This document shows, one piece after another, positions 1 through 30,679 of a stretch of DNA of 30,679 nt; within the stretch, counting starts at the first letter, position 1, and each line of letters begins with the position of its first letter. The notes under the pieces are model-generated. The model saw nothing but the letters and a program-made list of their open reading frames with translations. It had not been told where the DNA came from and did not search any database. The position numbers were made by a program, and so were the translations under genes. The stretch lies in IMG/VR virus record IMGVR_UViG_2802429237_000002, positions 1 to 30,679 of that record; one strand, 5' to 3'. Source of the stretch: a virus (Duplodnaviria > Heunggongvirae > Uroviricota > Caudoviricetes).

Positions 1-231
1 TCAAGAGTGTTCGGAAATCAATCCTTTATCTTTGCAAAACTGAATAACTTCCTTGTAGCGAAAGAGGGCGCCGCCTTTCGGTGGGTGGATTTCTTCCACT
101 TCCCGAGGGAATGGTGTCCCTGATTGCTCCCACTGTTTACGCTTCCGGTAAAAAGTAGTTCTGGAGATACCACCAAGCATCTCCTGAACACGCTCGCGGT
201 TTATTAGAATCGGCTGAATATTGATTGTCAT
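1..231 (-). CDS. Putative excisionase / small HTH DNA-binding protein (Xis- or AlpA-like); integrase would lie left of the window
   Basis: 76-aa ORF at the extreme left of a leftward-transcribed prophage arm; basic N-terminal region (RTTFYRKRKQW) consistent with a small DNA-binding protein. Assignment is positional, not motif-proven. Confidence 0.4.
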   Translation of the reverse strand: MTINIQPILINRERVQEMLGGISRTTFYRKRKQWEQSGTPFPREVEEIHPPKGGALFRYKEVIQFCKDKGLISEHS

Positions 232-352
232 TTGTATGGTTTCTCCATAAAGAAATAAACCGTTCAGTGGCGGTTATTGTCGGTTGCGGTAGATCTGGCG
301 ATCTTGAGAAACTGTCAGGCCTCATCGAGTGTGAGGCTGTATGATTCCATAG

Positions 353-697
353 TTAGTCCTTGCGTAGTTCTCTGATTCTTCTGTAAGTCTCTGGTGCTTT
401 GTTTCCGTGTATCTTCATTTCAGACTTCAACAGAGCAACGAGGGAATCCCATTCGTTGAGGATGCCTTTGAATGCCGGAACGCGCTTTGCAACCTTGTCG
501 AATGAATCTCTGATTTCTGGAATCTGCTCAACAAGTGCAACGCATCGTCGGAAATCGGCTGCGTCATGTGGAGCGCCGAAGTGATGACCATAGATATTCT
601 TTTTCAGTCCACATGCGATTGAGGCAAGAGTTGCGCTACTGATGCCGACATCGCCAGTCGTTTGCCATTTCAAAATCTTCATAGCCAAATCTGACAT
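353..697 (-). CDS. Hypothetical protein (114 aa)
   Basis: Intact ORF with GGAGA Shine-Dalgarno-like sequence upstream of the ATG at 697; no family recognised. Confidence 0.5.
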   Translation of the reverse strand: MSDLAMKILKWQTTGDVGISSATLASIACGLKKNIYGHHFGAPHDAADFRRCVALVEQIPEIRDSFDKVAKRVPAFKGILNEWDSLVALLKSEMKIHGNKAPETYRRIRELRKD

Positions 698-841
698 TTC
701 TTGTCTCCATAAAACAAAACCCGCCGTAGCGAGTTCAGATAAAAGAAATCCCCGCGAGTGCGAGGATTGTTATTTATTGCCGATATTTACCTTTATCGCG
801 AATACCTTTACCGGTTTATCGCCGAAGTGCGGATGCTTCGT

Positions 842-1030
842 TTATATCAATCCCGCGTATTCTGACCGACGAATAAATAACTCTTCTCCGTTATGTATTG
901 CGACATAGCCGTAAACAGTTTTATGCATCACATCGAACTCATCCCATACGGAAACTCCACACTCTGCTAATGAGCAATTCAAATAATTCCCCGGGTGCTT
1001 GTCGGTGTTATTAATGAGGCGAATCCTCAT
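842..1030 (-). CDS. Hypothetical small protein (62 aa)
   Basis: ORF MRIRLINNTDKHPGNYLNCSLAECG..., same strand as neighbours; no family recognised. Confidence 0.4.
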   Translation of the reverse strand: MRIRLINNTDKHPGNYLNCSLAECGVSVWDEFDVMHKTVYGYVAIHNGEELFIRRSEYAGLI

Positions 1031-1268
1031 ATCTTATTCACTTTTGGCTGCAAGGTGTAGCCACCACGGTAAGCTCCATCAGCATGGGCGAATTCATATA
1101 CCTGTACACTATTACGATGTAGAAATAAAACATGCATATTTTTGATAGACTATGTCAATGATTTTTTAAATATTTATTGTCTTATCAAGAATGTCTGTAA
1201 TACCCCGATTAACCCGTCACATATAAACAATTTATAAAAATTTTCTTAACGCTATCACATTATTTAAT

Positions 1269-1568
1269 TTACCTTTCCCGATAGGTATATAGTTCATCAT
1301 GTGCAACCTTGCGATTGCGATGTATTCCCATTTCTTTCTCTACGCGTATTGCTGCATTGCGTAATGCTCTTGAGGTCGCGACTTCTCTTGAACTTACATT
1401 TTTTAATGTAGCCGATTTAATGCAACGTTGAATTTGCCTCTGGATATACATCCGCTGGTCTGTCTGAGTCTCCTGACGATAATCCATCAGCACATCTTGC
1501 CAGCGAGCCGCAGCTCTGCGCCAAAGCCCTTTATTTTCAAGTTCTTCAGCTTTTTTATCTTTAACCAT
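1269..1568 (-). CDS. PerC-family-like transcriptional regulator (99 aa from the internal ATG)
   Basis: Motif EELENKGLWRRAAARWQDVL resembles the PerC/Pch signature as I recall it; ATG at 1568 preceded by AGGAG RBS (track ORF begins at an upstream GTG, 1583); sits in an AT-rich island. Confidence 0.45.
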   Translation of the reverse strand: MVKDKKAEELENKGLWRRAAARWQDVLMDYRQETQTDQRMYIQRQIQRCIKSATLKNVSSREVATSRALRNAAIRVEKEMGIHRNRKVAHDELYTYRER

Positions 1569-1594
1569 ACAGTCTCCTATCACACTAAATATTA

Positions 1595-1630
1595 AATAAT
1601 AACTATCAGGTTTATCAGATAGTTATTATT
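1595..1630. promoter_or_regulatory. Perfect 13-bp inverted repeat (AATAATAACTATC / GATAGTTATTATT) with a 10-bp spacer, in a divergent intergenic region
   Basis: Read directly: arms at 1595-1607 and 1618-1630; lies about 27 bp upstream of the PerC-like start and 37 bp upstream of the 1667 ORF; candidate operator. Confidence 0.5.
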
Positions 1631-1666
1631 ACAGTTAAGTATAGGGGGCGGTAATAATAATCTAAG

Positions 1667-1972
1667 ATGGTGGTGAAATTCAAGCCAGATGCCGTTATGC
1701 AACTCAACAGAAATAAGCTGTTGCTTTTTATCTCACTATTCATTTGTCTCATTCCCAGCTATACTCATTGTTCACACAACACAAAAGGCATAGAAATGAC
1801 AGTGTATGGCATATCAGAAAACAGTATTGTTCACTTACGTGAAAAAAATGGAGAATGGCTTGTGTTGCACATTATTAAAAATGGCGACATTACATATCAC
1901 CTCAAAAAAACAGATACAGATACAGACAAAGAAATGAACGTCACACTTCAGGATATTATCCCCAATAAATAA
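1667..1972 (+). CDS. Hypothetical exported or membrane protein (signal-peptide-like N-terminus)
   Basis: N-terminal region MQLNRNKLLLFISLFICLIPSYTHC has a charged n-region and hydrophobic core; very AT-rich codon usage suggests a laterally acquired moron; weak RBS, start uncertain (1667 or 1697). Confidence 0.4.
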   Translation: MVVKFKPDAVMQLNRNKLLLFISLFICLIPSYTHCSHNTKGIEMTVYGISENSIVHLREKNGEWLVLHIIKNGDITYHLKKTDTDTDKEMNVTLQDIIPNK

Positions 1973-2101
1973 TCAAATGAGCGTGGCGCACGATGCCCCG
2001 CGCTATTCTACTTATCACCCCAGCGGCAAATCGAAAACACAACCAGTGCTACCGCCATTGCAATTCCTACCGTTGCGAATGCTTCAGGCCAGCTCATTGA
2101 C

Positions 2102-2287
2102 TCACCTCCTGCAGCGGTTCTGGCAGCGACATCCAATTGATTGCATCGCATTCAGATATTTGTTGTCATTAACAGAACCGAAACTCTCTCGCTTAAGTAA
2201 TTCCTCTCTCGATGGCATTGGCTTTACGCGTTGGCGAATAATCATTTCTGCCGGAAGAATGCCGGGATTGTATGCAAGTCCTCTCAT
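2102..2287 (-). CDS. Hypothetical small protein (61 aa)
   Basis: ATG at 2287 preceded by GAGGAA RBS; lies just downstream of the stop of the 97-aa gene; Cys-rich C-terminus (CRCQNRC). Confidence 0.35.
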
Positions 2288-2297
2288 GGTAAATTCC

Positions 2298-2591
2298 TCA
2301 GTCATTACTGATAGCACCATAGCGTGAGCGGTAATTACGCAGGCGCGGGTCAATTTCAGGGAAGTGGGTATATGTGGCTTTGCGGAATGGTCGGATTGAT
2401 GTCTGGTAAATTCGCTCGCGTTCTTCTTTCTCTGCAAGCCATATACAATGGCGAAATTCCTTTTCCTCTTTCGTTTCCTGCGGTAGCGACATTATCAGGT
2501 CGTAGTTTTTTCTGAATTTATCCAGCACCTCCAATACGGAATTGCCGGAACAGCGGCGCGCGTCGTCCGCACCATATAGAGGCGCTGGCAT
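2298..2591 (-). CDS. Hypothetical protein (97 aa)
   Basis: ATG at 2591 preceded by AGGAG RBS; follows the exonuclease gene on the same strand. Confidence 0.5.
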
Positions 2592-2607
2592 GGTTTTCTC
2601 CTGTTGA

Positions 2608-3156
2608 TTATTTAGCTAACTTTTTCCAGATCGCTGAAACGTATTTGGCTTGGTGAATGGCATCATCAAGCGCGTTGTGGCGAGTTCCTTTGAATGGCAT
2701 ATCTCGCTTAGGGTCGAATCCTATTACCTTCCCAAGTTCGACGATTGTTCTTACGTCGCGGTCATTCCACCACTGCCACGGAACTGGCTGCCCTGTCAGC
2801 GAATAACTGTTGCGGAGAATAACGCAGTCAAATGATGCTCCATTCCCCCAAACCTGAACGAGTTTGTGGTTGGCGTTCTTTATGATGAATTCAGATAACC
2901 ATGAAAGAGCCGTTGAAAGCTCTTGAGTGTTGCTGGTTAGCGATTTTCTGGCTTCTTCACTCTGTTCCATCCACCATAAAATCGTTGAAGCGTCAGGACG
3001 TGCCCGATATCGCATTGATGACTCAAGCGAGATATTTACCGAGAACTCTTCTCCTGTTTCTCCGGTATTCGGGTCAAAGAATACCGCCCCAATAGAAATA
3101 ACTGGCGCGTATGGCCCGTTGCCCATTGTTTCAAGGTCAACCATTAAGTGATTCAT
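2608..3156 (-). CDS. DEDDh (DnaQ-like) 3'-5' exonuclease
   Basis: Exo I motif VDLETMG near the N-terminus and H-x4-D motif (HNALDDA) near the C-terminus; AAGGA RBS; part of the recombination module. Confidence 0.8.
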   Translation of the reverse strand: MNHLMVDLETMGNGPYAPVISIGAVFFDPNTGETGEEFSVNISLESSMRYRARPDASTILWWMEQSEEARKSLTSNTQELSTALSWLSEFIIKNANHKLVQVWGNGASFDCVILRNSYSLTGQPVPWQWWNDRDVRTIVELGKVIGFDPKRDMPFKGTRHNALDDAIHQAKYVSAIWKKLAK

Positions 3157-3164
3157 GTAAGTCC

Positions 3165-3680
3165 TTAAATTGCGTGAATAGCGTGACGAGGGAAGGGGAG
3201 AGTTACTGGTGCAAAGGGGATATCGTCGTCAAAATCCATAGGTGGTTCGCTGTGATTCCCTTGCTGCTGAGGTTGCTGTCTTTGTTGCTGACCGTTATTT
3301 CGCTGAGGTGAAGACTGTTCATTGCCTCCTTGCTTGCCACCAAGCATTTGCATGGTTCCACCAACGCCCACGATGACTTCGGTAGTGAACCGATCCTGTC
3401 CGCTTTGATCCTGCCATTTTCTTGTCCGCAATTTGCCTTCAAGATAAACCTCAGAGCCTTTTCGCAGATATTCGCTGGCAATTTCTGCCAGTTTCCCGCT
3501 CATTACCACACGGTGCCACTCCGTCTGCTCCTTTTGCTCTCCAGTTTGCTTATCACGCCATTGTTCTGACGTAGCAACGGTAAGGTTTGCAAATGCCGTT
3601 CCTGATGGTGAATATCTGATTTCTGGATCATGCCCAAGGCGACCAATAATGATCACCTTATTTACGCCTCTGCTTGCCAT
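3165..3680 (-). CDS. ssb: Single-stranded DNA-binding protein (SSB) with a C-terminal extension beyond the acidic tip
   Basis: OB-fold N-terminus ([21 protein letters not shown]...), Gly/Gln-rich linker and acidic [10 protein letters not shown] motif, followed by 15 extra residues ([15 protein letters not shown]) before the stop. Confidence 0.9.
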
Positions 3681-4388
3681 TTATGCCGCCTGTTTTAGTT
3701 CGTTAACTCTGATGTTCATTACCTGAACGCATTTAGCCTGCGCCTCCTCGTTGCCAGCCATTAATTGCCAGTCACGCTGATAACGCTCGATGAGTTTTTT
3801 CTTGTCAGTTTCTGTTGACGCATAATCGCTGAAGTCTTTCAGGATTTGTTCGCAGTCAACCGATGGAGATTTCTGGTTGGTATTTTCTGGTGATGGTTTG
3901 TTATCTGATGCTGGGATTGCCCATCCCGGCAGCGATGGAGGGAGCCAGTAAAATCCTGTTCCATCCTTCAGTTTTGCCCTGTGCCACCCCTGCTTTTTAT
4001 CGAGAGATGTTTGTGCGAAACCTTCCTCAAGGTTATACAGATACCGACCGATTCCCCACTGAACGGCAGCACGCTTCATTGCACCGGAACGACCACCTTT
4101 GACGGCTTCTACCTGCGTGTTTTCAGCAGCATCCCATTTGGTTACCCATTCGGAATCAATCTTGATTGATATGCCGCATTCAACTCCGCCGTTGTTGGGA
4201 ATATCGCGGTATTCATTGCGCCATCCTGCTTTGCCGCAAACATCGTCCAGGCGTTTCATGATTGCCCTGTTCGTGACATAAGCCAGCACCATAGCCCACA
4301 CTTTTCCATCGCGTGTTTTACCGCTTTGCTGTATTCGCCATTCGATATCTTCAGGGCTGAATGGCTCATCGAATTTATTCAAATCCAT
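3681..4388 (-). CDS. Rad52/Rad22-family single-strand annealing protein (SSAP)
   Basis: Blocks VLAYVTNRAIMKRLDDVCGKAGWRNEYRDI and GGRSGAMKRAAVQWGIGRYLY resemble Rad52 N-terminal-domain motifs; GAGGTGA RBS; sits between the ssb and kil/cIII-like genes. Confidence 0.7.
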   Translation of the reverse strand: MDLNKFDEPFSPEDIEWRIQQSGKTRDGKVWAMVLAYVTNRAIMKRLDDVCGKAGWRNEYRDIPNNGGVECGISIKIDSEWVTKWDAAENTQVEAVKGGRSGAMKRAAVQWGIGRYLYNLEEGFAQTSLDKKQGWHRAKLKDGTGFYWLPPSLPGWAIPASDNKPSPENTNQKSPSVDCEQILKDFSDYASTETDKKKLIERYQRDWQLMAGNEEAQAKCVQVMNIRVNELKQAA

Positions 4389-4396
4389 AATTCACC

Positions 4397-4567
4397 TCAG
4401 AATGGACATGGCCCAAGGAAATAACGCTGGTTTAATACTTCGACTCGGGACAAATTAAGGCATACCCGCATTCCTTCGCGGTCACCATTATGGCGATACC
4501 AGAGAGCTTTCTGCGTGTACATGCGTCTCTGTAACTTGCTCTCCTTCACTGTGGTTGCAAGTGACAT
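4397..4567 (-). CDS. Hypothetical small protein (56 aa)
   Basis: Hand-translated MSLATTVKESKLQRRMYTQKALWYRHNGDREGMRVCLNLSRVEVLNQRYFLGPCPF; strong RBS GAAGGAGATAT 6 nt before the ATG; not in the supplied track (under 60 aa). Confidence 0.35.
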   Translation of the reverse strand: MSLATTVKESKLQRRMYTQKALWYRHNGDREGMRVCLNLSRVEVLNQRYFLGPCPF

Positions 4568-4646
4568 GAATATCTCCTTCGTTACCGATTAATTCTTTCA
4601 TCTGACGAATGAATTCTTCGTCTGACCAGTTATCTGTAAAGCTCAT
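4488..4646 (-). CDS. Hypothetical small protein (52 aa), alternative frame overlapping 4397..4567
   Basis: Hand-translated MSFTDNWSDEEFIRQMKELIGNEGDIHV...; its ATG overlaps the stop of the Kil-like ORF (ATGA); overlaps the 56-aa ORF by about 80 nt out of frame, so at most one may be real. Confidence 0.3.
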   Translation of the reverse strand: MSFTDNWSDEEFIRQMKELIGNEGDIHVTCNHSEGEQVTETHVHAESSLVSP

Positions 4647-4795
4647 TTCCTGCGATACCATGGAAGGTTGATAGCTGATTTCATCGCTTTATTTGCTTCA
4701 AGCCACATTTTTGAATCACCAATAAATCTGGCTATTACTGCTTTGTTCTGTGCAGCACGAAGCATCTGGTGATTAATGGCTATTTCATTGCGCAT
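4643..4795 (-). CDS. kil: Kil-like small protein (50 aa; candidate cell-division inhibitor)
   Basis: Hand-translated MRNEIAINHQMLRAAQNKAVIARFIGDSKMWLEANKAMKSAINLPWYRRK; GGAGG RBS; FIGDxKM motif and position directly downstream of the cIII-like gene match lambda kil as recalled. Confidence 0.45.
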   Translation of the reverse strand: MRNEIAINHQMLRAAQNKAVIARFIGDSKMWLEANKAMKSAINLPWYRRK

Positions 4796-4914
4796 AACGC
4801 CTCCAGTTGTTTCTTTGCTGTTCTGATTAATTGTTTAACTCGGCGTGATAATTCAGATTCGTGCGGGTAGAAAGCGGACATGACGCCGCTACCCGCGAGC
4901 TGAAAGTGCATCAT
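4780..4914 (-). CDS. cIII: cIII-like peptide (44 aa; candidate FtsH inhibitor)
   Basis: Hand-translated MMHFQLAGSGVMSAFYPHESELSRRVKQLIRTAKKQLEALCAMK; AGGAG RBS; amphipathic core aligns with lambda CIII (SESLLERITRKLRDGWKRLIDIL) as recalled. Confidence 0.5.
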   Translation of the reverse strand: MMHFQLAGSGVMSAFYPHESELSRRVKQLIRTAKKQLEALCAMK

Positions 4915-4997
4915 GGGTAACTCCTTCTGTTTGATTGCATAACGAAAACGCCTCGAGTGAAGCGTTATTGGTATGCGGTAAAGCCGCGCTTGGCGGC

Positions 4998-5414
4998 TTA
5001 TTTGAAAACTTCTATGAAATCAAGAACTGATGATATTTCGTGGTTGAATGATTTTCTTTTATATCTTTCTATCGCAGAATCTACCTGGTGTTTATAGTCA
5101 TCGTCGTTGGAGTATTTAACGAAGCATTCTATTGTCTCAGGCGTTACAGCTATAAGGCTCCACCAACCTTCATCAGATTGATATTCAAATCCCATGCTTT
5201 CAAGCCATCCAGCATATTTCCCTCCAGCATCTTGCCAGTGTGTCTTTTCTGCAAGGAAGCTGTTAACCGTCATATGTGCATCAAGGCATTTATCCAACTG
5301 TTTACCATTAAGTAGCCATGCGCTGACAGTTGCACATCCCAAATCAACCGATTTAGTAGAGATATTGAATTGGTCGTAATTATCTGGATTAACCAGAATA
5401 TCTGTAATTTTCAT
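4998..5414 (-). CDS. Hypothetical protein (138 aa), orphan in the early-left accessory slot
   Basis: ATG at 5414 (MKITDILVNPDNYDQF...) preceded by GGAGG RBS; net acidic and Trp-rich; no family recognised; directly downstream of an intrinsic terminator. Confidence 0.6.
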   Translation of the reverse strand: MKITDILVNPDNYDQFNISTKSVDLGCATVSAWLLNGKQLDKCLDAHMTVNSFLAEKTHWQDAGGKYAGWLESMGFEYQSDEGWWSLIAVTPETIECFVKYSNDDDYKHQVDSAIERYKRKSFNHEISSVLDFIEVFK

Positions 5415-5426
5415 AATTCCTCCGTC

Positions 5427-5453
5427 AAAAAAAACGCCCTCACATTGGAGGGC
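5427..5453 (-). terminator. Rho-independent terminator (tL-type) inside the leftward early operon
   Basis: Minus strand reads GCCCUC-CAAUGU-GAGGGC followed by G and eight U (plus-strand A-run 5427-5434, stem arms 5436-5441 and 5448-5453). Confidence 0.6.
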
Positions 5454-5589
5454 AAAGAAGATTTCCAATAATCAGAACAAGTCGGCTCCTGTTTAGTTAC
5501 GAGCGACATTGCTCCGTGTATTCACTCGTTGGAATGAATACACAGTGCAGTGTTTATTCTGTTGTTTATGCCAAAAAAAAAGGCCACCA

Positions 5590-5790
5590 TCAGGCAGCCT
5601 TGTTATTCTGTTTACCAAGCTCTCTGGCAATCATTGCCGTAGTTCGTATTGCCCATTTATCGACATATTTCCCATCCTCCATTACAGGAAACATTTCTTC
5701 AGGCTTAACCATGCATTCCGATTGCAGCTTGCATCCATTGCATCGCTTGAATTGTCCACACCATTGATTCTTATCAATAGTCGTAGTCAT
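5590..5790 (-). CDS. Hypothetical small Cys-rich protein (66 aa; possible zinc-binding)
   Basis: Four Cys in CGQFKRCNGCKLQSEC; ATG overlaps the 3' end of the upstream 28-codon ORF. Confidence 0.5.
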   Translation of the reverse strand: MTTTIDKNQWCGQFKRCNGCKLQSECMVKPEEMFPVMEDGKYVDKWAIRTTAMIARELGKQNNKAA

Positions 5791-5860
5791 ACGGATAGTC
5801 CTGGTATTGTTCCATCACATCCTGCGGATGCTCTTCGAACTCTTCAAATTCTTCTTCCAT
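5774..5860 (-). CDS. Putative highly acidic micro-ORF (28 aa)
   Basis: Hand-translated MEEEFEEFEEHPQDVMEQYQDYPYDYDY; GAGGTGA RBS that incorporates the TGA stop of N; overlaps the next gene's start by 17 nt. Not in track (too short). Confidence 0.3.
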   Translation of the reverse strand: MEEEFEEFEEHPQDVMEQYQDYPYDYDY

Positions 5861-5868
5861 ATCTCACC

Positions 5869-6168
5869 TCAAATAAGTGGTTTGCTGCCTAATTTCATTT
5901 TCTGGCGACCGACACAAGTCACACCCATTTCACTGCGTGGCTTGCTGTAGTAAATACGGTTCTGTTTACGCTCGACTTCATCTGCCTTCTTGCAGAGAAG
6001 GCTGCCAAGTGATGCTGCTTTGTCTGCTCTGACGCAACCAGAGAGCTTTAGCGCAATCTTCCGCGCCAGTCGCTGTTCTTTCATTGCTTGTTCACGTTGA
6101 GCCTGTCTGCGTGCTCTGCGGCGATTTCTGGCGTTATCGTCAGCCAGATATGTAATGACTACTGTCAT
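5869..6168 (-). CDS. N: N-type transcription antiterminator
   Basis: Arginine-rich motif NARNRRRARRQAQREQ near the N-terminus; C-terminal two-thirds resembles phage 21 N as recalled; GGAGG RBS; located between nutL/pL and the early-left genes. Confidence 0.75.
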   Translation of the reverse strand: MTVVITYLADDNARNRRRARRQAQREQAMKEQRLARKIALKLSGCVRADKAASLGSLLCKKADEVERKQNRIYYSKPRSEMGVTCVGRQKMKLGSKPLI

Positions 6169-6283
6169 GTTGACCTCCGATGATTGACTTTAGCGGTGAC
6201 GTGACGGGGGGGAGGGAGGTTAACTCCCTGATGCTGTCGCGCTGCTGCACTTCACATCACCCCAAAGCCAACTACTCTTTGGT

Positions 6284-6324
6284 TCCCGCATTTCGGCGGG
6301 ACAATCCCATCAATGTTAAAGAGC
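6284..6324 (-). promoter_or_regulatory. nutL: boxA (GCTCTTTAACA) plus boxB hairpin (UCCCGC-CGAAAU-GCGGGA)
   Basis: On the minus strand boxA (plus 6314-6324) is followed 12 nt later by the hairpin (plus 6284-6301); the same boxB occurs in nutR. Confidence 0.6.
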
Positions 6325-6371
6325 CTGCCAATCTGTTCCGTTTGGCTACCAGCGTCCTGCTGATGGCTTAA

Positions 6372-6454
6372 ATTTAAGATTTCTTTAATTAATGATCAAG
6401 GGTATTTTTGAAGAAAACTTAAATTTTATTGTGGCGCTTAAGTTTTGCTTTGAT
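6372..6454 (-). promoter_or_regulatory. OL operator cluster and pL promoter region
   Basis: Three 18-bp pseudo-palindromes matching the OR operators: ATTTAAGATTTCTTTAAT (6372-6389), 6407-6424 and 6437-6454; candidate -35 TTGATC on the minus strand at 6394-6399. Confidence 0.5.
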
Positions 6455-6460
6455 TTTTAA

Positions 6461-6489
6461 AGGAAAGAAAAAAGGGGCGAATGCCCCTT
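6461..6489 (-). terminator. Putative terminator at the 3' end of the repressor gene
   Basis: 7-bp stem AAGGGGC/GCCCCTT (6472-6478 and 6483-6489) with a 4-nt loop, followed on the minus strand by a U-rich tract; overlaps the repressor stop codon. Confidence 0.45.
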
Positions 6490-7138
6490 ATGGAAGGTTT
6501 GCTATTTTTGCATCGACAACTACACCGATGATTTTGCAGTTCCCGTTGATCTCAATCATCGGATATTGTGGGTTAAGTGGTTTTAGAAACTTTCTGCCTG
6601 CATCAATAACTAACTTCTTGAAAGTTGCCTCGTTTTCTCCTTCGAGCTTTGCCACTACAAGCTTCCCGTTACGAGGTTCTACTTCAGGATCGACGAGTAT
6701 TATCATTCCTTCGGGGATGCTGAGACCGGCTGGAGCCGTCATCGAATCACCCTTTACGTCCAGCCAAAACGAATCTTCTGAACAATCTACGGTTGTATCG
6801 TACCAGTTATCTATTGCACGCTTATGATATGGCTCTACAGCTTCCATCCAACATCCTGCGCTTACCCAACTAATTAGAGGATACGAACCTCTTGGATCAT
6901 GCCTGCTGTGATAGGCAATGTTTGAAAGACTATCTTCTCCTTTCAACAAGTAATCAGGGGAGCACTGCAAAGCCTTGGCTAAGGCCAATAGGTTTTCGCC
7001 ATTGGGCTCAGTTTCAGAACGCTCCCATTGGGAAATAGCAACATTAGACACGCCAACCATCTTGCCAAGGGCAGCCTGCCTAATTTTGAGTTCTTTTCTG
7101 CGAGCGCGAATACGCTCACCCATCAGTTGTGTATTCAT
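6488..7138 (-). CDS. cI: Phage repressor, CI/C2 type (HTH plus LexA-like S24 autopeptidase domain)
   Basis: 216 aa; N-terminal HTH (QAALGKMVGVSNVAISQWERSE), Ser-Lys dyad context (GDSMTAP ... KL); matches P22 c2 repressor nearly residue-for-residue as recalled. Confidence 0.92.
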   Translation of the reverse strand: MNTQLMGERIRARRKELKIRQAALGKMVGVSNVAISQWERSETEPNGENLLALAKALQCSPDYLLKGEDSLSNIAYHSRHDPRGSYPLISWVSAGCWMEAVEPYHKRAIDNWYDTTVDCSEDSFWLDVKGDSMTAPAGLSIPEGMIILVDPEVEPRNGKLVVAKLEGENEATFKKLVIDAGRKFLKPLNPQYPMIEINGNCKIIGVVVDAKIANLP

Positions 7139-7204
7139 AGTTAAGACATCTTAAATAAACTTGACTTAAGATTCCTTTGATAGATAATTTAAGTGTTCTT
7201 TAAT
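7139..7204. promoter_or_regulatory. OR operators (OR3-OR2-OR1) with pR (and divergent pRM)
   Basis: 18-bp operators AGTTAAGACATCTTAAAT (7139-7156), ACTTAAGATTCCTTTGAT (7164-7181), ATTTAAGTGTTCTTTAAT (7187-7204); pR -35 TTGACT (7161-7166) and -10 GATAAT (7183-7188), 16-bp spacer. Confidence 0.7.
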
Positions 7205-7218
7205 TTCGGAGCGAGTCT

Positions 7219-7404
7219 ATGTACAAGAAAGATGTTATCGACCACTTCGGAACCCAGCGTGCGGTAGCTAAAGCGTTAGGCATTAGCGATGCAGCAGTCT
7301 CTCAGTGGAAGGAAGTCATCCCAGAGAAAGACGCCTATCGACTGGAAGTCGTTACAGCTGGCGCCCTGAAGTATCAAGAAAGTGCTTATCGCAAAGCGGC
7401 ATAA
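7219..7404 (+). CDS. cro: Cro repressor
   Basis: 61 aa, HTH (QRAVAKALGISDAAVSQW); matches P22 Cro as recalled; immediately downstream of pR. Confidence 0.9.
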   Translation: MYKKDVIDHFGTQRAVAKALGISDAAVSQWKEVIPEKDAYRLEVVTAGALKYQESAYRKAA

Positions 7405-7410
7405 GCAAAT

Positions 7411-7454
7411 TGCTCTTTAACAGTCATGGTCCTCATTCCCGCCGAAATGCGGGA
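7411..7454 (+). promoter_or_regulatory. nutR: boxA (TGCTCTTTAACAG) plus boxB hairpin identical to nutL
   Basis: boxA at 7411-7423, boxB UCCCGC-CGAAAU-GCGGGA at 7437-7454, between cro and the cII-like gene. Confidence 0.65.
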
Positions 7455-7512
7455 ATACAACGCGCATCAGTTGGTGCGTATAACTTCTTATTTGTTAAGG
7501 AAATACTTACAT

Positions 7513-7791
7513 ATGCAACTTACAAGTACTCGCAAGAAAGCGAATGCAATTACAAGCAACATCCTAAATCGAATTGCTGTACGTGGTCAGCGAAAGGTTG
7601 CCGACGCGTTAGGGATTAATGAATCGCAAATTTCGCGATGGAAAGACAGTTTTATCCCAAAGATGGCCATGCTTCTGGCTGTGCTGGAGTGGGGTGTTGA
7701 AGACGAGGAATTGGCGGAACTGGCAAAGAAAGTAGCCAAGGTGCTGACAAAAGAAAAGCCTCAAGACTGCTGCAACAGTTTTGAGGCCTGA
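7513..7791 (+). CDS. cII: CII-like transcriptional activator (P22 c1 equivalent)
   Basis: From the internal ATG at 7513 (MQLTSTRKKANAITSNILNRIAVRGQRKVADALGINESQISRWK...); aligns with lambda CII HTH (KSQISRWKRDWIPK...LLAVLEWGV) as recalled. Confidence 0.8.
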   Translation: MQLTSTRKKANAITSNILNRIAVRGQRKVADALGINESQISRWKDSFIPKMAMLLAVLEWGVEDEELAELAKKVAKVLTKEKPQDCCNSFEA

Positions 7792-7825
7792 TGTAGAAAG
7801 ACTGGATCAATCCACAGGAGTAATT

Positions 7826-7987
7826 ATGACAAAACGTCGTAAGAAATACCAGGAAAAAGAAGAGATTCGACACCCTGATTCACCTGAGGGATTAGTGGTT
7901 GCCGCAGCAAATAACAGGGCGTTCGCAGAGCGCCTTGTTGGTGTTTACAGACTAGCCAAAGCAGGAGTGAAACATGGGCGTCGTTAA
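7826..7987 (+). CDS. Hypothetical small basic protein (53 aa)
   Basis: ATG at 7826 preceded by AGGAG RBS; overlaps the start of the replication gene by 14 nt. Confidence 0.4.
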   Translation: MTKRRKKYQEKEEIRHPDSPEGLVVAAANNRAFAERLVGVYRLAKAGVKHGRR

Positions 7988-8795
7988 GTTAGCTGATTAC
8001 AGGCCTCAACTGGAGATCGTGGAGCATCGCGTGGCAGATACCGAAGATGGTTTCATGCGCGTTGCTAACGAGATTACCGACAGTCTGCTGATGGCTGATT
8101 TAACCGTCCGGCAGTTGAAGGTGATGCTCGCTATCATGCGCAAGACATACGGATTCAATAAGCCGATGGATCGACTCACAAACACGCAGATAGCAGCCAT
8201 GACAGGTATTCATCACACTCATGTTTGCGCTGCCAAGCGCCAGCTTATTGAGCGTAAATTCCTCATTGCTGATGGCGTGAAAATCGGAGTGAACAAGGTG
8301 GTTTCTCAGTGGATTAGCCAGGACAGCTTAACATTAGCTAAAACAGCTAATAAAACATTAGCCAAGTCGGCTAATGGGTATAAGCCAAGTCAGCTAAACA
8401 CAAAAGACAATATACAAAAGACAATAAATACAAATACCCCCTTACCCCCTAACGGGGGCGGCGATGGGCAGGTTAAACCTGAACGTCGCAAGGCAGAACG
8501 AATCGACTACGAATCCTTCCTGAACGCCTACAACACCGAAGTCGGTGACAGACTGCCGCACGCTGTTGCGGTCAACGAGAAACGCAAACGCCGCCTGAAG
8601 AAAATCATCCCGCAACTGAAAACGCCAAACGTAGACGGTTTCAGAGCGTATGTCAGGGCGTTTGTGCATCAGGCCAAGCCGTTTTACTTCGGAGACAACG
8701 ACACGGGCTGGACGGCCGATTTTGATTACCTGCTGAGGGAAGACTCGTTAACGGGAGTTCGGGAAGGGAAGTTTGCAGACAGGGGGATTGCATGA
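7974..8795 (+). CDS. Replication initiation protein (lambda O / P22 gp18-like)
   Basis: AGGAG RBS; N-terminal DNA-binding region, iteron-containing linker, C-terminal domain; stop overlaps the helicase start (ATGA). Confidence 0.8.
8313..8440. repeat. Putative origin of replication: iterons followed by an AT-rich tract, inside the initiator gene
   Basis: Reiterated TTAGCYAA / CAGCTAA-type motifs from about 8313 to 8399, then an AT-rich segment with ACAAAAGACAATA twice (8400-8437). Confidence 0.45.
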
Positions 8796-10168
8796 GACAG
8801 GATATCGAAGCGAGCGTTATCGGTGGCCTGCTGATTGGTGGATTAACACCAACCGCCAGCGACGTTCTGGCAACGCTGGAGCCGGAAGCGTTTTCAATTC
8901 CGCTCTACCGGAAAGCCTTCGAGGTTATCCGTAAGCAGGCGCGAAACAGAAACTTAATCGACGCGCTGATGGTTGCCGAGGAGTGCGGAGAGGAGCATTT
9001 CACGTCAATCCTGATGACCAGCAAAAACTGCCCGAGTGCCGCAAACCTGAAGGGATATGCCGGAATGGTCGCGGATAACTATCACCGCCGTCTGGTGCTG
9101 GAAATCATGGATGAAATGCGTGAACCAATTCAGAGCGGAACCATCGACGCATCGAGTCAGGCGATGGATGAGCTTGTAAAGCGTCTCTCAGCCATCAGAA
9201 AGCCCCGTGACGAGGTTAAACCGGTACGGTTAGGGGAAATCATCACTGACTACACTGACACGCTTGACAGGCGTCTGAGGAACGGAGAAGAGTCAGATAC
9301 CCTGAAGACCGGAATCGAAGAACTTGATGCCATCACCGGAGGGATGAACGCAGAAGACCTTGTGATAATCGCTGCTCGTCCTGGTATGGGGAAAACCGAA
9401 CTGGCGCTGAAGATTGCCGAAGGCGTTGCAAGCCGCGTTATTCCTGGTTCTGACGTCCGGCGCGGAGTGTTGATTTTCTCGATGGAAATGAGCGCATTGC
9501 AGATTGCAGAGCGAAGCATTGCCAACGCCGGGAGGATGTCGGTTAGCGTGCTGCGAAATCCTGCTTCGATGGATGACGAAGGCTGGGCGCGCGTTGCTAA
9601 TGGCATGAGTCAGCTTGCAGATTTGGATGTATGGGTAGTCGATGCCTCGCGGTTATCGGTCGAAGAAATACGCTCAATCGCAGAACGGCACAAACAGGAA
9701 AATCCAAACCTGTCACTCATCATGGTGGATTATCTTGGCCTGATTGAGAAGCCGAAAGCAGATCGCAACGACCTTGCAATTGCTCACATCTCCGGAGGCC
9801 TGAAGGCGATGGCGAAAGACCTGAAAACGCCTGTTATCTCCCTGAGCCAGCTTTCGCGCGATGTTGAGAAGCGACCAAACAAACGCCCGACAAACGCAGA
9901 TTTGCGTGATTCAGGAAGCATTGAACAGGACGCAGACTCAATCATCATGCTCTATCGGGAAGCGGTATATGACGAGAACAGTAGCGCCGCGCCATTTGCT
10001 GAAATCATCGTGACGAAAAACCGTTTTGGCTCGCTTGGTACGGTTTACCAGCGGTTCTGTAACGGACACTTTGTTGCATGTGACCAGGATGAAGCCAGAC
10101 AGATTTGCACAGCATCAAATGCACCTGCTGCGCGTGGCAGACGATATGCACAAGGGGCTGACGTATGA
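8792..10168 (+). CDS. Replicative DNA helicase (DnaB family; P22 gp12-like)
   Basis: 458 aa; Walker A GMGKTE, RecA-like C-terminal domain; translationally coupled to the initiator gene. Confidence 0.92.
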
Positions 10169-10193
10169 CCATCTACATCACTGAGCTAATAAC

Positions 10194-10221
10194 AGGCCTG
10201 CTGGTAATCGCAGGCCTTTTT
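10194..10221 (+). terminator. Rho-independent terminator after the helicase gene (tR2-like)
   Basis: Perfect 8-bp stem AGGCCTGC/GCAGGCCT (10194-10201 and 10210-10217) with an 8-nt loop, followed by TTTTTATTT. Confidence 0.6.
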
Positions 10222-10240
10222 ATTTGGGGGAGAGGGAAGT

Positions 10241-10567
10241 GTGGCTGACTGGCAAATACCAATCATCATTCTTGCCGGAGCTTCGCTGGTTGCTGGCTTT
10301 ATCCTGCTGAAAAAGCATAAAGACCGTGATCAAAAAGTCGAAATTCTCTATGGGTATCCAGCGAACAGCACAACATGGCTGACCATTTACCACTACCGAA
10401 AATCAGGCCGCTGGGTATTTGAATGGGATGATCTGTTCGCTGAAAAGCGACCAAAGTCATGGGGAGACATCAGCGAATGCATGATGTTTGAAGAAAGAAA
10501 ATCCGGCGCAACCAGAGATGAGTTTAACGAAGCGTGGAGGAGATTAAGTGAGAGAGGGTATCAATGA
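10241..10567 (+). CDS. Hypothetical membrane-anchored protein (108 aa, GTG start)
   Basis: N-terminal hydrophobic segment IPIIILAGASLVAGFILL; GTG start with a purine-rich stretch upstream; no family recognised. Confidence 0.45.
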   Translation: MADWQIPIIILAGASLVAGFILLKKHKDRDQKVEILYGYPANSTTWLTIYHYRKSGRWVFEWDDLFAEKRPKSWGDISECMMFEERKSGATRDEFNEAWRRLSERGYQ

Positions 10568-10800
10568 GCAGAATTAAATCTGGTTATCCAGGGAATGGGG
10601 AATACCCGAAGCCATATTTACCTGTAACAGTGACCACTCAATCTAAGCATCCACATCATTTCAAGCAAAGTGGTACAGCTTATTGGAGTGGCAAGCGGTG
10701 GATAGGTATTGATGGGTTCAAAATTGGGTATGCAAAGGTAATTAAATGGGAATTTAACATCGCACACTGGAGTTCATCCCATGAGGAAACTAACGTTTGA
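10564..10800 (+). CDS. Hypothetical protein (78 aa)
   Basis: Start overlaps the upstream stop (ATGA); no family recognised. Confidence 0.4.
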   Translation: MSRIKSGYPGNGEYPKPYLPVTVTTQSKHPHHFKQSGTAYWSGKRWIGIDGFKIGYAKVIKWEFNIAHWSSSHEETNV

Positions 10801-11221
10801 ACTAAGAAGCCCCATCCATCAGCAGAACGCCATTCAAGCCATCCAGCAAATCCTTCCAGACCCAACCAAACCAATCGTAGTAACCATTCAGGAGCGCAAC
10901 CGCAGCTTAGACCAGAATCGAAAGCTTTGGGCTTGCCTTGGTGACGTTTCTCGTCAGGTTGAATGGCATGGTCGCTGGCTGGATGCAGAAAGCTGGAAGT
11001 GTGTGTTTACCGCAGCCTTAAAGCAGCAGGACGTTGTTCCTAACCTTGCCGGGAATGGCTTTGTGGTAATAGGCCAGTCAACCAGCAGAATGCGGGTAGG
11101 CGAATTTGCGGAGCTATTAGAGCTTATACAGGCATTCGGTACAGAACGTGGCGTTAAGTGGTCAGACGAAGCGCGACTGGCTCTGGAGTGGAAAGCAAGA
11201 TGGGGAGACAGGGCTGCATGA
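10781..11221 (+). CDS. ninB: NinB recombination protein (Orf family)
   Basis: 146 aa; near-identical to lambda NinB as recalled (MKKLTFEIRSP..., QERNRSLDQNRKLWACLGD). Confidence 0.85.
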   Translation: MRKLTFELRSPIHQQNAIQAIQQILPDPTKPIVVTIQERNRSLDQNRKLWACLGDVSRQVEWHGRWLDAESWKCVFTAALKQQDVVPNLAGNGFVVIGQSTSRMRVGEFAELLELIQAFGTERGVKWSDEARLALEWKARWGDRAA

Positions 11222-12090
11222 TAAATGTCGTTAGTTTCTCCGGTGGCAGGACGTCAGCATATTTGCTCTGGCTAATGGAGCAAAAGCGACAGGCAGGTGA
11301 AGACGTGCATTACGTTTTCATGGATACAGGTTGTGAACATCCAATGACATATCGGTTTGTCAGGGAAGTTGTGAAGTTCTGGGATATACCGCTCACCGTA
11401 TTGCAGGTTGATATCAATCCAGAGCCTGGACAGCCAAATGGTTATACGGTATGGGAACCAAAGGATATTCAGACGAAAATGCCTGTTCTGAAGCCATTTA
11501 TCGATATGGTAAAGAAATATGGCACTCCATACGTCGGCGGCGCGTTCTGCACTGACAGATTAAAACTCGTTCCCTTCACCAAATACTGTGATGACCATTT
11601 CGGGCGAGGGAATTACACCACGTGGATTGGAATCAGAGCTGATGAACCGAAGCGGCTAAAGCCAAAGCCTGGAATCAGATATCTTGCTGAACTGTCAGAC
11701 TTTGAGAAGGAAGATATCCTCGCATGGTGGAAGCAACAACCATTCGATTTGCAAATACCGGAACATCTCGGTAACTGCATATTCTGCATTAAAAAATCAA
11801 CGCAAAAAATCGGACTTGCCTGCAAAGATGAGGAGGGATTGCAGCGTGTTTTTAATGAGGTCATCACGGGATCGCATGTGCGTGACGGACATCGGGAAAC
11901 ACCAAAGGAGATTATGTACCGAGGAAGAATGTCGCTGGATGGTATCGCGAAAATGTATTCAGAAAATGATTATCAAGCCCTGTATCAGGACATGGTACGA
12001 GCTAAAAGATTCGATACCGGCTCTTGTTCTGAGTCATGCGAAATATTTGGAGGGCAGCTTTATTTCGACTTCGGGAGGGAAGCTGCATGA
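11218..12090 (+). CDS. ninC: NinC (PAPS-reductase-like fold, lambda orf290 equivalent)
   Basis: 290 aa from the ATG at 11218 ([17 protein letters not shown]...; SGGxxS P-loop-like motif); ATGA coupling with ninB. Confidence 0.75.
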
Positions 12091-12260
12091 TGCGATGTTA
12101 TCGGTGCGGTGAATGCAAAGAAGATAACCGCTTCCGACCAAATCAACCTTACTGGAATCGATGGTGTCTCCGGTGTGAAAGAACACCAACAGGGGTGTTA
12201 CCACTACCGCAGGAAAAGGAGGACGTGTGGCGAGACAGCGACGAAGTATCACCGACATAA
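12087..12260 (+). CDS. ninD: NinD (small Cys-rich protein)
   Basis: 57 aa from [31 protein letters not shown]; ATGA coupling with ninC. Confidence 0.65.
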
Positions 12261-12403
12261 TCTGCGAAAACTGCAAATACCTTCCAACGAAACGCTCCAG
12301 AAATAAACGCAAGCCAATCCCAAAAGAATCTGACGTAAAAACCTTCAATTACACGGCTCACCTGTGGGATATCCGGTGGCTTAGAGAACGCGCGAGGAAA
12401 TGA
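12227..12403 (+). CDS. ninE: NinE-like small basic protein (58 aa, GTG start)
   Basis: Hand-translated (V/M)[57 protein letters not shown]; AAGGAGG RBS 4 nt upstream of the GTG; not in track. Confidence 0.5.
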
Positions 12404-12765
12404 CAATGGATTATTCACAGTTAAGTGATTTTGAAATTAACGTGGCGGTATTCGAATCCATTCATAACGGATCACCGGATTACAAAGAAGGTGAGAATGG
12501 CGATATGGTGTTTGTCTCATTTGAGGGAGACATTGTAAACGGAGACGCAGTTGAAGTAGAAGTTGAGCGCGGATCATTTAACCCATGCGTAAACCCAGCA
12601 GACGCATGGCCGATTATTGAAAAATACAGGATTAGCATTATCAATCTCGATGAAGACGAGTGGGGTGCACGCGGTGTGGCCTACTGTAAATCTAAGCGAG
12701 CTATACATGAAAATCCCCTCCGCGCCGCCATGATTGTCTTTCTCATGATGCAGAGAATCCAATAA
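12400..12765 (+). CDS. ninX: NinX-like protein
   Basis: 121 aa, ATGA coupling to ninE; position between ninE and ninF as in P22-type nin regions; assignment positional. Confidence 0.45.
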
Positions 12766-12941
12766 TGCTTAGCCCATCCCAATCCCTTCAATACCAGAAA
12801 GAAAGCGTCGAGCGGGCTTTAACGTGCGCTAACTGCGGTCAGAAGCTGCATGTGCTTGAAGTTCACGTGTGTGAGCACTGCTGCGCAGAACTGATGAGCG
12901 ATCCGAATAGCTCAATGTACGAGGAAGAAGACGATGGCTAA
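12765..12941 (+). CDS. ninF: NinF-like small protein (58 aa)
   Basis: Hand-translated [58 protein letters not shown]; TAATG coupling to ninX; not in track. Confidence 0.5.
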
Positions 12942-13545
12942 ACCAGCGCGAAGACGATGTAAAAACGATGAATGTCGGAAATGGTTTCACCCTGCATTCG
13001 CTAATCAGTGGTGGTGCTCTCCAGAGTGTGGAACAAAGATAGCACTCGAACGACGAAGCAAAGAACGCGAAAAAGCGGAAAAAGCAGCAGAGAAGAAACG
13101 ACGACGAGAGGAGCAGAAACAGAAAGATAAACTTAAGATTCGAAAACTCGCCTTAAAGCCCCGCAGTTACTGGATTAAACAAGCCCAACAAGCCGTAAAC
13201 GCCTTCATCAGAGAAAGAGACCGCGACTTACCATGTATCTCGTGCGGAACGCTCACGTCTGCTCAGTGGGATGCCGGACATTACCGGACAACTGCTGCGG
13301 CACCTCAACTCCGATTTGATGAACGCAATATTCACAAGCAATGCGTGGTGTGCAACCAGCACAAAAGCGGAAATCTCGTTCCGTATCGCGTCGAACTGAT
13401 TAATCGCATCGGGCAGGAAGCAGTAGACGAAATCGAATCAAACCATAACCGCCATCGCTGGACTGTCGAAGAGTGCAGGGCCATCAAGGCGGAGTATCAG
13501 CAGAAACTTAAAAATCTGCGAAACAGCAGAAGTGAGGCAGCATGA
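12934..13545 (+). CDS. ninG: NinG (Rap, recombination-associated structure-specific nuclease)
   Basis: 203 aa; Cys-rich N-terminus plus H-N-H-like C-terminal region (CNQHKSGN); matches lambda NinG as recalled. Confidence 0.8.
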
Positions 13546-14207
13546 ATATCTACGAAAGAATTGATGGCAGCAAATACCGAAATATTTGGGTAGCTGGCGA
13601 CCTGCACGGATGCTACACGAACCTGATGAACAAACTGGATACGATTGGATTCGACACCAAAAAAGACCTGCTTATCTCGGTTGGCGATTTGGTTGATCGT
13701 GGTGCAGAGAACGTTGAATGCCTGGAATTAATCACATTCCCCTGGTTCAGAGCTGTACGTGGAAACCATGAGCACATGATGATTGATGGCTTATCAGAGC
13801 GTGGAAACGTCAATCACTGGCTGCTTAATGGCGGTGGCTGGTTCTTTAATCTCGATTATGACAAAGAAATTCTGGCTAAAGCTCTTGCCCATAAAGCAGA
13901 TGAACTTCCGTTAATCATCGAACTGGTGAGCAAAGATAAAAAATATGTCATCTGCCACGCCGATTATCCTTGTGACGAATACGAGTTTGGAAAGCCAGTT
14001 GATCATCAGCAGGTAATCTGGAACCGCGAACGAATCAGCAACTCACAAGACGGGATCGTGAAAGAAATCAAAGGCGCGGACACGTTCATCTTTGGTCATA
14101 CGCCAGCAGTGAAACCACTCAAGTTTGCCAACCAGATGTATATCGATACCGGCGCAGTGTTCTGCGGAAACCTCACATTGATTCAGGTACAGGGAGAAGG
14201 CGCATGA
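13542..14207 (+). CDS. ninI: Ser/Thr protein phosphatase (lambda PPase / NinI, calcineurin-like metallophosphoesterase)
   Basis: 221 aa; GDLHG, GDLVDRG and GNHE motifs. Confidence 0.9.
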
Positions 14208-14827
14208 GACTCGAAAGCGTAGCTAAATTTCATTCGCCAAAAAGCCCGATGATGAGCGACTCACCACGGGCCACGACTTCTGACTCTCTTTCCGGTACTG
14301 ATGTGATGGCTGCTATGGGGATGGCGCAATCACAAGCCGGATTCGGAATGGCTGTATTCTGTGGTAAGCACGAACTCAGCCAGAATGACAAACAAAAGGC
14401 TATCAACTATCTGATGCAATTTGCACACAAGGTATCGGGGAAATACCGTGGCGTTGCAAAGCTTGAAGGAAATACTAAGGCAAAGGTACTGCAAGTGCTC
14501 GCAACATTCGCTTATGCGGATTATTGCCGTAGTGCCGCGACGCCGGGCGCAAGATGCAGAGATTGCCACGGTACAGGTCGGGCAGTTGATATAGCAAAAA
14601 CAGAGCAGTGGGGGAGAGTTGTTGAGAAAGAGTGCGGAAGATGCAAAGGCGTCGGCTATTCAAGGATGCCAGCAAGTGCCGCATATCGCGCTGTAACGAT
14701 GCTAATCCCAAACCTTACCCAACCCACCTGGTCACGCACTGTTAAGCCGCTGTATGACGCTCTGGTGGTGCAATGCCACAAGGAAGAGTCAATTGCAGAC
14801 AATATTTTGAATGCAGTCACACGTTAG
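14204..14827 (+). CDS. Q: Late-gene antiterminator Q
   Basis: 207 aa; near-identical to lambda Q as recalled ([20 protein letters not shown]...; CRDCHGTGR...CGRCKG zinc motif). Confidence 0.92.
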
Positions 14828-14869
14828 CAGCATGATTGCCACGGATGGCAACATATTGACGGCATGATA

Positions 14870-14905
14870 TTGACTTTTTGAATAAAGTTGGGTAAATTTG
14901 ACTCA
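14870..14905 (+). promoter_or_regulatory. Late promoter pR' with overlapping qut site
   Basis: -35 TTGACT (14870-14875), 17-bp spacer, -10 TAAATT (14893-14898); surrounding sequence matches lambda pR'/qut as recalled. Confidence 0.75.
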
Positions 14906-15097
14906 ACGATGGGTTAATTCGCTCGTTGTGGTAGTGAGATGAAAAGAGGCGGCGCTTACTACCGATTCCGCCTAGTTGGTCACTTCGACGTATCGTCTGG
15001 AACTCCAACCATCGCAGGCTGAGAGGTCTGTAAAATGCAATCCCGAAACAGTTCGCAGGTAATAGTTAGAGCCTGCATAACGGTTTCGGGATTTTTT
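14905..15097 (+). ncRNA. Short pR'-to-tR' leader transcript (lambda 6S RNA equivalent, about 190 nt)
   Basis: Defined by the pR' start and the tR' terminator; no ORF; in lambda this is the terminated late leader that Q extends. Confidence 0.55.
15041..15097 (+). terminator. tR' intrinsic terminator
   Basis: UCCCGAAAC (15041-15049) pairs with GUUUCGGGA (15083-15091) around an internal GCAGG/CCUGC sub-hairpin, followed by TTTTTT (15092-15097). Confidence 0.75.
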
Positions 15098-15369
15098 ATA
15101 TCTGTGCAACAGGTAAGAGCATTCTCCTTTATGGGGCTTGGTTTAAATGCATTGAGTGCTCTTTCCGTTGTGCTGAATTAAGCGAATGCCGGAAGCAGAA
15201 CCGGATCACCAAATGCGTACAGGCGTCATCGCCGCCCAGTAACAGCACAACCCAAACTGAGCCGTAGCCACTGGCTATCCTGAACTCATCAGTGATAGTT
15301 ACGCTGCGGTCTTCTTTCCCCCTTCCCAATATAAGAACTACGCAATCCGTTACTTGCGGAGGCGTTGCT

Positions 15370-15585
15370 ATGAAATCAATGGACAAAATCTCAACTGGCA
15401 TTGCCTACGGAACATCCGCTGGTAGTGCGGGATACTGGTTTTTGCAGTGGTTGGATCAGGTCAGTCCATCACAGTGGGCTGCGATTGGAGTGCTTGGAAG
15501 CCTTGTGTTGGGCTTTCTCACCTATCTGACAAATCTGTATTTCAAAATCAGAGAAGACAGACGAAAGGCTGCGAGAGGTGAATAA
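15370..15585 (+). CDS. S: Class II holin (phage 21 S21-type pinholin) with dual-start motif
   Basis: [28 protein letters not shown]... with two transmembrane segments; the two Met codons three codons apart give the S21-71/S21-68 arrangement; TAATG coupling to the endolysin. Confidence 0.8.
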
Positions 15586-16082
15586 TGCCTCCATCATTAC
15601 GAAAAGCCGTTGCTGCTGCTATTGGTGGCGGGGCTATTGCCATAGCATCTGTGTTAATCACTGGCCCAAGTGGTAACGATGGTCTGGAAGGTGTGAGACA
15701 TAATCCTTACAAAGACATAGTTGGTGTATGGACTGTATGTTACGGACATACAGGAAAAGACATCATTCCCGGTAAAACGTATACCGAAGCAGAATGCAAA
15801 GCCCTCCTGAATAAAGACCTTGCCACGGTCGCCAGACAAATTAACCCGTACATCAAAGTCGATATACCGGAAACAACGCGCGGCGCTCTTTACTCGTTCG
15901 TTTACAACGTGGGTGCAGGCAATTTCAGAACATCGACGCTTCTTCGCAAAATAAACCAGGGCGATATCAAAGGCGCATGTGACCAGCTACGTCGCTGGAC
16001 ATACGCTGGCGGTAAGCAATGGAAAGGGCTGATGACCCGTCGTGATATTGAGCGTGAAGTCTGTTTGTGGGGGCAGCAATGA
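15585..16082 (+). CDS. R: SAR endolysin (signal-anchor-release lysozyme, T4 E family)
   Basis: N-terminal Gly/Ala-rich weak TM ([23 protein letters not shown]) followed by a lysozyme domain with the E-x8-D-x5-T catalytic triad (E34, D43, T49). Confidence 0.85.
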
Positions 16083-16516
16083 GCAGGTTAACCGCGATTA
16101 TTTCCGCTCTGATTATCTGCATCATCGTCTGCCTGTCATGGGCTGTTAATCATTACCGTGATAACGCCATCGCCTACAAAGAGCAGCGCGATAAGGCCGC
16201 ATCCATCATCGCTGACATGCAGAAGCGTCAACGTGATGTAGCAGAACTCGACGCCAGATACACAAAGGAGCTTGCTGATGCTAACGCGACTATCGAAAGT
16301 CTCCGTGCTGATGTTTCTGCTGGTCGTAAGCGCCTGCAAGTCGCCGCCACCTGTGCAAAGTCAACGACCGGAGCCAGCAGCATGGGCGATGGAGAAAGCC
16401 CAAGACTTACAGCAGATGCTGAACTCAATTATTACCGTTTCAGAAGTGGAATCGACAGGATAACCGCGCAGGTTAACTACCTGCAGGAGTACATCAGGAC
16501 GCAATGCCTGAAATAA
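16079..16516 (+). CDS. Rz: Rz-like inner-membrane spanin
   Basis: N-terminal TM ([16 protein letters not shown]) followed by a coiled-coil-like periplasmic region; ATGA coupling with R. Confidence 0.75.
16272..16463 (+). CDS. Rz1: Rz1-like outer-membrane lipoprotein spanin, embedded in the +1 frame of Rz
   Basis: Signal peptide with lipobox-like VSAC followed by a Pro-rich mature region ([16 protein letters not shown]); entirely within Rz. Confidence 0.6.
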
Positions 16517-16547
16517 TTTTTTTGCAAATCACAAAGTCAATTTAATG

Positions 16548-16571
16548 AGCCTCGCGATGCGGGGCTTTTTG
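16548..16571 (+). terminator. Rho-independent terminator downstream of the lysis cassette
   Basis: Stem AGCCUCGC/GCGGGGCU (one G-U pair) with loop GAU, then TTTTT. Confidence 0.55.
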
Positions 16572-16577
16572 CAATAA

Positions 16578-16602
16578 ATGCGTACCGCAACGCATGTTTT
16601 TT
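16578..16602 (+). terminator. Second tandem terminator
   Basis: Stem ATGCGT/ACGCAT (16578-16583 and 16590-16595) with a 6-nt loop, then GTTTTTT. Confidence 0.55.
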
Positions 16603-16717
16603 ACACCGAACCTGCCCCTTTGGAATGGGCCTTTGAGGATACCAGTTAGTGCTGGCGAGCCTCGGTGGGCTGGTTTCCTGTGCGGCAAAGGTTCATTTCA
16701 AAGAGTAGGTACACGCT

Positions 16718-17215
16718 ATGAAATCATTAACCCTCTTCAATCAACCAATTCGTATCGGTGAAGATGGCATGATCTGCCTCACTGATATGTGGAAAGCCAG
16801 TGGTAAAAGTGAATCTGAATCTCCGTACCACTACCTGCGAAACAAGCAGACCAAAGAGTTCTTAGCCGAGCTGGAGAAAAACCACGAATCTGTGGTTTTT
16901 ACTGAGCGCGGTGTACACGGTGGAACATATGGCGGGAAGTTTGTTGCTTATGATTATGCAGCATGGCTAAACCCCGGATTTAAATATGCAGCCTATAAAG
17001 TCCTGGATGACTACTTCACCGGAGAACTTCAGCATCGCAACAGCTTAAGTGCGCAGCTCAATATGAAGTGTCATGAGTTTGATCAGAAAAAAGATATGGC
17101 GAGCTTCTGTGGACAAGGGCTGGCGGCATGGCGCTATACGAAGCCAGTGTTGGTCGCTGAGATTAACTCCCTGGCTAACCAGCTGCAGATAACGATCCCC
17201 GGGCTTCCGGGATGA
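16718..17215 (+). CDS. KilA-N domain protein
   Basis: N-terminal pattern IRIGEDGMICLTDMWKASGK...YLRNKQTKEFLAEL...GGTYGGKFVAYDYAAWLNPGF resembles KilA-N/APSES-type DNA-binding domains. Confidence 0.65.
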   Translation: MKSLTLFNQPIRIGEDGMICLTDMWKASGKSESESPYHYLRNKQTKEFLAELEKNHESVVFTERGVHGGTYGGKFVAYDYAAWLNPGFKYAAYKVLDDYFTGELQHRNSLSAQLNMKCHEFDQKKDMASFCGQGLAAWRYTKPVLVAEINSLANQLQITIPGLPG

Positions 17216-17469
17216 GTGATCGTGTCATTGAATGCGCCTCCAGAGCGGGGCGCGACTTCTCAGAGTTCATGAAAGGCGAGAAGGGCATGATGGAAGCATT
17301 GGCCTCGGTGGATGAGTTTGGCGAGCAGCTGCGCCTCAACGGCTGTGTCAATCATCACTTTGTTAGCTACATGATGCGGAACTCGATCATGCAGGCATTC
17401 ATGGACATGGCAAAAGCCGAGAGGAAAGAAGAGCGCCGGCGTAAGCGAGCGGAAGCAAAAGCGAAGTAG
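17212..17469 (+). CDS. Hypothetical protein (85 aa) with basic Lys/Arg-rich C-terminal tail
   Basis: ATGA coupling to the KilA-N gene; no family recognised. Confidence 0.45.
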   Translation: MSDRVIECASRAGRDFSEFMKGEKGMMEALASVDEFGEQLRLNGCVNHHFVSYMMRNSIMQAFMDMAKAERKEERRRKRAEAKAK

Positions 17470-17568
17470 CCATTACAAAGCCCATCTACTGGTGGGCTTG
17501 ACAATGGCTTATACCCTACACGGGATAACTTAACTGATATCCCTTTTAACGGATAAACGGAGCCAACA

Positions 17569-17811
17569 ATGGCAGAGATTATTCCCATGACTGAAGAACA
17601 GAAATTCCAGTTAGAGATTTACAAGCTGGTCATGAACCAGAACGCAGCCGCAGAGGAAGCATTTCAATTCATTGGCACTGACGAGCTGAAGCTTGAGCTA
17701 TTCAAAATTCACTTCCAGTCAGGCGGCGCTAATTCGGATATCACGATCCGCACATTCGAAGCGGTGCGTAAATCGAAGGAAGCGTTAGACCTGTTCACTA
17801 CCGGAGCATGA
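17569..17811 (+). CDS. Hypothetical protein (80 aa)
   Basis: ORF with GGAG upstream; no family recognised. Confidence 0.45.
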   Translation: MAEIIPMTEEQKFQLEIYKLVMNQNAAAEEAFQFIGTDELKLELFKIHFQSGGANSDITIRTFEAVRKSKEALDLFTTGA

Positions 17812-17812
17812 T

Positions 17813-18004
17813 GTGAGCCGCGTAATCAATTTGGGTAAGGAGAAGAAATTCCCAATTACTCAAGAGCTATACGAGCGGCTGGAAAGCGTCATCCATGATT
17901 ATGGTGAAATCAGTGTATGTGAGGCGATTGGCACACTCGAATTGCTGAAGCAGTCATTGATTGAAAGCATGAAGAGCCAACGACCAGAAATGACAATTAA
18001 GTGA
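17813..18004 (+). CDS. Hypothetical protein (63 aa)
   Basis: Tightly packed after the previous ORF; no family recognised. Confidence 0.4.
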
Positions 18005-18005
18005 G

Positions 18006-18500
18006 ATGAATATGGCAGCACCAAAGGGCAACCGATTTTGGGAGGCCCGCAGTAGTCATGGGCGAAACCCTAAATTCGAATCGCCTGAGGCGCTGTGGGC
18101 TGCTTGTTGTGAATACTTCGAGTGGGTGGAAGCTAACCCGCTATGGGAGATGAAGGCGTTCTCGTATCAGGGTGAAGTGATACAAGAGCCTATCGCCAAG
18201 ATGCGAGCGATGACCATTACCGGACTCACTCTGTTCATTGATGTGACGCTTGAAACATGGCGCACATATCGCCTGCGAGAAGATTTATCTGAAGTCGTTA
18301 CGCGAGCAGAACAGGTCATCTACGACCAGAAATTCTCTGGCGCAGCCGCTGACCTTCTCAACGCTAACATCATCGCCCGTGATTTGGGCCTCAAAGAGCA
18401 GTCGCAAGTTGAAGACGTGACACCTGATAAGGGAGATCGCGATAAGCGGCGCTCTCGTATCAAGGAGCTATTCAACCGTGGAGCTGGACGCGATTCTTGA
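18006..18500 (+). CDS. Terminase small subunit (P22 gp3-like)
   Basis: Matches P22 gp3 as recalled ([38 protein letters not shown]...); the pac-like sequence lies inside; start may be the second ATG at 18012. Confidence 0.8.
18279..18300 (+). other. pac-like packaging recognition site within the small terminase gene
   Basis: GAAGATTTATCTGAAGTCGTTA read directly; matches the P22 pac sequence as I recall it. Confidence 0.5.
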
Positions 18501-19977
18501 TAACCTGAGCGATGAAGAGCAAATCGAATTGCTCGAGCTACTCGAAGAAGAAGAGAACTACCGTAACACACACCTGCTATATGAATTTACGCCATACAGC
18601 AAACAGCGTGAGTTCATCGACGCCGGGCATGACTATCCAGAGCGCTGTTTTATGGCTGGTAACCAGCTTGGTAAGTCATTTACTGGTGCTGCTGAAGTCG
18701 CGTTTCACCTTACAGGGCGTTATCCGGGAACAAAAGGCTATCCGGCTGATGGTAAATATGGCGGGGAGTGGAAAGGTAAGCGTTTCTATGAGCCTGTTGT
18801 CTTCTGGATTGGCGGCGAGACAAACGAGACTGTAACCAAAACGACTCAACGCATCCTGTGCGGTCGTATCGAAGAGAATGATGAGCCAGGCTACGGTTCC
18901 ATACCGAAAGAGGACATCATTAGCTGGAAGAAGTCTCCTTTCTTTCCGAACCTTGTTGATCACCTTCTGGTTAAGCATCACACGGCTGATGGCGTTGAAG
19001 ATGGCATTTCAATCTGCTACTTCAAACCATACTCGCAAGGCCGTGCTCGCTGGCAGGGTGACACAATCCACGGCGTGTGGTTTGACGAAGAGCCACCATA
19101 CAGCATTTATGGCGAAGGGCTTACCCGTACCAACAAATACGGGCAATTCTCAATTCTGACGTTTACCCCGCTGATGGGGATGTCTGACGTTGTTACCAAG
19201 TTCCTGAAGAATCCCAGCAAGTCGCAGAAAGTGGTCAACATGACCATCTATGACGCTGAGCACTACACCGACGAGCAGAAAGAGCAAATCATTGCATCCT
19301 ATCCCGAGCATGAGAGAGAGGCGCGTGCTCGCGGTATTCCTACGATGGGTAGCGGTCGAATCTTTCAGATACCGGAAGAGACGATTAAGTGTCAGCCGTT
19401 CGAGTGTCCTGATCACTTCTACGTAATTGGCGGGATGGATTTCGGATGGGATCACCCGCAGGCGCAGGTTCAGCTTTGGTGGGATAAAGACGCAGACACA
19501 ATCTACGTTTCACGCGTGTGGAAGGCGAAAGAAAAAACAGCCGTTCAGGCGTGGGGAGCCGTTAAATCATGGGCGCATAAAGTGCCAACCGCATGGCCTC
19601 ATGACGGAAACCAGCATGAGAAGGGCGGCGGTGAGCAGCTCAAAGGGCAGTATGCAGACGCTGGATTTATGATGTTGCAGGAGCATGCGACATGGCCTGA
19701 TGGCGGTAATGCTGTTGAGCCTGGAATCACTGAATTGCGCGACATGATGCTTGATGGTCGCTTCAAAGTATTCAACACCTGTGAGCCATTCTTTGAGGAG
19801 TTCCGCCTCTATCACCGTGATGAAAACGGGAAAATCGTCAAGCTTAACGACGACGTTCTCTCAGCCGTTCGCTATGCATACATGATGCGCCGCTTCGCAA
19901 AAATGATGCGCGACATCAAAAAACCAAAAGAGAAAAAGATACCAGCCCCAATCAGGCCCATCGCACGGAGAACTTAA
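18478..19977 (+). CDS. Terminase large subunit (P22 gp2-like), GTG start
   Basis: 499 aa; ATPase N-terminal and nuclease C-terminal domains; overlaps the small-subunit gene by 23 nt. Confidence 0.92.
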
Positions 19978-22143
19978 ATGGCCGACGAAAACAGACTCAA
20001 TTCGATTCTGTGTAAGTTTGACGCGGACTGGATGGCGAGCGATGAAGCCAGAACCGAGGCGACAAATGACCTGTATTTTAGCCGAGTGTCGCAATGGGAT
20101 GACTGGCTATCAAACTACACGACCCTGCAATATCGCGGACAATTCGATGTTGTTCGCCCGGTGGTCAGGAAGCTGGTCGCAGAGATGCGCCGGAACCCTA
20201 TCGACGTTCTCTTCCGACCAAAAGACGGTGCTAATCCTGATGCAGCCGATGTGTTGATGGGGATGTATCGTACTGATATGCGCCATAACACGGCAAAGAT
20301 TGCCGTTAACGTTGGCGTTCGTGAGCAGATAGAGTCCGGCGTTGGTGCATGGCGTCTGGTCACGCAGTACGAAGACAACGATCCAACAAGCAACAATCAG
20401 GTAATTCGACGCCTGCCAATCCATGAAGCCTGCTCACACGTCATATGGGACGCAAACAGCAAGCAGATGGATAAGAGCGACGCTAAGCACTGCACGGTGA
20501 TTAACGCTTTGTCACGCAATGGCTGGAAAGAGTTCGCAGAGGATTACGGTATTGATCCGGATACCTTGCCATCTTTCCAGAATCCGAACGATACATGGCT
20601 GTTCCCTTGGGTATCGAATGATGTCGTCTACGTCGCTGAGTATTACGAGGTCGAAGAGAAGAAAGAGAAGGTCTTCATCTACCGCGACCCGCTGACAGGT
20701 GAGCCGGTCAGCTATTACCAGCAGGATATCAAAGACGTCATCGACGACCTGGCTAATCGTGGATTCATTAAGGTAGCAGAGCGTAAGGTCAAGCGTCGGC
20801 GTGTGTATAAGTCGATCATCACCTGCACGCAGATACTGAAAGACCGCGAGAAGATAGCCGGAGAGCATATTCCAATCGTTCCAGTGTATGGCGAATGGTC
20901 ATTCGCTGGTGACAAGGAGTGCTACGAAGGAGTGGTAAGGCTGACGAAAGACGGTCAACGCCTTCGTAACATGATCATGTCATTCAACGCCGATATTGTT
21001 GCTCGCTCACCGAAGAAGAAACCGACCTTCTTCCCTGAGCAAATCGAAGGCTACGAATACATGTACGGTGGAAATGATGACTATCCGTACTATCTGCAGA
21101 ACAGGACCGATGAAAACGGTAACGACCTGCCGATTGGTCCAATCTCCTACATGGAAAACCCTGAAGTGCCGCAAGCCAACGCTTACATGCTTGAGGCTGC
21201 CACCAACGCAGTGAAAGAGGTGGCTAGTCTTGGTGTGGATGCGCAGGCAGCAAACTCTCAGGTCGCTTTCGATACCGTCAATCAACTGAACATGCGGGCA
21301 GACCTTGAGACATACGTGTTTCAGGATAACCTGGCTACCGCAATGCGACGTGATGGCGAGATTTATGCCTCAATGGTCAACGATATTTATGACATTCCTC
21401 GTCATGTAACGCTGACACTTGAAGATGGAAGCGAGAAAGACGTTCAACTCTATGCGCAAGTTGTCGATTACCAGTCTGGCAATGTGGTCACACTCAACGA
21501 CATTCGCGGTCGATATGAGTGCTATACAGACGTTGGGCCATCCTTCCAGAGTATGAAGGAACAGAACCGCGCAGAGATTCAGGAGTTGCTCACCAAGGTT
21601 CCGCAAGGTACTCCAGAGTTCCAGATGCTGATGCTGCAATACTTCACGCTGCTTGACGGTAAAGGCGTCGAGATGATGCGAGAGTACGCGAACAAGCAAC
21701 TGGTGATGATGGGGCTGAAGAAACCAGAAACACCTGAAGAGATGGAGATGGTACAGCAGGCTCAACAGCAGCTGCAGCAGCCATCAGCAGAGCAAATTCA
21801 GGCACAGGGTATCCTTCTGCAAGGTCAGGCTGAATTGCTCAAGGCAGAGAACCAACAGGCGCAGATTCAGGTTGAAGCCGCCAAGGTTGAAGCCCAAAAC
21901 CAACTCAACGCCGCGAAGATTGCAGAAATCTTCAACAATATGGACCTCGACAAGCAGGCAGAACTGCGTGAGTACCTCAAGCTCGTAGGTCAATTCCAGC
22001 AACAGCGCAGCAAAGATGCTCGTGCTAACGCTGAGCTGCTTCTTAAAGATGCAGACCAGACTCATTCACAACGCATGGATTTCGCGAATCTTATGCGTCA
22101 AGTTCAAATCCCCTCCGGCGGAGTAGCCGAGACACCTCAATAA
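19978..22143 (+). CDS. Portal protein (P22 gp1-like)
   Basis: 721 aa; extensive similarity to P22 portal as recalled, including the Gln-rich C-terminal helical barrel region. Confidence 0.92.
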
Positions 22144-22156
22144 GAGAGAGTTAATC

Positions 22157-23068
22157 ATGGACCAAACCACCGACATTCAGGCTTCTGAAGAATTAACCCT
22201 GCCCGGCAATCATGCAGCGGCATCTGCTGATGGCTTAGTTGTCGATAATGCCAACGACAACGCAGGTCAGGAAGAAGGCTTCGAGATTGTCCTGAAAGAC
22301 GATGAGAAACCAAAACAAGACCCGGCAACTAATGCTGAATTTGCCCGTCGCCGCATCGAACGCAAACGCCAGCGTGAGCTTGAGCAGCAGATGGAAGCAG
22401 TTAAGCGTGGAGAGTTGCCGGAGCACCTGCGGGTGAACCCTGAGTTACCAAAACAACCAGACCCTAACGATTATCTTTCCGAAGATGCACTGGCTAAGTA
22501 CGACTATGACCAGAGCCGCGCACTGGCTGCCTTCCAGCAGGCAAACAGTGAATGGCAGATCAAGGCTATGGACGCACGAAGCCAGGCTGTCGCCGAGCAG
22601 GGTCGCAAAACTCAGGAGTTCACCCAGCAATCAGCGCAATACGTCGAGGCAGCCCGTAAGCACTACGACGCAGCGGAAAAGCTCAATATCCCTGACTATC
22701 AGGAGAAAGAGGATGCATTCATGCAACTGGTGCCGCCAGCAGTCGGTGCCGACATCATGCGCCTCTTCCCGGAGAAATCCGCTGCTCTCATGTATCACCT
22801 TGGTGCTAATCCTGAGAAAACACGCCAGTTGCTGGCAATGGACGGGCAATCCGCGCTGATTGAACTCACTCGACTGTCAGAACGTTTAACTCTCAAGCCT
22901 CGAGCCAAGCCTGTTTCAGAAGCCCCGTTACCTGATGAACCAATTCAGGGACACGCTGTTGCTGCAAATATCTCTGCGATTGAAAAGCAGATGGAAGCGG
23001 CAGCAAACAAAGGGGATGTAGAGACGTACCGCAAGCTCAAGGCGCAACTGAATAAAGGAATTCGATAA
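22157..23068 (+). CDS. Scaffolding protein (P22 gp8-like)
   Basis: 303 aa; same length and highly similar to P22 gp8 as recalled; TAATG coupling to the coat gene. Confidence 0.85.
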
Positions 23069-24363
23069 TGGCATTAAATGAAGGTCAACTGGTCACGTAT
23101 GCTCTGGATGAAATCATCGAAACCGTCCAGAATCTGACGCCAATGGCGTCCAAAGTGACAAAATACACCCCTCCGGCAGAATACATGCAGCGTTCAAGCA
23201 ACACCGTGTGGATGCCTGTTGAGCAGGAAGCGCCAACCCAGACTGGCTGGGATTTAACTGGCAACGCTACCGGTATTCTGGAACTGTCCGTGAAATGCAA
23301 CATGGGCGATCCGGATAACGATTTCTTCGAGCTTCGTGCAGATGACCTGCGTGATGAGCGTTCTTACCGTCGCCGCATCCAGGCATCCGCCAAAAAACTG
23401 GCGAATAACATTGAGTCAGCGATTGCCAAACAGGCAACTGAAATGGGCTCACTTGTTGTTCACGATACCCGCGCAATTGGTCCATCTACTGGTCTGTCTG
23501 GCTGGGATTTTGTGTCTGATGCAGAGCGCCTGATGTTCTCCCGCGAGCTAAACCGCGACATGGGAATCAGTTACTTCCTGAACCCTGACGATTACCGCAA
23601 AGCAGGCCGCAACCTGGTAGATGGTGACATCTTCGGGCGCGTTCCTGAAGAAGCATATCGCAACGGTACTATTCAGCGTCAGATTGCTGGCTTTGATGAA
23701 ATTCTTCGCTCACCGAAACTTCCGGCAGTTACCAAGTCAACCGCTACTGGTGTAACTGTTTCTGGTGCGCAGAAGTTTAAGCCGCAGGCATACACCCTTG
23801 ATACCGATGGTAACAAAGAGAACGTCGACAACCGTGTTGCAACGGTGACCGTATCCTCCACCACCGGATTTAAGCGCGGCGACAAAATCAGCTTCACTGG
23901 TGTGAAATTCCTGTCTCAGATGGCGAAGAACGTGCTGACTGATGATGCGACTTTCTCAATCACCCGTGTGATCGATGGTACTCACATCGAAATCACGCCG
24001 AAGCCGATTGCGCTTGATGACGCTTCACTGACAAAAGAAGAGAAGGCTTACGCTAATGTAAACACATCTCTTGCTGATGCCACTCCGGTAAACGTTCTGA
24101 ACGTGGCAACAACCACCGCTAACGTGTTCTGGGCTGATGACTCAATCCGCCTGCTGTCTCAGCCGATCCCGGTAACCCATGAACTGTTTGCTGGCATGAA
24201 AACGTCTTCCTTCAGCATTCCTGGTATTGGTATTAACGGCATCTTCGCAACGCAGGGTGATATCAACACTCTGTCTGGTAAGTGCCGTATTGCTATGTGG
24301 TATTCAGCATGTGCTGTGCGACCAGAGGCAATTGGCGTTGGTCTGCCTAACCAGACTGCGTGA
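23068..24363 (+). CDS. Major capsid (coat) protein (P22 gp5-like, HK97 fold)
   Basis: 431 aa; conserved blocks shared with P22 coat ([19 protein letters not shown]...GIFATQGDI...TLSG). Confidence 0.92.
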
Positions 24364-24370
24364 TAACCAG

Positions 24371-24393
24371 AGGGAGCTTCGGCTCCCTTTTTT
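24371..24393 (+). terminator. Intrinsic terminator immediately after the coat gene (UUCG tetraloop)
   Basis: AGGGAGC-UUCG-GCUCCCU stem-loop (24371-24388) followed by a T-run to 24393. Confidence 0.6.
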
Positions 24394-24407
24394 ATCTGGA
24401 GACAAAC

Positions 24408-24675
<268 letters not shown>

Positions 24676-24698
<23 letters not shown>

Positions 24699-25176
24699 TT
24701 TAGTTCTTGCGGCATTACGTAAGCTCGGTGTGGCATCAAATGCCACGTTAACCGATGTCGAACCGCAGTCCATGGAAGATGGCGTCAATGATCTTGAAAT
24801 GATGATGGCTGAATGGCTTGGCGGTGATGCGTCACCAGGTATCAACGTTGGCTACATTTTCGCTGATGCAGATGTCGCTCCAGATCCTGGCGATGAACAC
24901 GGCTTATCAAATAACGCTATCAATGCCGTCATTTTCAACCTTGCCTGCCGCATTGCTCCGGATTATGCGCTGGAAGCGTCTGCAAAACTTATAACCACTG
25001 CCAGATACGGGAAAGAGCGACTCGTCAAACTGTCTGCAATGGACAGAGCAAAAGCCGCAAAATGTAAGTCCGGTTATCCAAACCGTATGCCTGTTGGCAG
25101 TGGAAACCAGTTGGCGAAGTGGAACGGTTGGAATTACTTCCACCGAAAGGAACCTTGCGATAACGGGAGCGAATAA
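24676..25176 (+). CDS. Head completion / portal-plug protein (P22 gp4-like)
   Basis: 166 aa from the ATG at 24676 ([33 protein letters not shown]...), matching P22 gp4 length and N-terminus as recalled; the longer track ORF upstream is a repeat-read-through artifact. Confidence 0.75.
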
Positions 25177-26594
25177 TGCCGATTCAGCAACTTCCGCTTA
25201 TGAAAGGTGTCGGCAAAGACTTTCGAAACGCCGACTATATCGACTATCTGCCAGTGAATATGTTGGCTACACCCAAAGAAATCCTGAACAGCAGCGGATA
25301 TCTTCGCTCATTCCCTGGCATTGCCAAACGCTCTGATGTGAACGGTGTATCTCGCGGCGTCGAGTACAACATGGCGCAGAATGCTGTTTATCGTGTGTGT
25401 GGCGGCAAGCTCTACAAAGGCGAAAGCGAAGTCGGTGACGTCGCCGGAAGTGGTCGCGTATCAATGGCGCATGGTCGAACATCTCAGGCTGTAGGCGTTA
25501 ATGGTCAACTGGTTGAGTATCGTTATGATGGCACGGTTAAAACCGTCTCAAACTGGCCTACAGACAGCGGATTCACGCAGTATGAGTTAGGCTCAGTCCG
25601 CGACATTACGCGCTTACGTGGGCGTTATGCGTGGTCAAAAGACGGAACTGATTCATGGTTTATCACTGACCTTGAAGACGAATCGCACCCTGACCGATAC
25701 AGTGCACAATATCGCGCCGAATCGCAGCCTGACGGCATCATCGGCATCGGGACATGGCGAGACTTCATCGTCTGCTTTGGTTCATCGACTATTGAATATT
25801 TCTCCCTTACTGGCGCAACCACCGTTGGTGCCGCTTTGTATGTCGCACAGCCATCACTGATGGTGCAAAAAGGCATCGCCGGGACTTACTGCAAAACGCC
25901 GTTTGCTGATTCTTATGCATTCATCAGCAATCCGGCAACAGGTGCGCCGTCTGTATACATCATCGGATCCGGTCAGGTATCACCAATCGCCAGCGCGAGC
26001 ATTGAGAAAATTCTCCGCTCCTACACTGCTGATGAACTGGCTGATGGCGTGATGGAATCGCTGCGATTTGATGCGCATGAGTTGCTGATTATCCACCTTC
26101 CGCGTCATGTTCTCGTGTACGACGCATCTTCAAGCGCCAATGGTCCGCAATGGTGTGTGTTGAAAACTGGCTTGTATGACGATGTGTACCGCGCTATCGA
26201 CTTCATTTACGAAGGCAATCAGATAACGTGCGGCGATAAGCTGGAATCCGTGACCGGGAAATTGCAGTTCGATATCAGCAGCCAGTACGACAAGCAACAG
26301 GAACATCTGCTGTTTACTCCGCTGTTCAAAGCGGATAACGCAAGAGTGTTCGACCTTGAGGTTGAATCGTCAACTGGTGTTGCGCAGTACGCCGACCGCC
26401 TGTTCCTCTCTGCAACCACTGACGGCATCAATTACGGGCGTGAGCAGATGATTGAGCAGAATGAACCGTTCGTTTACGACAAGCGTGTTTTGTGGAAACG
26501 AGTCGGGCGCATCAGGAAAAATGTCGGCTTCAAATTGCGCGTTATCACGAAGTCACCTGTCACTCTGTCTGGCTGCCAGATAAGGATTGAGTAA
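25176..26594 (+). CDS. Head completion / tail hub protein (P22 gp10-like)
   Basis: 472 aa, same length and position as P22 gp10; TAATG coupling. Confidence 0.8.
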
Positions 26595-27295
26595 TGGCTG
26601 ATTCGAATCTCAATGAGCCGGTAACAATTCAGGCTACACGACTCGATACATCAATCCTTCCACGCAATATATTCAGCCAGTCTTACCTACTATATGTCAT
26701 AAATCAGGGAGCTGATGTCGCTGCAATTGCTGGGAAGGCAAATCAGGCTGGTCAGGGCGCTTACGATGCCCAGGTAAAAAACGATGAACAGGATGTCGAA
26801 CTGGCTGATCACGACGCAAGAATCACCGCAAACACAAAAGCGATAAATCTACTTGAGGTCAGGTTAACAACTGCCGAAGGGAAGATAGTCGTACTGCGTA
26901 GCGATGTTGATTACTTGCTGGATGAGGTTATCGATATTCAGGCGCATCTGGTCACTGTTGACCAAAGACTGGATGACGTAGAAAACAATGTCTCTGGCAT
27001 TAAGAGTGATTACGTATCGAAAACCGTAACCGAATCGCAGTCTCTTGCGTCACCGCTGGATGTAAAAACATCATATTCAGTTGATGGAATTCAGGTTGTT
27101 GGAGCAAGAAATACCGGATGGACTGCAGCCACAGGTACACCTCTTCTTGGCTCATTCAACGCTAACCAGTCATACACGGTCGGCACTACGTACACACAAT
27201 CCGAAGTCGCGGCTCTCGCTACAGGTTTGCAGCAGGCGCGGCAGCGTATTCTGGCGCTTGAAACGGCACTTAGATTACATGGGCTGATTGACTGA
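26594..27295 (+). CDS. Tail needle protein (P22 gp26-like)
   Basis: 233 aa; conserved N-terminal (MAD...[17 protein letters not shown]) and C-terminal ([20 protein letters not shown]) blocks with a heptad-rich coiled-coil centre. Confidence 0.75.
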
Positions 27296-27750
27296 TGATT
27301 ACATTCAAACCAACGCGAAACATCGACCTGATAGAAGCCGTAGGAAATCACCCTGACATTATCGCCGGGAGCAACAACGGTGATGGATACGACTACAAAC
27401 CTGATTGCCGTTACTTTGAGGTGAACGTGCATGGGCAGTTCGGCGGAATTGTTTACTATCAGGAGATTCAGCCGCTCACCTTTGATTGCCACGCCATGTA
27501 CCTGCCAGAGATTCGCGGCTTCAGCAAGGAAATCGGGATGGCGTTCTGGCGATACATTCTGACTAACACCACCGTTCAGTGCGTCACATCGTTCGCTGCA
27601 CGCAAATTCCGCCACGGGCAGATGTACTGCGCAATGATTGGCCTTAAGCGTGTAGGAACCATCAAGAAATACTTCAAAGGCGTGGATGACGTGACGTTTT
27701 ACAGCGCCACACGCGAAGAACTAATCGACTTCCTGAATCACGGGAGATAG
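27295..27750 (+). CDS. Putative head assembly protein (P22 gp14 position)
   Basis: 151 aa; assignment by position after the needle gene; no motif recognised. Confidence 0.5.
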   Translation: MITFKPTRNIDLIEAVGNHPDIIAGSNNGDGYDYKPDCRYFEVNVHGQFGGIVYYQEIQPLTFDCHAMYLPEIRGFSKEIGMAFWRYILTNTTVQCVTSFAARKFRHGQMYCAMIGLKRVGTIKKYFKGVDDVTFYSATREELIDFLNHGR

Positions 27751-27752
27751 CC

Positions 27753-28445
27753 ATGTTATATGCATTTAAGCTGGGCAGAAAACTGCGCGGCGAGGAACCT
27801 TATTTCCCTGAAAAAGGCGGGAAAGGTGGCTCCGATAAAAGCGCAAAGTATGCAGCAGAAGCTCAGAAGTATGCCGCAGACCTGCAAAATCAGCAGTTCA
27901 ACATCATCATGAACAACCTGAAACCGTTTACTCCTCTGGCTGAGAAGTATGTCGGCAGCCTCGAGAACTTATCGTCTCTGGAGGGGCAAGGTCAGGCGCT
28001 TAACCAGTATTACAACTCTCAGCAGTACAAAGACCTTGCTGGTCAGGCGCGCTATCAGAGTCTGGCGGCAGCGGAAGCAACAGGTGGATTAGGTTCCACC
28101 GCAACCAGTAATCAGTTAGCAACAATCGCACCAACTCTTGGCCAGCAATGGCTATCTGGACAAATGAACAACTACCAGAATCTGGCAAATATTGGTCTTG
28201 GCGCTCTTCAGGGGCAGGCAAACGCCGGGCAAACATATGCCAACAACATGAGCCAGATTTCACAGCAAAGCGCGGCACTGGCGGCGGCAAACGCTAATAG
28301 ACCTTCCGGTCTTCAATCTGCAATAGGTGGGGCTGCCTCTGGAGCAATTGCTGGAGCACAGCTTGGCAGCATTGTTCCAGGTATTGGTACTGGTATTGGT
28401 GCTGCTGTTGGCGGCGGTCTTGGTCTGCTTGGCTCGTTGTTTTAA
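27753..28445 (+). CDS. Ejection (internal) protein, P22 gp7-like
   Basis: 230 aa; low-complexity Gln/Ala/Asn-rich body and Gly-rich hydrophobic C-terminus (GIGTGIGAAVGGGLGLLGSLF). Confidence 0.65.
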   Translation: MLYAFKLGRKLRGEEPYFPEKGGKGGSDKSAKYAAEAQKYAADLQNQQFNIIMNNLKPFTPLAEKYVGSLENLSSLEGQGQALNQYYNSQQYKDLAGQARYQSLAAAEATGGLGSTATSNQLATIAPTLGQQWLSGQMNNYQNLANIGLGALQGQANAGQTYANNMSQISQQSAALAAANANRPSGLQSAIGGAASGAIAGAQLGSIVPGIGTGIGAAVGGGLGLLGSLF

Positions 28446-28454
28446 GGGGTAATC

Positions 28455-29804
28455 ATGGCTACGTGGCAACAGGGTATTAATTCTGGTGGTTTTCTGGCTG
28501 GCATCGGTACGCAAAACGAGAATGCACCAAAGGCAAGCGACATTAACGCAACGCTTGGTCTGATCCGCGAAAACAATGAGTTGGCTCGCTCAGGTGCAAA
28601 TAACGTTGGTCTGACCGCGTTACGTGGTCTGGCTGGAGTTGCTGATATTTACAATCAGGAACAGCAACAGAAAGCGATTAATGCGTTCAATAAGGTTCAC
28701 GCTGATGCATGGGCTTCTGGTGATCCATCGGGACTATTTAAGTTTGCCCAGGAAAATCCAGCGTTTGTTGCACAGGCACAACAGGCGTTTTCCGGTCTTA
28801 ATGATCAGCAACGTAACGATATGGGCGATTTAGCCATGAGGGCTAACGTCGCTCTTTCTCAGGGACCGGAAGCCTACAGTAAATTCATTACTGACAACAA
28901 GGACAGGTTAAATCGCGTGGGTGCGAATGCTGACTGGATGATTCAGACAGGTATCCAGAATCCAGAGCAGCTATCACACATGCTGACTACTATGTCTCTC
29001 GGTGCGCTTGGACCAGAAAAGGCGTTTGCTGTTCAGGATAAGATGGTTGGTCGCCAGCAGGAGCAGCAAAGAATTAACGAAACCATTCGCAATAATGACA
29101 TGACGAATGCGAGGGCTATTAGGGGGCAGGATCTTTCCTATAAGGCTCAAATGGCAAGACTGAATCACGACAAGTATGTGTTTAAGCAGTCACAGGCGGC
29201 CCTTGAAAGAGCAGGACAACTTCAGGATATGGATGTTTTGTCTCTTAACTCACAGATAGCAGCGACGGGAATTGATCCTCTAACCGGTAAAGCTGCAACG
29301 TCAGCCAGAATGTCTCAGGCTAAGAGATGGCTTGATGGCAACAATAATTACAACAATGCGTTGATTACTGGTGAGCGAGGGATAGAGAAAATTGATTCTT
29401 TGCTTGGTAAGAAGGAGCTTGAAGGTATCGGTCGCTTCGAAGGAAGAAATATAGATGGCTTCACAAGTGCTGAAGGGCTTGCAAACCGTAATGCGATAGA
29501 AGAATTAAAGTCGGGTGCGTTTGTCCAGAACGTGCAGACTATGCGAGGTATGGGTAGCCTCTCCAATGCTGAAGGCCAAAAACTGGAAAACCTGATCGCG
29601 AAACTCGATATAACACAGCCTGAAGAGGTCGTCAGAAAACAGTTATCTGAAATCCGATCGCAATATTCTGTATTTCAAAAGGTTGCAGCAAGGGAGGCTG
29701 AATCAATGGGATATAGTTCATCAGGTTATGACACATATGTTAGTGAGCGAAAATCAGGAAGCGACAGCAATAAGTCCGGTTTCTCGTCTTTATGGGGTGA
29801 TTAA
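28455..29804 (+). CDS. Ejection (internal) protein, P22 gp20-like
   Basis: 449 aa; position and composition consistent with P22 gp20. Confidence 0.65.
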
Positions 29805-30679
29805 TGGCTAAGGCATGGAAAGATGTTATCGCTTCTCCACAGTATCAGGCGTTAACTGAAGAACAGAAAGCACAGGCTCAAGCGCAATATTTTGATGAGG
29901 TTGTTGCCCCTAAGGCTGGTGACAAATGGGCTGAAGCAAGAGATCAGTTTTATGCAGCATACCCTCCGCCTCAGCAGCAGAAAGAAGAACCATCATTGAT
30001 GCAACAAGCTGGTGATTGGCTCACAGGTGGTCAAAGTGCAGGGCAAATTGCAGAACAGGCTGGTCGTGGTCTGGTAAACATACCATTTGACGTATTGCAG
30101 GGTGGCGCAAGTCTGATTAATGCAATCAGCCAGGGGCTTGGTGGCCCCAAGGTTTTGGATGATGTCTATCGTCCAGTCGATAGACCGACAGACCCTTACG
30201 CGCAAGCCGGTGAAACAATTGGTGGGTATCTCCTGCCAATTGGCACAGCGGCAAAAGCTGCTGGAGCGCCAGCAAAGCTCGCAGGAGACATCGGTTCCGC
30301 AGGAAACATGATTGCCGGTTCTCTTGCTGATGCTGCAAATCAGGAGGGTGATTTTGCACAAAATGCTGCCATTAACGGTGGTATCAATATTGGTGCTCAG
30401 GGGATACTTTCTGGGGCTGGAAGGATCTTAACCTCTAAATCACCTCAAGTTCTTGGTGGCGGGGCAATAAATTCCGCTGCTGATGTTTCGAAAATGGCAA
30501 AGTCTGGTACAGGAAGAGAGATTATTGCCAGACAGTCAGCTAACGTGTCAGACGAAATAGCAAAAGCAGCAGATACTGCTGGAATAGATATCAACGCATT
30601 AACTCCTGGCATGAGATCAGGTAGTCGTGGTCTTGCTCAGGCGGAGGGGATTCTGGTGTCAACGACGGATGAAAAGTGA
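29804..30679 (+). CDS. Ejection protein gp16-like (291 aa; ORF terminates at the last base of the window)
   Basis: Position after the gp20-like gene; Ala/Gly-rich; stop codon TGA at 30677-30679; much shorter than P22 gp16 as recalled. Confidence 0.45.

What the first reader, a model, noticed from the sequence alone, without database searches (positions are those of the whole stretch)
1031..1972. AT-rich island with a PerC-like regulator, a divergent exported-protein gene and a perfect 13-bp palindrome between them
The segment is visibly more AT-rich than the flanking phage genes, suggesting separate acquisition. It contains a minus-strand gene with a LWRRAAARW motif I associate with PerC/Pch regulators, which in pathogenic E. 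coli prophages activate host virulence loci, and a divergent plus-strand ORF with a signal-peptide-like N-terminus. The shared intergenic region carries a perfect inverted repeat AATAATAACTATC-N10-GATAGTTATTATT (1595-1630), a plausible operator for autoregulation or host nucleoid protein binding.
Basis: partly seen in the sequence, partly recalled or inferred. Interest (0 to 1): 0.5.

Follow-up and report, generated by a model that had tools for sequence, protein, structure and literature searches.

The report
Prophage cargo block carrying a PerC-family regulator
An AT-rich, horizontally mobile 1.45-kb insert in a P22/Sf6-like Escherichia prophage carries a genuine but divergent PerC-family regulator gene with a lineage-specific perfect palindrome in its 5' region, while the neighbouring "exported protein" ORF looks dispensable and decaying; this is an ordinary new member of a known kind of phage cargo.

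Summary
The segment is the lowest-GC stretch of the window: 36% GC against a mean of 48%. A 99-aa minus-strand gene (1269-1568) matches Pfam PerC at 55 bits against a cut-off of 22.6. The 13-bp perfect inverted repeat at 1595-1607/1618-1630 is the only one of its kind in 30.7 kb.

The acquired unit is larger than reported, at 695-2148. It sits in the variable slot between xis and abc2 of a P22/Sf6-like prophage. It recurs at 97-99.7% identity in other lambdoid prophages, and part of it recurs at 93.5% on ~90-kb contigs that look like phage-plasmids.

perC is under purifying selection (dN/dS 0.07-0.29). The palindrome travels with perC, not with the divergent ORF. It is absent upstream of every perC relative at 66% identity or less.

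The 101-aa ORF has no family hit. It is deleted in the ~90-kb contigs, carries a nonsense mutation in four viral contigs, has lost its first ATG in two loci, and its signal-peptide-like segment is not conserved.

Whether the palindrome acts as a leader RNA hairpin or as an operator cannot be decided in silico. Activation of virulence genes cannot be assumed, because several PerC homologues are inactive or repress. Verdict: a new member of a known kind, of low to moderate interest.

The parts
695..2148 (.). Mobile AT-rich cargo block (GC 0.40) inserted in the variable slot between xis and abc2 of the PL operon
   Evidence: Matches L027-L030 over 695-2148 at 96.6-96.8%. Window 1000-2200 matches L017 at 99.75% and L019 at 98.8%, and 1000-2109 matches L020 at 98.4%. 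Homology to the best E. coli prophages stops at 714 and resumes at 2144. GC values.
1269..1568 (-). perC-like gene, 99 aa, PerC family (PF06069, PHROG 994)
   Evidence: Pfam 55.1 bits against a 22.6 cut-off. phrog_994 E = 4e-29. Family invariants L10 E11 R17 R18 A19 R22 W23 C49 M80 are all present. dN/dS 0.29, 0.19 and 0.07 against relatives.
1573..1577 (-). Shine-Dalgarno sequence AGGAG of perC
   Evidence: Read directly from the sequence. It is AGGAGG in the ~90-kb contigs.
1595..1630 (.). Perfect 13-bp inverted repeat with a 10-nt spacer, 26 nt upstream of the perC ATG; a cis-element that travels with perC
   Evidence: The arms are identical in all relatives of this lineage, with one substitution in the loop in the ~90-kb contigs. 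The exact pattern is found only in perC loci of this lineage. RNA core hairpin -11.8 kcal/mol.
1574..1645 (-). Extended imperfect leader hairpin predicted in the perC-sense RNA; its base pairs with 3 of the 5 Shine-Dalgarno nucleotides
   Evidence: MFE -19.9 kcal/mol, z = -3.0. The probability that the Shine-Dalgarno sequence is unpaired is 0.27-0.36 between 25 and 42 C. Prediction only.
1654..1683 (-). Sigma-70-like promoter candidate TTGAAT-18-TATTAT for perC; this would place the palindrome at about +17 to +52 of the transcript
   Evidence: 9 of 12 matches; the number of such sites in the region is not above shuffles. Other weaker candidates were read by eye: TATACT at 1643-1638 and TAATAT at 1594-1589.
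1624..1661 (.). Second inverted repeat, TTATTATTAC / GTAATAATAA (10-bp arms, 18-nt spacer). It shares one arm with the main palindrome and overlaps the -10-like hexamer
   Evidence: The arms are partly (ATT)n low-complexity sequence, so the significance is uncertain.
1667..1972 (+). Divergent ORFan (101 aa from ATG-1667, 91 aa from ATG-1697, 58 aa from ATG-1796); probably dispensable or decaying
   Evidence: No Pfam, PHROG or NCBIfam hit. AF2 single-sequence model has pLDDT 46.
1717..1966 (.). Segment missing from the ~90-kb phage-plasmid-like relatives; TTATTT microhomology lies at both ends of the deletion
   Evidence: The homologue L018 extends beyond both ends (window 1699-1981), so the change is a deletion in the ~90-kb contigs rather than an insertion here.
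1978..2003 (.). GC-rich hairpin between the convergent 29-aa gene and the small ORF; a possible bidirectional terminator that shields perC from upstream read-through
   Evidence: Folds at -14.2 kcal/mol (minus strand) and -14.8 kcal/mol (plus strand, z = -3.1). A cleaner GCGGGG...CCCCGC stem followed by a T-rich tail is present in the ~90-kb contigs. It was not flagged by the consensus scan.
2008..2097 (-). 29-aa hydrophobic peptide gene (MSWPEAFATVGIAMAVALVVFSICRWGDK) preceded by AGGAGG
   Evidence: Called as a 29-aa gene in L020 and L021.
1031..1268 (-). AT-rich (GC 0.315) 3' flank of perC, containing a Fic/Doc-like gene remnant at 1053-1127
842..1030 (-). 62-aa phage gene of unknown function (phrog_10916), part of the shared block
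   Evidence: E = 4.5e-36. About 84% nt identity to the 3' parts of DUF551-type genes in E. coli.

Best explanation
The region is a 1.45-kb AT-rich cargo block (695-2148). It sits in the hypervariable distal part of the PL (early-left) operon of a P22/Sf6-like lambdoid prophage of Escherichia.

Its one clearly selected gene is a PerC-family small regulator (1269-1568, minus strand). The gene is probably expressed as a 'moron'. A GC-rich hairpin (1978-2003) ends the preceding 29-aa peptide gene. A sigma-70-like promoter lies about 80-115 nt upstream of the start codon. During induction, N-antiterminated PL transcription would also read through the gene.

The 36-bp perfect palindrome belongs to the 5' control region of perC. 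It lies downstream of the best promoter candidates and 18 nt upstream of the Shine-Dalgarno sequence. The most likely reading is that it is transcribed and forms a leader stem-loop that modulates mRNA stability or translation. A protein operator is the close second reading.

By analogy with PerC and Pch, the protein would act in trans on AT-rich, H-NS-silenced promoters. Its targets are unknown and need not be the LEE.

The divergent 101-aa ORF is an ORFan remnant that is not needed by the module.

Shown: family membership, purifying selection on perC, mobility of the block, linkage of the palindrome to perC, and dispensability of the ORF. Inferred: the promoter, the terminator, the hairpin function and the anti-silencing mechanism.
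For: - Family membership: Pfam PerC 55.1 bits, PHROG 994, and the invariant LE..G.WRRAA.RW...C...MG residues.
- Selection on perC: dN/dS 0.29, 0.19 and 0.07. There are 0-2 differences per 300 nt in relatives whose neighbouring DNA differs by 2-8%.
- Mobility: the same flanks hold other cargo in E. coli prophages. The block is found in prophages next to yniD and next to torS, in 4 IMG/VR contigs, and in part on ~90-kb contigs.
- Low GC: 3.8 sd below the window mean.
- Palindrome and perC are linked. The ~90-kb contigs keep perC and the palindrome but lack the ORF. L018 keeps the ORF but has neither perC nor the palindrome. All 5 exact matches in IMG/VR are perC loci of this lineage.
- Leader hairpin: MFE -19.9 kcal/mol, z = -3.0, with its base touching the Shine-Dalgarno sequence. 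A promoter-like TTGAAT-18-TATTAT lies upstream of it.
- Geometry: 13-bp perfect arms with half-site centres 23 bp apart are unusual for a dimeric operator and typical of selection on base pairing (inference).
- Mechanism by analogy: Pch relieves H-NS/StpA/Hha silencing (PMC4764244).
Against: - No transcript data exist. The promoter call is a 9/12 consensus match in a region where such matches are no more frequent than in shuffles.
- The plus-strand RNA folds at least as well as the minus strand (-25.0 against -19.9 kcal/mol), so the transcribed strand cannot be inferred from the fold.
- All carriers of the palindrome are 93.5% identical or more. About 2.5 arm substitutions would be expected and 0 were seen (P about 0.08). 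There is no covariation, so the conservation is weak evidence.
- Occlusion of the Shine-Dalgarno sequence is partial and barely depends on temperature.
- The AF2 model of PerC shows no recognisable DNA-binding fold. Its best matches are generic TPR-like helical hairpins. The way it acts on DNA is therefore taken only from the literature on relatives about 32% identical.
- Some PerC homologues are inactive or repressive (PMC6265319, PMC11773190).
Confidence: 0.6

Rival explanations
1. The palindrome is a DNA operator. A dimeric or tetrameric DNA-binding protein (PerC itself, a host nucleoid protein, or another phage factor) would bind the two 13-bp arms and control perC and perhaps the divergent ORF.
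For: Perfect dyad symmetry in a divergent intergenic region. A weak promoter candidate, CTGATA-18-TAATAT (1618-1589, minus strand, 8/12, read by eye), would place the palindrome over its -35 hexamer and spacer. The AT-rich context is typical of H-NS targets. Pch-type proteins bind AT-rich promoter DNA (PMC4764244).
Against: The half-site centres are 23 bp apart and the arms are 13 bp and perfect, which is unusual for HTH operators. No further copy of the half-site exists in the prophage: the only other hit, at 21073 with 2 mismatches, is within chance. The palindrome does not resemble the P22-type OR/OL operators of this prophage. Fur, LexA, ArgR and IHF consensus matches are at background level. 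No palindrome is found upstream of perC relatives at 66% identity or less, so PerC autoregulation through such a site is not a family trait. The PerC model has no HTH.
Confidence: 0.3
2. The palindrome has no function. It would be a recent by-product of template-switch (quasipalindrome) mutation or of recombination at a mosaic joint between the perC module and the small-ORF module, and it persists only because the lineage is young.
For: It is found only in one lineage, 93.5% identical or more. No covariation is available. The arms are partly (AAT)n-like low complexity, and a second overlapping inverted repeat exists. L018 shows that the ORF module can exist without it, with homology starting about 60 nt to its right.
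Against: It lies between the promoter candidates and the ribosome-binding site of the one gene under selection. There are zero arm changes in lineages where the flanking intergenic DNA has changed. Long perfect palindromes are unstable in E. coli unless tolerated or selected (general knowledge).
Confidence: 0.12
3. The divergent ORF encodes a real secreted or envelope protein of 91-101 aa with a Sec signal peptide. It would be a lysogenic-conversion factor co-regulated with perC from the shared intergenic region.
For: In this allele the N-terminus has a basic n-region, a 12-residue hydrophobic core and small residues at -3/-1 (read from the sequence). NCBI's record for L016 lists a 91-aa protein. 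The frame upstream of M44 is open in both this window and the 80%-identical L018, with an in-frame indel. A hairpin follows the stop codon.
Against: No family hit. Only 5 homologue clusters among 5.8 billion proteins. It is deleted in the ~90-kb contigs. E63 is a stop codon in L027/L029/L030. ATG-1667 is lost in L020/L021. About 8 non-synonymous changes against 1 synonymous among close relatives. dN/dS against L018 is 0.44-0.55 on few sites. The hydrophobic core is broken in L018 (VLFSIPSTCLISD). There is no Shine-Dalgarno sequence before ATG-1667 or ATG-1697, and only ATG-1796 has AAGG. A terminator-like hairpin at 1705-1723 lies inside the supposed signal-peptide coding region. AF2 pLDDT is 46.
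Confidence: 0.12

Closest known systems
PerC (BfpW) of the EPEC pEAF plasmid and PchA/B/C of EHEC prophages (Pfam PF06069)
   Same: A small (about 90-105 aa), all-helical protein with the N-terminal LE..G(L/F)(W/Y/F)RRAA.RW motif, a conserved Cys and a C-terminal MG(I/L) motif. It is encoded on horizontally acquired, AT-rich DNA in Escherichia and is located in a prophage.
   Different: It is only about 32% identical to a 104-aa prophage-type PerC-family protein. Its best PHROG is 994 ('unknown function'), not the PHROGs annotated as transcriptional activators. tblastn at E <= 1e-3 finds no Stx-phage pch gene. The presence of a LEE in the host is unknown. The gene sits in the PL 'ea' slot next to xis rather than at the positions known for pch.
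PerC-family genes on E. coli plasmids and phage-plasmid-like elements (for example NZ_CP117002 at 66% aa, and IncK2/Z plasmids and phage phi456 at 57%)
   Same: They belong to the same subfamily and are full length. PGAP names them 'PerC family transcriptional regulator'.
   Different: Those relatives are followed by a MarR-family gene and an inverse-autotransporter adhesin gene, or are paired with a divergent HTH regulator gene. None has the palindrome or the small ORF.
PchD/PchE and PICI-encoded PerC-like proteins (EcCIEDL933, EcCICFT073, EcCIMP1_025)
   Same: They are divergent PerC-family members on mobile elements whose function is not LEE1 activation. This is a caution that applies here.
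   Different: They sit on satellites or other prophages. PchE represses csgD and curli, and EcCIMP1_025 represses LEE1 (PMC6265319, PMC11773190). No sequence comparison with them was made here.
Lambdoid-phage 'morons' (extra transcription units inserted between conserved genes)
   Same: The GC content is atypical. The block is inserted between genes that are adjacent or differently filled in related phages. It has its own promoter-like site and an upstream terminator-like hairpin.
   Different: No clear terminator was found downstream of perC. The promoter and the terminator are predictions only.

Membership tests
PerC family (Pfam PF06069) | Score above the curated gathering threshold of the family HMM over nearly its full length | tested here: met
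   55.1 bits against a 22.6 cut-off, E = 9.1e-15, protein residues 1-88 aligned to profile positions 1-83 of 90.
PerC family (Pfam PF06069) | N-terminal motif LE-x2-G-[LFM]-[WYF]-RRA-[AS]-x-RW, plus a conserved Cys (about position 49) and a C-terminal M-G-[IL] | tested here: met
   In a 23-sequence alignment of family representatives, L10 E11 R17 R18 A19 R22 W23 C49 M80 are invariant, and all are present in the window protein.
PerC family (Pfam PF06069) | Small size (about 80-110 aa) and location on a horizontally acquired element of Enterobacterales | tested here: met
   99 aa, in a P22/Sf6-like prophage. Relatives lie on plasmids, phages and PICI-like loci.
PerC family (Pfam PF06069) | Transcriptional effect on target promoters (LEE1/ler for PerC and PchA-C) by relief of H-NS silencing | not testable with these tools
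   Needs reporter or ChIP experiments. The literature shows the effect differs between homologues (PMC4764244, PMC6265319, PMC11773190).
Group 1 Pch (PchA/B/C), the LEE-activating subgroup | High sequence similarity to the 104-aa PchA/B/C proteins | tested here: not met
   32% identity over 82 residues to a 104-aa prophage-type PerC-family protein (WP_001303878). No tblastn hit to Stx phages at E <= 1e-3.
Lambdoid phage moron | Inserted between genes that are contiguous or differently filled in related phages, with atypical base composition | tested here: met
   The flanks 1-714 and 2144-3254 are 97.5-99.7% identical to E. coli prophages that carry other genes in between. GC is 0.40 against 0.48.
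Lambdoid phage moron | Own promoter and terminator | tested here: inconclusive
   There is a 9/12 sigma-70-like site at 1683-1654 and a hairpin of -14 kcal/mol at 1978-2003 upstream. No terminator was found downstream of perC. No transcript data exist.
Sec-exported protein (for the 101-aa ORF) | N-terminal signal peptide that is conserved among homologues and preceded by a usable start codon and ribosome-binding site | tested here: not met
   The hydrophobic core is degenerate in L018. ATG-1667 is lost in L020/L021. There is no Shine-Dalgarno sequence before ATG-1667 or ATG-1697. No signal-peptide predictor was available.
Intrinsic (Rho-independent) terminator (for the palindrome) | GC-rich stem followed by a U-tract | tested here: not met
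   Only 2 G-C pairs in 13, and no run of T on either strand. It was not reported by the terminator scan. The core hairpin is -11.8 kcal/mol. There is no Rfam match.
Operator of the resident prophage repressor (P22 c2-type) | Sequence similarity to the OR/OL operators of the same prophage | tested here: not met
   The OR/OL sites carry TTAAG-N-CTTAA-type dyads at 7140-7210 and 6370-6426. The palindrome shares no such half-site.

The most novel reading that the evidence does not exclude
This would be a distinct PerC subfamily (PHROG 994). It is carried by temperate phages and phage-plasmid-like elements, and elsewhere it is genetically linked to MarR-type regulators and inverse-autotransporter adhesins. 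Its regulon would be something other than the LEE. In this lineage, its expression would be gated by a dedicated switch built on the 36-bp palindrome, either a leader RNA stem-loop or an autoregulatory operator. That would make it a phage-borne anti-silencer with its own sensory input.
Probability: 0.15. Interest if true: 0.45.

Novelty: new member of a known kind. Interest (0 to 1): 0.25.

Why it matters
PerC/Pch proteins are the classic case of mobile-element regulators that rewire host gene expression by countering H-NS silencing. A divergent allele that moves between lambdoid prophages and phage-plasmid-like elements widens the known reservoir of such regulators. It is absent from 5,426 complete E. 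coli genomes, and its source appears to be an unclassified Escherichia.

The practical lesson is a caution for annotation. The PerC label does not predict virulence activation, and the neighbouring 'exported protein' is probably not a functional gene.

The palindrome is a clean, testable cis-element. It is confined to one near-clonal lineage, so its general importance is limited.

Tried and rejected
1. Near-identical DNA in public phage genomes and complete E. coli genomes: none for 1031-1972. In distant mode, only perC-coding similarity of 70% or less was found, and it never extends into the leader.

2. Palindrome as an intrinsic terminator or a known RNA: no U-tract, an AT-rich stem, not flagged by the scan, and no Rfam family.

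3. Palindrome as the operator of the resident P22-type repressor: no resemblance to OR/OL.

4. Fur, LexA, ArgR and IHF consensus matches: all at or below the background of the window.

5. RNA thermometer: the probability that the Shine-Dalgarno sequence is unpaired rises only from 0.27 to 0.36 between 25 and 42 C.

6. Strand assignment of the hairpin from G-U pairs: the plus strand folds even better, so this is uninformative.

7. Covariation test of the hairpin. I looked for intermediate relatives with a degenerate perC 5'-coding pattern in metagenome and GTDB contigs, and with a protein profile in IMG/VR. Everything found was either 93% identical or more with identical arms, or 66% identical or less with an unrelated upstream region. 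No test was possible.

8. A family-wide upstream palindrome: absent. Only one other sub-lineage has an 8-9-bp inverted repeat.

10. Fold of the small ORF: pLDDT 46, unusable.

11. dN/dS of the small ORF against L018: 0.44 for the C-terminal part and 0.55 for the N-terminal extension, on too few sites to separate coding from non-coding.
Full report
**What the window is.** The window is a P22/Sf6-like lambdoid prophage. Minus-strand genes for excisionase (1-231), a 114-aa protein, Abc2 (2298-2591; Pfam Anti-RecBCD_p2, E = 6e-63), a 3'-5' exonuclease, SSB, an Erf/Rad52-like protein, Kil and CIII form the early-left (PL) operon. A P22-type immunity region follows at about 6.4-7.3 kb. The window is identical over 1000-2200 to contig PTRM01000001 of Escherichia sp. 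MOD1-EC5350, where the prophage lies next to yniD/ydiY.

**Check of the observation.**
- GC is 0.361 for 1031-1972, against 0.482 for the window. The lowest-GC 942-nt window of the whole 30.7 kb starts at 1001, about 3.8 sd below the mean.
- The minus-strand ORF (1269..1583 as listed) most likely starts at ATG-1568, behind AGGAG, giving 99 aa with LWRRAAARW.
- The plus-strand ORF 1667-1972 (101 aa) exists.
- The inverted repeat AATAATAACTATC-N10-GATAGTTATTATT lies exactly at 1595-1630. It is the only perfect inverted repeat of 13 nt or more with a short spacer in the window. It folds far better than shuffles (DNA z = -7.0, 0 of 200).

**Extent and mobility of the island.** The acquired unit is larger than reported.
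- The best-matching E. coli prophages are 99.3-99.7% identical over 1-714 and 97.5-98.2% identical over 2144-3254. They carry other genes in between, such as DUF551, Ea22-like and small hypothetical genes.
- Four IMG/VR lambdoid contigs share exactly 695-2148 at 96.6-96.8%.
- Other prophages share the region at 98-99.7%. One is next to yniD, and others with a different integrase are next to torS.
- A set of ~90-kb contigs have phage-plasmid-like gene content (DUF968, PAPS reductase, Ea22, DUF551, Phd-Fic, Tad2-like, dUTPase). They share 1021-1716 and 1967-2135 at 93.5% and 88-89%.
- The block is absent from 50,697 phage records and 5,426 complete E. coli genomes at megablast sensitivity. At blastn sensitivity only perC-coding similarity of 70% or less is found.

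The 'separate acquisition' inference is therefore correct. The slot is the well-known variable region between xis and abc2.

**The regulator.**
- The 99-aa protein matches Pfam PF06069 (PerC) at 55.1 bits against a gathering score of 22.6. It matches PHROG 994 end to end (E = 4e-29).
- An exhaustive phmmer search of 1.84 billion cluster representatives finds only 57 clusters at E <= 1e-3.
- In an alignment of 23 of these, L10, E11, R17, R18, A19, R22, W23, C49 and M80 are invariant. All are present here.
- The gene is under purifying selection. dN/dS is 0.29 against the 93% relative, 0.19 against a 60% relative and 0.07 against 66% relatives.
- It is the least variable part of the block, with 0-2 differences in 300 nt where neighbouring segments differ by 2-8%.
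- It is only about 32% identical to a 104-aa prophage-type PerC-family protein. tblastn at E <= 1e-3 finds a single phage record, phi456 at 57%.
- The nearest relatives (57-66%) sit on E. coli plasmids.

**What PerC membership does and does not imply.** Pch activates LEE1 by displacing the H-NS/StpA/Hha silencing complex (PMC4764244). Only group 1 Pch proteins and PerC do this. PchD and PchE do not, and PchE represses csgD (PMC6265319). PICI-encoded homologues are inactive on LEE1, and EcCIMP1_025 represses it (PMC11773190, PMC6092414). Family membership supports 'small trans-acting modulator of AT-rich, silenced promoters'. It does not support 'virulence activator'. Whether the host has a LEE could not be checked.

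**The palindrome.** Three lines of evidence tie it to perC rather than to the divergent ORF.
- The ~90-kb contigs lack the body of the ORF but keep perC, its leader and both arms unchanged, with one substitution in the loop.
- The only divergent homologue of the ORF (L018, 80% nt) has neither perC nor the palindrome. It sits beside a hok-type toxin ORF.
- All five exact occurrences in IMG/VR are perC loci of this lineage, and there are none in GTDB species representatives.

The palindrome lies 26 nt upstream of the ATG and 18 nt upstream of the Shine-Dalgarno sequence. It is downstream of the only promoter-like site that passed the scan, TTGAAT-18-TATTAT at 1683-1654. It is also downstream of a second candidate read by eye, TATACT at 1643-1638. 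Either promoter puts it in the transcribed leader.

As RNA, the core stem is -11.8 kcal/mol. It extends into an imperfect helix of about 70 nt (-19.9 kcal/mol, z = -3.0) whose base pairs with three of the five Shine-Dalgarno nucleotides.

It is not terminator-like: it has 2 G-C pairs, no U-tract and no Rfam hit. It is unlike the prophage's own operators. It matches the Fur, LexA, ArgR and IHF consensus sequences no better than background.

Its geometry favours selection on base pairing over a classical operator, with 13-bp perfect arms and centres 23 bp apart. A weak promoter candidate overlapping it (CTGATA-18-TAATAT) keeps the operator model alive.

The decisive comparative test, covariation, is impossible. 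Every carrier is 93.5% identical or more, and all relatives at 66% or less have unrelated upstream regions without it. Zero arm changes where about 2.5 were expected gives P of about 0.08, which is only suggestive. The plus strand folds at least as well as the minus strand, so the fold does not identify the transcribed strand.

**The divergent ORF.** The evidence is against a functional exported protein.
- There is no Pfam, PHROG or NCBIfam hit.
- There are five homologue clusters among 5.8 billion proteins.
- Positions 1717-1966 are deleted in the ~90-kb contigs, between TTATTT microhomologies. L018 homology spans both ends of the gap, so this is a deletion there and not an insertion here.
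- A GAA-to-TAA nonsense change at codon 63 is seen in L027, L029 and L030. L028 matches the window over the same span at the same identity.
- ATG-1667 has been lost in L020/L021.
- About eight non-synonymous changes against one synonymous are seen among close relatives.
- dN/dS against L018 is 0.44-0.55 on few sites.
- The signal-peptide-like core LLLFISLFICLI becomes VLFSIPSTCLISD in L018.
- Neither ATG-1667 nor ATG-1697 has a Shine-Dalgarno sequence. ATG-1796 has AAGG 7 nt upstream, and gene callers elsewhere choose this 56-58-aa form.
- A terminator-like hairpin lies inside the supposed signal-peptide coding region (1705-1723).
- The single-sequence AF2 model is unusable (pLDDT 46).

The open frame upstream of M44 in both alleles, and NCBI's 91-aa call, keep a small residual probability for the longer product.

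**Architecture and likely working.** Reading along the minus strand, the order is:
1. DUF2737 gene, with its 3' end rewritten at the junction near 2144.
2. A 29-aa hydrophobic peptide gene with AGGAGG (2097-2008).
3. A GC-rich hairpin (2003-1978; about -14 kcal/mol on either strand). It could terminate both convergent units and shield perC from read-through.
4. The small-ORF remnant, on the opposite strand.
5. The promoter-like site, palindrome/leader and Shine-Dalgarno sequence.
6. perC.
7. An AT-rich tail containing a Fic/Doc-like remnant.
8. A 62-aa phage gene (phrog_10916).
9. The junction near 700.

This is the anatomy of a lambdoid 'moron' (inference). In the lysogen, perC would be expressed from its own promoter, probably H-NS-silenced and tuned by the palindrome. 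On induction it would also be read from PL under N antitermination. That is consistent with SOS induction of group 1 pch genes reported in PMC6265319.

**Verdict.** The finding is real and mostly well read. It is a new, rare allele of a known family in a typical cargo position. The palindrome is statistically solid, lineage-restricted and mechanistically unresolved. The 'exported protein' is probably a decaying ORFan.

Noticed in passing
window 2008-2097 (-), with 2102-2287 (-): A 29-aa hydrophobic peptide gene (MSWPEAFATVGIAMAVALVVFSICRWGDK) with an AGGAGG ribosome-binding site is conserved in the ~90-kb contigs and in other prophages. The adjacent DUF2737 gene has its C-terminal end rewritten by the mosaic junction at about 2144.
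   Followed up: partly
window 1053-1127 (-): A remnant of a Fic/Doc-family gene lies inside the AT-rich 3' flank of perC. It is 80% identical at nt level to part of the Fic gene of the ~90-kb contigs (L004 9639-9712), with a short protein match.
   Followed up: partly
L014 (ends at window 1583) and L021 (starts at window 1636): Two independent short-read assemblies break immediately beside the palindrome. This is probably an assembly-graph artefact of the perfect inverted repeat. It may also explain why the locus is under-represented in databases.
   Followed up: no
L023 (NZ_CP117002.1, 2501-5297), L015 (734-1717), L036-L038: The perC relatives at 60-66% aa identity are followed by a MarR-family regulator gene. 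In the 108-kb plasmid, an inverse-autotransporter (intimin/invasin-like) adhesin gene comes next, which suggests a perC-marR-adhesin module.
   Followed up: partly
L114-L120 (Erwinia, Pantoea, Lonsdalea and Chimaeribacter genomes and metagenomes): A different PerC sub-lineage has three direct repeats of TGAACCAACA about 60-100 nt upstream of the start codon. The repeats are conserved across genera and are likely a binding-site array.
   Followed up: no
L018 56-268 (-): The only divergent homologue of the small ORF lies next to a Hok/Gef-type toxin ORF (MKQQKAMLIALIVICLTVIVTALVTRKDLCEVRIRTGQTEVAVFTAYESEE) on a 640-bp metagenome contig.
   Followed up: no
window 1909-1926: A hexanucleotide repeat (ACAGAT)3 encodes TDTDTD in the small ORF. 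It varies between 3, 2 and 1 copies among relatives, which is a slippage hotspot.
   Followed up: partly
L039-L050, 71 nt upstream of the perC homologue: The perC sub-lineage at 43% identity carries an 8-9-bp inverted repeat, CTTATTGT(A)-N14/16-(T)ACAATAAG, with an inner GACAGTACTGTC palindrome upstream of the gene. It is the only other family branch with a notable upstream dyad.
   Followed up: no
window 5506-5553 and 6370-6426: There is an imperfect 22-nt inverted repeat (82%) at 5506-5553, and a 19-nt inverted repeat (89%) at 6370-6426. The second looks like the P22-type OL operator pair. The first was not examined.
   Followed up: no

Follow-up and report, generated by a model that had tools for sequence, protein, structure and literature searches.

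The window analyzed here, a 30,679-nucleotide stretch from a virus of the Caudoviricetes (IMG/VR record IMGVR_UViG_2802429237_000002), carries a compact group of recombination genes on its minus strand. Positions 2608 to 4388 are filled by exactly three tightly packed open reading frames (ORFs) of the ORF list, all of which are real genes and not chance ORFs. Together with their immediate neighbors, they comprise the following features:

2298..2591, minus strand: Abc2 anti-RecBCD protein, 97 aa, the next gene after the exonuclease (Pfam PF11043)
2604..3164, minus strand: exonuclease cassette, 561 nt, a clean insertion (pairwise blastn of ssb-abc2 segments against phage ECP1)
2608..3156, minus strand: predicted DEDDh (DnaQ-like) 3'-5' exonuclease, 182 aa, T4 DexA/Rv2179c-like family (PF16473)
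3165..3680, minus strand: phage SSB, 171 aa, with an OB fold, a Q/P-rich linker, and the acidic tip DFDDDIPF (PF00436, TIGR00621)
3168..3212, minus strand: 15-codon extension past the SSB DDDIPF tip (beyond the end of the NCBIfam profile)
3681..4388, minus strand: predicted single-strand annealing protein, Rad52/Sak family, 235 aa (Pfam PF04098, phrog_1097)
3684..3920, minus strand: C-terminal three-helix domain of the annealing protein, aa 157-235, common to P22 Erf (sequence identity)
3981..4379, minus strand: N-terminal Rad52-type annealing domain, aa 4-136 (Pfam envelope)
4397..4567, minus strand: small conserved ORF, 56 aa, phrog_1723, overlapping the phrog_2123 ORF by 80 nt in another frame
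4488..4661, minus strand: small conserved ORF, 57 aa, phrog_2123, between kil and the annealing-protein gene, at the position of P22 arf

The flanking layout is that of a lambdoid early-left region, with cI, N, ral, cIII, and kil upstream (profile matches) and DUF2737-like and xis-like genes downstream. As the spacers within the four-gene module measure 0, 8, and 16 nt, and as neither promoter-like sites (consensus scan) nor terminator-like sites were found on the minus strand from 4613 to 2298, the genes form one operon, in which the small ORFs, the Rad52-type annealing protein, the SSB, the DEDDh exonuclease, and Abc2 are transcribed leftward from PL as a single unit. Both small ORFs are also annotated in mEpX2 and Sf6. 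Neither was accepted as P22 Arf: the phrog_2123 ORF has only a 7-residue word in common with Arf, and the phrog_1723 ORF has no similarity to it.

The 235-aa protein is predicted to be a Rad52/Sak-type annealing protein. It matches the Rad52_Rad22 profile (PF04098) with an E value of 5e-26 (91.9 bits, cutoff 20.3), bears the RefSeq name "Rad52/Rad22 family DNA repair protein," and has a core (aa 32-125) that is invariant among 32 homologues. When its AF2 model (pLDDT 84, with a low-confidence linker at aa 162-175 between the core and the C-terminal domain) is compared with the PDB, the sole significant matches are Mgm101 and human RAD52, both Rad52-family proteins, in agreement with a Rad52-like beta-beta-beta-alpha core. 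Their E values range from 3e-4 to 4e-3, and the TM scores are modest (0.3-0.5); sequence search detected no solved structure for this protein. Residues 157-235 are 63% identical to aa 134-205 of P22 Erf (E = 2e-30), and this Erf-like C-terminal domain is presumed to mediate interaction with a partner.

The ATG of the ssb gene directly abuts the annealing-protein stop codon TAA. Its product is assigned as an SSB by PF00436 (E = 2.1e-38, 131 bits, cutoff 26) and TIGR00621 (184.7 bits, cutoff 53.95). The DDDIPF motif occupies aa 151-156 and is followed by 15 further residues, so that the canonical SSB tip is not the free C terminus here. All NCBIfam SSB profile matches stop at residue 156 or before, and in Sf6 an HNH cassette is placed exactly at the site of this 15-residue extension.

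For the 182-aa protein, a 3'-5' exonuclease of RNase H-like fold is predicted. The Rv2179c-like 3'-5' exonuclease profile (PF16473) is matched over its full length (1-177 of 177) with an E value of 5.5e-73 (244.9 bits, cutoff 27). The original prediction of a Rad52-type annealing protein, an SSB, and a DEDDh exonuclease is upheld for all three families by Pfam profile searches and models, and the DxE and H-x4-D motifs it named are present as D7-x-E9 and H160-x4-D165, to which D110 can be added as a catalytic residue. Each of these five residues is either invariant across 33-36 homologues or conserved in at least 90% of them. The AF2 model (pLDDT 93) confirms a DEDDh, RNase H-like fold, and its top PDB match in Foldseek is T4 DexA (E = 2.5e-12, TMq 0.79), followed by Cap18, RNase T, Orn/REXO2, and RNase AS. 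As a sequence search of the PDB likewise returns DexA (8KEL, E = 6.6e-14), T4 DexA is the closest solved relative by both sequence and fold. The two proteins share the DEDDh subfamily and have aligned catalytic residues (D7, E9, and D110 with DexA D7, E9, and D119; structures 8KEL/8KEN), and the equivalent of DexA W152 is kept. They are 25-27% identical by structural alignment and differ in genomic context, and the window exonuclease is 45 residues shorter, with neither the loops of DexA nor its tetramer residue D90. Closer homologues include the mEpX2 exonuclease (annotated as gp31), which is 99.5% identical, and proteins 57-87% identical in Escherichia, Salmonella, Klebsiella, Pectobacterium, Serratia, Providencia, and Photorhabdus. 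The invariance of the catalytic residues, together with this level of identity over seven genera, therefore indicates purifying selection on the exonuclease.

Placing the neighboring gene into context alters how the module is to be understood. The 97-aa protein matches Anti-RecBCD_p2 (PF11043) over its full length (E = 6e-63) and is 93% identical to P22 Abc2, with conservation of P68, the PpiB site whose significance is known for Abc2 (PMC9836394). The module had been set apart from the Erf/Abc system of P22, a contrast that does not stand when Abc2 is nearly the same and the annealing protein keeps the Erf C-terminal domain; with Abc2 adjacent and this similar, the module is P22-type and Abc2-dependent. 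It had also been described as showing neither an evident Gam-like gene nor a 5'-3' exonuclease gene. The second part is correct for the lambda Exo/YqaJ and RecE families, which gave no match in any ORF of the leftward operon. The first is not, since the Abc2 gene adjoins that of the exonuclease and a Gam analogue is thus present in the module. The idea that a 3'-5' exonuclease stands in for a 5'-3' exonuclease is likewise not sustained, as the P22 model assigns 5'-3' resection to co-opted RecBCD (PMC9836394, PMC5928155). As a separate observation, the 30.7 kb contain no Chi sites, compared with 0.75 expected; this fits an anti-RecBCD phage and is not significant.

The module is also already known. 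Phages mEpX2, mEp235, epsilon34, and g341c (the "ES18 functional type" with DnaQ nuclease) have the same four genes annotated in the same order and operon position, the DNA identity of the four-gene block being 92.8% with mEpX2 and mEp235 and 86% with epsilon34 and g341c. A module type consisting of anti-RecBCD protein, SSB, nuclease, and annealing protein was described for 25 phages by Zheng, Casjens, Davidson, Amundsen, and Smith (Genome Res 2025; PMC12315714), and the window module belongs to this lambdoid Rec type. The same study noted DnaQ-like nucleases in lambdoid recombination modules. With GenBank annotation in several phages and a class description from 2025, the module itself therefore adds nothing new, and "non-canonical" in the sense of new does not apply. 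No substantive difference from the modules of the four phages was found, and the window presents another allele in a P22-like (IME10/Sf6-like) virion background.

Comparison with other phage systems helps to define what is shared and what is distinct. The P22 module (arf-erf-abc1-abc2) occupies the same place between kil/cIII and the int-proximal genes, but the annealing core in the window is of Rad52 type and not of Erf type, and ssb and the exonuclease gene are found at the abc1 position, without Abc1 or a recognizable Arf. HK620 (hkaM-sak4-ssb-abc2; PMC5928155) has the same order of annealing protein, cognate SSB, and Abc2, and experiments in that phage demonstrated that the SSB acidic tail stimulates the cognate annealing protein and recombineering (Hutinet et al. 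2018, PMC5928155). Its annealing protein, however, is a Sak4 with a RecA core, its SSB is non-homologous, and the exonuclease is absent. Lambda Red (exo-bet-gam) and Rac RecET are similarly annealing-based phage modules of the early-left operon with an anti-RecBCD function, whereas the window module is without a 5'-3' exonuclease gene and has its own SSB; furthermore, lambda Gam blocks RecBCD, while Abc2 co-opts it.

The exonuclease gene is a discrete unit within this arrangement. The 561-nt cassette is bounded by the ssb stop codon on one side and the abc2 ribosome-binding site on the other, and in phages ECP1 and HK75 this backbone occurs with the ssb-abc2 slot empty. In Sf6 the slot holds an HNH gene and no exonuclease, and the states observed overall are empty, exonuclease, HNH, and HNH plus exonuclease. 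The exonuclease is therefore an optional cassette, dispensable for the module architecture and missing from many sibling phages. Among 5426 complete E. coli genomes, 140 have the four-gene block; the annealing-protein gene alone is found in 392 E. coli genomes, about 250 of which are without the block. Because of these genomes, and because phages with an empty slot are viable, any contribution of the exonuclease is accessory.

It could be speculated that the exonuclease is simply a neutral or selfish cassette in a permissive slot, comparable to the HNH homing-endonuclease genes and contributing nothing to the module. The clean insertion, the hypervariable slot, and the presence of the full block in only 140 of the 392 genomes with the annealing-protein gene would all be in line with this. 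We nevertheless regard it as fairly unlikely, as the catalytic residues and the sequence are under purifying selection, the protein has no endonuclease or other mobility function, and its junction with ssb is conserved. At this junction, 8 nt separate the ssb stop codon from the exonuclease ATG, and an AGGA Shine-Dalgarno sequence overlaps the stop codon (TAAGGACTTACATG), so that the earlier description of the two genes as "translationally linked" is right in a loose sense. The junction with its Shine-Dalgarno sequence is kept in Pectobacterium, Pantoea, and Klebsiella loci, and a conserved ribosome-binding junction with ssb points to co-expression of the exonuclease.

This linkage extends beyond the phages with Abc2. 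In each of the 11 close-homologue contexts tallied, the window included, an SSB gene immediately precedes that of the exonuclease (181-184 aa, at least 64% identical), which starts 8-54 nt behind it. In one of the 11, that of Photorhabdus, family matches are absent for the two upstream genes and the SSB is recognized only by its acidic ...SPF tail. Upstream of the pair lies a Rad52, Erf, AAA_24, or Sak4-like protein, and the SSBs themselves come from two unrelated families. The modules of E. coli and Salmonella phages are the only ones in which Abc2 was seen to follow, and prophages of Pectobacterium, Pantoea, and Klebsiella have the trio of annealing protein, SSB, and exonuclease without a recognizable Abc2. 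In two Casjensviridae-like phages, a Gp2.5-like SSB/annealing gene is immediately upstream of the exonuclease. A universal link of the exonuclease to Rec modules was considered and rejected, as distant relatives are found near int/xis without an SSB, near DNA polymerases or helicases, or fused into larger proteins.

The synteny of ssb and the exonuclease gene suggests a role in SSB-linked trimming of 3' ends, although the adjacency could also reflect co-transfer and not joint function. An extended form of this idea, which we put forward as possible but doubtful, is that the two genes form a conserved functional pair shuttling among unrelated phage recombination modules (Rad52, Erf, Sak4, and Gp2.5-like). 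Here the DEDDh nuclease would correspond, on the phage side, to Exo I; recruited to SSB-coated DNA, it would trim 3' ends and set the tolerance of annealing recombination for terminal heterology.

When these observations are combined, the window can be proposed to come from a temperate, P22-like E. coli phage and to encode its homologous-recombination (Rec) module, which would operate in four steps, and we lean slightly toward this reading as a whole. First, Abc2 would bind RecC and convert host RecBCD into a Chi-blind helicase with a 5'-strand nuclease, leaving 3' single-stranded tails; we infer this for the window Abc2 because it is 93% identical to the P22 protein, for which the mechanism was demonstrated. 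Second, the phage SSB would coat the 3' tails, as expected from its family membership. Third, the Rad52-type protein may anneal complementary strands, its Erf-like C-terminal domain probably bringing it to the RecBCD-Abc2 product or to SSB. Fourth, the DEDDh exonuclease, which is not the resection enzyme, may act as a trimmer of 3' ends on SSB-bound DNA. By clearing away excess or non-homologous 3' tails, it might allow the extension or ligation of annealed intermediates; alternatively, it might turn 3' overhangs into blunt ends onto which RecBCD-Abc2 could load. The identity of the module and the resection step by Abc2 and RecBCD are, taken jointly, highly probable; the specific role of the exonuclease in SSB-coupled trimming or blunting is offered as a tentative proposal that falls short of even likelihood.

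That proposal is modeled on E. coli Exo I with SSB and on T4 DexA in the repair of double-strand breaks in intron homing, as the 3'-5' exonuclease activity of DexA contributes to recombination-based intron homing (PMC12153337). Exo I (SbcB) is a 3'-5' ssDNA exonuclease of the DEDDh class that is functionally coupled to SSB, and gene adjacency leads us to propose a functional analogy with the window protein; the sequence relationship between the two is at superfamily level only. The masking of the DDDIPF tip by the 15-residue extension, which the window SSB has beyond its tip, argues against a canonical mode of tip binding here.

It is conceivable that the exonuclease instead serves as an HREX-type weapon between phages; similar to EcD, it would degrade the 5hmC DNA of T-even phages and spare unmodified DNA, and it would have no part in recombination. 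Plasmid-borne EcD, a DexA homologue of E. coli, protects E. coli from T4, and the same study states that among bacteria DexA homologues occur most often in Escherichia, Citrobacter, and Klebsiella (PMC12153337), a distribution that the exonuclease family matches. At the residue level, W130 corresponds to DexA W152, D90 falls in a gap, and DexA D169 aligns with F147, next to D148, in a stretch where the alignment is uncertain. Even so, such a function is unlikely here. As part of the repressed PL operon, 8 nt behind ssb and with no promoter-like site of its own found, the gene should not be expressed by a lysogen. Its strict placement after ssb in the 11 contexts would be unexpected for a defense gene, and PADLOC defense families give only weak, generic DEDDh matches. 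EcD itself (HAK9828821.1) starts with MIDTET according to the cloning primer and is thus a different protein; no protein with this start was present among the 120 best exonuclease homologues and all fetched loci, and exact scans with a 23-mer and a 20-mer of the EcD reverse primer returned nothing or chance matches (an unrelated IMG/VR contig and an Acetatifactor MAG).

A substrate of RNA or small nucleotides could also be considered, with roles in host mRNA decay, nanoRNA clearance, or the destruction of nucleotide defense signals. The founding member of PF16473 is Rv2179c/RNase AS, Pfam names the family after an exoribonuclease, and Orn, REXO2, RNase AS, and Cap18, which is associated with CBASS, are all among the fold matches. 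We judge this quite improbable, as the closest solved relative is a DNA exonuclease and all of the close-clade neighborhoods tallied are those of DNA recombination. A self-sufficient trio along the lines envisaged originally, in which the 3'-5' exonuclease would replace the resection nuclease and yield 5' tails for the annealing protein, would accommodate both an operon devoid of lambda Exo or RecE genes and the prophage trios that have no recognizable Abc2, yet it is highly improbable with an adjacent Abc2 so close to the characterized P22 protein and with the same backbone functioning in nature without the exonuclease. DexA-like enzymes of such size are not known as processive dsDNA resection enzymes.

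The reading of the exonuclease as an SSB-coupled trimmer bears on a wider puzzle, namely, why 3'-5' exonucleases are present in recombination modules when such enzymes normally antagonize recombination; those acting on single strands usually inhibit it in E. coli (PMC12315714). The synteny with ssb narrows this puzzle to an experimentally testable hypothesis of SSB-coupled end processing, and phages that share this backbone, some carrying the cassette and others not, provide natural isogenic comparisons. If the exonuclease and SSB do form a functional pair that moves among modules, with the nuclease setting the tolerance for terminal heterology, this enzyme would be among the factors that determine phage mosaicism and could usefully supplement dsDNA recombineering.

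The interval 2608-4388 is filled exactly by three back-to-back ORFs on the minus strand, and the observation of an annealing protein, an SSB and an exonuclease is confirmed. The original prediction did not list the gene that adjoins the exonuclease on its downstream side, which encodes Abc2. From the ORF list and Pfam, the module reads as follows, the families of the first three proteins being concordant in PHROGs and NCBIfam.

Genes of the recombination module
3681-4388, minus strand: annealing protein, 235 aa; Rad52_Rad22, E 5e-26, better than the curated cutoff
3165-3680, minus strand: SSB, 171 aa; Pfam SSB, E 2e-38
2608-3156, minus strand: DEDDh 3'-5' exonuclease, 182 aa; Rv2179c-like family, E 5.5e-73, match spanning the full length
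2298-2591, minus strand: Abc2, directly downstream of the exonuclease; Anti-RecBCD_p2, E 6e-63; 93% identity to characterised P22 Abc2, P68 included

This recombination module is already known. Its 2.8-kb region shows 92.8% identity to mEpX2 and mEp235 and 86% to epsilon34 and g341c, whose records annotate a Rad52-family or Erf-like protein, an SSB, an exonuclease and Abc2; in prophages of E. coli, RefSeq likewise annotates all four. In a survey of 325 lambdoid phages, Zheng, Casjens, Davidson, Amundsen and Smith (Genome Res 2025; PMC12315714) defined a module type of anti-RecBCD protein, SSB, nuclease and annealing protein in 25 phages, and singled out the DnaQ gene of epsilon34 as probably a genuine member. 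The interpretation as a non-canonical three-gene module is therefore partly supported: the genes and their families are borne out, Abc2 was overlooked, and the module type had been published before.

Immediately upstream of the module, two short conserved ORFs take the place that arf occupies in P22; kil, cIII, ral, N and the repressor gene follow further upstream. Downstream lie a DUF2737-like gene, further small genes and an xis-like gene. The spacers between module genes are 0, 8 and 16 nt, and a consensus scan of the coding strand found no promoter-like or terminator-like sites inside the module. Together with the adjacent abc2, these features identify the block as the recombination module in the PL operon of a P22-like phage, one whose virion genes are similar to those of IME10, HZ41 and Sf6. 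The two small ORFs (4397-4567 and 4488-4661, minus strand) share 80 nt in different reading frames; PHROGs calls both 'recombinase', a label whose basis is not visible, and neither is similar to P22 Arf. Elsewhere in the window, positions 1001-2000 have a GC content of 0.37 against about 0.47 nearby, a possible moron region holding two ORFs.

1269-1583, minus strand: PerC-like transcriptional activator
1667-1972, plus strand: orphan ORF that matches no family

In the P22 model, Abc2 binds RecC, which renders RecBCD blind to Chi and up-regulates its 5'-strand nuclease activity, and Abc2 is proposed to load the phage recombinase in place of RecA (PMC9836394; PMC5928155). Wilkinson et al. explain the apparent lack of an exonuclease of their own in phages with Abc2 by the co-opted RecBCD, which supplies it (PMC9836394; PMC5928155). 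The adjacent, closely similar Abc2 therefore explains why neither a lambda Exo nor a RecE gene is present; there is no need for the DEDDh enzyme to stand in for one, and homology shows the module to be an Abc2-dependent annealing system. No Chi site (GCTGGTGG) occurs on either strand of the 30.7 kb, an absence that fits the published pattern for anti-RecBCD phages, though it is not significant, only 0.75 being expected by chance.

The annealing protein is a chimera of two parts.

aa 4-136: Rad52-type core
3684-3920, minus strand, aa 157-235: Erf-like C-terminal domain, 63% identity to the C-terminal domain of P22 Erf

No sequence similarity is detectable between this core and that of Erf, and the only significant structure matches of the model (pLDDT 84) are Mgm101 and human RAD52, both of the Rad52 family. 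Common to two annealing proteins with dissimilar cores, the Erf-like domain is plausibly a partner-contact domain, and its union with a Rad52-type core amounts to the shuffling of a domain presumed to bind partners. The SSB continues for 15 residues (3168-3212, minus strand) beyond its DDDIPF tip, itself normally C-terminal. This extension is also found in mEpX2, ECP1 and one Klebsiella prophage, and is absent in seven other SSBs compared. In Sf6 (locus L002, 2696-3185), an HNH endonuclease cassette is placed exactly between DIPF and the extension, so that the Sf6 SSB terminates in ...DSDIPF and the HNH protein in the extension's 15 residues. Masking of the tip should alter the choice of host partners for the phage SSB.

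Homology likewise shows the nuclease to be a DexA-family DEDDh enzyme. The predicted motifs D7-x-E9 and H160-x4-D165 are both present, the third acidic residue is D110, and all five residues are invariant or nearly so in alignments of 33-36 homologues. T4 DexA is the best solved-structure match of the AlphaFold model (pLDDT 93; E 2.5e-12, TMq 0.79), followed by Cap18, RNase T, Orn/REXO2 and RNase AS, and the sole match in a PDB sequence search, so the DEDDh fold assignment stands.

Pairwise comparison with phage ECP1 reveals a clean 561-nt insertion at 2604-3164, between the ssb stop codon and the abc2 ribosome-binding site, with identical flanks. The exonuclease is an optional cassette, in a slot whose content varies among related phages.

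Content of the slot between ssb and abc2
Empty: ECP1, HK75, IME10, N7
Exonuclease: mEpX2, mEp235, epsilon34
HNH endonuclease: Sf6
HNH endonuclease and exonuclease: CurroJimenez_Bas106

Among 5426 complete E. coli genomes, the annealing-protein gene occurs in 392, the full-length exonuclease gene in 152 and the four-gene block in 140; 1105 have any match to the four-gene query, the sampled weaker ones being mostly abc2 alone. That the exonuclease is merely a neutral or selfish cassette seems unlikely.

Close homologues (at least 64% identity, 181-184 aa) were tallied in 11 distinct contexts, of which the window and the mEpX2/epsilon34 group count as two. In each of the 11, the exonuclease gene starts 8-54 nt past an SSB gene, whose product has an acidic ...D-x-PF end or, in Photorhabdus, a ...SPF tail. 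The T(A/G)AGGAT...ATG junction is kept across genera; its Shine-Dalgarno sequence overlaps the stop codon of ssb. The annealing protein upstream varies, and among these contexts only the phage modules of E. coli and Salmonella have Abc2 downstream.

Annealing protein upstream of the exonuclease
Rad52-type: Escherichia, Salmonella phages, Pectobacterium, Serratia, Enterobacter
Erf: Pantoea/Mixta, Klebsiella and others
AAA_24 (Sak4-like)
Sak4-like with an unrelated HK620-type SSB: Providencia, probably Photorhabdus

In the Photorhabdus prophage (L028), the DEDDh exonuclease is preceded, two genes upstream, by a second predicted exonuclease-like gene (508-1194; Pfam DNA_pol_B_exo2). The intervening genes (218 and 200 aa) have no family hit and may be a Sak4-like/SSB pair, the putative SSB being recognised solely by the acidic ...SPF tail of the second. 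A Klebsiella prophage (L032) encodes a DNA polymerase III theta homologue (HOT-like; 4250-4507) some 1.2 kb downstream from its DEDDh exonuclease gene, the two sharing one leftward operon; theta is a partner of epsilon (DnaQ).

A sister clade (186-190 aa, 57-63% identity) occupies the int/xis end of the operon, with no SSB or annealing protein adjacent (L018-L021, L040-L041, L008). Two of four sampled contexts, Salmonella and Klebsiella prophages, place it after a DndB-like gene, the former with a gene resembling dNMP phosphatase (phrog_318) in between; the other two have different neighbours, as in Serratia phage OS31, where it adjoins xis/int. In two E. coli prophages (L005 and L006, 5973-8444), an 823-aa 'exonuclease' adjoining xis/int has the same DEDDh domain as its C-terminal 170 residues, the first 640 having no match in Pfam. 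Two Casjensviridae-like phages encode, in order, a Cas4-like exonuclease, a Gp2.5-like SSB/annealing protein, a DEDDh exonuclease and a DNA polymerase. Remote homologues adjoin polymerases, helicases or integrases, and distant, at least partial DNA matches to the exonuclease gene occur in 4160 of the 5426 E. coli genomes, at up to eight places per genome. With distant homologues in varied contexts and the close clade after ssb in all 11 contexts, the family as a whole is one of general phage DEDDh nucleases, with the close clade specifically linked to ssb.

It can tentatively be proposed that the exonuclease processes 3' ends of SSB-bound DNA. Acting on 3' single-stranded DNA bound by SSB, it would remove 3' tails that are non-homologous or in excess, allowing annealed intermediates to serve as primers for synthesis or to be ligated; in another version, it may blunt 3' overhangs for entry of RecBCD-Abc2. 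There are two precedents. In E. coli, Exo I is a partner of SSB. In T4, the 3'-5' activity of DexA contributes to recombination-based intron homing (PMC12153337). An HREX-type nuclease against 5hmC phages (PMC12153337) is quite unlikely: a kept W130 and a missing D90 would favour it, but the gene sits in a repressed operon and is linked to ssb, and the E. coli DexA homologue EcD is a different protein. Activity directed at RNA or nucleotides is very unlikely, and self-sufficiency of the three genes, as originally modelled, is scarcely credible. The synteny of ssb and the exonuclease gene provides a concrete, testable lead to the function of the nuclease.

Follow-up and report, generated by a model that had tools for sequence, protein, structure and literature searches.

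SSB, the bacterial single-stranded DNA-binding protein, is a homotetramer on single-stranded DNA that recruits its partners via an acidic tip, and this tip, ...DDDIPF, is normally the end of the protein. The phage sequence analyzed here (IMG/VR record IMGVR_UViG_2802429237_000002, 30,679 nucleotides, all of which we refer to as the window) contains an SSB gene whose reading frame continues for 15 codons past this tip. The locus raises the question of whether these codons result from a sequencing error or a recently lost stop codon, both of which had been considered in a first-pass annotation, or whether they encode a selected part of the protein, and what a buried tip would then mean for the recruitment of SSB partners.

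The SSB gene and its recombination module

The features on which the analysis is based all lie on the minus strand of the window.

3681..4388, minus: gene for a Rad52/Rad22-type single-strand annealing protein of 235 amino acids, directly upstream of the SSB gene (PF04098, E value of 5e-26)
3165..3680, minus: SSB gene, 171 amino acids plus stop, of the SSB-1 type of lambdoid recombination modules (PF00436, TIGR00621)
3213..3245, minus: acidic tip, residues 146-156 by translation, internal here; the NCBIfam models stop at its end
3212..3213, minus: junction between the Phe and Ala codons, identified by comparison with relatives, in which an endonuclease gene occupies it; empty in the window
3168..3212, minus: post-tip tail of 15 codons, residues 157-171 by translation
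3165..3167, minus: TAA stop of the extended SSB and right-hand edge of the conserved tail block; conservation stops exactly there
3162..3166, minus: putative RBS-like AAGGA for the exonuclease gene, read from the sequence
2608..3156, minus: gene for a DnaQ-like 3'-5' exonuclease of 182 amino acids (PF16473, Rv2179c-like, E value of 5.5e-73)
2298..2591, minus: gene for the anti-RecBCD protein Abc2, 97 amino acids (PF11043, E value of 6e-63)

The gene order of annealing protein, SSB, exonuclease, and Abc2 is that of a lambdoid recombination module, and the annealing protein is 99% identical to Sf6 gp28. The SSB gene belongs to the early-left operon; in an identical prophage of Escherichia coli W13-16, cIII and kil are found upstream, with xis and int on the downstream side. 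PF00436, the OB fold of SSB, matched residues 6-105 with an E value of 2.1e-38 (Pfam), the TIGR00621 score was 184.7 bits with a cut-off of 53.95 (NCBIfam), and PGAP applies the label ssb to the gene in the identical E. coli prophage. The OB fold is followed by a disordered Gly/Gln/Pro-rich linker and then by the acidic tip D-F-D-D-D-I-P-F. The protein departs from bacterial-type SSBs in that the Phe of the tip has no free alpha-carboxylate, being followed by 15 residues. The full-length SSB models of NCBIfam align end to end with residues 1-156 (for PRK09010, positions 1-177 of 177 correspond to residues 1-156); because they finish at residue 156, residues 157-171 lie beyond the normal end of the SSB family. 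Thus, both the translation and the family models confirm that the tip is internal, as the first-pass annotation had reported. That annotation had also stated that the extension overlaps the RBS and the start of the exonuclease gene; the RBS-like AAGGA does overlap the SSB stop codon, while the exonuclease ATG (3154-3156) lies 8 nt past that stop and is not overlapped.

In a predicted structure of the SSB, residues 112-171 had pLDDT values below 50, and the tail was disordered with a pLDDT of ~30; this model is of low confidence as a whole and gives no guide to whether the tail docks back onto SSB. A run of 15 stop-free codons is not unlikely by chance (~(61/64)^15 = 0.5), and the significance of the tail therefore lies in its conservation. 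The 36-nt core of the tail occurs once in the window and was absent from 100 shuffled sequences.

Distribution of the tail and selection on it

Among the 120 closest protein clusters at 90% identity, whose sources are E. coli, Klebsiella, Citrobacter, Salmonella, and Enterobacter and whose identity to the window protein ranges from 75-98%, 116 carry a tail of exactly 15 residues, which answers the question, raised at first pass, of whether the extension is conserved in the SSBs of related prophages. The tail consensus over the 116 clusters is [AS]P[VIL]TLPFPRH[ATV][IVM][HY][AV][IL], with P158, L161, F163, R165, and H166 invariant, and the tip residues are at least 90% conserved across the same clusters. 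At the DNA level, a 51-nt tail query matched 404 of 5426 complete E. coli genomes, and the 36-nt core is present in at least 120 viral contigs. The junction of SSB, tail, and exonuclease gene (271 nt, 3060-3330) recurs with 100% identity in the complete chromosome of E. coli O139:H1 strain W13-16, where it belongs to a P22-like prophage adjoining ybhC. In 81 loci chosen regardless of the tail, we found a tailed SSB in 51, a canonical SSB followed by an endonuclease gene and the tail in 26, and no tail block in 4. A search of a genome collection with one genome per species using a degenerate tail pattern gave 10 loci.

The tail is a genuine, widespread extension of fixed length and neither an error nor a recent stop-codon loss. 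That it might be a sequencing or assembly error, or the loss of a stop codon in this genome alone, has a practically negligible probability given the identical junction in a complete chromosome, the 404 complete genomes, the viral contigs, and the occurrence in several genera and element types. A recent stop-codon loss is also at variance with the fixed length, with conservation across genera and types of mobile elements, and with the purifying selection described below.

Beyond this phage group, we considered the best 150 representatives at 50% identity from a library of 1.84 billion proteins. Among these, 77 SSBs end in PF, and 17 representatives match a loose pattern of an internal tip with extra residues, at least one of which is a fusion protein rather than a tip. 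Tails related to that of the window were found in the following elements.

Vibrio phage V039C: SSB with the residues APVGLQYGRNLLHVI after IPF, a homologous 15-residue tail
Cronobacter phage JK004, 94 kb: SSB with a homologous 15-residue tail
Enterobacter phage-plasmid, 88 kb: residues ATIGLQYGKHRIYAL after IPF, a homologous 15-residue tail
E. coli IncN-type plasmid: homologous 15-residue SSB tail; the neighbors are RepA and an antirestriction gene
Pantoea IncFII plasmid: SSB with a tail variant of 16 residues

We compared 119 clusters of Vibrio phage SSB relatives: 49 have tails of 8-16 residues and 20 end with one extra residue, ...IPFN. The IPFN clusters (P0368, P0372, P0375, P0396, and 16 others) include Vibrio phage 44E38.1, and their ending is the natural counterpart of the defective laboratory mutant SSB+Gly discussed below. 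Common to the enterobacterial and the Vibrio tails is the pattern AP[VI]xLx[FYH], followed by about four variable residues and the C-terminus [ILM]H[ACV][IL]. In both groups, the final two positions hold small or aliphatic residues without exception, the ends being AI, VI, AL, or CI. The tail is independent of downstream genes: its stop codon is followed by a terminator-like hairpin in phage JK004 as well as in the Enterobacter and IncN-type plasmids. A 20-kb plasmid of E. coli MDR_56, which has an IncN replicon, encodes a tailed SSB (locus L255, 1501-2031) with a TrfB-related gene on one side and, on the other, genes encoding a metalloprotease of the SprT family and an antirestriction protein; thus, SSBs with the tail, which we refer to as capped, are not confined to phages. 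In the phage-like 88-kb Enterobacter plasmid pJBIWA008_2, a gene annotated as a member of the Shedu immune nuclease family (locus L254, 2054-2671) directly adjoins the capped SSB gene on the opposite strand. On this evidence, the tailed class is carried by temperate phages, phage-plasmids, and some conjugative-type plasmids.

Selection was analyzed using 44 unique capped SSB genes from loci picked without regard to the tail and from deposited phages. The pooled pairwise pN/pS values, combine non-independent comparisons and for the tail cover only 15 codons; the tail had 0.074, the tip 0.043, the OB fold 0.158, and the linker 0.43. In a minimum spanning tree of tail haplotypes (n = 13), 22 changes were synonymous and 7 non-synonymous, compared with a neutral expectation of ~74% non-synonymous changes (binomial p = 3e-8). 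These data show purifying selection on the tail as a peptide. The tip in capped SSBs is conserved as strongly as anywhere, which disfavors the simple reading that a capped tip is a dead tip, as this would not predict such conservation.

Synonymous divergence was lower in the tail (0.18) than in the rest of the SSB gene (~0.5), indicating that mosaic sharing or some constraint at the DNA level adds to the conservation of the tail. A 48-nt block is near-invariant within the E. coli and Salmonella phages while the adjacent SSB codons vary, and the low synonymous divergence probably reflects the mosaic sharing of this block among these phages. The invariance of the block and its low pS, together with mosaic joints on both of its sides and the fact that it forms the 3' end of two different ORFs, would also fit a tail that has no function as a protein and results from read-through into conserved DNA, be it a mosaic boundary, a spacer for translational coupling, or the scar of an endonuclease gene. 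We regard this as quite improbable: diverged copies show many synonymous and few non-synonymous changes; the tail is kept where a terminator or an opposite-strand gene comes next, and it is present in Vibrio phages and plasmids in which no endonuclease gene follows SSB; and at the tail we found no promoter-like or terminator-like site, no Rfam match, and no unusual RNA fold (z = -0.5). That the tail exists to couple translation, or to provide an RBS for the following gene, is excluded, because the conserved block stops at the SSB TAA whether the exonuclease gene or abc2 comes next and because a terminator follows in several elements. An antisense ORF of 66 amino acids (3111-3311, plus strand) spans the tail and the tip; it is unsupported as a gene, since the pattern of substitutions in relatives is that expected from the SSB codon positions.

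An endonuclease gene at the Phe/Ala junction

In the phages Sf6, CurroJimenez_Bas106, Huey, IME10, and N7, SSB stops at ...DD(S)DIPF or ...DDEIPF. The next ORF in these phages, of 155-159 amino acids, is annotated as an endonuclease, and its C-terminus consists of ...PDE[EA] followed by 14 tail residues. At the DNA level, 444 nt are inserted in frame between the Phe codon TTT and the Ala codon GCA, such that the HNH-like endonuclease gene provides the stop codon of SSB while its own frame runs into the tail codons. Thus, the SSBs of Sf6 and CurroJimenez end at IPF because an endonuclease gene was inserted at the Phe/Ala junction, and the tail codons persist downstream. The first-pass annotation had envisaged that related phages might all end at DIPF; this holds for some of them and not for all.

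The empty junction in the window reads ...GATATCCCCTTT up to the Phe/Ala boundary and GCACCAGTAACT... after it. Outside the 444-nt insertion, CurroJimenez_Bas106 matches the window at 98.5% identity across 98% of the query. As expected of an empty homing-endonuclease site, the locus has occupied and unoccupied alleles that differ at a single exact position within near-identical flanks. Homologues of the endonuclease elsewhere lack the tail and end near ...KPIY with unrelated short ends. The PHROG profile of the endonuclease finishes at residue 143 of gp26, the confidence of the endonuclease structure model (pLDDT 94) falls across the last 14 residues, and some occupied alleles have kept the Ala codon (PDEA-PVTL). 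For these reasons, we consider the endonuclease gene to be the later arrival, and the close relatives that end in ...IPF are derived forms. The converse origin, in which the tail began as the endonuclease's own C-terminus and became fused to SSB by a deletion, is excluded by the tailless homologues and the earlier end of the profile and the model; moreover, the tail is far commoner and more diverse on SSBs, including lineages without a following endonuclease gene.

Two endonuclease lineages, ~52% identical to each other, occupy the identical site, and the tail variants attached to endonucleases (AIYAI, PITL..AIHAL, TIHAI) match variants attached to SSBs. In occupied alleles, ~11 differences are concentrated in the 33 nt at the end of SSB, left of the junction, compared with ~1% divergence in the remainder of the gene. 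The two lineages, the matching tail variants, the clustered differences, and the deletion fusions described next fit a mobile gene, and the last two are indirect signs that the nuclease may cut the empty allele and the gene be copied in by repair. In the databases, in-frame deletion fusions were found as SSB::endonuclease and endonuclease::exonuclease proteins (P0131, P0134, P0144, P0173, P0180, P0183), which seem to have arisen by decay of the inserted gene; the annotation of some is "single-stranded DNA-binding protein" or "3'-5' exonuclease." In Klebsiella phage phiKp_30 (locus L009, 1991-2196), unannotated DNA between the SSB and exonuclease genes contains a remnant of the endonuclease gene: its first codons, together with a copy of the tail block at 89.8% identity. 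A second, unrelated endonuclease gene (HNH_3 plus helix-turn-helix, 155 amino acids; PF13392, E value of 1.1e-13) was found in some relatives, in locus L027 (6341-6808) and also in L035, L036, L056, L060, L103, L115, L120, and L201. Because this gene sits between the genes for the annealing protein and SSB, the recombination module has at least two endonuclease-occupied sites.

We also compared the tail with the neighboring genes of the module. The tailed SSB occurs together with annealing proteins of the Rad52/22, AAA_24 (Sak4-like), and ERF types, and the tail is present with or without the exonuclease gene. Genes for Abc2 or Abc2-like proteins lie downstream of both capped and uncapped SSBs, and plasmids and large phages that lack the recombination module also have the tail. 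Co-variation of the tail with a phage partner was therefore rejected for the annealing protein, the exonuclease, and Abc2. Because the tail tracks no neighboring phage gene, the likelier partner is a protein conserved in the host, or else SSB itself. The tail is also not essential to the recombination module, since endonuclease-bearing phages such as Sf6 pair an uncapped SSB with a 99%-identical annealing protein. At the Abc2 position, Klebsiella-type relatives encode a protein of 94-99 amino acids without a Pfam match (L193, 3031-3315; L200, 3583-3876; L229, 11934-12233). It shares with Abc2 only the C-terminal R.YR.R.GAISN (BLASTP E value of 5e-05 over 16 residues) and may be a very diverged anti-RecBCD protein.

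Proposed role of the tail and comparison with known systems

According to published abstracts, at least 17 genome-maintenance proteins dock at the free C-terminal ...DDDIPF of SSB. With DnaG, the carboxylate of the terminal Phe makes a salt bridge to R452, and the tip is being explored as a drug target (PMC5872125). Adding one C-terminal Gly to E. coli SSB led to no detectable binding of chi and to poor complementation in vivo (Naue et al. 2011, PMC3045619). By capping the tip, the tail would remove the free alpha-carboxylate of the terminal Phe that canonical partner pockets use; because docking needs this carboxylate in the published work, usual-mode docking by SSB-interacting proteins of the host is expected, by extrapolation from E. 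coli SSB, to be most likely weakened or blocked. By analogy with SSB+Gly, the first-pass suggestion that a buried tip could alter partner recruitment fits the published biochemistry. As the tip is still under very strong selection, tip and tail most likely work together, either as an extended docking peptide with changed specificity or in the form of a cap that is displaced or removed; either arrangement would re-target or gate the SSB hub.

We consider it probable, if some way from certain, that the tail is an old, selected, disordered linear motif that defines a large class of SSBs on gamma-proteobacterial mobile elements, and that it alters docking, with tip and tail acting jointly. The more detailed proposal is that of a distinct capped-tip class in which the internal tip and a second motif re-wire or gate the hub toward a new, host-conserved partner, such that the protein would no longer recruit the repair and replication enzymes of the host or would do so only on demand, while the endonuclease gene switches the protein between its capped and uncapped forms; this we put forward tentatively, seeing almost as much chance for it as against it.

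Alternatively, the tail might be a removable cap or a degradation signal, in which case a host protease would trim the protein to DDDIPF, or recognition of the non-polar C-terminus would control the level or timing of SSB. The internal tip is still strongly conserved, the final two positions (...HAI, ...HVI, ...HAL, ...HCI) invariably hold small or aliphatic residues, the tail is predicted to be disordered and would be accessible, and its non-polar C-terminus may be compared with C-terminal signals of the ssrA-like or ClpX type, which AAA+ proteases recognize. We nevertheless rate this as unlikely: there is no known cleavage motif at Phe/Ala, and a C-terminal signal alone leaves the conserved N-terminal half AP[VI]xLx[FY] unexplained. 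In another scenario, the main effect of the tail would be a new interaction rather than the loss of the tip, the tail being a second docking motif for one specific partner, e.g., a hexapeptide similar to those that bind the beta-clamp. Such a hydrophobic-x-L-x-aromatic pattern is conserved in both clades, and the lack of tracking with the annealing-protein type, exonuclease, or Abc2 points to a host-conserved partner. Short clamp-binding hexapeptides include QLSLPL and QFKLPL, and Hda has the motif QL[SP]LPL (PMC3836487). Clamp-binding motifs (QL[SD]LF or QL[SP]LPL) have Gln at position 1 and hydrophobic residues at positions 2, 4, and 5 or 6. PVTLPF is comparable to the Hda motif, with V, L, and F at the hydrophobic positions; however, the leading Gln is missing and replaced by Pro, and the motif's final position is frequently occupied by His in Vibrio tails. 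We consider this scenario unlikely as a separate explanation, and it largely overlaps with the joint action of tip and tail preferred here without excluding it.

A widespread, selected capped tip would mean that the SSB hub is tuned, and not simply copied, by phages and plasmids. The alleles with and without the endonuclease gene are near-isogenic natural pairs of capped and uncapped SSBs with a matching annealing protein. Compatibility between annealing protein and SSB limits the portability of recombineering between hosts, which gives the tail practical relevance. The class also matters for annotation, because capped SSBs are all labeled plainly as "single-stranded DNA-binding protein."

Compared with known systems, the window SSB shares the OB fold, the disordered linker, and the acidic tip with E. 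coli SSB. The only characterized SSB that we found with residues past the terminal Phe is SSB+Gly (PMC3045619), a defective laboratory mutant with a single Gly; in contrast, the window SSB has 15 conserved residues under purifying selection, and this is the common natural state in a whole class of mobile-element SSBs. The SSB of phage HK620 also belongs to a lambdoid module and recruits Sak4, an annealing protein, through its last six residues, NDYPPF (Hutinet et al. 2018, PMC5928155). That protein ends at its tip-like motif with a free Phe, whereas the tip in the window is capped and the capped class pairs with three families of annealing proteins. In matching passages, a 2025 survey of lambdoid modules describes HK620 SSB as not homologous to bacterial SSB and SSB-1 as experimentally unstudied, and those passages do not mention the tail (PMC12315714).

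A further close counterpart is Sf6, which has the same module as the window, with an SSB (gp27) whose body is ~97-99% identical and an annotated endonuclease (gp26) carrying 14 identical tail residues. The two differ in that Sf6 SSB stops at ...DDSDIPF with the tail on gp26, while the window represents the empty site. The annotation of Sf6 gene 26 notes 14 residues identical to "E. coli SSB"; thus, the shared peptide had been seen before. Within the searchable papers, which do not include the 2004 Sf6 genome paper, we found no interpretation of this shared peptide, no occurrence of the tail peptide strings, and no description of C-terminal extensions of phage SSBs. A capped-tip class of mobile-element SSBs, with an endonuclease gene that would switch lineages between capped and uncapped, is so far undescribed in those papers.

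Free-standing homing endonuclease genes of phages, e.g., seg and mob of T4, spread by "intronless homing." The endonuclease gene described here resembles them in its presence or absence at an exact site, the near-identical flanks, the clustered differences next to the site, and the decayed deletion derivatives. Unlike them, it is inserted inside an ORF, precisely between the canonical end of SSB and the tail, and its presence or absence would act as a switch between uncapped and capped SSB.

Follow-up and report, generated by a model that had tools for sequence, protein, structure and literature searches.

A lambda-type early-left operon segment in which ea10 appears to be replaced by a gene of an uncharacterised phage protein family

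We begin by looking at the early-left (pL) operons of lambda and of phage 21, the described systems that are closest to the locus of this study. In lambda (NC_001416, 33299-34357) the segment holds orf28, ral, PreS/tL2a, ea10 and cIII, and sieB lies between N and orf28. The Ral protein alleviates type I (EcoK/EcoB) restriction and pushes EcoK-type enzymes toward modification; knock-down of ral by CRISPRi has an effect only in hosts with a type I restriction-modification system, where the gene is conditionally essential, while orf28 and ea10 are non-essential (PMC10695390). Between ral and ea10 lies the small RNA LPR1/PreS, with tL2a as its 3' end (bioRxiv 10.1101/2024.10.31.621285; PMC12197685). 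PreS is an Hfq-dependent sRNA of about 88 nt that is processed to about 68 nt, and it raises the translation of the host DnaN (dnaN) in lytic growth (bioRxiv 10.1101/2024.10.31.621285). Phage 21 (OL657228) has N, ral, a terminator, ea10 and cIII, with orf28/ral following directly after N.

The window (the whole stretch of viral DNA that was analysed, 30,679 nt) can with good confidence be read, at positions 4998-5860 of its minus strand, as a canonical lambda-type pL operon segment; this is a judgement on the cassette, the gene identities and the function taken together. The order on that strand would be N, orf28, ral, a hairpin-terminator, the PreS/LPR1 sRNA ending in tL2a, one accessory gene, cIII and kil. 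Upstream is the gene of the N antiterminator (99 aa, 5869..6168; phrog_271, E 1.5e-35). Downstream is cIII (4780..4914; Pfam PF08134, E 1.4e-29), and beyond it kil (4643..4795; Pfam PF06301, E 1.7e-20). These Pfam and PHROG matches agree with the initial annotation, which had placed the locus between N and cIII/kil, and the ORFs, the terminator and the inverted repeat that it described are all present on the minus strand at the coordinates it gave. All three ORFs match protein families (E from 7e-19 to 1e-86) and are therefore not chance reading frames.

At the DNA level, positions 5428-5885 are 96.5% identical to lambda 33925-34381 (458 bp), positions 4938-4997 are 92% identical to lambda 33483-33544, and positions 5428-6074 are 96% identical to phage 21 (OL657228). 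The locus has in common with lambda the orf28 and Ral proteins and their 17-nt overlap, the intergenic hairpins, the body of PreS, tL2a, and the downstream junction before cIII. It differs from lambda in that an unrelated 138-aa gene takes the place of ea10 (DUF2528), in that N directly adjoins orf28 rather than being separated from it by sieB, and in that N is a hybrid whose C-terminal two-thirds are of the phage-21 type. Phage 21 shares the direct succession of N and orf28/ral and has an annotated terminator at the position equivalent to 5427-5454, but its cassette slot is filled by ea10, and the N-terminal part of its N and its nutL boxB are unlike those found here. Most of the region has been described before, the remainder being an ordinary hypothetical gene in a cassette, and among the three genes it is the 138-aa protein alone that is uncharacterised. 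Its proper annotation would read N, orf28, ral, PreS/tL2a, hypothetical protein and cIII, a textbook lambda pL segment that is of little import as found.

The 66-aa ORF (5590..5790, minus strand) is identified by its sequence as ral, the restriction alleviation gene (Pfam PF11058; phrog_1055). The match of its product to PF11058 extends over residues 1-66 of 66 and scores 162.5 bits against a gathering cutoff of 25 (E 1.6e-48). The protein is 100% identical to lambda Ral, and the 6 nucleotides (of 201) that differ are each synonymous. Its cysteine cluster has the form C11-x5-C17-x2-C20-x5-C26. The gene is found downstream of N in the pL operon, in the order N, orf28, ral, as it is in phage 21 and lambda alike. 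The initial annotation had counted three unrecognised ORFs while citing lambda ral as an example of what this slot can hold. The 66-aa protein is that very example, and a second ORF is lambda orf28, each of the two being 100% identical to its lambda counterpart; the expectation of an anti-restriction function in the region was sound, and Ral itself would supply it.

The 28-aa ORF (5774..5860, minus strand) is assigned to lambda's annotated but uncharacterised orf28 (lambdap47; phrog_16060, E 7e-19). The peptide, MEEEFEEFEEHPQDVMEQYQDYPYDYDY, has the composition reported for it earlier (12 Asp/Glu and 5 Tyr among its 28 residues), and its Shine-Dalgarno sequence, GAGGTG, overlaps the N stop codon TGA (5869-5871), which had been noticed as well. 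All 28 residues are those of lambda orf28, with 1 of the 87 nucleotides differing, synonymously, so that the 7 nucleotide differences from lambda in orf28 and ral are all synonymous. At the stop codon of orf28 the two genes overlap by 17 nt, exactly as they do in lambda (NP_040622 / NP_040623). Does orf28 make a functional peptide? It is possible, and to be taken seriously, that it does not, being either untranslated or a mere upstream ORF that brings ribosomes to ral by way of the overlap. The ATG of ral sits within orf28 and has nothing better than a weak AGGA 8 nt upstream, as against the good GAGGTG of orf28; the peptide is of low complexity, and its gene is non-essential in lambda (PMC10695390). 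Conservation argues for a peptide. A tblastn search with the peptide gave no match, presumably an effect of the low-complexity filter. Intact orf28 is also found in P22, SE10, ST64T, ST415 and ECP1; in the Salmonella P22-like phages, with DNA diverged by up to 11% and too few in number to give a dependable dN/dS, the changes are mostly synonymous or conservative, and in phage ECP1 the ORF stays intact although ral carries an 80-bp internal deletion.

We now consider the RNA features between ral and the 138-aa gene. The 196-nt stretch 5415-5610, in which this intergenic region is contained, has a much more stable fold than shuffled sequences have (z = -6.0). At its ral end, a terminator-like hairpin with a T-run lies over the ral stop codon (5570..5601, minus strand); the terminator scan gives a 9-bp stem (5601-5580) followed by T9, and the hairpin is formed in the minimum-free-energy structure and is kept in lambda. 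A long hairpin with 22-nt arms (5506..5553, minus strand) is found directly 5' of PreS by repeat search, RNA folding and comparison with lambda. Its arms (5506-5527 / 5532-5553) are 82% complementary, the 9-bp inverted repeat 5516-5524 / 5535-5543 forms its core, the RNA fold contains a 14-bp stem, and the lambda sequence is identical. The putative PreS/LPR1 sRNA follows at 5427..5514 on the minus strand (about 88 nt), the 5' end being placed by the published length alone; 5427-5514 departs from the lambda sequence between ral and ea10 only at one loop base and in the T-run. The 3' end of PreS is the terminator at 5427-5454, for which the scan gives a stem (5454-5435) followed by T8 (5434-5427). 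A search of Rfam, a collection without a PreS model, has no match over the region at any family's gathering score.

The initial annotation was right that a terminator stands ahead of the 138-aa gene. The terminator is recognisable as tL2a of the lambda backbone, the 3' end of PreS, and the inverted repeat as part of the hairpin just upstream of PreS. Both are in conserved lambda DNA, and neither is a gate specific to the 138-aa gene, contrary to what had been proposed.

The part of the stretch that is exchanged can be delimited closely. Homology to lambda and phage 21 ends at 5428 and starts again at 4997, with sharp junctions at both sides. By homology breakpoints and GC content, what lies between them (4998..5426, minus strand) is an exchangeable cassette in place of lambda ea10, containing the 138-aa gene (4998-5414) and its GGAGG ribosome-binding site (5419-5423). 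The cassette is 429 bp long, with a GC content of 37.6% compared with about 45% in the flanks. It is the sole part of the stretch that differs from lambda, swapping ea10 at gene boundaries.

The 138-aa ORF on the minus strand begins with the ATG at 5414, 4 nt downstream of the GGAGG (5419-5423), and its stop codon is at 4998-5000. In the mechanical ORF list the same frame begins further upstream, with a TTG at 5468 (156 aa); all homologues agree with the ATG, which has the strong ribosome-binding site. The protein has a pI of 4.75, with 22 Asp/Glu against 13 Lys/Arg, and contains 5 Trp. It matches phrog_8967 over residues 1-138 of 138 (E 1.3e-86), and all 59 of the 59 aligned relatives match this PHROG and no other. 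The dN/dS of the gene is 0.085 when compared with an E. coli allele and 0.12 when compared with phage FV3. The protein is genuine and under purifying selection. An exhaustive HMM search gives 62 family representatives, in which Y67, L71 and W84, three residues of a DWGGxYAxWL...NGWWS motif, never vary. N12, D62, W85, N94 (Thr in the protein studied here) and F98 are further conserved positions. Prediction with AlphaFold2 gave a pLDDT of 44 from a 9-sequence alignment and of 96.8 after the distant relatives from the exhaustive search had been joined. The family has a median pI of 4.69, with 93% of its members below 5.5, and a survey of physical properties finds no hydrophobic or membrane segment in it. 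This is a soluble, acidic, mostly helical protein, a member of the sparse uncharacterised phage family phrog_8967.

Searches for a function gave little. For the single 138-aa protein and for a 59-member profile, Pfam, NCBIfam, PADLOC and PDB return noise only; sequence or profile matches in the PDB have E values of at least 0.2, no similar fold is recognised among solved structures, and among curated defence families there is neither a PADLOC model nor an NCBIfam match. The C-terminal extensions of fused family members have no matches, and a literature search on the accessions of the protein and on phrog_8967 returned nothing. That the protein is a diverged Ea10 (DUF2528, Pfam PF10800) was considered and rejected: it has no Pfam match, and hhalign of the family profile gives a probability of 1% against lambda Ea10 and 0.4% against a 24-sequence Ea10 profile.

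Members of phrog_8967 are found in rV5-like virulent phages, in a few lambdoid prophages and in environmental phages, always amid early genes. One named relative is ORF194 of the rV5-like phage FV3 (YP_007006365; phrog_8967), also 138 aa long, which aligns over its full length and has the same motif; rV5-like family members are 64-68% identical, and 115 Vequintavirinae records have a homologue at about 66% identity. The setting of these homologues is different from that seen here, being 135-kb virulent myoviruses with long arrays of small hypothetical genes and no N/ral/PreS context. Among complete E. coli genomes, 35 of 5426 have a locus covering at least 80% of a 4900-5600 query that included the cassette, and in a Dryocola prophage the 138-aa homologue is downstream of N too. 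The distant members are found in runs of small early genes that all point the same way, beside genes for replication, recombination and nucleotide metabolism. The related-locus search was made with an 18-sequence subset of the family alignment; few distant relatives came out of a word-indexed profile search, and of 120 matches to a degenerate TDNGWW DNA pattern 2 were real, the remainder mostly chance. No conserved partner gene recurs among the 70 neighbour proteins from 11 loci, and in the distant phages the neighbours are mostly DNA/nucleotide-metabolism genes, not recognised anti-defence genes.

How would the 138-aa gene be expressed? A sequence scan upstream of the gene finds no promoter-like site on its strand. 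The gene would be transcribed solely when N-modified RNA polymerase passes the ral-proximal terminator and tL2a, and such read-through of both terminators would make it a delayed-early lytic gene. The dependence on N antitermination, which the initial annotation had also put forward and which we judge to be right, is carried over from lambda genetics to a hybrid N/nut pair.

As for what the protein does, our leading reading, held tentatively, is that it works on its own, binding a host protein stoichiometrically; the bound protein may be either a defence component or a factor of DNA/nucleotide metabolism. An anti-defence or host-takeover role would fit the context. Taken further, phrog_8967 may be a new stand-alone phage inhibitor family directed against a host immune or housekeeping factor, with a fold unseen among solved structures, and horizontally exchanged between virulent rV5-like phages and temperate lambdoids, in which it forms a cassette behind PreS/tL2a that depends on N; this wider proposal is a speculative one, and somewhat unlikely to hold in full. 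With its high-confidence model, its lack of a PDB fold match and its occurrence in temperate and virulent coliphages in common, the family is a well-defined candidate for anti-defence/host-takeover screens, and a positive screen, if true, would add one new inhibitor family.

Alternatively, though we find this rather unlikely, the protein could assist the phage in DNA replication, recombination or nucleotide metabolism as an accessory factor, analogous to the proposal for Ea10, and be no inhibitor of immunity. This alternative draws on the company that the genes keep: distant family members adjoin RecT/Erf, YqaJ, DnaB, primase, ThyX, dUTPase, RNR, nucleotide kinases and RtcB, in lambdoids the gene is closely followed by the recombination module, the neighbouring sRNA PreS increases DnaN (bioRxiv 10.1101/2024.10.31.621285), and the slot is that of ea10, whose product is entered in several records as a ssDNA-binding protein. 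The early region beside the replication genes, however, is also the seat of most host-takeover genes. The protein itself lacks a conserved partner gene and any nucleic-acid-binding or enzymatic domain match, the uniform acidity of the family is atypical of DNA binders, and the low hhalign probability (0.4%) speaks for a protein unrelated to Ea10.

A role of the gene as a prophage 'moron', guarding the lysogen through superinfection exclusion or anti-phage defence, is improbable. A low-GC foreign cassette within a prophage accessory hotspot would suit such a role, and superinfection exclusion genes, sieB of lambda and gene 17 of P22, are in the same general region. But about 115 strictly virulent rV5-like phages have the 66%-identical homologue, the gene has two terminators ahead of it in the repressed pL operon and lacks its own promoter-like site, and the protein has neither a PADLOC defence model match nor a membrane segment.

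A single undescribed anti-defence or host-modulation module, made up of the three ORFs working together and provided with a dedicated terminator, is extremely improbable: the ORFs are neighbours with a common direction in the N-to-cIII slot and one of them, ral, is truly anti-restriction, but ral and orf28 are lambda genes at 100% identity, the terminator and hairpin belong to the lambda backbone and PreS, and the 138-aa gene is exchanged independently, with ea10 in its place in lambda and phage 21, other genes in CUS-3, phi296 and ECP1, and an rV5-like homologue that has no ral near it.

We finally examine the slot itself. The 138-aa gene is exchanged independently, as a cassette, and is present in other phages that have neither ral nor orf28; unrelated genes occupy the same junctions in other phages. 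Directly after tL2a are found ea10 (DUF2528) in lambda, gp57 in ECP1 (phrog_14587, annotated as 'anti-restriction protein') and two genes in CUS-3 (ECRS218_0048/0049); ECP1 gp57 and lambda ea10 share the left junction too, just before the cIII leader. A 138-aa basic protein of phi296 (phrog_1636) is inserted upstream of PreS beside the hairpin, not after tL2a. Comparison of the 138-aa family with these other slot cassettes by hmmsearch gives no matches. In this hotspot the modules join at RNA hairpins and terminators, namely the ral terminator, the hairpin 5' of PreS, and tL2a, and the locus illustrates the mosaicism of lambdoid phages, with the regulatory RNAs kept and the cargo swapped. In one E. 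coli prophage, ea10 and the 138-aa gene are present in tandem.

Every gene between 4400 and 6200 lies on the minus strand, as seen from the ORF list and the sequence. N (99 aa, 5869-6168) is followed by a 28-aa ORF (5774-5860, peptide MEEEFEEFEEHPQDVMEQYQDYPYDYDY), a 66-aa ORF with a C-x5-C-x2-C-x5-C cluster (5590-5790), a 138-aa ORF (ATG at 5414, stop codon at 4998-5000, GGAGG at 5419-5423), cIII (4780-4914) and kil (4643-4795). The terminator scan places one hairpin-terminator at the end of the 66-aa ORF (5601-5580 and a T-run), overlapping its stop codon, and another in front of the 138-aa ORF (stem 5454-5435, T8 at 5434-5427). The initial annotation described 4998-5860 as a trio of orphan genes gated by the latter terminator, with a 9-bp inverted repeat upstream (5516-5524 / 5535-5543). 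The ORFs, terminator and repeat are all present in the window sequence, the composition figures are correct on recount, and the choice of the slot between N and cIII is sensible. A repeat search finds the 9-bp repeat to be the centre of a long hairpin with 22-nt arms (5506-5527 / 5532-5553), and the RNA fold of the 196-nt stretch 5415-5610, intergenic region included, gives z = -6.0 against shuffles.

Comparison with lambda does not leave three orphans. The 66-aa protein is Ral, with a full-length match to Pfam Ral (PF11058, E 1.6e-48) and a match also to phrog_1055, and the 28-aa ORF is orf28, matching phrog_16060 (E 7e-19). Both translations are 100% identical to lambda, and the nucleotide differences (six in ral, one in orf28) are synonymous without exception. 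In the lambda record orf28 (lambdap47, 34271-34357) and ral (34087-34287) overlap by 17 nt, exactly as in the window. DNA identity is 96.5% between window 5428-5885 and lambda 33925-34381, and 96% between window 5428-6074 and phage 21, whose record annotates N, ral ("restriction inhibitor"), then a terminator at the position equivalent to window 5427-5454, ea10 and cIII. The block is common to hundreds of lambdoid and P22-like phages, and Ral is the lambda protein that alleviates type I restriction. The sequence identifies Ral and orf28, together with the hairpin and the terminator (tL2a/PreS), as lambda backbone at 96% DNA identity, and the suggested undescribed module is unsupported. This leaves a single hypothetical cassette gene, which belongs to an uncharacterised phage family and whose product is already in the databases.

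The reading frame of orf28 may yield an active peptide or may serve to couple translation to ral. It retains a good Shine-Dalgarno sequence that overlaps the N stop codon, and P22-like phages whose DNA has diverged by up to 11% still have it intact, with 0 to 4 conservative substitutions. In phage ECP1 (locus L146, NC_049926, 1151-1520) orf28 is intact and annotated gp58; ral there has an internal deletion of about 80 bp (the equivalent of window 5655-5736 is absent), so orf28 is retained without a functional ral.

We turn to the terminator. LPR1, later renamed PreS, sits between ral and ea10 in lambda and is an Hfq-dependent sRNA about 88 nt long, from which processing leaves about 68 nt; the early-left termination site tL2a consists of its GC-rich hairpin with the poly-U tail. 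The sRNA is expressed in the lytic cycle and pairs with the host dnaN mRNA, raising DnaN translation (review, PMC12197685; primary preprint, bioRxiv 10.1101/2024.10.31.621285). Between the ral stop codon and the T-run the window is nearly base-for-base lambda; the 88-nt segment that ends at 5427 departs from lambda only in one loop base and in the T-run. By this identity PreS would occupy 5427-5514 (minus strand), its 5' end near 5514 being placed by length only. An Rfam scan of the region gives no hit at any family's gathering score; PreS has no Rfam model. Given the near-identity to lambda and the published role of PreS/tL2a, the terminator at 5427-5454 is a conserved backbone element at the 3' end of PreS, not a gate dedicated to the 138-aa gene. 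The hairpin at 5506-5553, identical in lambda, lies directly 5' of PreS in this conserved sequence and could be where processing sets the 5' end of PreS.

The 138-aa gene itself is a separate matter. Homology to lambda and phage 21 stops at 5428, directly after the tL2a T-run, and restarts at 4997, directly after the stop codon of the gene; the 429 bp between these junctions are the ribosome-binding site and the ORF, with 37.6% GC against about 45% in the flanks. Where the window has this gene, lambda and phage 21 have ea10. ECP1 has, between the same two junctions, an 82-aa acidic protein annotated anti-restriction (phrog_14587), CUS-3 has two unrelated genes after tL2a and, at the ral terminator, an inserted gene for a membrane protein, and in phi296 an unrelated gene for a basic 138-aa protein is inserted beside the long hairpin (at its edge, window 5543-5548). 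Since the cargo differs at shared junctions, the slot is a recombination hotspot with junctions at RNA hairpins, and the 138-aa gene is one of many cargos that can occupy it. Of 5426 complete E. coli genomes, 35 have a single place covering 80% or more of the query 4900-5600, which spans the cassette; 2250 match some part of it. Across the comparison loci L003, L144, L145 and L146, mosaic junctions fall at 5427/5428, 5543-5548, 5572-5585 and 4997/4998, coinciding with tL2a, the PreS-proximal hairpin, the ral terminator and the cargo-gene stop codon; CUS-3, phi296, ECP1 and one E. coli prophage each have a different cargo at these junctions.

The 138-aa ORF is a real protein under purifying selection (dN/dS 0.085 against an E. 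coli allele, 0.12 against phage FV3). The description of unrecognised ORFs, which does not hold for ral and orf28, stands for this one: it is identical to WP_105289100.1, all database names are "hypothetical protein", and the remote-homology search matches only the uncharacterised phrog_8967 (function unknown, E 1.3e-86). Searches of Pfam, NCBIfam, PADLOC and PDB sequences give no match to the protein or to its family profile. By tblastn, homologues 64-68% identical occur in 115 records; the matches listed are rV5-like myoviruses (Vequintavirinae, 130-143 kb, e.g. FV3 ORF194), where the gene is embedded in an extended run of small hypothetical genes. A Dryocola prophage has a 74%-identical copy downstream of N. 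When 1.8 billion representatives are searched exhaustively with an HMM, only 62 relatives emerge at E < 1e-3, sharing the core DWGGxYAxWLxxxGIxxx[TS][DE]NGWW[SN]xxA[VI]xPxNIxxF, with Y67, L71 and W84 invariant and N12, D62, G75, G83, W85, A89 and F98 near-invariant. Acidity is uniform across phrog_8967 (median pI 4.69, net charge -9), whose members show no hydrophobic segment. AlphaFold2 predicts a largely helical protein with small beta bridges (pLDDT 96.8, pTM 0.88 with a 59-sequence alignment; pLDDT only 44 with 9 sequences), in which comparison with solved structures recognises no known domain or fold. A diverged Ea10 is ruled out by hhalign (probabilities 1% and 0.4%).

N is required for pL transcripts to pass the tL terminators. 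Two terminators precede the 138-aa gene and a scan finds no promoter-like site of its own, so it would be a delayed-early, N-dependent lytic gene, silent in the lysogen. For a small, acidic, soluble, partner-less protein in an accessory hotspot, shared by temperate and virulent coliphages, the reading we tentatively prefer, at less than even odds, is that it acts by binding a host protein, either a defence component or a DNA/nucleotide-metabolism factor. It seems doubtful that the family is a new class of inhibitors that act alone and have a fold not seen before. A replication or recombination accessory is an unlikely reading. The distant loci, recovered from viral, genome and metagenome collections and lying on phage-like contigs with 36-60% GC, all have the gene within a co-directional run of small genes, and the 70 neighbouring proteins include RtcB, ThyX, dUTPase, RNR, nucleotide kinases, phosphatases, DnaB/primase and Erf/RecT/YqaJ, with no recurrent family among them. 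One member (locus L126, IMGVR_UViG_3300009506_000005, 6001-6996) is fused to a 190-aa C-terminal extension that has no family match; its gene immediately precedes one for an RtcB RNA ligase (6960-8156) and lies downstream of YqaJ/RecT and a replication gene. The consistent context signal is that of a stand-alone early gene, nothing more specific. A lysogen-protective moron is improbable, given the homologues in virulent phages and the lack of a promoter. For functional screens the gene is a sensible candidate, though not an exceptional one.

Several other sites in the window deserve mention. N is a hybrid, 96% phage-21 type in its C-terminal two-thirds and different in the N-terminal arginine-rich part (6075-6168); upstream are a boxA-like GGCTCTTTAACA (6313-6324, minus strand) and, as putative boxB, a different hairpin with a 6-bp stem (6283-6300), which suggests that N/nutL specificity co-varies. 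Between the 138-aa gene and cIII there is a weak terminator-like hairpin (4947-4966, minus strand; 8-bp stem, poor T-run); it falls within the cIII leader region, where the DNA is 92% identical to lambda 33483-33544. A strong one (6472-6489, minus strand; AAGGGGC...GCCCCTT, then a T-run) overlaps the stop codon of a 216-aa S24-peptidase-type repressor gene (6488-7138) and is probably the terminator of the repressor transcript. Downstream of kil, 3165-4661 encodes a 57-aa protein (phrog_2123, annotated "recombinase"), a 235-aa ORF and a 171-aa ORF that by eye looks SSB-like; from this gene content the recombination module appears not to be of the lambda Red type. At 19978-24363 the lengths of three ORFs (721, 303 and 431 aa) correspond to those of portal, scaffold and coat proteins, and by these the whole window looks like a P22-like podovirus.

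What the first reader, a model, noticed from the sequence alone, without database searches (positions are those of the whole stretch)
5869..6324. N antiterminator with a distinct arginine-rich motif and matching identical boxB hairpins at nutL and nutR
The N protein has a phage-21-like C-terminal body (as recalled) but an N-terminal motif NARNRRRARRQAQREQ that matches neither the lambda, P22 nor phage 21 motifs as I remember them. Both nut sites (nutL boxB at 6284-6301 on the minus strand, nutR boxB at 7437-7454) carry the same hairpin UCCCGC-CGAAAU-GCGGGA, a GAAA-containing loop on a 6-bp stem, each 12-13 nt downstream of a canonical boxA. This looks like a co-evolved peptide-RNA specificity pair and possibly a mosaic N gene.
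Basis: partly seen in the sequence, partly recalled or inferred. Interest (0 to 1): 0.5.

Follow-up and report, generated by a model that had tools for sequence, protein, structure and literature searches.

The report
HK620-type N antiterminator and nut sites
This is a genuine phage N antiterminator gene with its two matching RNA hairpin targets, but the same protein motif and hairpin pair is already annotated in phage HK620 and is common in E. coli prophages, so it is an ordinary though biochemically unstudied member of a well-known system.

Summary
N lies at 5869-6168 (- strand, 99 aa). The 18-nt hairpin UCCCGC-CGAAAU-GCGGGA occurs exactly twice, at 6284-6301 (-) and 7437-7454 (+), each 12-14 nt after a consensus boxA.

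The interpretation also holds. Against phage 21, the flanks and N codons 34-99 are 86-98% identical. boxB is 39% identical and codons 1-33 are 46% identical, so N is mosaic. In 15 reference phages the arginine-rich motif (ARM) class and the boxB class pair one-to-one, whatever C-terminal body N carries.

It is not new. HK620's 2001 record annotates identical nutL and nutR sites beside an N with the identical ARM. CUS-3 has the same whole N. The module is in 29 phage records, 406-509 of 5426 complete E. coli genomes and at least 120 IMG/VR contigs, around at least nine immunity-cassette sizes.

The ARM differs from the lambda, P22, phage 21 and HK97/H-19B classes. I found no paper that tests it.

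The one mildly interesting point is that this boxB equals P22's nutR boxB minus one loop base. That suggests a true GAAA tetraloop closed by a C.U mismatch.

Verdict: real, correctly read, already catalogued. Interest is low.

The parts
6364..6399 (-). pL promoter: -35 TTGATC at 6399-6394, -10 TAAATT at 6376-6371, transcript start A at 6364 (ATCAGCAGG...)
   Evidence: Placed by gap-free alignment to the annotated pL start of phage 21 (OL657228) and read from the sequence. The consensus scan did not pick it up. Inference by homology.
6314..6325 (-). nutL boxA, GGCUCUUUAACA
   Evidence: Identical to the annotated boxA-L of phage 21 and lies inside the annotated nutL of HK620.
6284..6301 (-). nutL boxB hairpin, UCCCGC-CGAAAU-GCGGGA
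   Evidence: Invariant in 79 protein-selected loci.
6183..6272 (-). Long imperfect hairpin in the N leader. Its base, with outer pairs reaching 6173, partly covers the N Shine-Dalgarno. Candidate counterpart of the RNase III-processed hairpin of the lambda N leader.
   Evidence: z = -2.3. Conserved with some compensatory changes in phage 21-type and HK620-type leaders. The function is inferred from my own knowledge of lambda.
5869..6168 (-). N antiterminator gene, 99 aa
6085..6144 (-). Arginine-rich motif (ARM), residues 9-28, ADDNARNRRRARRQAQREQA. Predicted boxB-binding helix.
   Evidence: Always linked to this boxB.
5869..6069 (-). Phage 21-type body of N (codons 34-99), including the RNAP-binding C-terminus ...RIYYSKPRSEMGVTCVGRQKMKLGSKPLI. 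The mosaic junction lies at about codon 33/34.
   Evidence: 92.5-98.1% nucleotide identity to phage 21, against 46% for codons 1-33; matches lambda N residues 74-110 in 6GOV.
7161..7188 (+). pR promoter, TTGACT-16-GATAAT
   Evidence: 10 of 12 consensus matches. Lies upstream of cro.
7411..7422 (+). nutR boxA, UGCUCUUUAACA, 6 nt after the cro stop codon
7436..7455 (+). nutR boxB hairpin: the same 18-mer at 7437-7454 plus one extra U-A pair
   Evidence: The seventh pair is not conserved in all relatives.
5580..5601 (-). Intrinsic-terminator-like hairpin with a T run in the pL operon, at the end of ral. A second lies at 5435-5454. Likely targets of N-dependent read-through.
   Evidence: Consensus match only; the role is inferred.

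Best explanation
This is the early antitermination module of a P22-like (Lederbergvirus) E. coli phage or prophage. It belongs to the specificity class first sequenced in phage HK620. Transcripts from pL and pR each contain a nut site made of a consensus boxA, a 12-14-nt spacer and the boxB hairpin UCCCGC-CGAAAU-GCGGGA. N is the first gene of the pL transcript. Its N-terminal ARM (DDNARNRRRARRQAQREQ) binds boxB on the nascent RNA. boxA recruits NusB/NusE. The middle of N binds NusA. The phage 21/lambda-like C-terminus (RIYYSKPRSEMGVTCVGRQK...PLI) binds RNA polymerase. The modified polymerase then reads through the downstream terminators (tR1, tL1 and others). The ARM and the two boxB copies are inherited together as one specificity unit. 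Recombination at the conserved boxA/pL and cro-end/boxA sequences, and inside N at about codons 33 and 64, shuffles this unit against different immunity cassettes and different N C-terminal bodies. Shown here: the anatomy, homology, mosaic junctions, ARM-boxB co-occurrence and conservation. Inferred: binding, Nus dependence, read-through, and orthogonality to other classes.
For: Anatomy and chance. Family membership: PHROG 271 at E 1.5e-35; the C-terminus aligns to lambda N in the 6GOV antitermination complex at E 2.9e-5; neighbours are ral, a C2-type repressor 94% identical to P22 C2, P22-type Cro and cII. Identity with known records: HK620 N residues 1-64 and its annotated nutL and nutR carry the same ARM and boxB; CUS-3 N has the same ARM, boxB and phage 21-type body. 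Mosaicism against phage 21: 86% (pL-boxA), 39% (boxB), 46% (codons 1-33), 92-98% (codons 34-99). One-to-one pairing of ARM class and boxB class across lambda, Sf6, Sf101, P22, SH2026Stx1, phage 21, mEp235, mEpX1, PA28, VT1-Sakai, HK629, HK620, CUS-3 and N7, despite shuffled C-terminal bodies. Co-occurrence at scale: (59 of 63 loci have an exact nutR copy; 3 have variants, including a compensatory G-C to A-U change and a U-A to U-G change). Conservation: 2 variable sites in the 41 nt from boxA through boxB, against 16 in the 37 nt upstream. Divergent relatives keep the ARM core (A[RK]NRRR[AE][RK]R) and the boxB core GCCGAAAUGC: Pantoea piersonii L220, L219 and L015. Domain roles of N (ARM-boxB, centre-NusA, C-terminus-RNAP): PMC3526286.
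Against: No binding or antitermination data exist for this class in anything I could search. Pfam N_peptide (PF25694) scores 17.8 bits, below its 27.9-bit cut-off, and NCBIfam has no match. Most loci sampled are close relatives, so boxB invariance partly reflects recent common ancestry. boxB-anchored sampling is circular for boxB itself, although the protein-selected set is not. The ARM core resembles lambda and P22, and boxB resembles P22 nutR (13 of 18 identical). The specificity may therefore overlap with those classes rather than be fully distinct.
Confidence: 0.9

Rival explanations
1. The system is a normal N/nut module, but it is not a separate specificity. The HK620-type ARM and boxB would be functionally interchangeable with the P22 and/or lambda pair. 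On this view the differences are neutral drift within one GNRA-recognising class rather than a co-evolved orthogonal pair.
For: ARM core NARNRRRARR against P22 NAKTRRHERR and lambda DAQTRRRERR. The variant L015 ARM, TAKNRRRERRAA, is closer still to lambda yet keeps this boxB. boxB is identical to P22 nutR boxB at 13 of 18 positions and differs mainly by lacking one loop C. The loop contains GAAA, as lambda's does. From memory (Cocozaki et al. 2008, cited in PMC8022706; not readable here), the boxB requirements of P22 and lambda N overlap.
Against: In every genome examined, the ARM class and the boxB class change together at both nut sites and are never mixed. That pattern is what selection for matched partners predicts. 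The window keeps P22's repressor and Cro (94% identity for the repressor) but has neither P22's boxBs nor P22's ARM.
Confidence: 0.25
2. The two hairpins are not N targets. They could instead be terminators, RNase III sites or a DNA-level palindrome bound by some other protein, and their association with N would be simple linkage.
For: Only weak support. The hairpins are GC-rich palindromes flanking the immunity region. In 60-66-nt context folds they do not stand out from shuffled sequence (z -0.6 and -1.1).
Against: No T run follows either hairpin, and the terminator scan did not call them. Both lie at the canonical boxA + 12-14 nt position on the transcribed strand of pL and pR. They occupy exactly the place of the annotated phage 21 nutL and nutR stem-loops. 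They stay paired with the ARM across at least nine immunity-cassette sizes. HK620's authors annotated them as nut sites.
Confidence: 0.03

Closest known systems
Phage HK620 N with its annotated putative nutL and nutR (NC_002730 / AF335538, published 2001)
   Same: Identical ARM: residues 1-64 are 93.8% identical and the ARM itself is identical. The boxA-spacer-boxB of nutL is identical. nutR boxB and spacer are identical; the first boxA base differs, C versus U.
   Different: The last ~35 residues of HK620 N are of the P22/H-19B kind (...CSGSICLPNVAIYAAGYRKSKQLTAR), not the phage 21/lambda kind. The immunity region is different (434/L-like cI plus hkaS). The nut spacing is about 1.7 kb, against 1.15 kb here.
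Phage CUS-3 N (CP000711, E. coli K1 strain RS218), and also N7, IME10, Gally and 611R6
   Same: The same combination as the window: HK620-type ARM and boxB with a phage 21-type body, 94-98% nucleotide identity across N. P22-C2-type repressor, P22-type cro, ral.
   Different: CUS-3 has a ~200-bp insertion between the leader hairpin and N. N7 has an insertion in the 3' end of N. The window has a private replacement at the apex of the leader hairpin.
Phage 21 N and its boxB (a classical, structurally studied class; OL657228)
   Same: pL, boxA, leader architecture, N residues 34-99 (95.5%) and the cro-end/boxA-R are the same. boxB is also a 6-7-bp stem with a 6-nt loop at the same position.
   Different: ARM is GTAKSRYKARRAELIAERR and the boxB loop is CUAACC on CUCAAC/GUUGAG or CACCU/GGGUG stems. 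Only 7 of 18 boxB bases and 46% of the ARM codon bases are shared.
P22 gp24 and its nut sites (NC_002371)
   Same: N-terminus MTV(V)ITY. ARM core NA+xRRxxRR. Consensus boxA. P22 nutR boxB ACCGCCGACAACGCGGU matches 13 of 18 bases, with the same CCGC/GCGG stem and a pyrimidine-pyrimidine pair of positions flanking the G-A-rich loop. The C2 repressor is 94% identical.
   Different: P22's loops are the pentaloop GACAA. P22 nutL boxB (GCGCUGACAAAGCGC) has a different stem. ARM is GNAKTRRHERRRKLAIER. The middle and C-terminal parts of the protein are different.
Lambda N and its boxB (NC_001416; PDB 6GOV)
   Same: Overall mechanism and layout. ARM core xAxxRRRxRR. A G-A-rich loop. The C-terminal RNAP-binding motif is 60% identical.
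   Different: boxB is GCCCU-GAAGA/GAAAA-AGGGC, with a 5-bp stem, a pentaloop and a closing U-A pair. Trp18 has no aromatic counterpart here. boxA is CGCUCUUA with a shorter spacer. The central region is different.
HK97 / H-19B / 933W-type N (the other experimentally studied class)
   Same: The same kind of system. Its C-terminus resembles that of HK620 N.
   Different: ARM is GNSRSRRRERLKAKALANG, unrelated in detail (my recalled sequence is 98.4% identical to HK97 N). H-19B N is studied in PMC3526286.

Membership tests
Lambdoid N / nut processive antitermination system | Small basic protein with an N-terminal arginine-rich motif | tested here: met
   Six Arg within NRRRARRQAQR (residues 15-25), seven within residues 14-25. 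It aligns with the ARMs of lambda, P22 and phage 21.
Lambdoid N / nut processive antitermination system | Sequence homology to known N proteins | tested here: met
   PHROG 271 at E 1.5e-35. 95.5% identity to phage 21 N over residues 34-99. Lambda N in 6GOV at E 2.9e-5. Caveats: Pfam PF25694 scores 17.8 bits, below its 27.9-bit cut-off, and NCBIfam has no hit.
Lambdoid N / nut processive antitermination system | nut sites (boxA, spacer, boxB hairpin) on the transcribed strand just downstream of both pL and pR | tested here: met
Lambdoid N / nut processive antitermination system | N is the first gene of the pL operon, next to the immunity region | tested here: met
   Gene order is ral - N - nutL - pL - repressor - pR - cro - nutR - cII.
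Lambdoid N / nut processive antitermination system | N binds boxB RNA and, with NusA/B/E/G, suppresses downstream terminators | not testable with these tools
   Needs binding and reporter assays. Terminator-like sites downstream were found only by a consensus scan.
HK620-type N/nut specificity class | ARM ...DDNARNRRRARRQAQREQ... together with boxB UCCCGCCGAAAUGCGGGA at both nut sites | tested here: met
   Identical to HK620 and CUS-3.
Phage 21-type specificity class | ARM GTAKSRYKARRAELIAERR with boxB loop CUAACC | tested here: not met
   boxB 7 of 18 identical; ARM codons 46% identical. Only the body of N (codons 34-99) is of the phage 21 type.
P22-type specificity class | ARM GNAKTRRHERRRKLAIER with boxB loop GACAA | tested here: not met
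   boxB is 10 of 18 identical to P22 nutL and 13 of 18 to P22 nutR, and the loop lacks the C.
Lambda-type specificity class | ARM MDAQTRRRERRAEKQAQW with boxB GCCCUGA(A/G)AAAGGGC | tested here: not met
   (boxB 10 of 18 identical; no Trp equivalent).

The most novel reading that the evidence does not exclude
The HK620-type boxB may be a natural N target whose loop is a true GNRA tetraloop (GAAA) sitting on a C.U mismatch. In effect it is P22's nutR boxB with the extruded loop base deleted. It would be read by an ARM with no aromatic stacking residue. If so, this class would work without the flipped-out loop nucleotide that lambda and P22 present. It could be orthogonal to the lambda, P22, phage 21 and H-19B pairs, which would give a further ready-made peptide-RNA tethering pair and a natural test of what the extruded base contributes, for example to NusA-dependent complex assembly.
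Probability: 0.35. Interest if true: 0.4.

Novelty: already known. Interest (0 to 1): 0.2.

Why it matters
For this window it matters little: it is a correctly recognised but standard early-regulation module of a P22-like coliphage. More generally, the comparison shows that the ARM plus the two boxB copies behave as one inherited unit. That unit is shuffled against immunity cassettes and N C-terminal bodies, which is a textbook example of lambdoid mosaicism. It also shows that a very common class, present in roughly 8-9% of complete E. coli genomes, has apparently never been tested biochemically. Testing it would be cheap. It could add an orthogonal N-peptide/boxB pair for RNA tethering and show whether a plain GNRA tetraloop can serve as a boxB.

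Tried and rejected
- Rfam at a permissive threshold over 5400-8000 gave only two sub-threshold chance hits and no nut/boxB family.
- Pfam N_peptide scored below its cut-off, and NCBIfam had no hit.
- Literature searches: 'CUS-3'+boxB and 'HK620'+boxB returned only the epsilon34 genome paper, which makes the same kind of argument for another phage but does not describe this pair. 'HK620'+nutL returned nothing. The literal peptide and RNA strings returned nothing.
- The Cocozaki 2008 P22 boxB paper is not held. The HK620 and CUS-3 genome papers were not found by the searches and I did not try to fetch them, so what their authors wrote about N and nut beyond the GenBank annotation is unknown to me.
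- The genome-contig scan used a fixed 18-nt spacing and one genome per species. It returned only 7 loci. Three of these, labelled Mucilaginibacter, Dehalococcoidia and actinobacterium, have no boxA and look like chance matches.
- I considered whether H-19B N, which has been characterised experimentally and is named in the HK620 annotation, carries this ARM. It does not.
- I considered terminator and DNA-palindrome readings of the hairpins and rejected them: there is no T run, and the position and strand are those of nut sites.
- I did not run structure prediction. N is short and, from my own knowledge, natively disordered, and the tools cannot model the RNA complex.

Full report
**1. What is there**

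The window is a P22-like (Lederbergvirus) coliphage or prophage. Its closest relatives are IME10 and HZ41, at about 96-97% identity over 59-62% of the first 25 kb.

Around the finding the gene order on the sequence is: ral (5590-5790, -), N (5869-6168, -), nutL, pL, a LexA-type repressor (6488-7138, -), pR, cro (7219-7404, +), nutR, cII (7513-7791, +). The repressor is 94% identical to P22 C2. Cro is of the P22 type (Pfam P22_Cro, E 8.7e-28).

N is 99 aa and starts MTVVITYLADDNARNRRRARRQAQREQ..., with a GGAGG ribosome-binding site upstream.

The 18-mer TCCCGCCGAAATGCGGGA occurs exactly twice, at 6284-6301 on the - strand and 7437-7454 on the + strand. Each copy is on the transcribed strand. 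With up to three mismatches allowed there are still only these two copies, against 0.04 expected by chance.

Each copy folds as a 6-bp stem with the loop CGAAAU. In nutR an extra U-A pair gives 7 bp.

boxA is GGCUCUUUAACA at 6325-6314, 12 nt before the nutL boxB. It is UGCUCUUUAACA at 7411-7422, 13-14 nt before the nutR boxB.

pR is TTGACT-16-GATAAT at 7161-7188. I placed pL at 6364-6399 by gap-free alignment to the annotated pL start of phage 21.

**2. It is an N protein, and it is mosaic**

N matches PHROG 271, 'anti-termination protein N-like', at E 1.5e-35. Residues 62-99 align to the C-terminal, polymerase-binding part of lambda N in the antitermination-complex structure 6GOV, at E 2.9e-5. 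Pfam's N_peptide model scores below its cut-off, 17.8 against 27.9 bits, and NCBIfam has nothing.

I compared the window with the annotated phage 21 record segment by segment:

| Segment | Identity to phage 21 |
|---|---|
| Terminator-pL-boxA | 86% |
| boxB | 39% (7 of 18) |
| Leader | 66% |
| N codons 1-33 | 46% |
| N codons 34-64 | 92.5% |
| N codons 65-99 | 98% |

So boxB and the ARM-coding part of N have been exchanged as a block relative to phage 21, inside otherwise near-identical DNA. The same applies on the right side. The cro end and boxA-R are shared with phage 21 and P22, and the sequence diverges at boxB.

**3. The ARM and the boxB travel together**

I took N and the nut sites from annotated records and tabulated them:

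| ARM | boxB | Phages |
|---|---|---|
| Lambda (MDAQTRRRERRAEKQAQW) | GCCCUGAAGAAGGGC | lambda, Sf6, Sf101 |
| P22 (GNAKTRRHERRRKLAIER) | GCGCUGACAAAGCGC | P22, SH2026Stx1 |
| Phage 21 (GTAKSRYKARRAELIAERR) | CUCAACCUAACCGUUGAG | phage 21, mEp235, mEpX1, PA28, VT1-Sakai, HK629 |
| This window (DDNARNRRRARRQAQREQ) | UCCCGCCGAAAUGCGGGA | HK620, CUS-3, N7, the window |

Within each class the C-terminal body of N varies. Bodies ending like phage 21/lambda, like P22/H-19B, like Sf6, and a fourth kind ('KDSNPLGNKIHAVQKIKLYSK') all occur.

Of 207 boxB copies in those loci, 100 are followed by an N with this ARM, 93 by cII (the nutR position), 11 lie at a contig edge and 3 are in other contexts.

In a sample chosen by protein similarity rather than by boxB, 79 of 80 loci carry the exact boxB upstream of N. 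The exception is a rearranged locus that has lost the whole upstream region.

Of 63 loci with enough upstream sequence, 59 have an exact nutR copy. Three have variants and one has an interrupted nutR. The variants include U-A to U-G at the stem base. One has a compensatory G-C to A-U change at the second pair from the loop, together with a C.C mismatch at the third pair.

The distance between the two boxB copies falls into at least nine size classes, from 1.15 to 3.0 kb. One locus has the lambda-type pL/OL sequence next to this nutL. The same nut pair therefore brackets many different immunity cassettes.

In the protein-selected set, the 41 nt from boxA through boxB have 2 variable positions. 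The 37 nt upstream have 16.

More distant relatives keep the ARM core A(R/K)NRRR(A/E)(R/K)R and the boxB core GCCGAAAUGC, while the rest of the ARM, the lower stem and the protein body change. Examples are a Pantoea piersonii prophage and two other contigs.

All of this is what a matched peptide-RNA pair under joint selection looks like. It remains comparative evidence, not a binding measurement.

**4. It is not new**

HK620 N has the identical ARM; residues 1-64 are 93.8% identical. The HK620 record, whose genome was published in 2001, annotates 'nutL; putative N-utilization leftward' and 'nutR'. Both cover the same boxA-spacer-boxB sequences as in the window.

CUS-3 carries the same full-length combination as the window and annotates it as N.

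The nutL-ARM segment is present in 29 phage records. These include P22-like phages (HK620, CUS-3, N7, IME10, Gally, HZ41, JEP4, HF4s, ECP1), the Lambdavirus HK630, HK140, mEpX2, mEp213 and several Stx-converting phages. It is also in 406-509 of 5426 complete E. coli genomes.

The other experimentally studied class, HK97/H-19B/933W, has a different ARM, GNSRSRRRERLKAK.

I found no paper in the searchable library that mentions this ARM or boxB, or that discusses HK620 or CUS-3 nut sites. The nearest is the epsilon34 genome paper, which argues in the same way that a divergent N-terminus implies a new boxB specificity (PMC2629481). A phage L paper uses identical boxBs plus interchangeability as evidence for shared specificity (PMC8022706).

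I could not read the original HK620 and CUS-3 papers or the Cocozaki 2008 papers.

**5. How it most likely works**

The mechanism is the standard one: the ARM binds boxB, the centre of N binds NusA, and the C-terminus binds RNA polymerase. Together with NusB/E on boxA and NusG, this makes the polymerase resistant to terminators (as summarised in PMC3526286). Terminator-like sites lie downstream in the pL operon at 5580-5601 and 5435-5454.

Two details are worth recording.

First, the ARM core is closer to lambda and P22 than to phage 21. The boxB is identical at 13 of 18 positions to P22's nutR boxB, ACCGCCGACAACGCGGU. The main differences are the absence of the loop C and a C-to-U change at the 3' loop-flanking position. 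From my own knowledge of the NMR structures, the lambda and P22 pentaloops mimic a GNRA tetraloop by flipping one base out. On that basis this loop may be a plain GAAA tetraloop closed by a C.U mismatch. That is an inference from sequence only.

Second, because of these resemblances the specificity may overlap with P22 or lambda rather than being fully orthogonal. The strict co-variation in nature argues for matched partners, but it does not measure cross-reactivity.

**6. Verdict**

Its novelty was overestimated. It is the HK620/CUS-3-type N-nut module, which is already annotated and very widespread. What remains open is only its biochemistry. Interest is low (0.2). The most novel reading not excluded is a natural tetraloop boxB with an orthogonal ARM, which I rate at probability about 0.35 and interest about 0.4 if true.

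Noticed in passing
window 6183-6272 (- strand), with outer pairs to 6173: The N leader folds into a long imperfect hairpin with a basal stem of about 21 bp. Its base, together with the 3 nt just 3' of boxB, partly pairs with the N Shine-Dalgarno (z = -2.3). The stem is conserved with some compensatory changes in phage 21-type and HK620-type leaders (7 of 36 pairs with double changes). Its position recalls the RNase III-processed hairpin that controls lambda N translation (my own knowledge).
   Followed up: partly
window 6203-6226: The apex of that leader hairpin carries a private replacement, GGGAGUUAACCUCCCUCCCCCCC on the transcript, which is itself a small hairpin plus a C run. CUS-3, HK620 and N7 have GAAGAUAAGCACC here. 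A few E. coli chromosomes share the window's version at 98-99% identity.
   Followed up: no
window 6488-7455 compared with P22 (L130): The window has P22's immunity proteins (C2 94% identical, P22-type Cro) but neither P22's boxBs nor P22's gp24 ARM. Immunity specificity and antitermination specificity are therefore uncoupled here.
   Followed up: yes
L001 (CUS-3) 1870-2100; L003 (N7) about 1570-1760: CUS-3 has a ~200-bp insertion between the leader hairpin and the N start. N7 has a ~170-bp insertion that replaces the last codons of N, giving a different C-terminal end.
   Followed up: no
L193 960-1090: A contig with lambda-type pL/OL sequence (TATCTCTGGCGGTGTTGACAT...) directly upstream of this HK620-type nutL. 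Its boxA has a point change, GGCACTTTAACA. It shows the module combined with lambda-like immunity.
   Followed up: no
L096 (upstream of its nutL, opposite strand): nutR is interrupted inside boxB: after TTCCCGCCG the sequence continues as unrelated DNA. This is probably an insertion or rearrangement in a decaying prophage.
   Followed up: no
L219 and L222: Genuine enterobacterial-type nut sites and N genes lie on contigs labelled as a Bacillales MAG and a Segatella copri MAG. These are most likely mis-binned phage contigs.
   Followed up: no
L213 (Hafnia phage Meifeng) 844-1113 and upstream: A further N relative, ARM MNAKQRCKLRRLERRSEERN with a phage 21-like middle and a lambda-like end. After a consensus boxA it has yet another hairpin, GUAUGCC-GAGA-GGUGUAC. 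This is possibly another specificity class.
   Followed up: no
L211 (PA28) nutL: PA28 combines the HK620-type boxA spacer (ACATTGATGG) with a phage 21-type boxB. That places a recombination junction right at the 5' edge of boxB.
   Followed up: no

Follow-up and report, generated by a model that had tools for sequence, protein, structure and literature searches.

The four genes that lie between the spanin and terminase genes of this virus are preceded by a conserved hairpin RNA of about 100 nt, the 3' arm of which is predicted by structural modeling to bury the Shine-Dalgarno (SD) sequence of the first gene. This leader hairpin is the main new result of our analysis; the genes themselves add nothing new. 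The window that we analyzed is the whole stretch of 30,679 nucleotides of Caudoviricetes DNA, and the positions of the features discussed below are collected in Table 1.

Table 1. Features of the four-gene block and its flanks, with positions in the window
Feature	Position	Strand	Details
T1, predicted intrinsic terminator after the spanin gene	16547-16570	+	stem 16547-16555/16559-16567, loop GAU, U5 tract
hp2, short hairpin (second terminator of the earlier note)	16578-16602	+	ATGCGU-ACCGCA-ACGCAU; stem 16578-16583/16590-16595, then G, U6
Conserved long leader hairpin (P0-P4)	16610-16710	+	covariance-model match 16613-16720
SD region of the KilA-N gene, (G)UAGGU	16705-16710	+	7 nt before AUG; pairs with ACCUGC 16610-16615
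KilA-N + ORF11CD3 gene (HK620 hkbK)	16718-17215	+	165 aa
hkbL homologue	17212-17469	+	85 aa; start overlaps the KilA-N stop (ATGA)
Gap hairpin directly 3' of the hkbL stop	17468-17509	+	9+7 bp; -25 kcal/mol, z -5.4; no U tract
Junction (scar) sequence	17500-17557	+	GACAAUGG joint, remnant of a P22 orf25-like mini-ORF, small hairpin
DUF2560 gene (P22 orf80, HK620 hkbM)	17569-17811 (with its own SD, part 17558-17811)	+	80 aa; SD = GGAG
hkbN homologue (P22 orf59c, Sf6 gene 68)	17813-18004	+	63 aa; GTG start 2 nt past the previous stop
Small terminase subunit gene (gp3)	18006-18500	+	PF16677 E 3.6e-33; phrog_606

A conserved hairpin RNA ahead of the KilA-N gene

The leader of the KilA-N gene had been described in an earlier note as a plain untranslated stretch of 115 nt. 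The length is correct (16603-16717), but the sequence is a conserved structured RNA. It folds at -48.7 kcal/mol (z -4.9), versus -33.7 kcal/mol for the minus strand, into a long hairpin in which the UGAG junction is invariant, a bulge of 6 nt lies on the 3' side and the apical region varies. Five divergent leader sequence types fold separately into this one architecture, and a model from one leader type detects other types. Specifically, model R1, which was built solely from HK620-type leaders, finds the window leader with 48.8 bits (E 3e-9), and model R2 scores it at 91 bits (E 2e-19) as the sole copy in the window, the minus strand reaching 12.8 bits. In the structural alignment 94% of the cells are paired, a percentage that is inflated by the fitting of this alignment to the model, and compensatory changes on both sides are seen in 20 of the 29 pairs. 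The covariation score is 0.505 versus 0.04-0.12 for slid controls, with none of 500 shuffles scoring as high; these compensatory changes are drawn from about 6-8 sequence types, and the independent covariation events are therefore few. RNAalifold on a plain MAFFT alignment recovered the inner helix only, because the 3' arms were misaligned, and the covariance-model alignment with controls was therefore used.

The SD core of the KilA-N gene is paired in the MFE, centroid and ensemble structures, and its unpaired probability was about 0 in all 10 of the 10 leader variants that were folded. Occlusion of the SD alone is not distinctive, since control folding predicts that many other SDs in the window are also partly paired, and the argument therefore rests on covariation. 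The pairing of the SD is kept by different sequences, namely ACCUGC/GUAGGU in the window type and CCUUU/AAAGG in others.

This last observation also bears on the possibility that the long hairpin serves chiefly in RNA processing or stability, as a landmark at which RNase III or RNase E would divide the ~20-kb late transcript and which would determine the half-life of the flanking mRNAs, with the SD pairing being incidental. The RNase III sites of phages such as T7 and lambda have a near-continuous long helix with an asymmetric internal loop. The leader likewise has a near-continuous helix of >20 bp with an asymmetric internal loop, an invariant junction and bulge, and a second conserved hairpin at the 3' end of the cassette; its 18-22 contiguous pairs in silico have the length (about two helical turns) expected of a candidate RNase III site. 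However, the retention of SD pairing through differing sequences is more than a pure processing site would need, and we consider it unlikely that processing is the principal role of the hairpin. Processing is nevertheless compatible with the hairpin-damped late cassette that we favor below, since it could be the step that opens the hairpin.

Several other accounts of the leader were discarded. The K-turn reading of the bulge fails by inspection, as the G-A pairs are inconsistent across types. A leader peptide or other coding cause of the conservation is contradicted by the ATG at 16594, which is not conserved, by stops in other types and by the compensatory nature of the changes. Rfam 15 gave no match at gathering score anywhere in the window, and a permissive search returned sub-threshold hits to STnc470, isrJ and DUF805b that are terminator or SD look-alikes.

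In regards to annotation, the leader carries no feature in any of the 75 phage records examined. Annotation pipelines translate into it, as is the case for P22 ORF201 and the RothC "homing endonuclease".

The terminator and short hairpin upstream of the leader

The two tandem terminators proposed to follow the spanin genes proved to be of unequal quality. The first, T1, has a 9-bp G+C-rich stem of -14.1 kcal/mol (z -3.5; 0 of 200 shuffles as stable) followed by a U5 tract, and with this stem-loop and U tract its sequence predicts a Rho-independent terminator. P22 and HK620 have a homologue of T1 after Rz, the homologue in ES18 is labeled a putative terminator in its record, and a T1-type terminator stands ahead of nearly every leader copy. 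The second, hp2, also appears in the list from the terminator scan, yet it is weak (6 bp, -6.9 kcal/mol, z -1.8) and marginal as a terminator. It is a conserved short hairpin belonging to a unit made up of terminator, short hairpin, long hairpin and gene. A short hairpin of the form GCGC-N6-7-GCGC lies between the terminator and the long hairpin in 13 of the 13 units examined, with the U run usually missing; its P22 counterpart is GCGC-ACCGCA-GCGC. Terminator and hp2 together are found upstream of the long hairpin in 11-13 of these 13 units.

Identity of the four genes

All four open reading frames that had been proposed for the block are present on the + strand. They are already catalogued, as HK620 hkbK, hkbL, hkbM and hkbN (95% DNA identity across the block), with the rha slot, orf80 and orf59c as the P22 equivalents. 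To our knowledge, genes of the hkb/orf80 type have stood in the P22 and HK620 gene lists without a known role since about 2000. The HK620 hkbK-L-M-N genes and the P22 rha-orf25-orf80-orf59c genes, the latter between gene 15/Rz and gene 3, share gene order and orientation with the block, and T1 follows Rz in all three phages. HK620 differs in its leader type and is longer than the block by 140 bp ahead of T1 and by 250 bp in the hkbL-hkbM interval; in P22, rha replaces the KilA-N gene and hkbL, and an insert of 600 bp carries an ORF on the minus strand.

The assignment of the first protein to the KilA-N family was borne out by a match of residues 9-101 to PF04383 (57.6 bits versus a gathering cut-off of 23.8, E 1.3e-15). 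Its C-terminus (residues 109-161) matches ORF11CD3 (PF10549, E 2.4e-13, 50.5 bits versus a cut-off of 25), a Bro-network C-terminal domain that is common to this protein and to P22-type Rha proteins, and additional matches were obtained to phrog_129 and phrog_10441. The Pfam search gave no match to PF09669 (Phage_pRha), and PHROG 518 (Rha-like) aligned to residues 105-163 only. The protein thus resembles the Rha proteins of P22 and phi80 (PF09669) in its slot, in the near-identical leader hairpin that also precedes P22 rha and in its ORF11CD3 C-terminus, but differs in its N-terminal domain, which is KilA-N and not Rha. From these domains, it is a putative Bro-network DNA-binding protein that stands as the positional equivalent of P22 rha. 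The gene has a dN/dS of 0.07 relative to hkbK. Rha, itself encoded in the late operon, prevents phages from growing in IHF-deficient hosts (cited in PMC4936722 and the ES18 record); a search of the block for the IHF consensus site found none. PADLOC gave a weak match of the KilA-N protein to the candidate system PDC-S22 (E 1e-8, over a 31-residue stretch only), and its QatB match in the block was at chance level.

The 85-, 80- and 63-residue proteins had been said to belong to no recognized family, which is incorrect. The 80-residue protein matches Pfam DUF2560 (PF10834) over the full 72-position profile (E 2.6e-42, 143.3 bits versus a cut-off of 25), all three proteins fall into PHROG families (875, E 3e-54; 571; and 3546, E 1.7e-38, in the order given above), and they have homologues named in HK620 and P22. 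The homology searches that had been suggested for these proteins therefore gave families and named homologues, but no functional match. NCBIfam searches with the block proteins and PDB sequence searches with all four proteins gave no match, and no functional information came from papers on DUF2560, ORF11CD3 or the hkb genes. AlphaFold2 predicts a three-helix hkbL protein with a basic AK-rich tail (pLDDT 92) and a four-helix DUF2560 protein (pLDDT 68); Foldseek found no hit at E < 0.1 for the former in PDB and BFVD or for the latter in PDB, only generic helical bundles.

Two modules joined at 17557/17558

The four genes do not form a single unit, as had been assumed, but at least two modules with a boundary at 17557/17558. 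The KilA-N gene and hkbL make a fixed pair, hkbL coming after this KilA-N gene in all 78 of 78 loci. Homologues of hkbL (n=138) occur in Enterobacterales only, and the protein shares 28% identity with the N-terminal portion of T5orf172/MUG113 fusions. The KilA-N+hkbL pair is also present in Stx and lambda-like phages, and of 72 loci that carry the pair, 52 have no DUF2560 in the 1.5 kb that follow. Since the pair is found in phages with unrelated head genes and rha takes its place in P22, the proposal that the block is accessory clearly holds for these two genes. DUF2560 occurs in 158 phage records versus 164 records with a P22-type portal (at least 80% coverage) and always has the P22-like portal gene as a neighbor in the loci found; by these counts, it is near-universal in enterobacterial P22-like phages. 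The protein is 96-97% identical to P22 orf80 and HK620 hkbM, with a dN/dS of 0.06-0.27 for the gene. The hkbN gene, found in 43 phage records, is optional, lying beside DUF2560 in 25 of 77 loci; it is 95% identical to Sf6 gene 68 and has the C-terminus of that type. [quoted passage not shown]

The breakpoints of homology fall at the end of Rz, at the KilA-N ATG and in the gap 17470-17557. Sequence shared with Stx phages runs up to 17557, and homology to P22 begins at CGGAGCCAACAATG. HK620 has ~250 bp more between the direct repeats TTGATAATG and TCGACAATGG; a repeat search in the block itself gave chance-level repeats only. The AAGCCCA/TGGGCTT hairpin that had been noted in the 99-bp gap 17470-17568 is indeed present, and it extends to 9+7 bp. 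Its inner 9 bp are conserved in all contexts and the outer 7 bp in this junction variant only; in four loci (L081, L056, L039 and L043) the inner stem has changed in sequence with the stem kept. The small hairpin of the junction (17522-17543) is weak, at -8.3 kcal/mol, and is followed by U4.

Expression of the block and a proposed mechanism

A consensus scan of the + strand from 15500 to 19000, with weak, non-canonical or activator-dependent promoters lying beyond its reach, found no sigma-70-like promoter, within or after the 5' arm of the hairpin included, and the leader alignment has no promoter-like site that is conserved across types. GC content is 0.44-0.55 in the block versus 0.45-0.54 in its surroundings, with no shift, and the genes are co-oriented with the late operon, their frames overlapping or abutting one another and gene 3. 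On these grounds we interpret the block as strictly late cargo that depends on Q and whose translation is throttled, and strict co-transcription with the late genes is the more likely situation. Published work on the P22-like prophage BTP1 describes its lytic genes as one large polycistronic operon and places the loci highly expressed in lysogeny elsewhere, this region not being among those listed (PMC7067206); P22 rha is likewise described as a late-operon gene (PMC4936722).

Our best explanation of the block as a whole, which we hold with slightly better than even confidence, is that it is a mosaic accessory part of a single late operon, in which an insulated, hairpin-damped cassette is followed by an independent second module. 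The interval would then consist of two independent modules in the late operon of a P22-like (Lederbergvirus-type) temperate phage. The first (16547-17557) would be a promoter-less 'insulated cassette' composed of T1, hp2, the SD-pairing hairpin, the KilA-N + ORF11CD3 gene, hkbL and the 3' hairpin. The second (17558-18004) would comprise DUF2560/orf80 and hkbN/orf59c, each with its own SD, and lead straight into the small-terminase gene. By analogy with lambda and P22 biology, only polymerase made terminator-resistant by Q (Q gene 14204-14827) would read past T1 and hp2, so that the cassette would be transcribed late in lytic growth and be silent in the lysogen. On the late transcript, folding and covariation suggest that the leader hairpin would occlude the ribosome-binding site, and the KilA-N protein, together with hkbL, which is probably translationally coupled to it, would be made in small amounts or only once the hairpin opens. 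Nothing was identified that would open the -49 kcal/mol hairpin; a candidate is RNase III cutting the >20-bp helix. The KilA-N protein may be toxic, by analogy with P1 KilA and P22 Rha.

The earlier note had instead favored lysogenic-conversion or exclusion cargo, which would make the block a moron-like island, expressed from its own promoter in the lysogen and serving lysogenic conversion or superinfection exclusion. The slot is certainly variable, as had been claimed, with at least 13 different first genes after Rz in 160 related loci, and it can hold counter-defense cargo, a Tad2-like anti-defense gene being among these first genes (locus L127). The equivalent slot of lambda holds bor, and like the lambdoid morons of lambda (bor), HK97 and HK022, the block is exchangeable extra DNA at a tolerated late-gene site. 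Terminators on its 5' side and the PDC-S22 match also point in this direction. However, the block differs from these morons in that no promoter of its own was found by the scan, its composition is not deviant, it lies on the late-gene strand and its translation is predicted to be damped rather than favored, the SD being inside the conserved hairpin. At the 3' end, where a moron would have its own terminator, lie the strong gap hairpin, which lacks a U tract, and the weak hairpin followed by U4. The lysogeny-expressed loci of BTP1, as noted, lie elsewhere, and DUF2560 is not sporadic in P22-like phages as island cargo would be. A moron-like island is thus an improbable account of the block.

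Distribution of the leader unit

The unit of terminator, hp2 and hairpin stands ahead of Rha, KilA-N, P22_AR_N, T5orf172 and HNH genes in relatives of this phage, including HNH_3+AP2 genes or annotated homing endonucleases. BTP1 carries the same leader. Among complete E. coli genomes, 15% contain the unit with the window-type leader, even without counting the other types, and O157:H7 Stx prophages are among its carriers. The leader hairpin recurs in many related phages before similar genes, possibly selfish ones. Because the genes behind it are interchangeable, we propose that the unit is a generic expression damper.

Which gene stands behind a leader is independent of the leader type, the joint lying in the SD-ATG spacer, and the units are found at several genome positions and also in arrays of three. 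These observations would also suit a DNA landmark for cassette exchange, that is a recombination hot spot, a homing target of HNH or Bro proteins or an attC-like folded site, which would account for unrelated genes behind one sequence and for the HNH+AP2 endonucleases among them. However, G-U pairs are needed for the structure, and the opposite strand forms a much weaker one by both the covariance-model score and the folding energy given above, which argues for RNA. Moreover, no recombinase travels with the unit or lies adjacent to it, and ordinary homologous recombination between conserved flanks accounts for the shuffling. We give the landmark reading little chance of being correct.

Finally, it is very improbable that T1 mainly ends an IsrJ-like small RNA that would originate at the spanin mRNA 3' end and act in the lysogen. 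IsrJ (RF01393) is an sRNA of the Gifsy-1 prophage with high transcription in lysogens (PMC7067206); its terminator stem is nearly the same as that of T1, and the 40 nt ahead of the stem show weak similarity. However, the window match (16501-16568, the Rz 3' end plus T1) reaches 18.5 bits, half of the family gathering threshold of 37 and mostly from the terminator stem, no + strand promoter was found upstream, and the genes and leader would be left unexplained. Anti-sRNAs of EHEC prophages were also discarded as an explanation, having been mapped 3' of PR' and not to this block.

Discussion

A known precedent is provided by the T4-type homing-endonuclease genes (I-TevI, I-TevII, I-TevIII, segB and mobE), which have hairpins that sequester their ribosome-binding sites (PMC2988022). 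In both cases a very stable hairpin lies on the SD of a non-essential, potentially harmful gene within a long polycistronic phage transcript, and HNH endonucleases are found behind the same leader in relatives of the present phage. There are also several differences. In the present block the scan found no internal late promoter that would give hairpin-free transcripts, the hairpin is ~100 nt long, has a conserved bulge and junction and is one of a family of homologues, it comes coupled with a terminator upstream and with a second hairpin, and the cargo is a KilA-N protein and not a homing endonuclease.

A more far-reaching version of our proposal, which we offer as a speculation with a low chance of being right, is that terminator, hp2 and hairpin form a portable 'cassette head', a cis-acting RNA/DNA element that marks, insulates and helps to shuffle selfish Bro-network and HNH genes across enterobacterial temperate phages, with a specific protein or RNase partner reading the UGAG junction and the 3' bulge and thereby timing translation. 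If true, this could also account for the old Rha-IHF phenotype.

P22, HK620, ES18, BTP1 and the Stx phages, which count as some of the best studied of phages, all carry this strongly covarying ~100-nt RNA before rha/kilA-type genes. The leader provides a testable handle on how phages keep Bro-family and HNH cargo harmless, on the 30-year-old Rha/IHF observation and on the correct annotation of the start codons of rha/kilA-type genes.

The four genes and their place in the late region

The window belongs to a temperate, P22-like phage, whose late region is laid out in the table below. Every feature that the earlier note had listed is present and accurately observed, the ORFs, hairpins, leader and gap all having been checked. 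All four block ORFs (165, 85, 80 and 63 aa) lie on the + strand, share 95% DNA identity with hkbK, hkbL, hkbM and hkbN of HK620, and belong to a series of reading frames that abut or overlap through to gene 3. Specifically, the 165-aa protein combines a KilA-N domain with a C-terminal ORF11CD3 domain, the 85-aa protein is phrog_875 (138 homologues, Enterobacterales only), the 80-aa protein is Pfam DUF2560 (P22 orf80), and the 63-aa protein is P22 orf59c / Sf6 gene 68. Judged by homology, all four are already known and named, as proteins of no assigned function; the statement that the three small ORFs have no recognised family fails for the DUF2560 protein. Where divergence permits the test, there is purifying selection (dN/dS 0.07 for KilA-N, 0.06-0.27 for DUF2560).

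The hkbL structure is confidently predicted as three helices with a basic tail (pLDDT 92). T5orf172 fusion proteins occur in the same slot, and their N-terminal part is 28% identical to hkbL. The DUF2560 protein is modelled with modest confidence as a four-helix bundle. Fold and sequence searches gave no functional lead for the block proteins. Note that the 3' end of hkbL (17446-17466) carries a hexanucleotide repeat, (GCAAAA)n, coding for an (AK)n tail, whose copy number ranges from ~1 to >8 among otherwise near-identical relatives (L017, L026, L058 and others).

Features of the late region and elements of the leader
Feature	Coordinates	Remark
Q antiterminator	14204-14827	late region, then holin
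Lysozyme	15585-16082	late region, after holin
Rz/Rz1 spanins	16067-16516	directly before the block
Terminator T1	16547-16567 + U tract	-14.1 kcal/mol, z -3.5
Short hairpin (T2)	16578-16595 + U6	-6.9 kcal/mol
Leader	16603-16717	long hairpin 16610-16710
Leader outer stem		CCUUU/AAAGG; window type ACCUGC/GUAGGU
Leader P2		long helix
Leader junction		invariant UGAG facing 6-7-nt 3' bulge (UGUGNGR)
Leader P3, P4 and tip		two helices; tip variable
KilA-N gene	16718-17215	165 aa
hkbL	17212-17469	85 aa
Gap	17470-17568	between hkbL and DUF2560 genes
DUF2560 gene	17569-17811	80 aa
hkbN	17813-18004	63 aa
Small terminase gp3	starts 18006	first gene after the block
Large terminase	starts 18478	after gp3
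Portal	starts 19978	after large terminase

A conserved hairpin precedes the block

The 115-bp untranslated leader of the earlier note has the length and position described, but covariation indicates that it is more than a plain leader, being a conserved hairpin RNA. It folds as an imperfect hairpin of ~100 nt (-48.7 kcal/mol, z -4.9), versus just -33.7 kcal/mol for the opposite strand. P22 rha is preceded by nearly the same leader sequence, and HK620 has at this position a very different sequence with the same fold. Overall, at least five leader sequence types occur across the compared loci, each of which alone folds into the common architecture. A first covariance model, built from HK620-type leaders only, picks up the window copy (48.8 bits, E 3e-9), and the retrained model finds it as the sole copy there with 91 bits (E 2e-19). 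In an alignment of 39 distinct sequences, made by the model and hence fitted to the structure, 94% of cells are paired, and both sides have changed in 20 of 29 pairs (200 cells), the changes coming from few lineages. The covariation score is 0.505, compared with 0.04-0.12 for partners shifted by 1-3 columns, and none of 500 shuffles reaches it. A plain MAFFT/RNAalifold analysis recovers the inner helix only, with GC/AU/CG swaps. The Shine-Dalgarno sequence (SD) lies within the 3' arm, its core predicted to be paired in all ten variants folded, and an Rfam search returned nothing resembling the leader unit. As a well-supported new case, the leader joins the class of phage leader hairpins that sequester an SD.

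Two database start codons fall inside the hairpin, namely those of P22 rha (ORF201) in RefSeq (L162 1576-1645, equal to NC_002371 39575-39644) and of the 'homing endonuclease' of Klebsiella phage RothC in GenBank (L165 1565-1603). According to the model, the true ATG likely lies 69 nt downstream in P22 rha and 36 nt downstream in RothC.

In regards to the two consecutive intrinsic terminators that had been described, both hairpins are present and T1 is strong, but T2 is weak. In 13/13 units examined the long hairpin is immediately preceded by a short one, GCGC-N6-7-GCGC, and in 11 to 13 of the 13 the short one is preceded in turn by a terminator-like hairpin and U run. As read from this comparison, T2 is the short hairpin of the leader unit, its U run acquired by the window sequence type only. 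The T1 homologue in ES18 is already annotated as a putative terminator. The Rz 3' end with T1 (16501-16568) also has a weak likeness to the Gifsy-1 prophage sRNA IsrJ (Rfam RF01393; 18.5 bits, threshold 37), the terminator stems being nearly identical.

The unit occurs ahead of diverse genes

Genes behind the unit code for KilA-N proteins with various C-termini, Rha, P22_AR_N, hkbL-like fusions to T5orf172/MUG113, and HNH_3+AP2 and other HNH endonucleases; leader type and downstream gene assort independently. The unit occupies the post-Rz slot in 53/80 P22-like loci, and some copies lie elsewhere in the late region, such as just after Q in L097 and RothC. The window-type leader occurs, without annotation, in 75 records of Salmonella, Escherichia, Shigella, Klebsiella, Enterobacter and Hafnia phages. 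Among 5426 complete E. coli genomes, 836 have a match to the window-type stretch from T1 to AUG (16540-16720), and in 462 of these the match covers 80% or more of the stretch. Lambda lacks the unit.

Divergent leader copies accompany HNH endonuclease genes (L097 1154-1744; L165 1498-2104; L029 1619-2230; L039 5495-6154), located between Q or tRNAs and holin, or after hkbL. One locus (L071 2946-5519) has three successive leader+KilA-N units in a cassette-like array: KilA-N+P63C first, the KilA-N+hkbL pair of the window second, and another KilA-N type third. In the P22-like relatives L127 (2974-3450), L083 and L135, the first gene after Rz is Tad2-like (PF11195, Thoeris anti-defence), with T1 present and the long leader hairpin absent, indicating that the slot can hold counter-defence cargo.

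The block joins two modules

The comparison took in 160 IMG/VR loci, with the KilA-N or the DUF2560 protein as anchor. hkbL follows KilA-N in 78/78 loci, and DUF2560 lies within 1.5 kb downstream in just 20 of 72 KilA-N+hkbL loci, the others being Stx- or lambda-like phages whose head genes differ. DUF2560 was seen only beside the P22-type portal (158 phage records, versus 164 with that portal), and hkbN adjoins it in 25/77 loci. The description of the block as accessory is half right, for the KilA-N/hkbL pair, which also occurs with other head genes. DUF2560 and hkbN have ordinary SDs, run into gene 3, and are most simply read as late genes of P22-like phages.

Homology breakpoints concentrate at the Rz stop, the KilA-N ATG and the gap. 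The gap represents a junction scar. The DUF2560 module is joined on at 17557/17558, and homology to P22 starts there with CGGAGCCAACAATG; the 3' half of the gap is a remnant of a P22 orf25-like mini-ORF, and HK620 has ~250 bp extra, flanked by the short direct repeats TTGATAATG and TCGACAATGG. The hairpin reported here is bigger than its 7-bp stem suggested (9+7 bp, -25 kcal/mol, z -5.4). Its inner hairpin, directly 3' of the hkbL stop, persists in every context, although four variants have a changed stem sequence, and it is therefore part of the KilA-N/hkbL module.

Over codons 1-28 (17569-17652), DUF2560 shares 93-96% identity with the beginning of a short ORF carried by HK140 and the mEp siphophages (phrog_23132), suggesting a recombination joint within the DUF2560 gene. 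P22 itself has, between orf25 and orf80 (L162 about 2405-2710), a minus-strand ORF of ~87 codons that is missing from the window and from the RefSeq annotation. This ORF has a bidirectional-looking terminator, AAAAAAGCCGCTTACTTAGCGGCTT, ahead of it and a moron-like look.

Expression of the block

The suggestion of lysogenic-conversion cargo is unsupported, since a scan of the coding strand found nothing promoter-like, there is no compositional shift, the SD is predicted to be buried, and the frames continue to gene 3. Promoter-like sites in the region do not exceed chance expectation; one on the minus strand (16513-16540, TTGACT-16-AATTAT, 9/12 matches) is directed antisense into Rz/Rz1. In P22, rha belongs to the late operon (PMC4936722), and in BTP1 the late genes form a single polycistronic operon, with the loci expressed in lysogeny lying elsewhere (PMC7067206).

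With a terminator upstream of the cassette and the SD predicted to lie within the hairpin, only Q-modified, terminator-resistant polymerase would reach the cassette, and its first gene would be poorly translated until the hairpin is opened; the obvious, putative candidate for this step is cutting of the long helix by RNase III. The same logic of a hairpin over the ribosome binding site operates in T4 homing-endonuclease genes (PMC2988022); unlike these, the cassette has no internal promoter bypassing the hairpin. The genes of the block are ordinary and already known, and the leader is the part worth following up.
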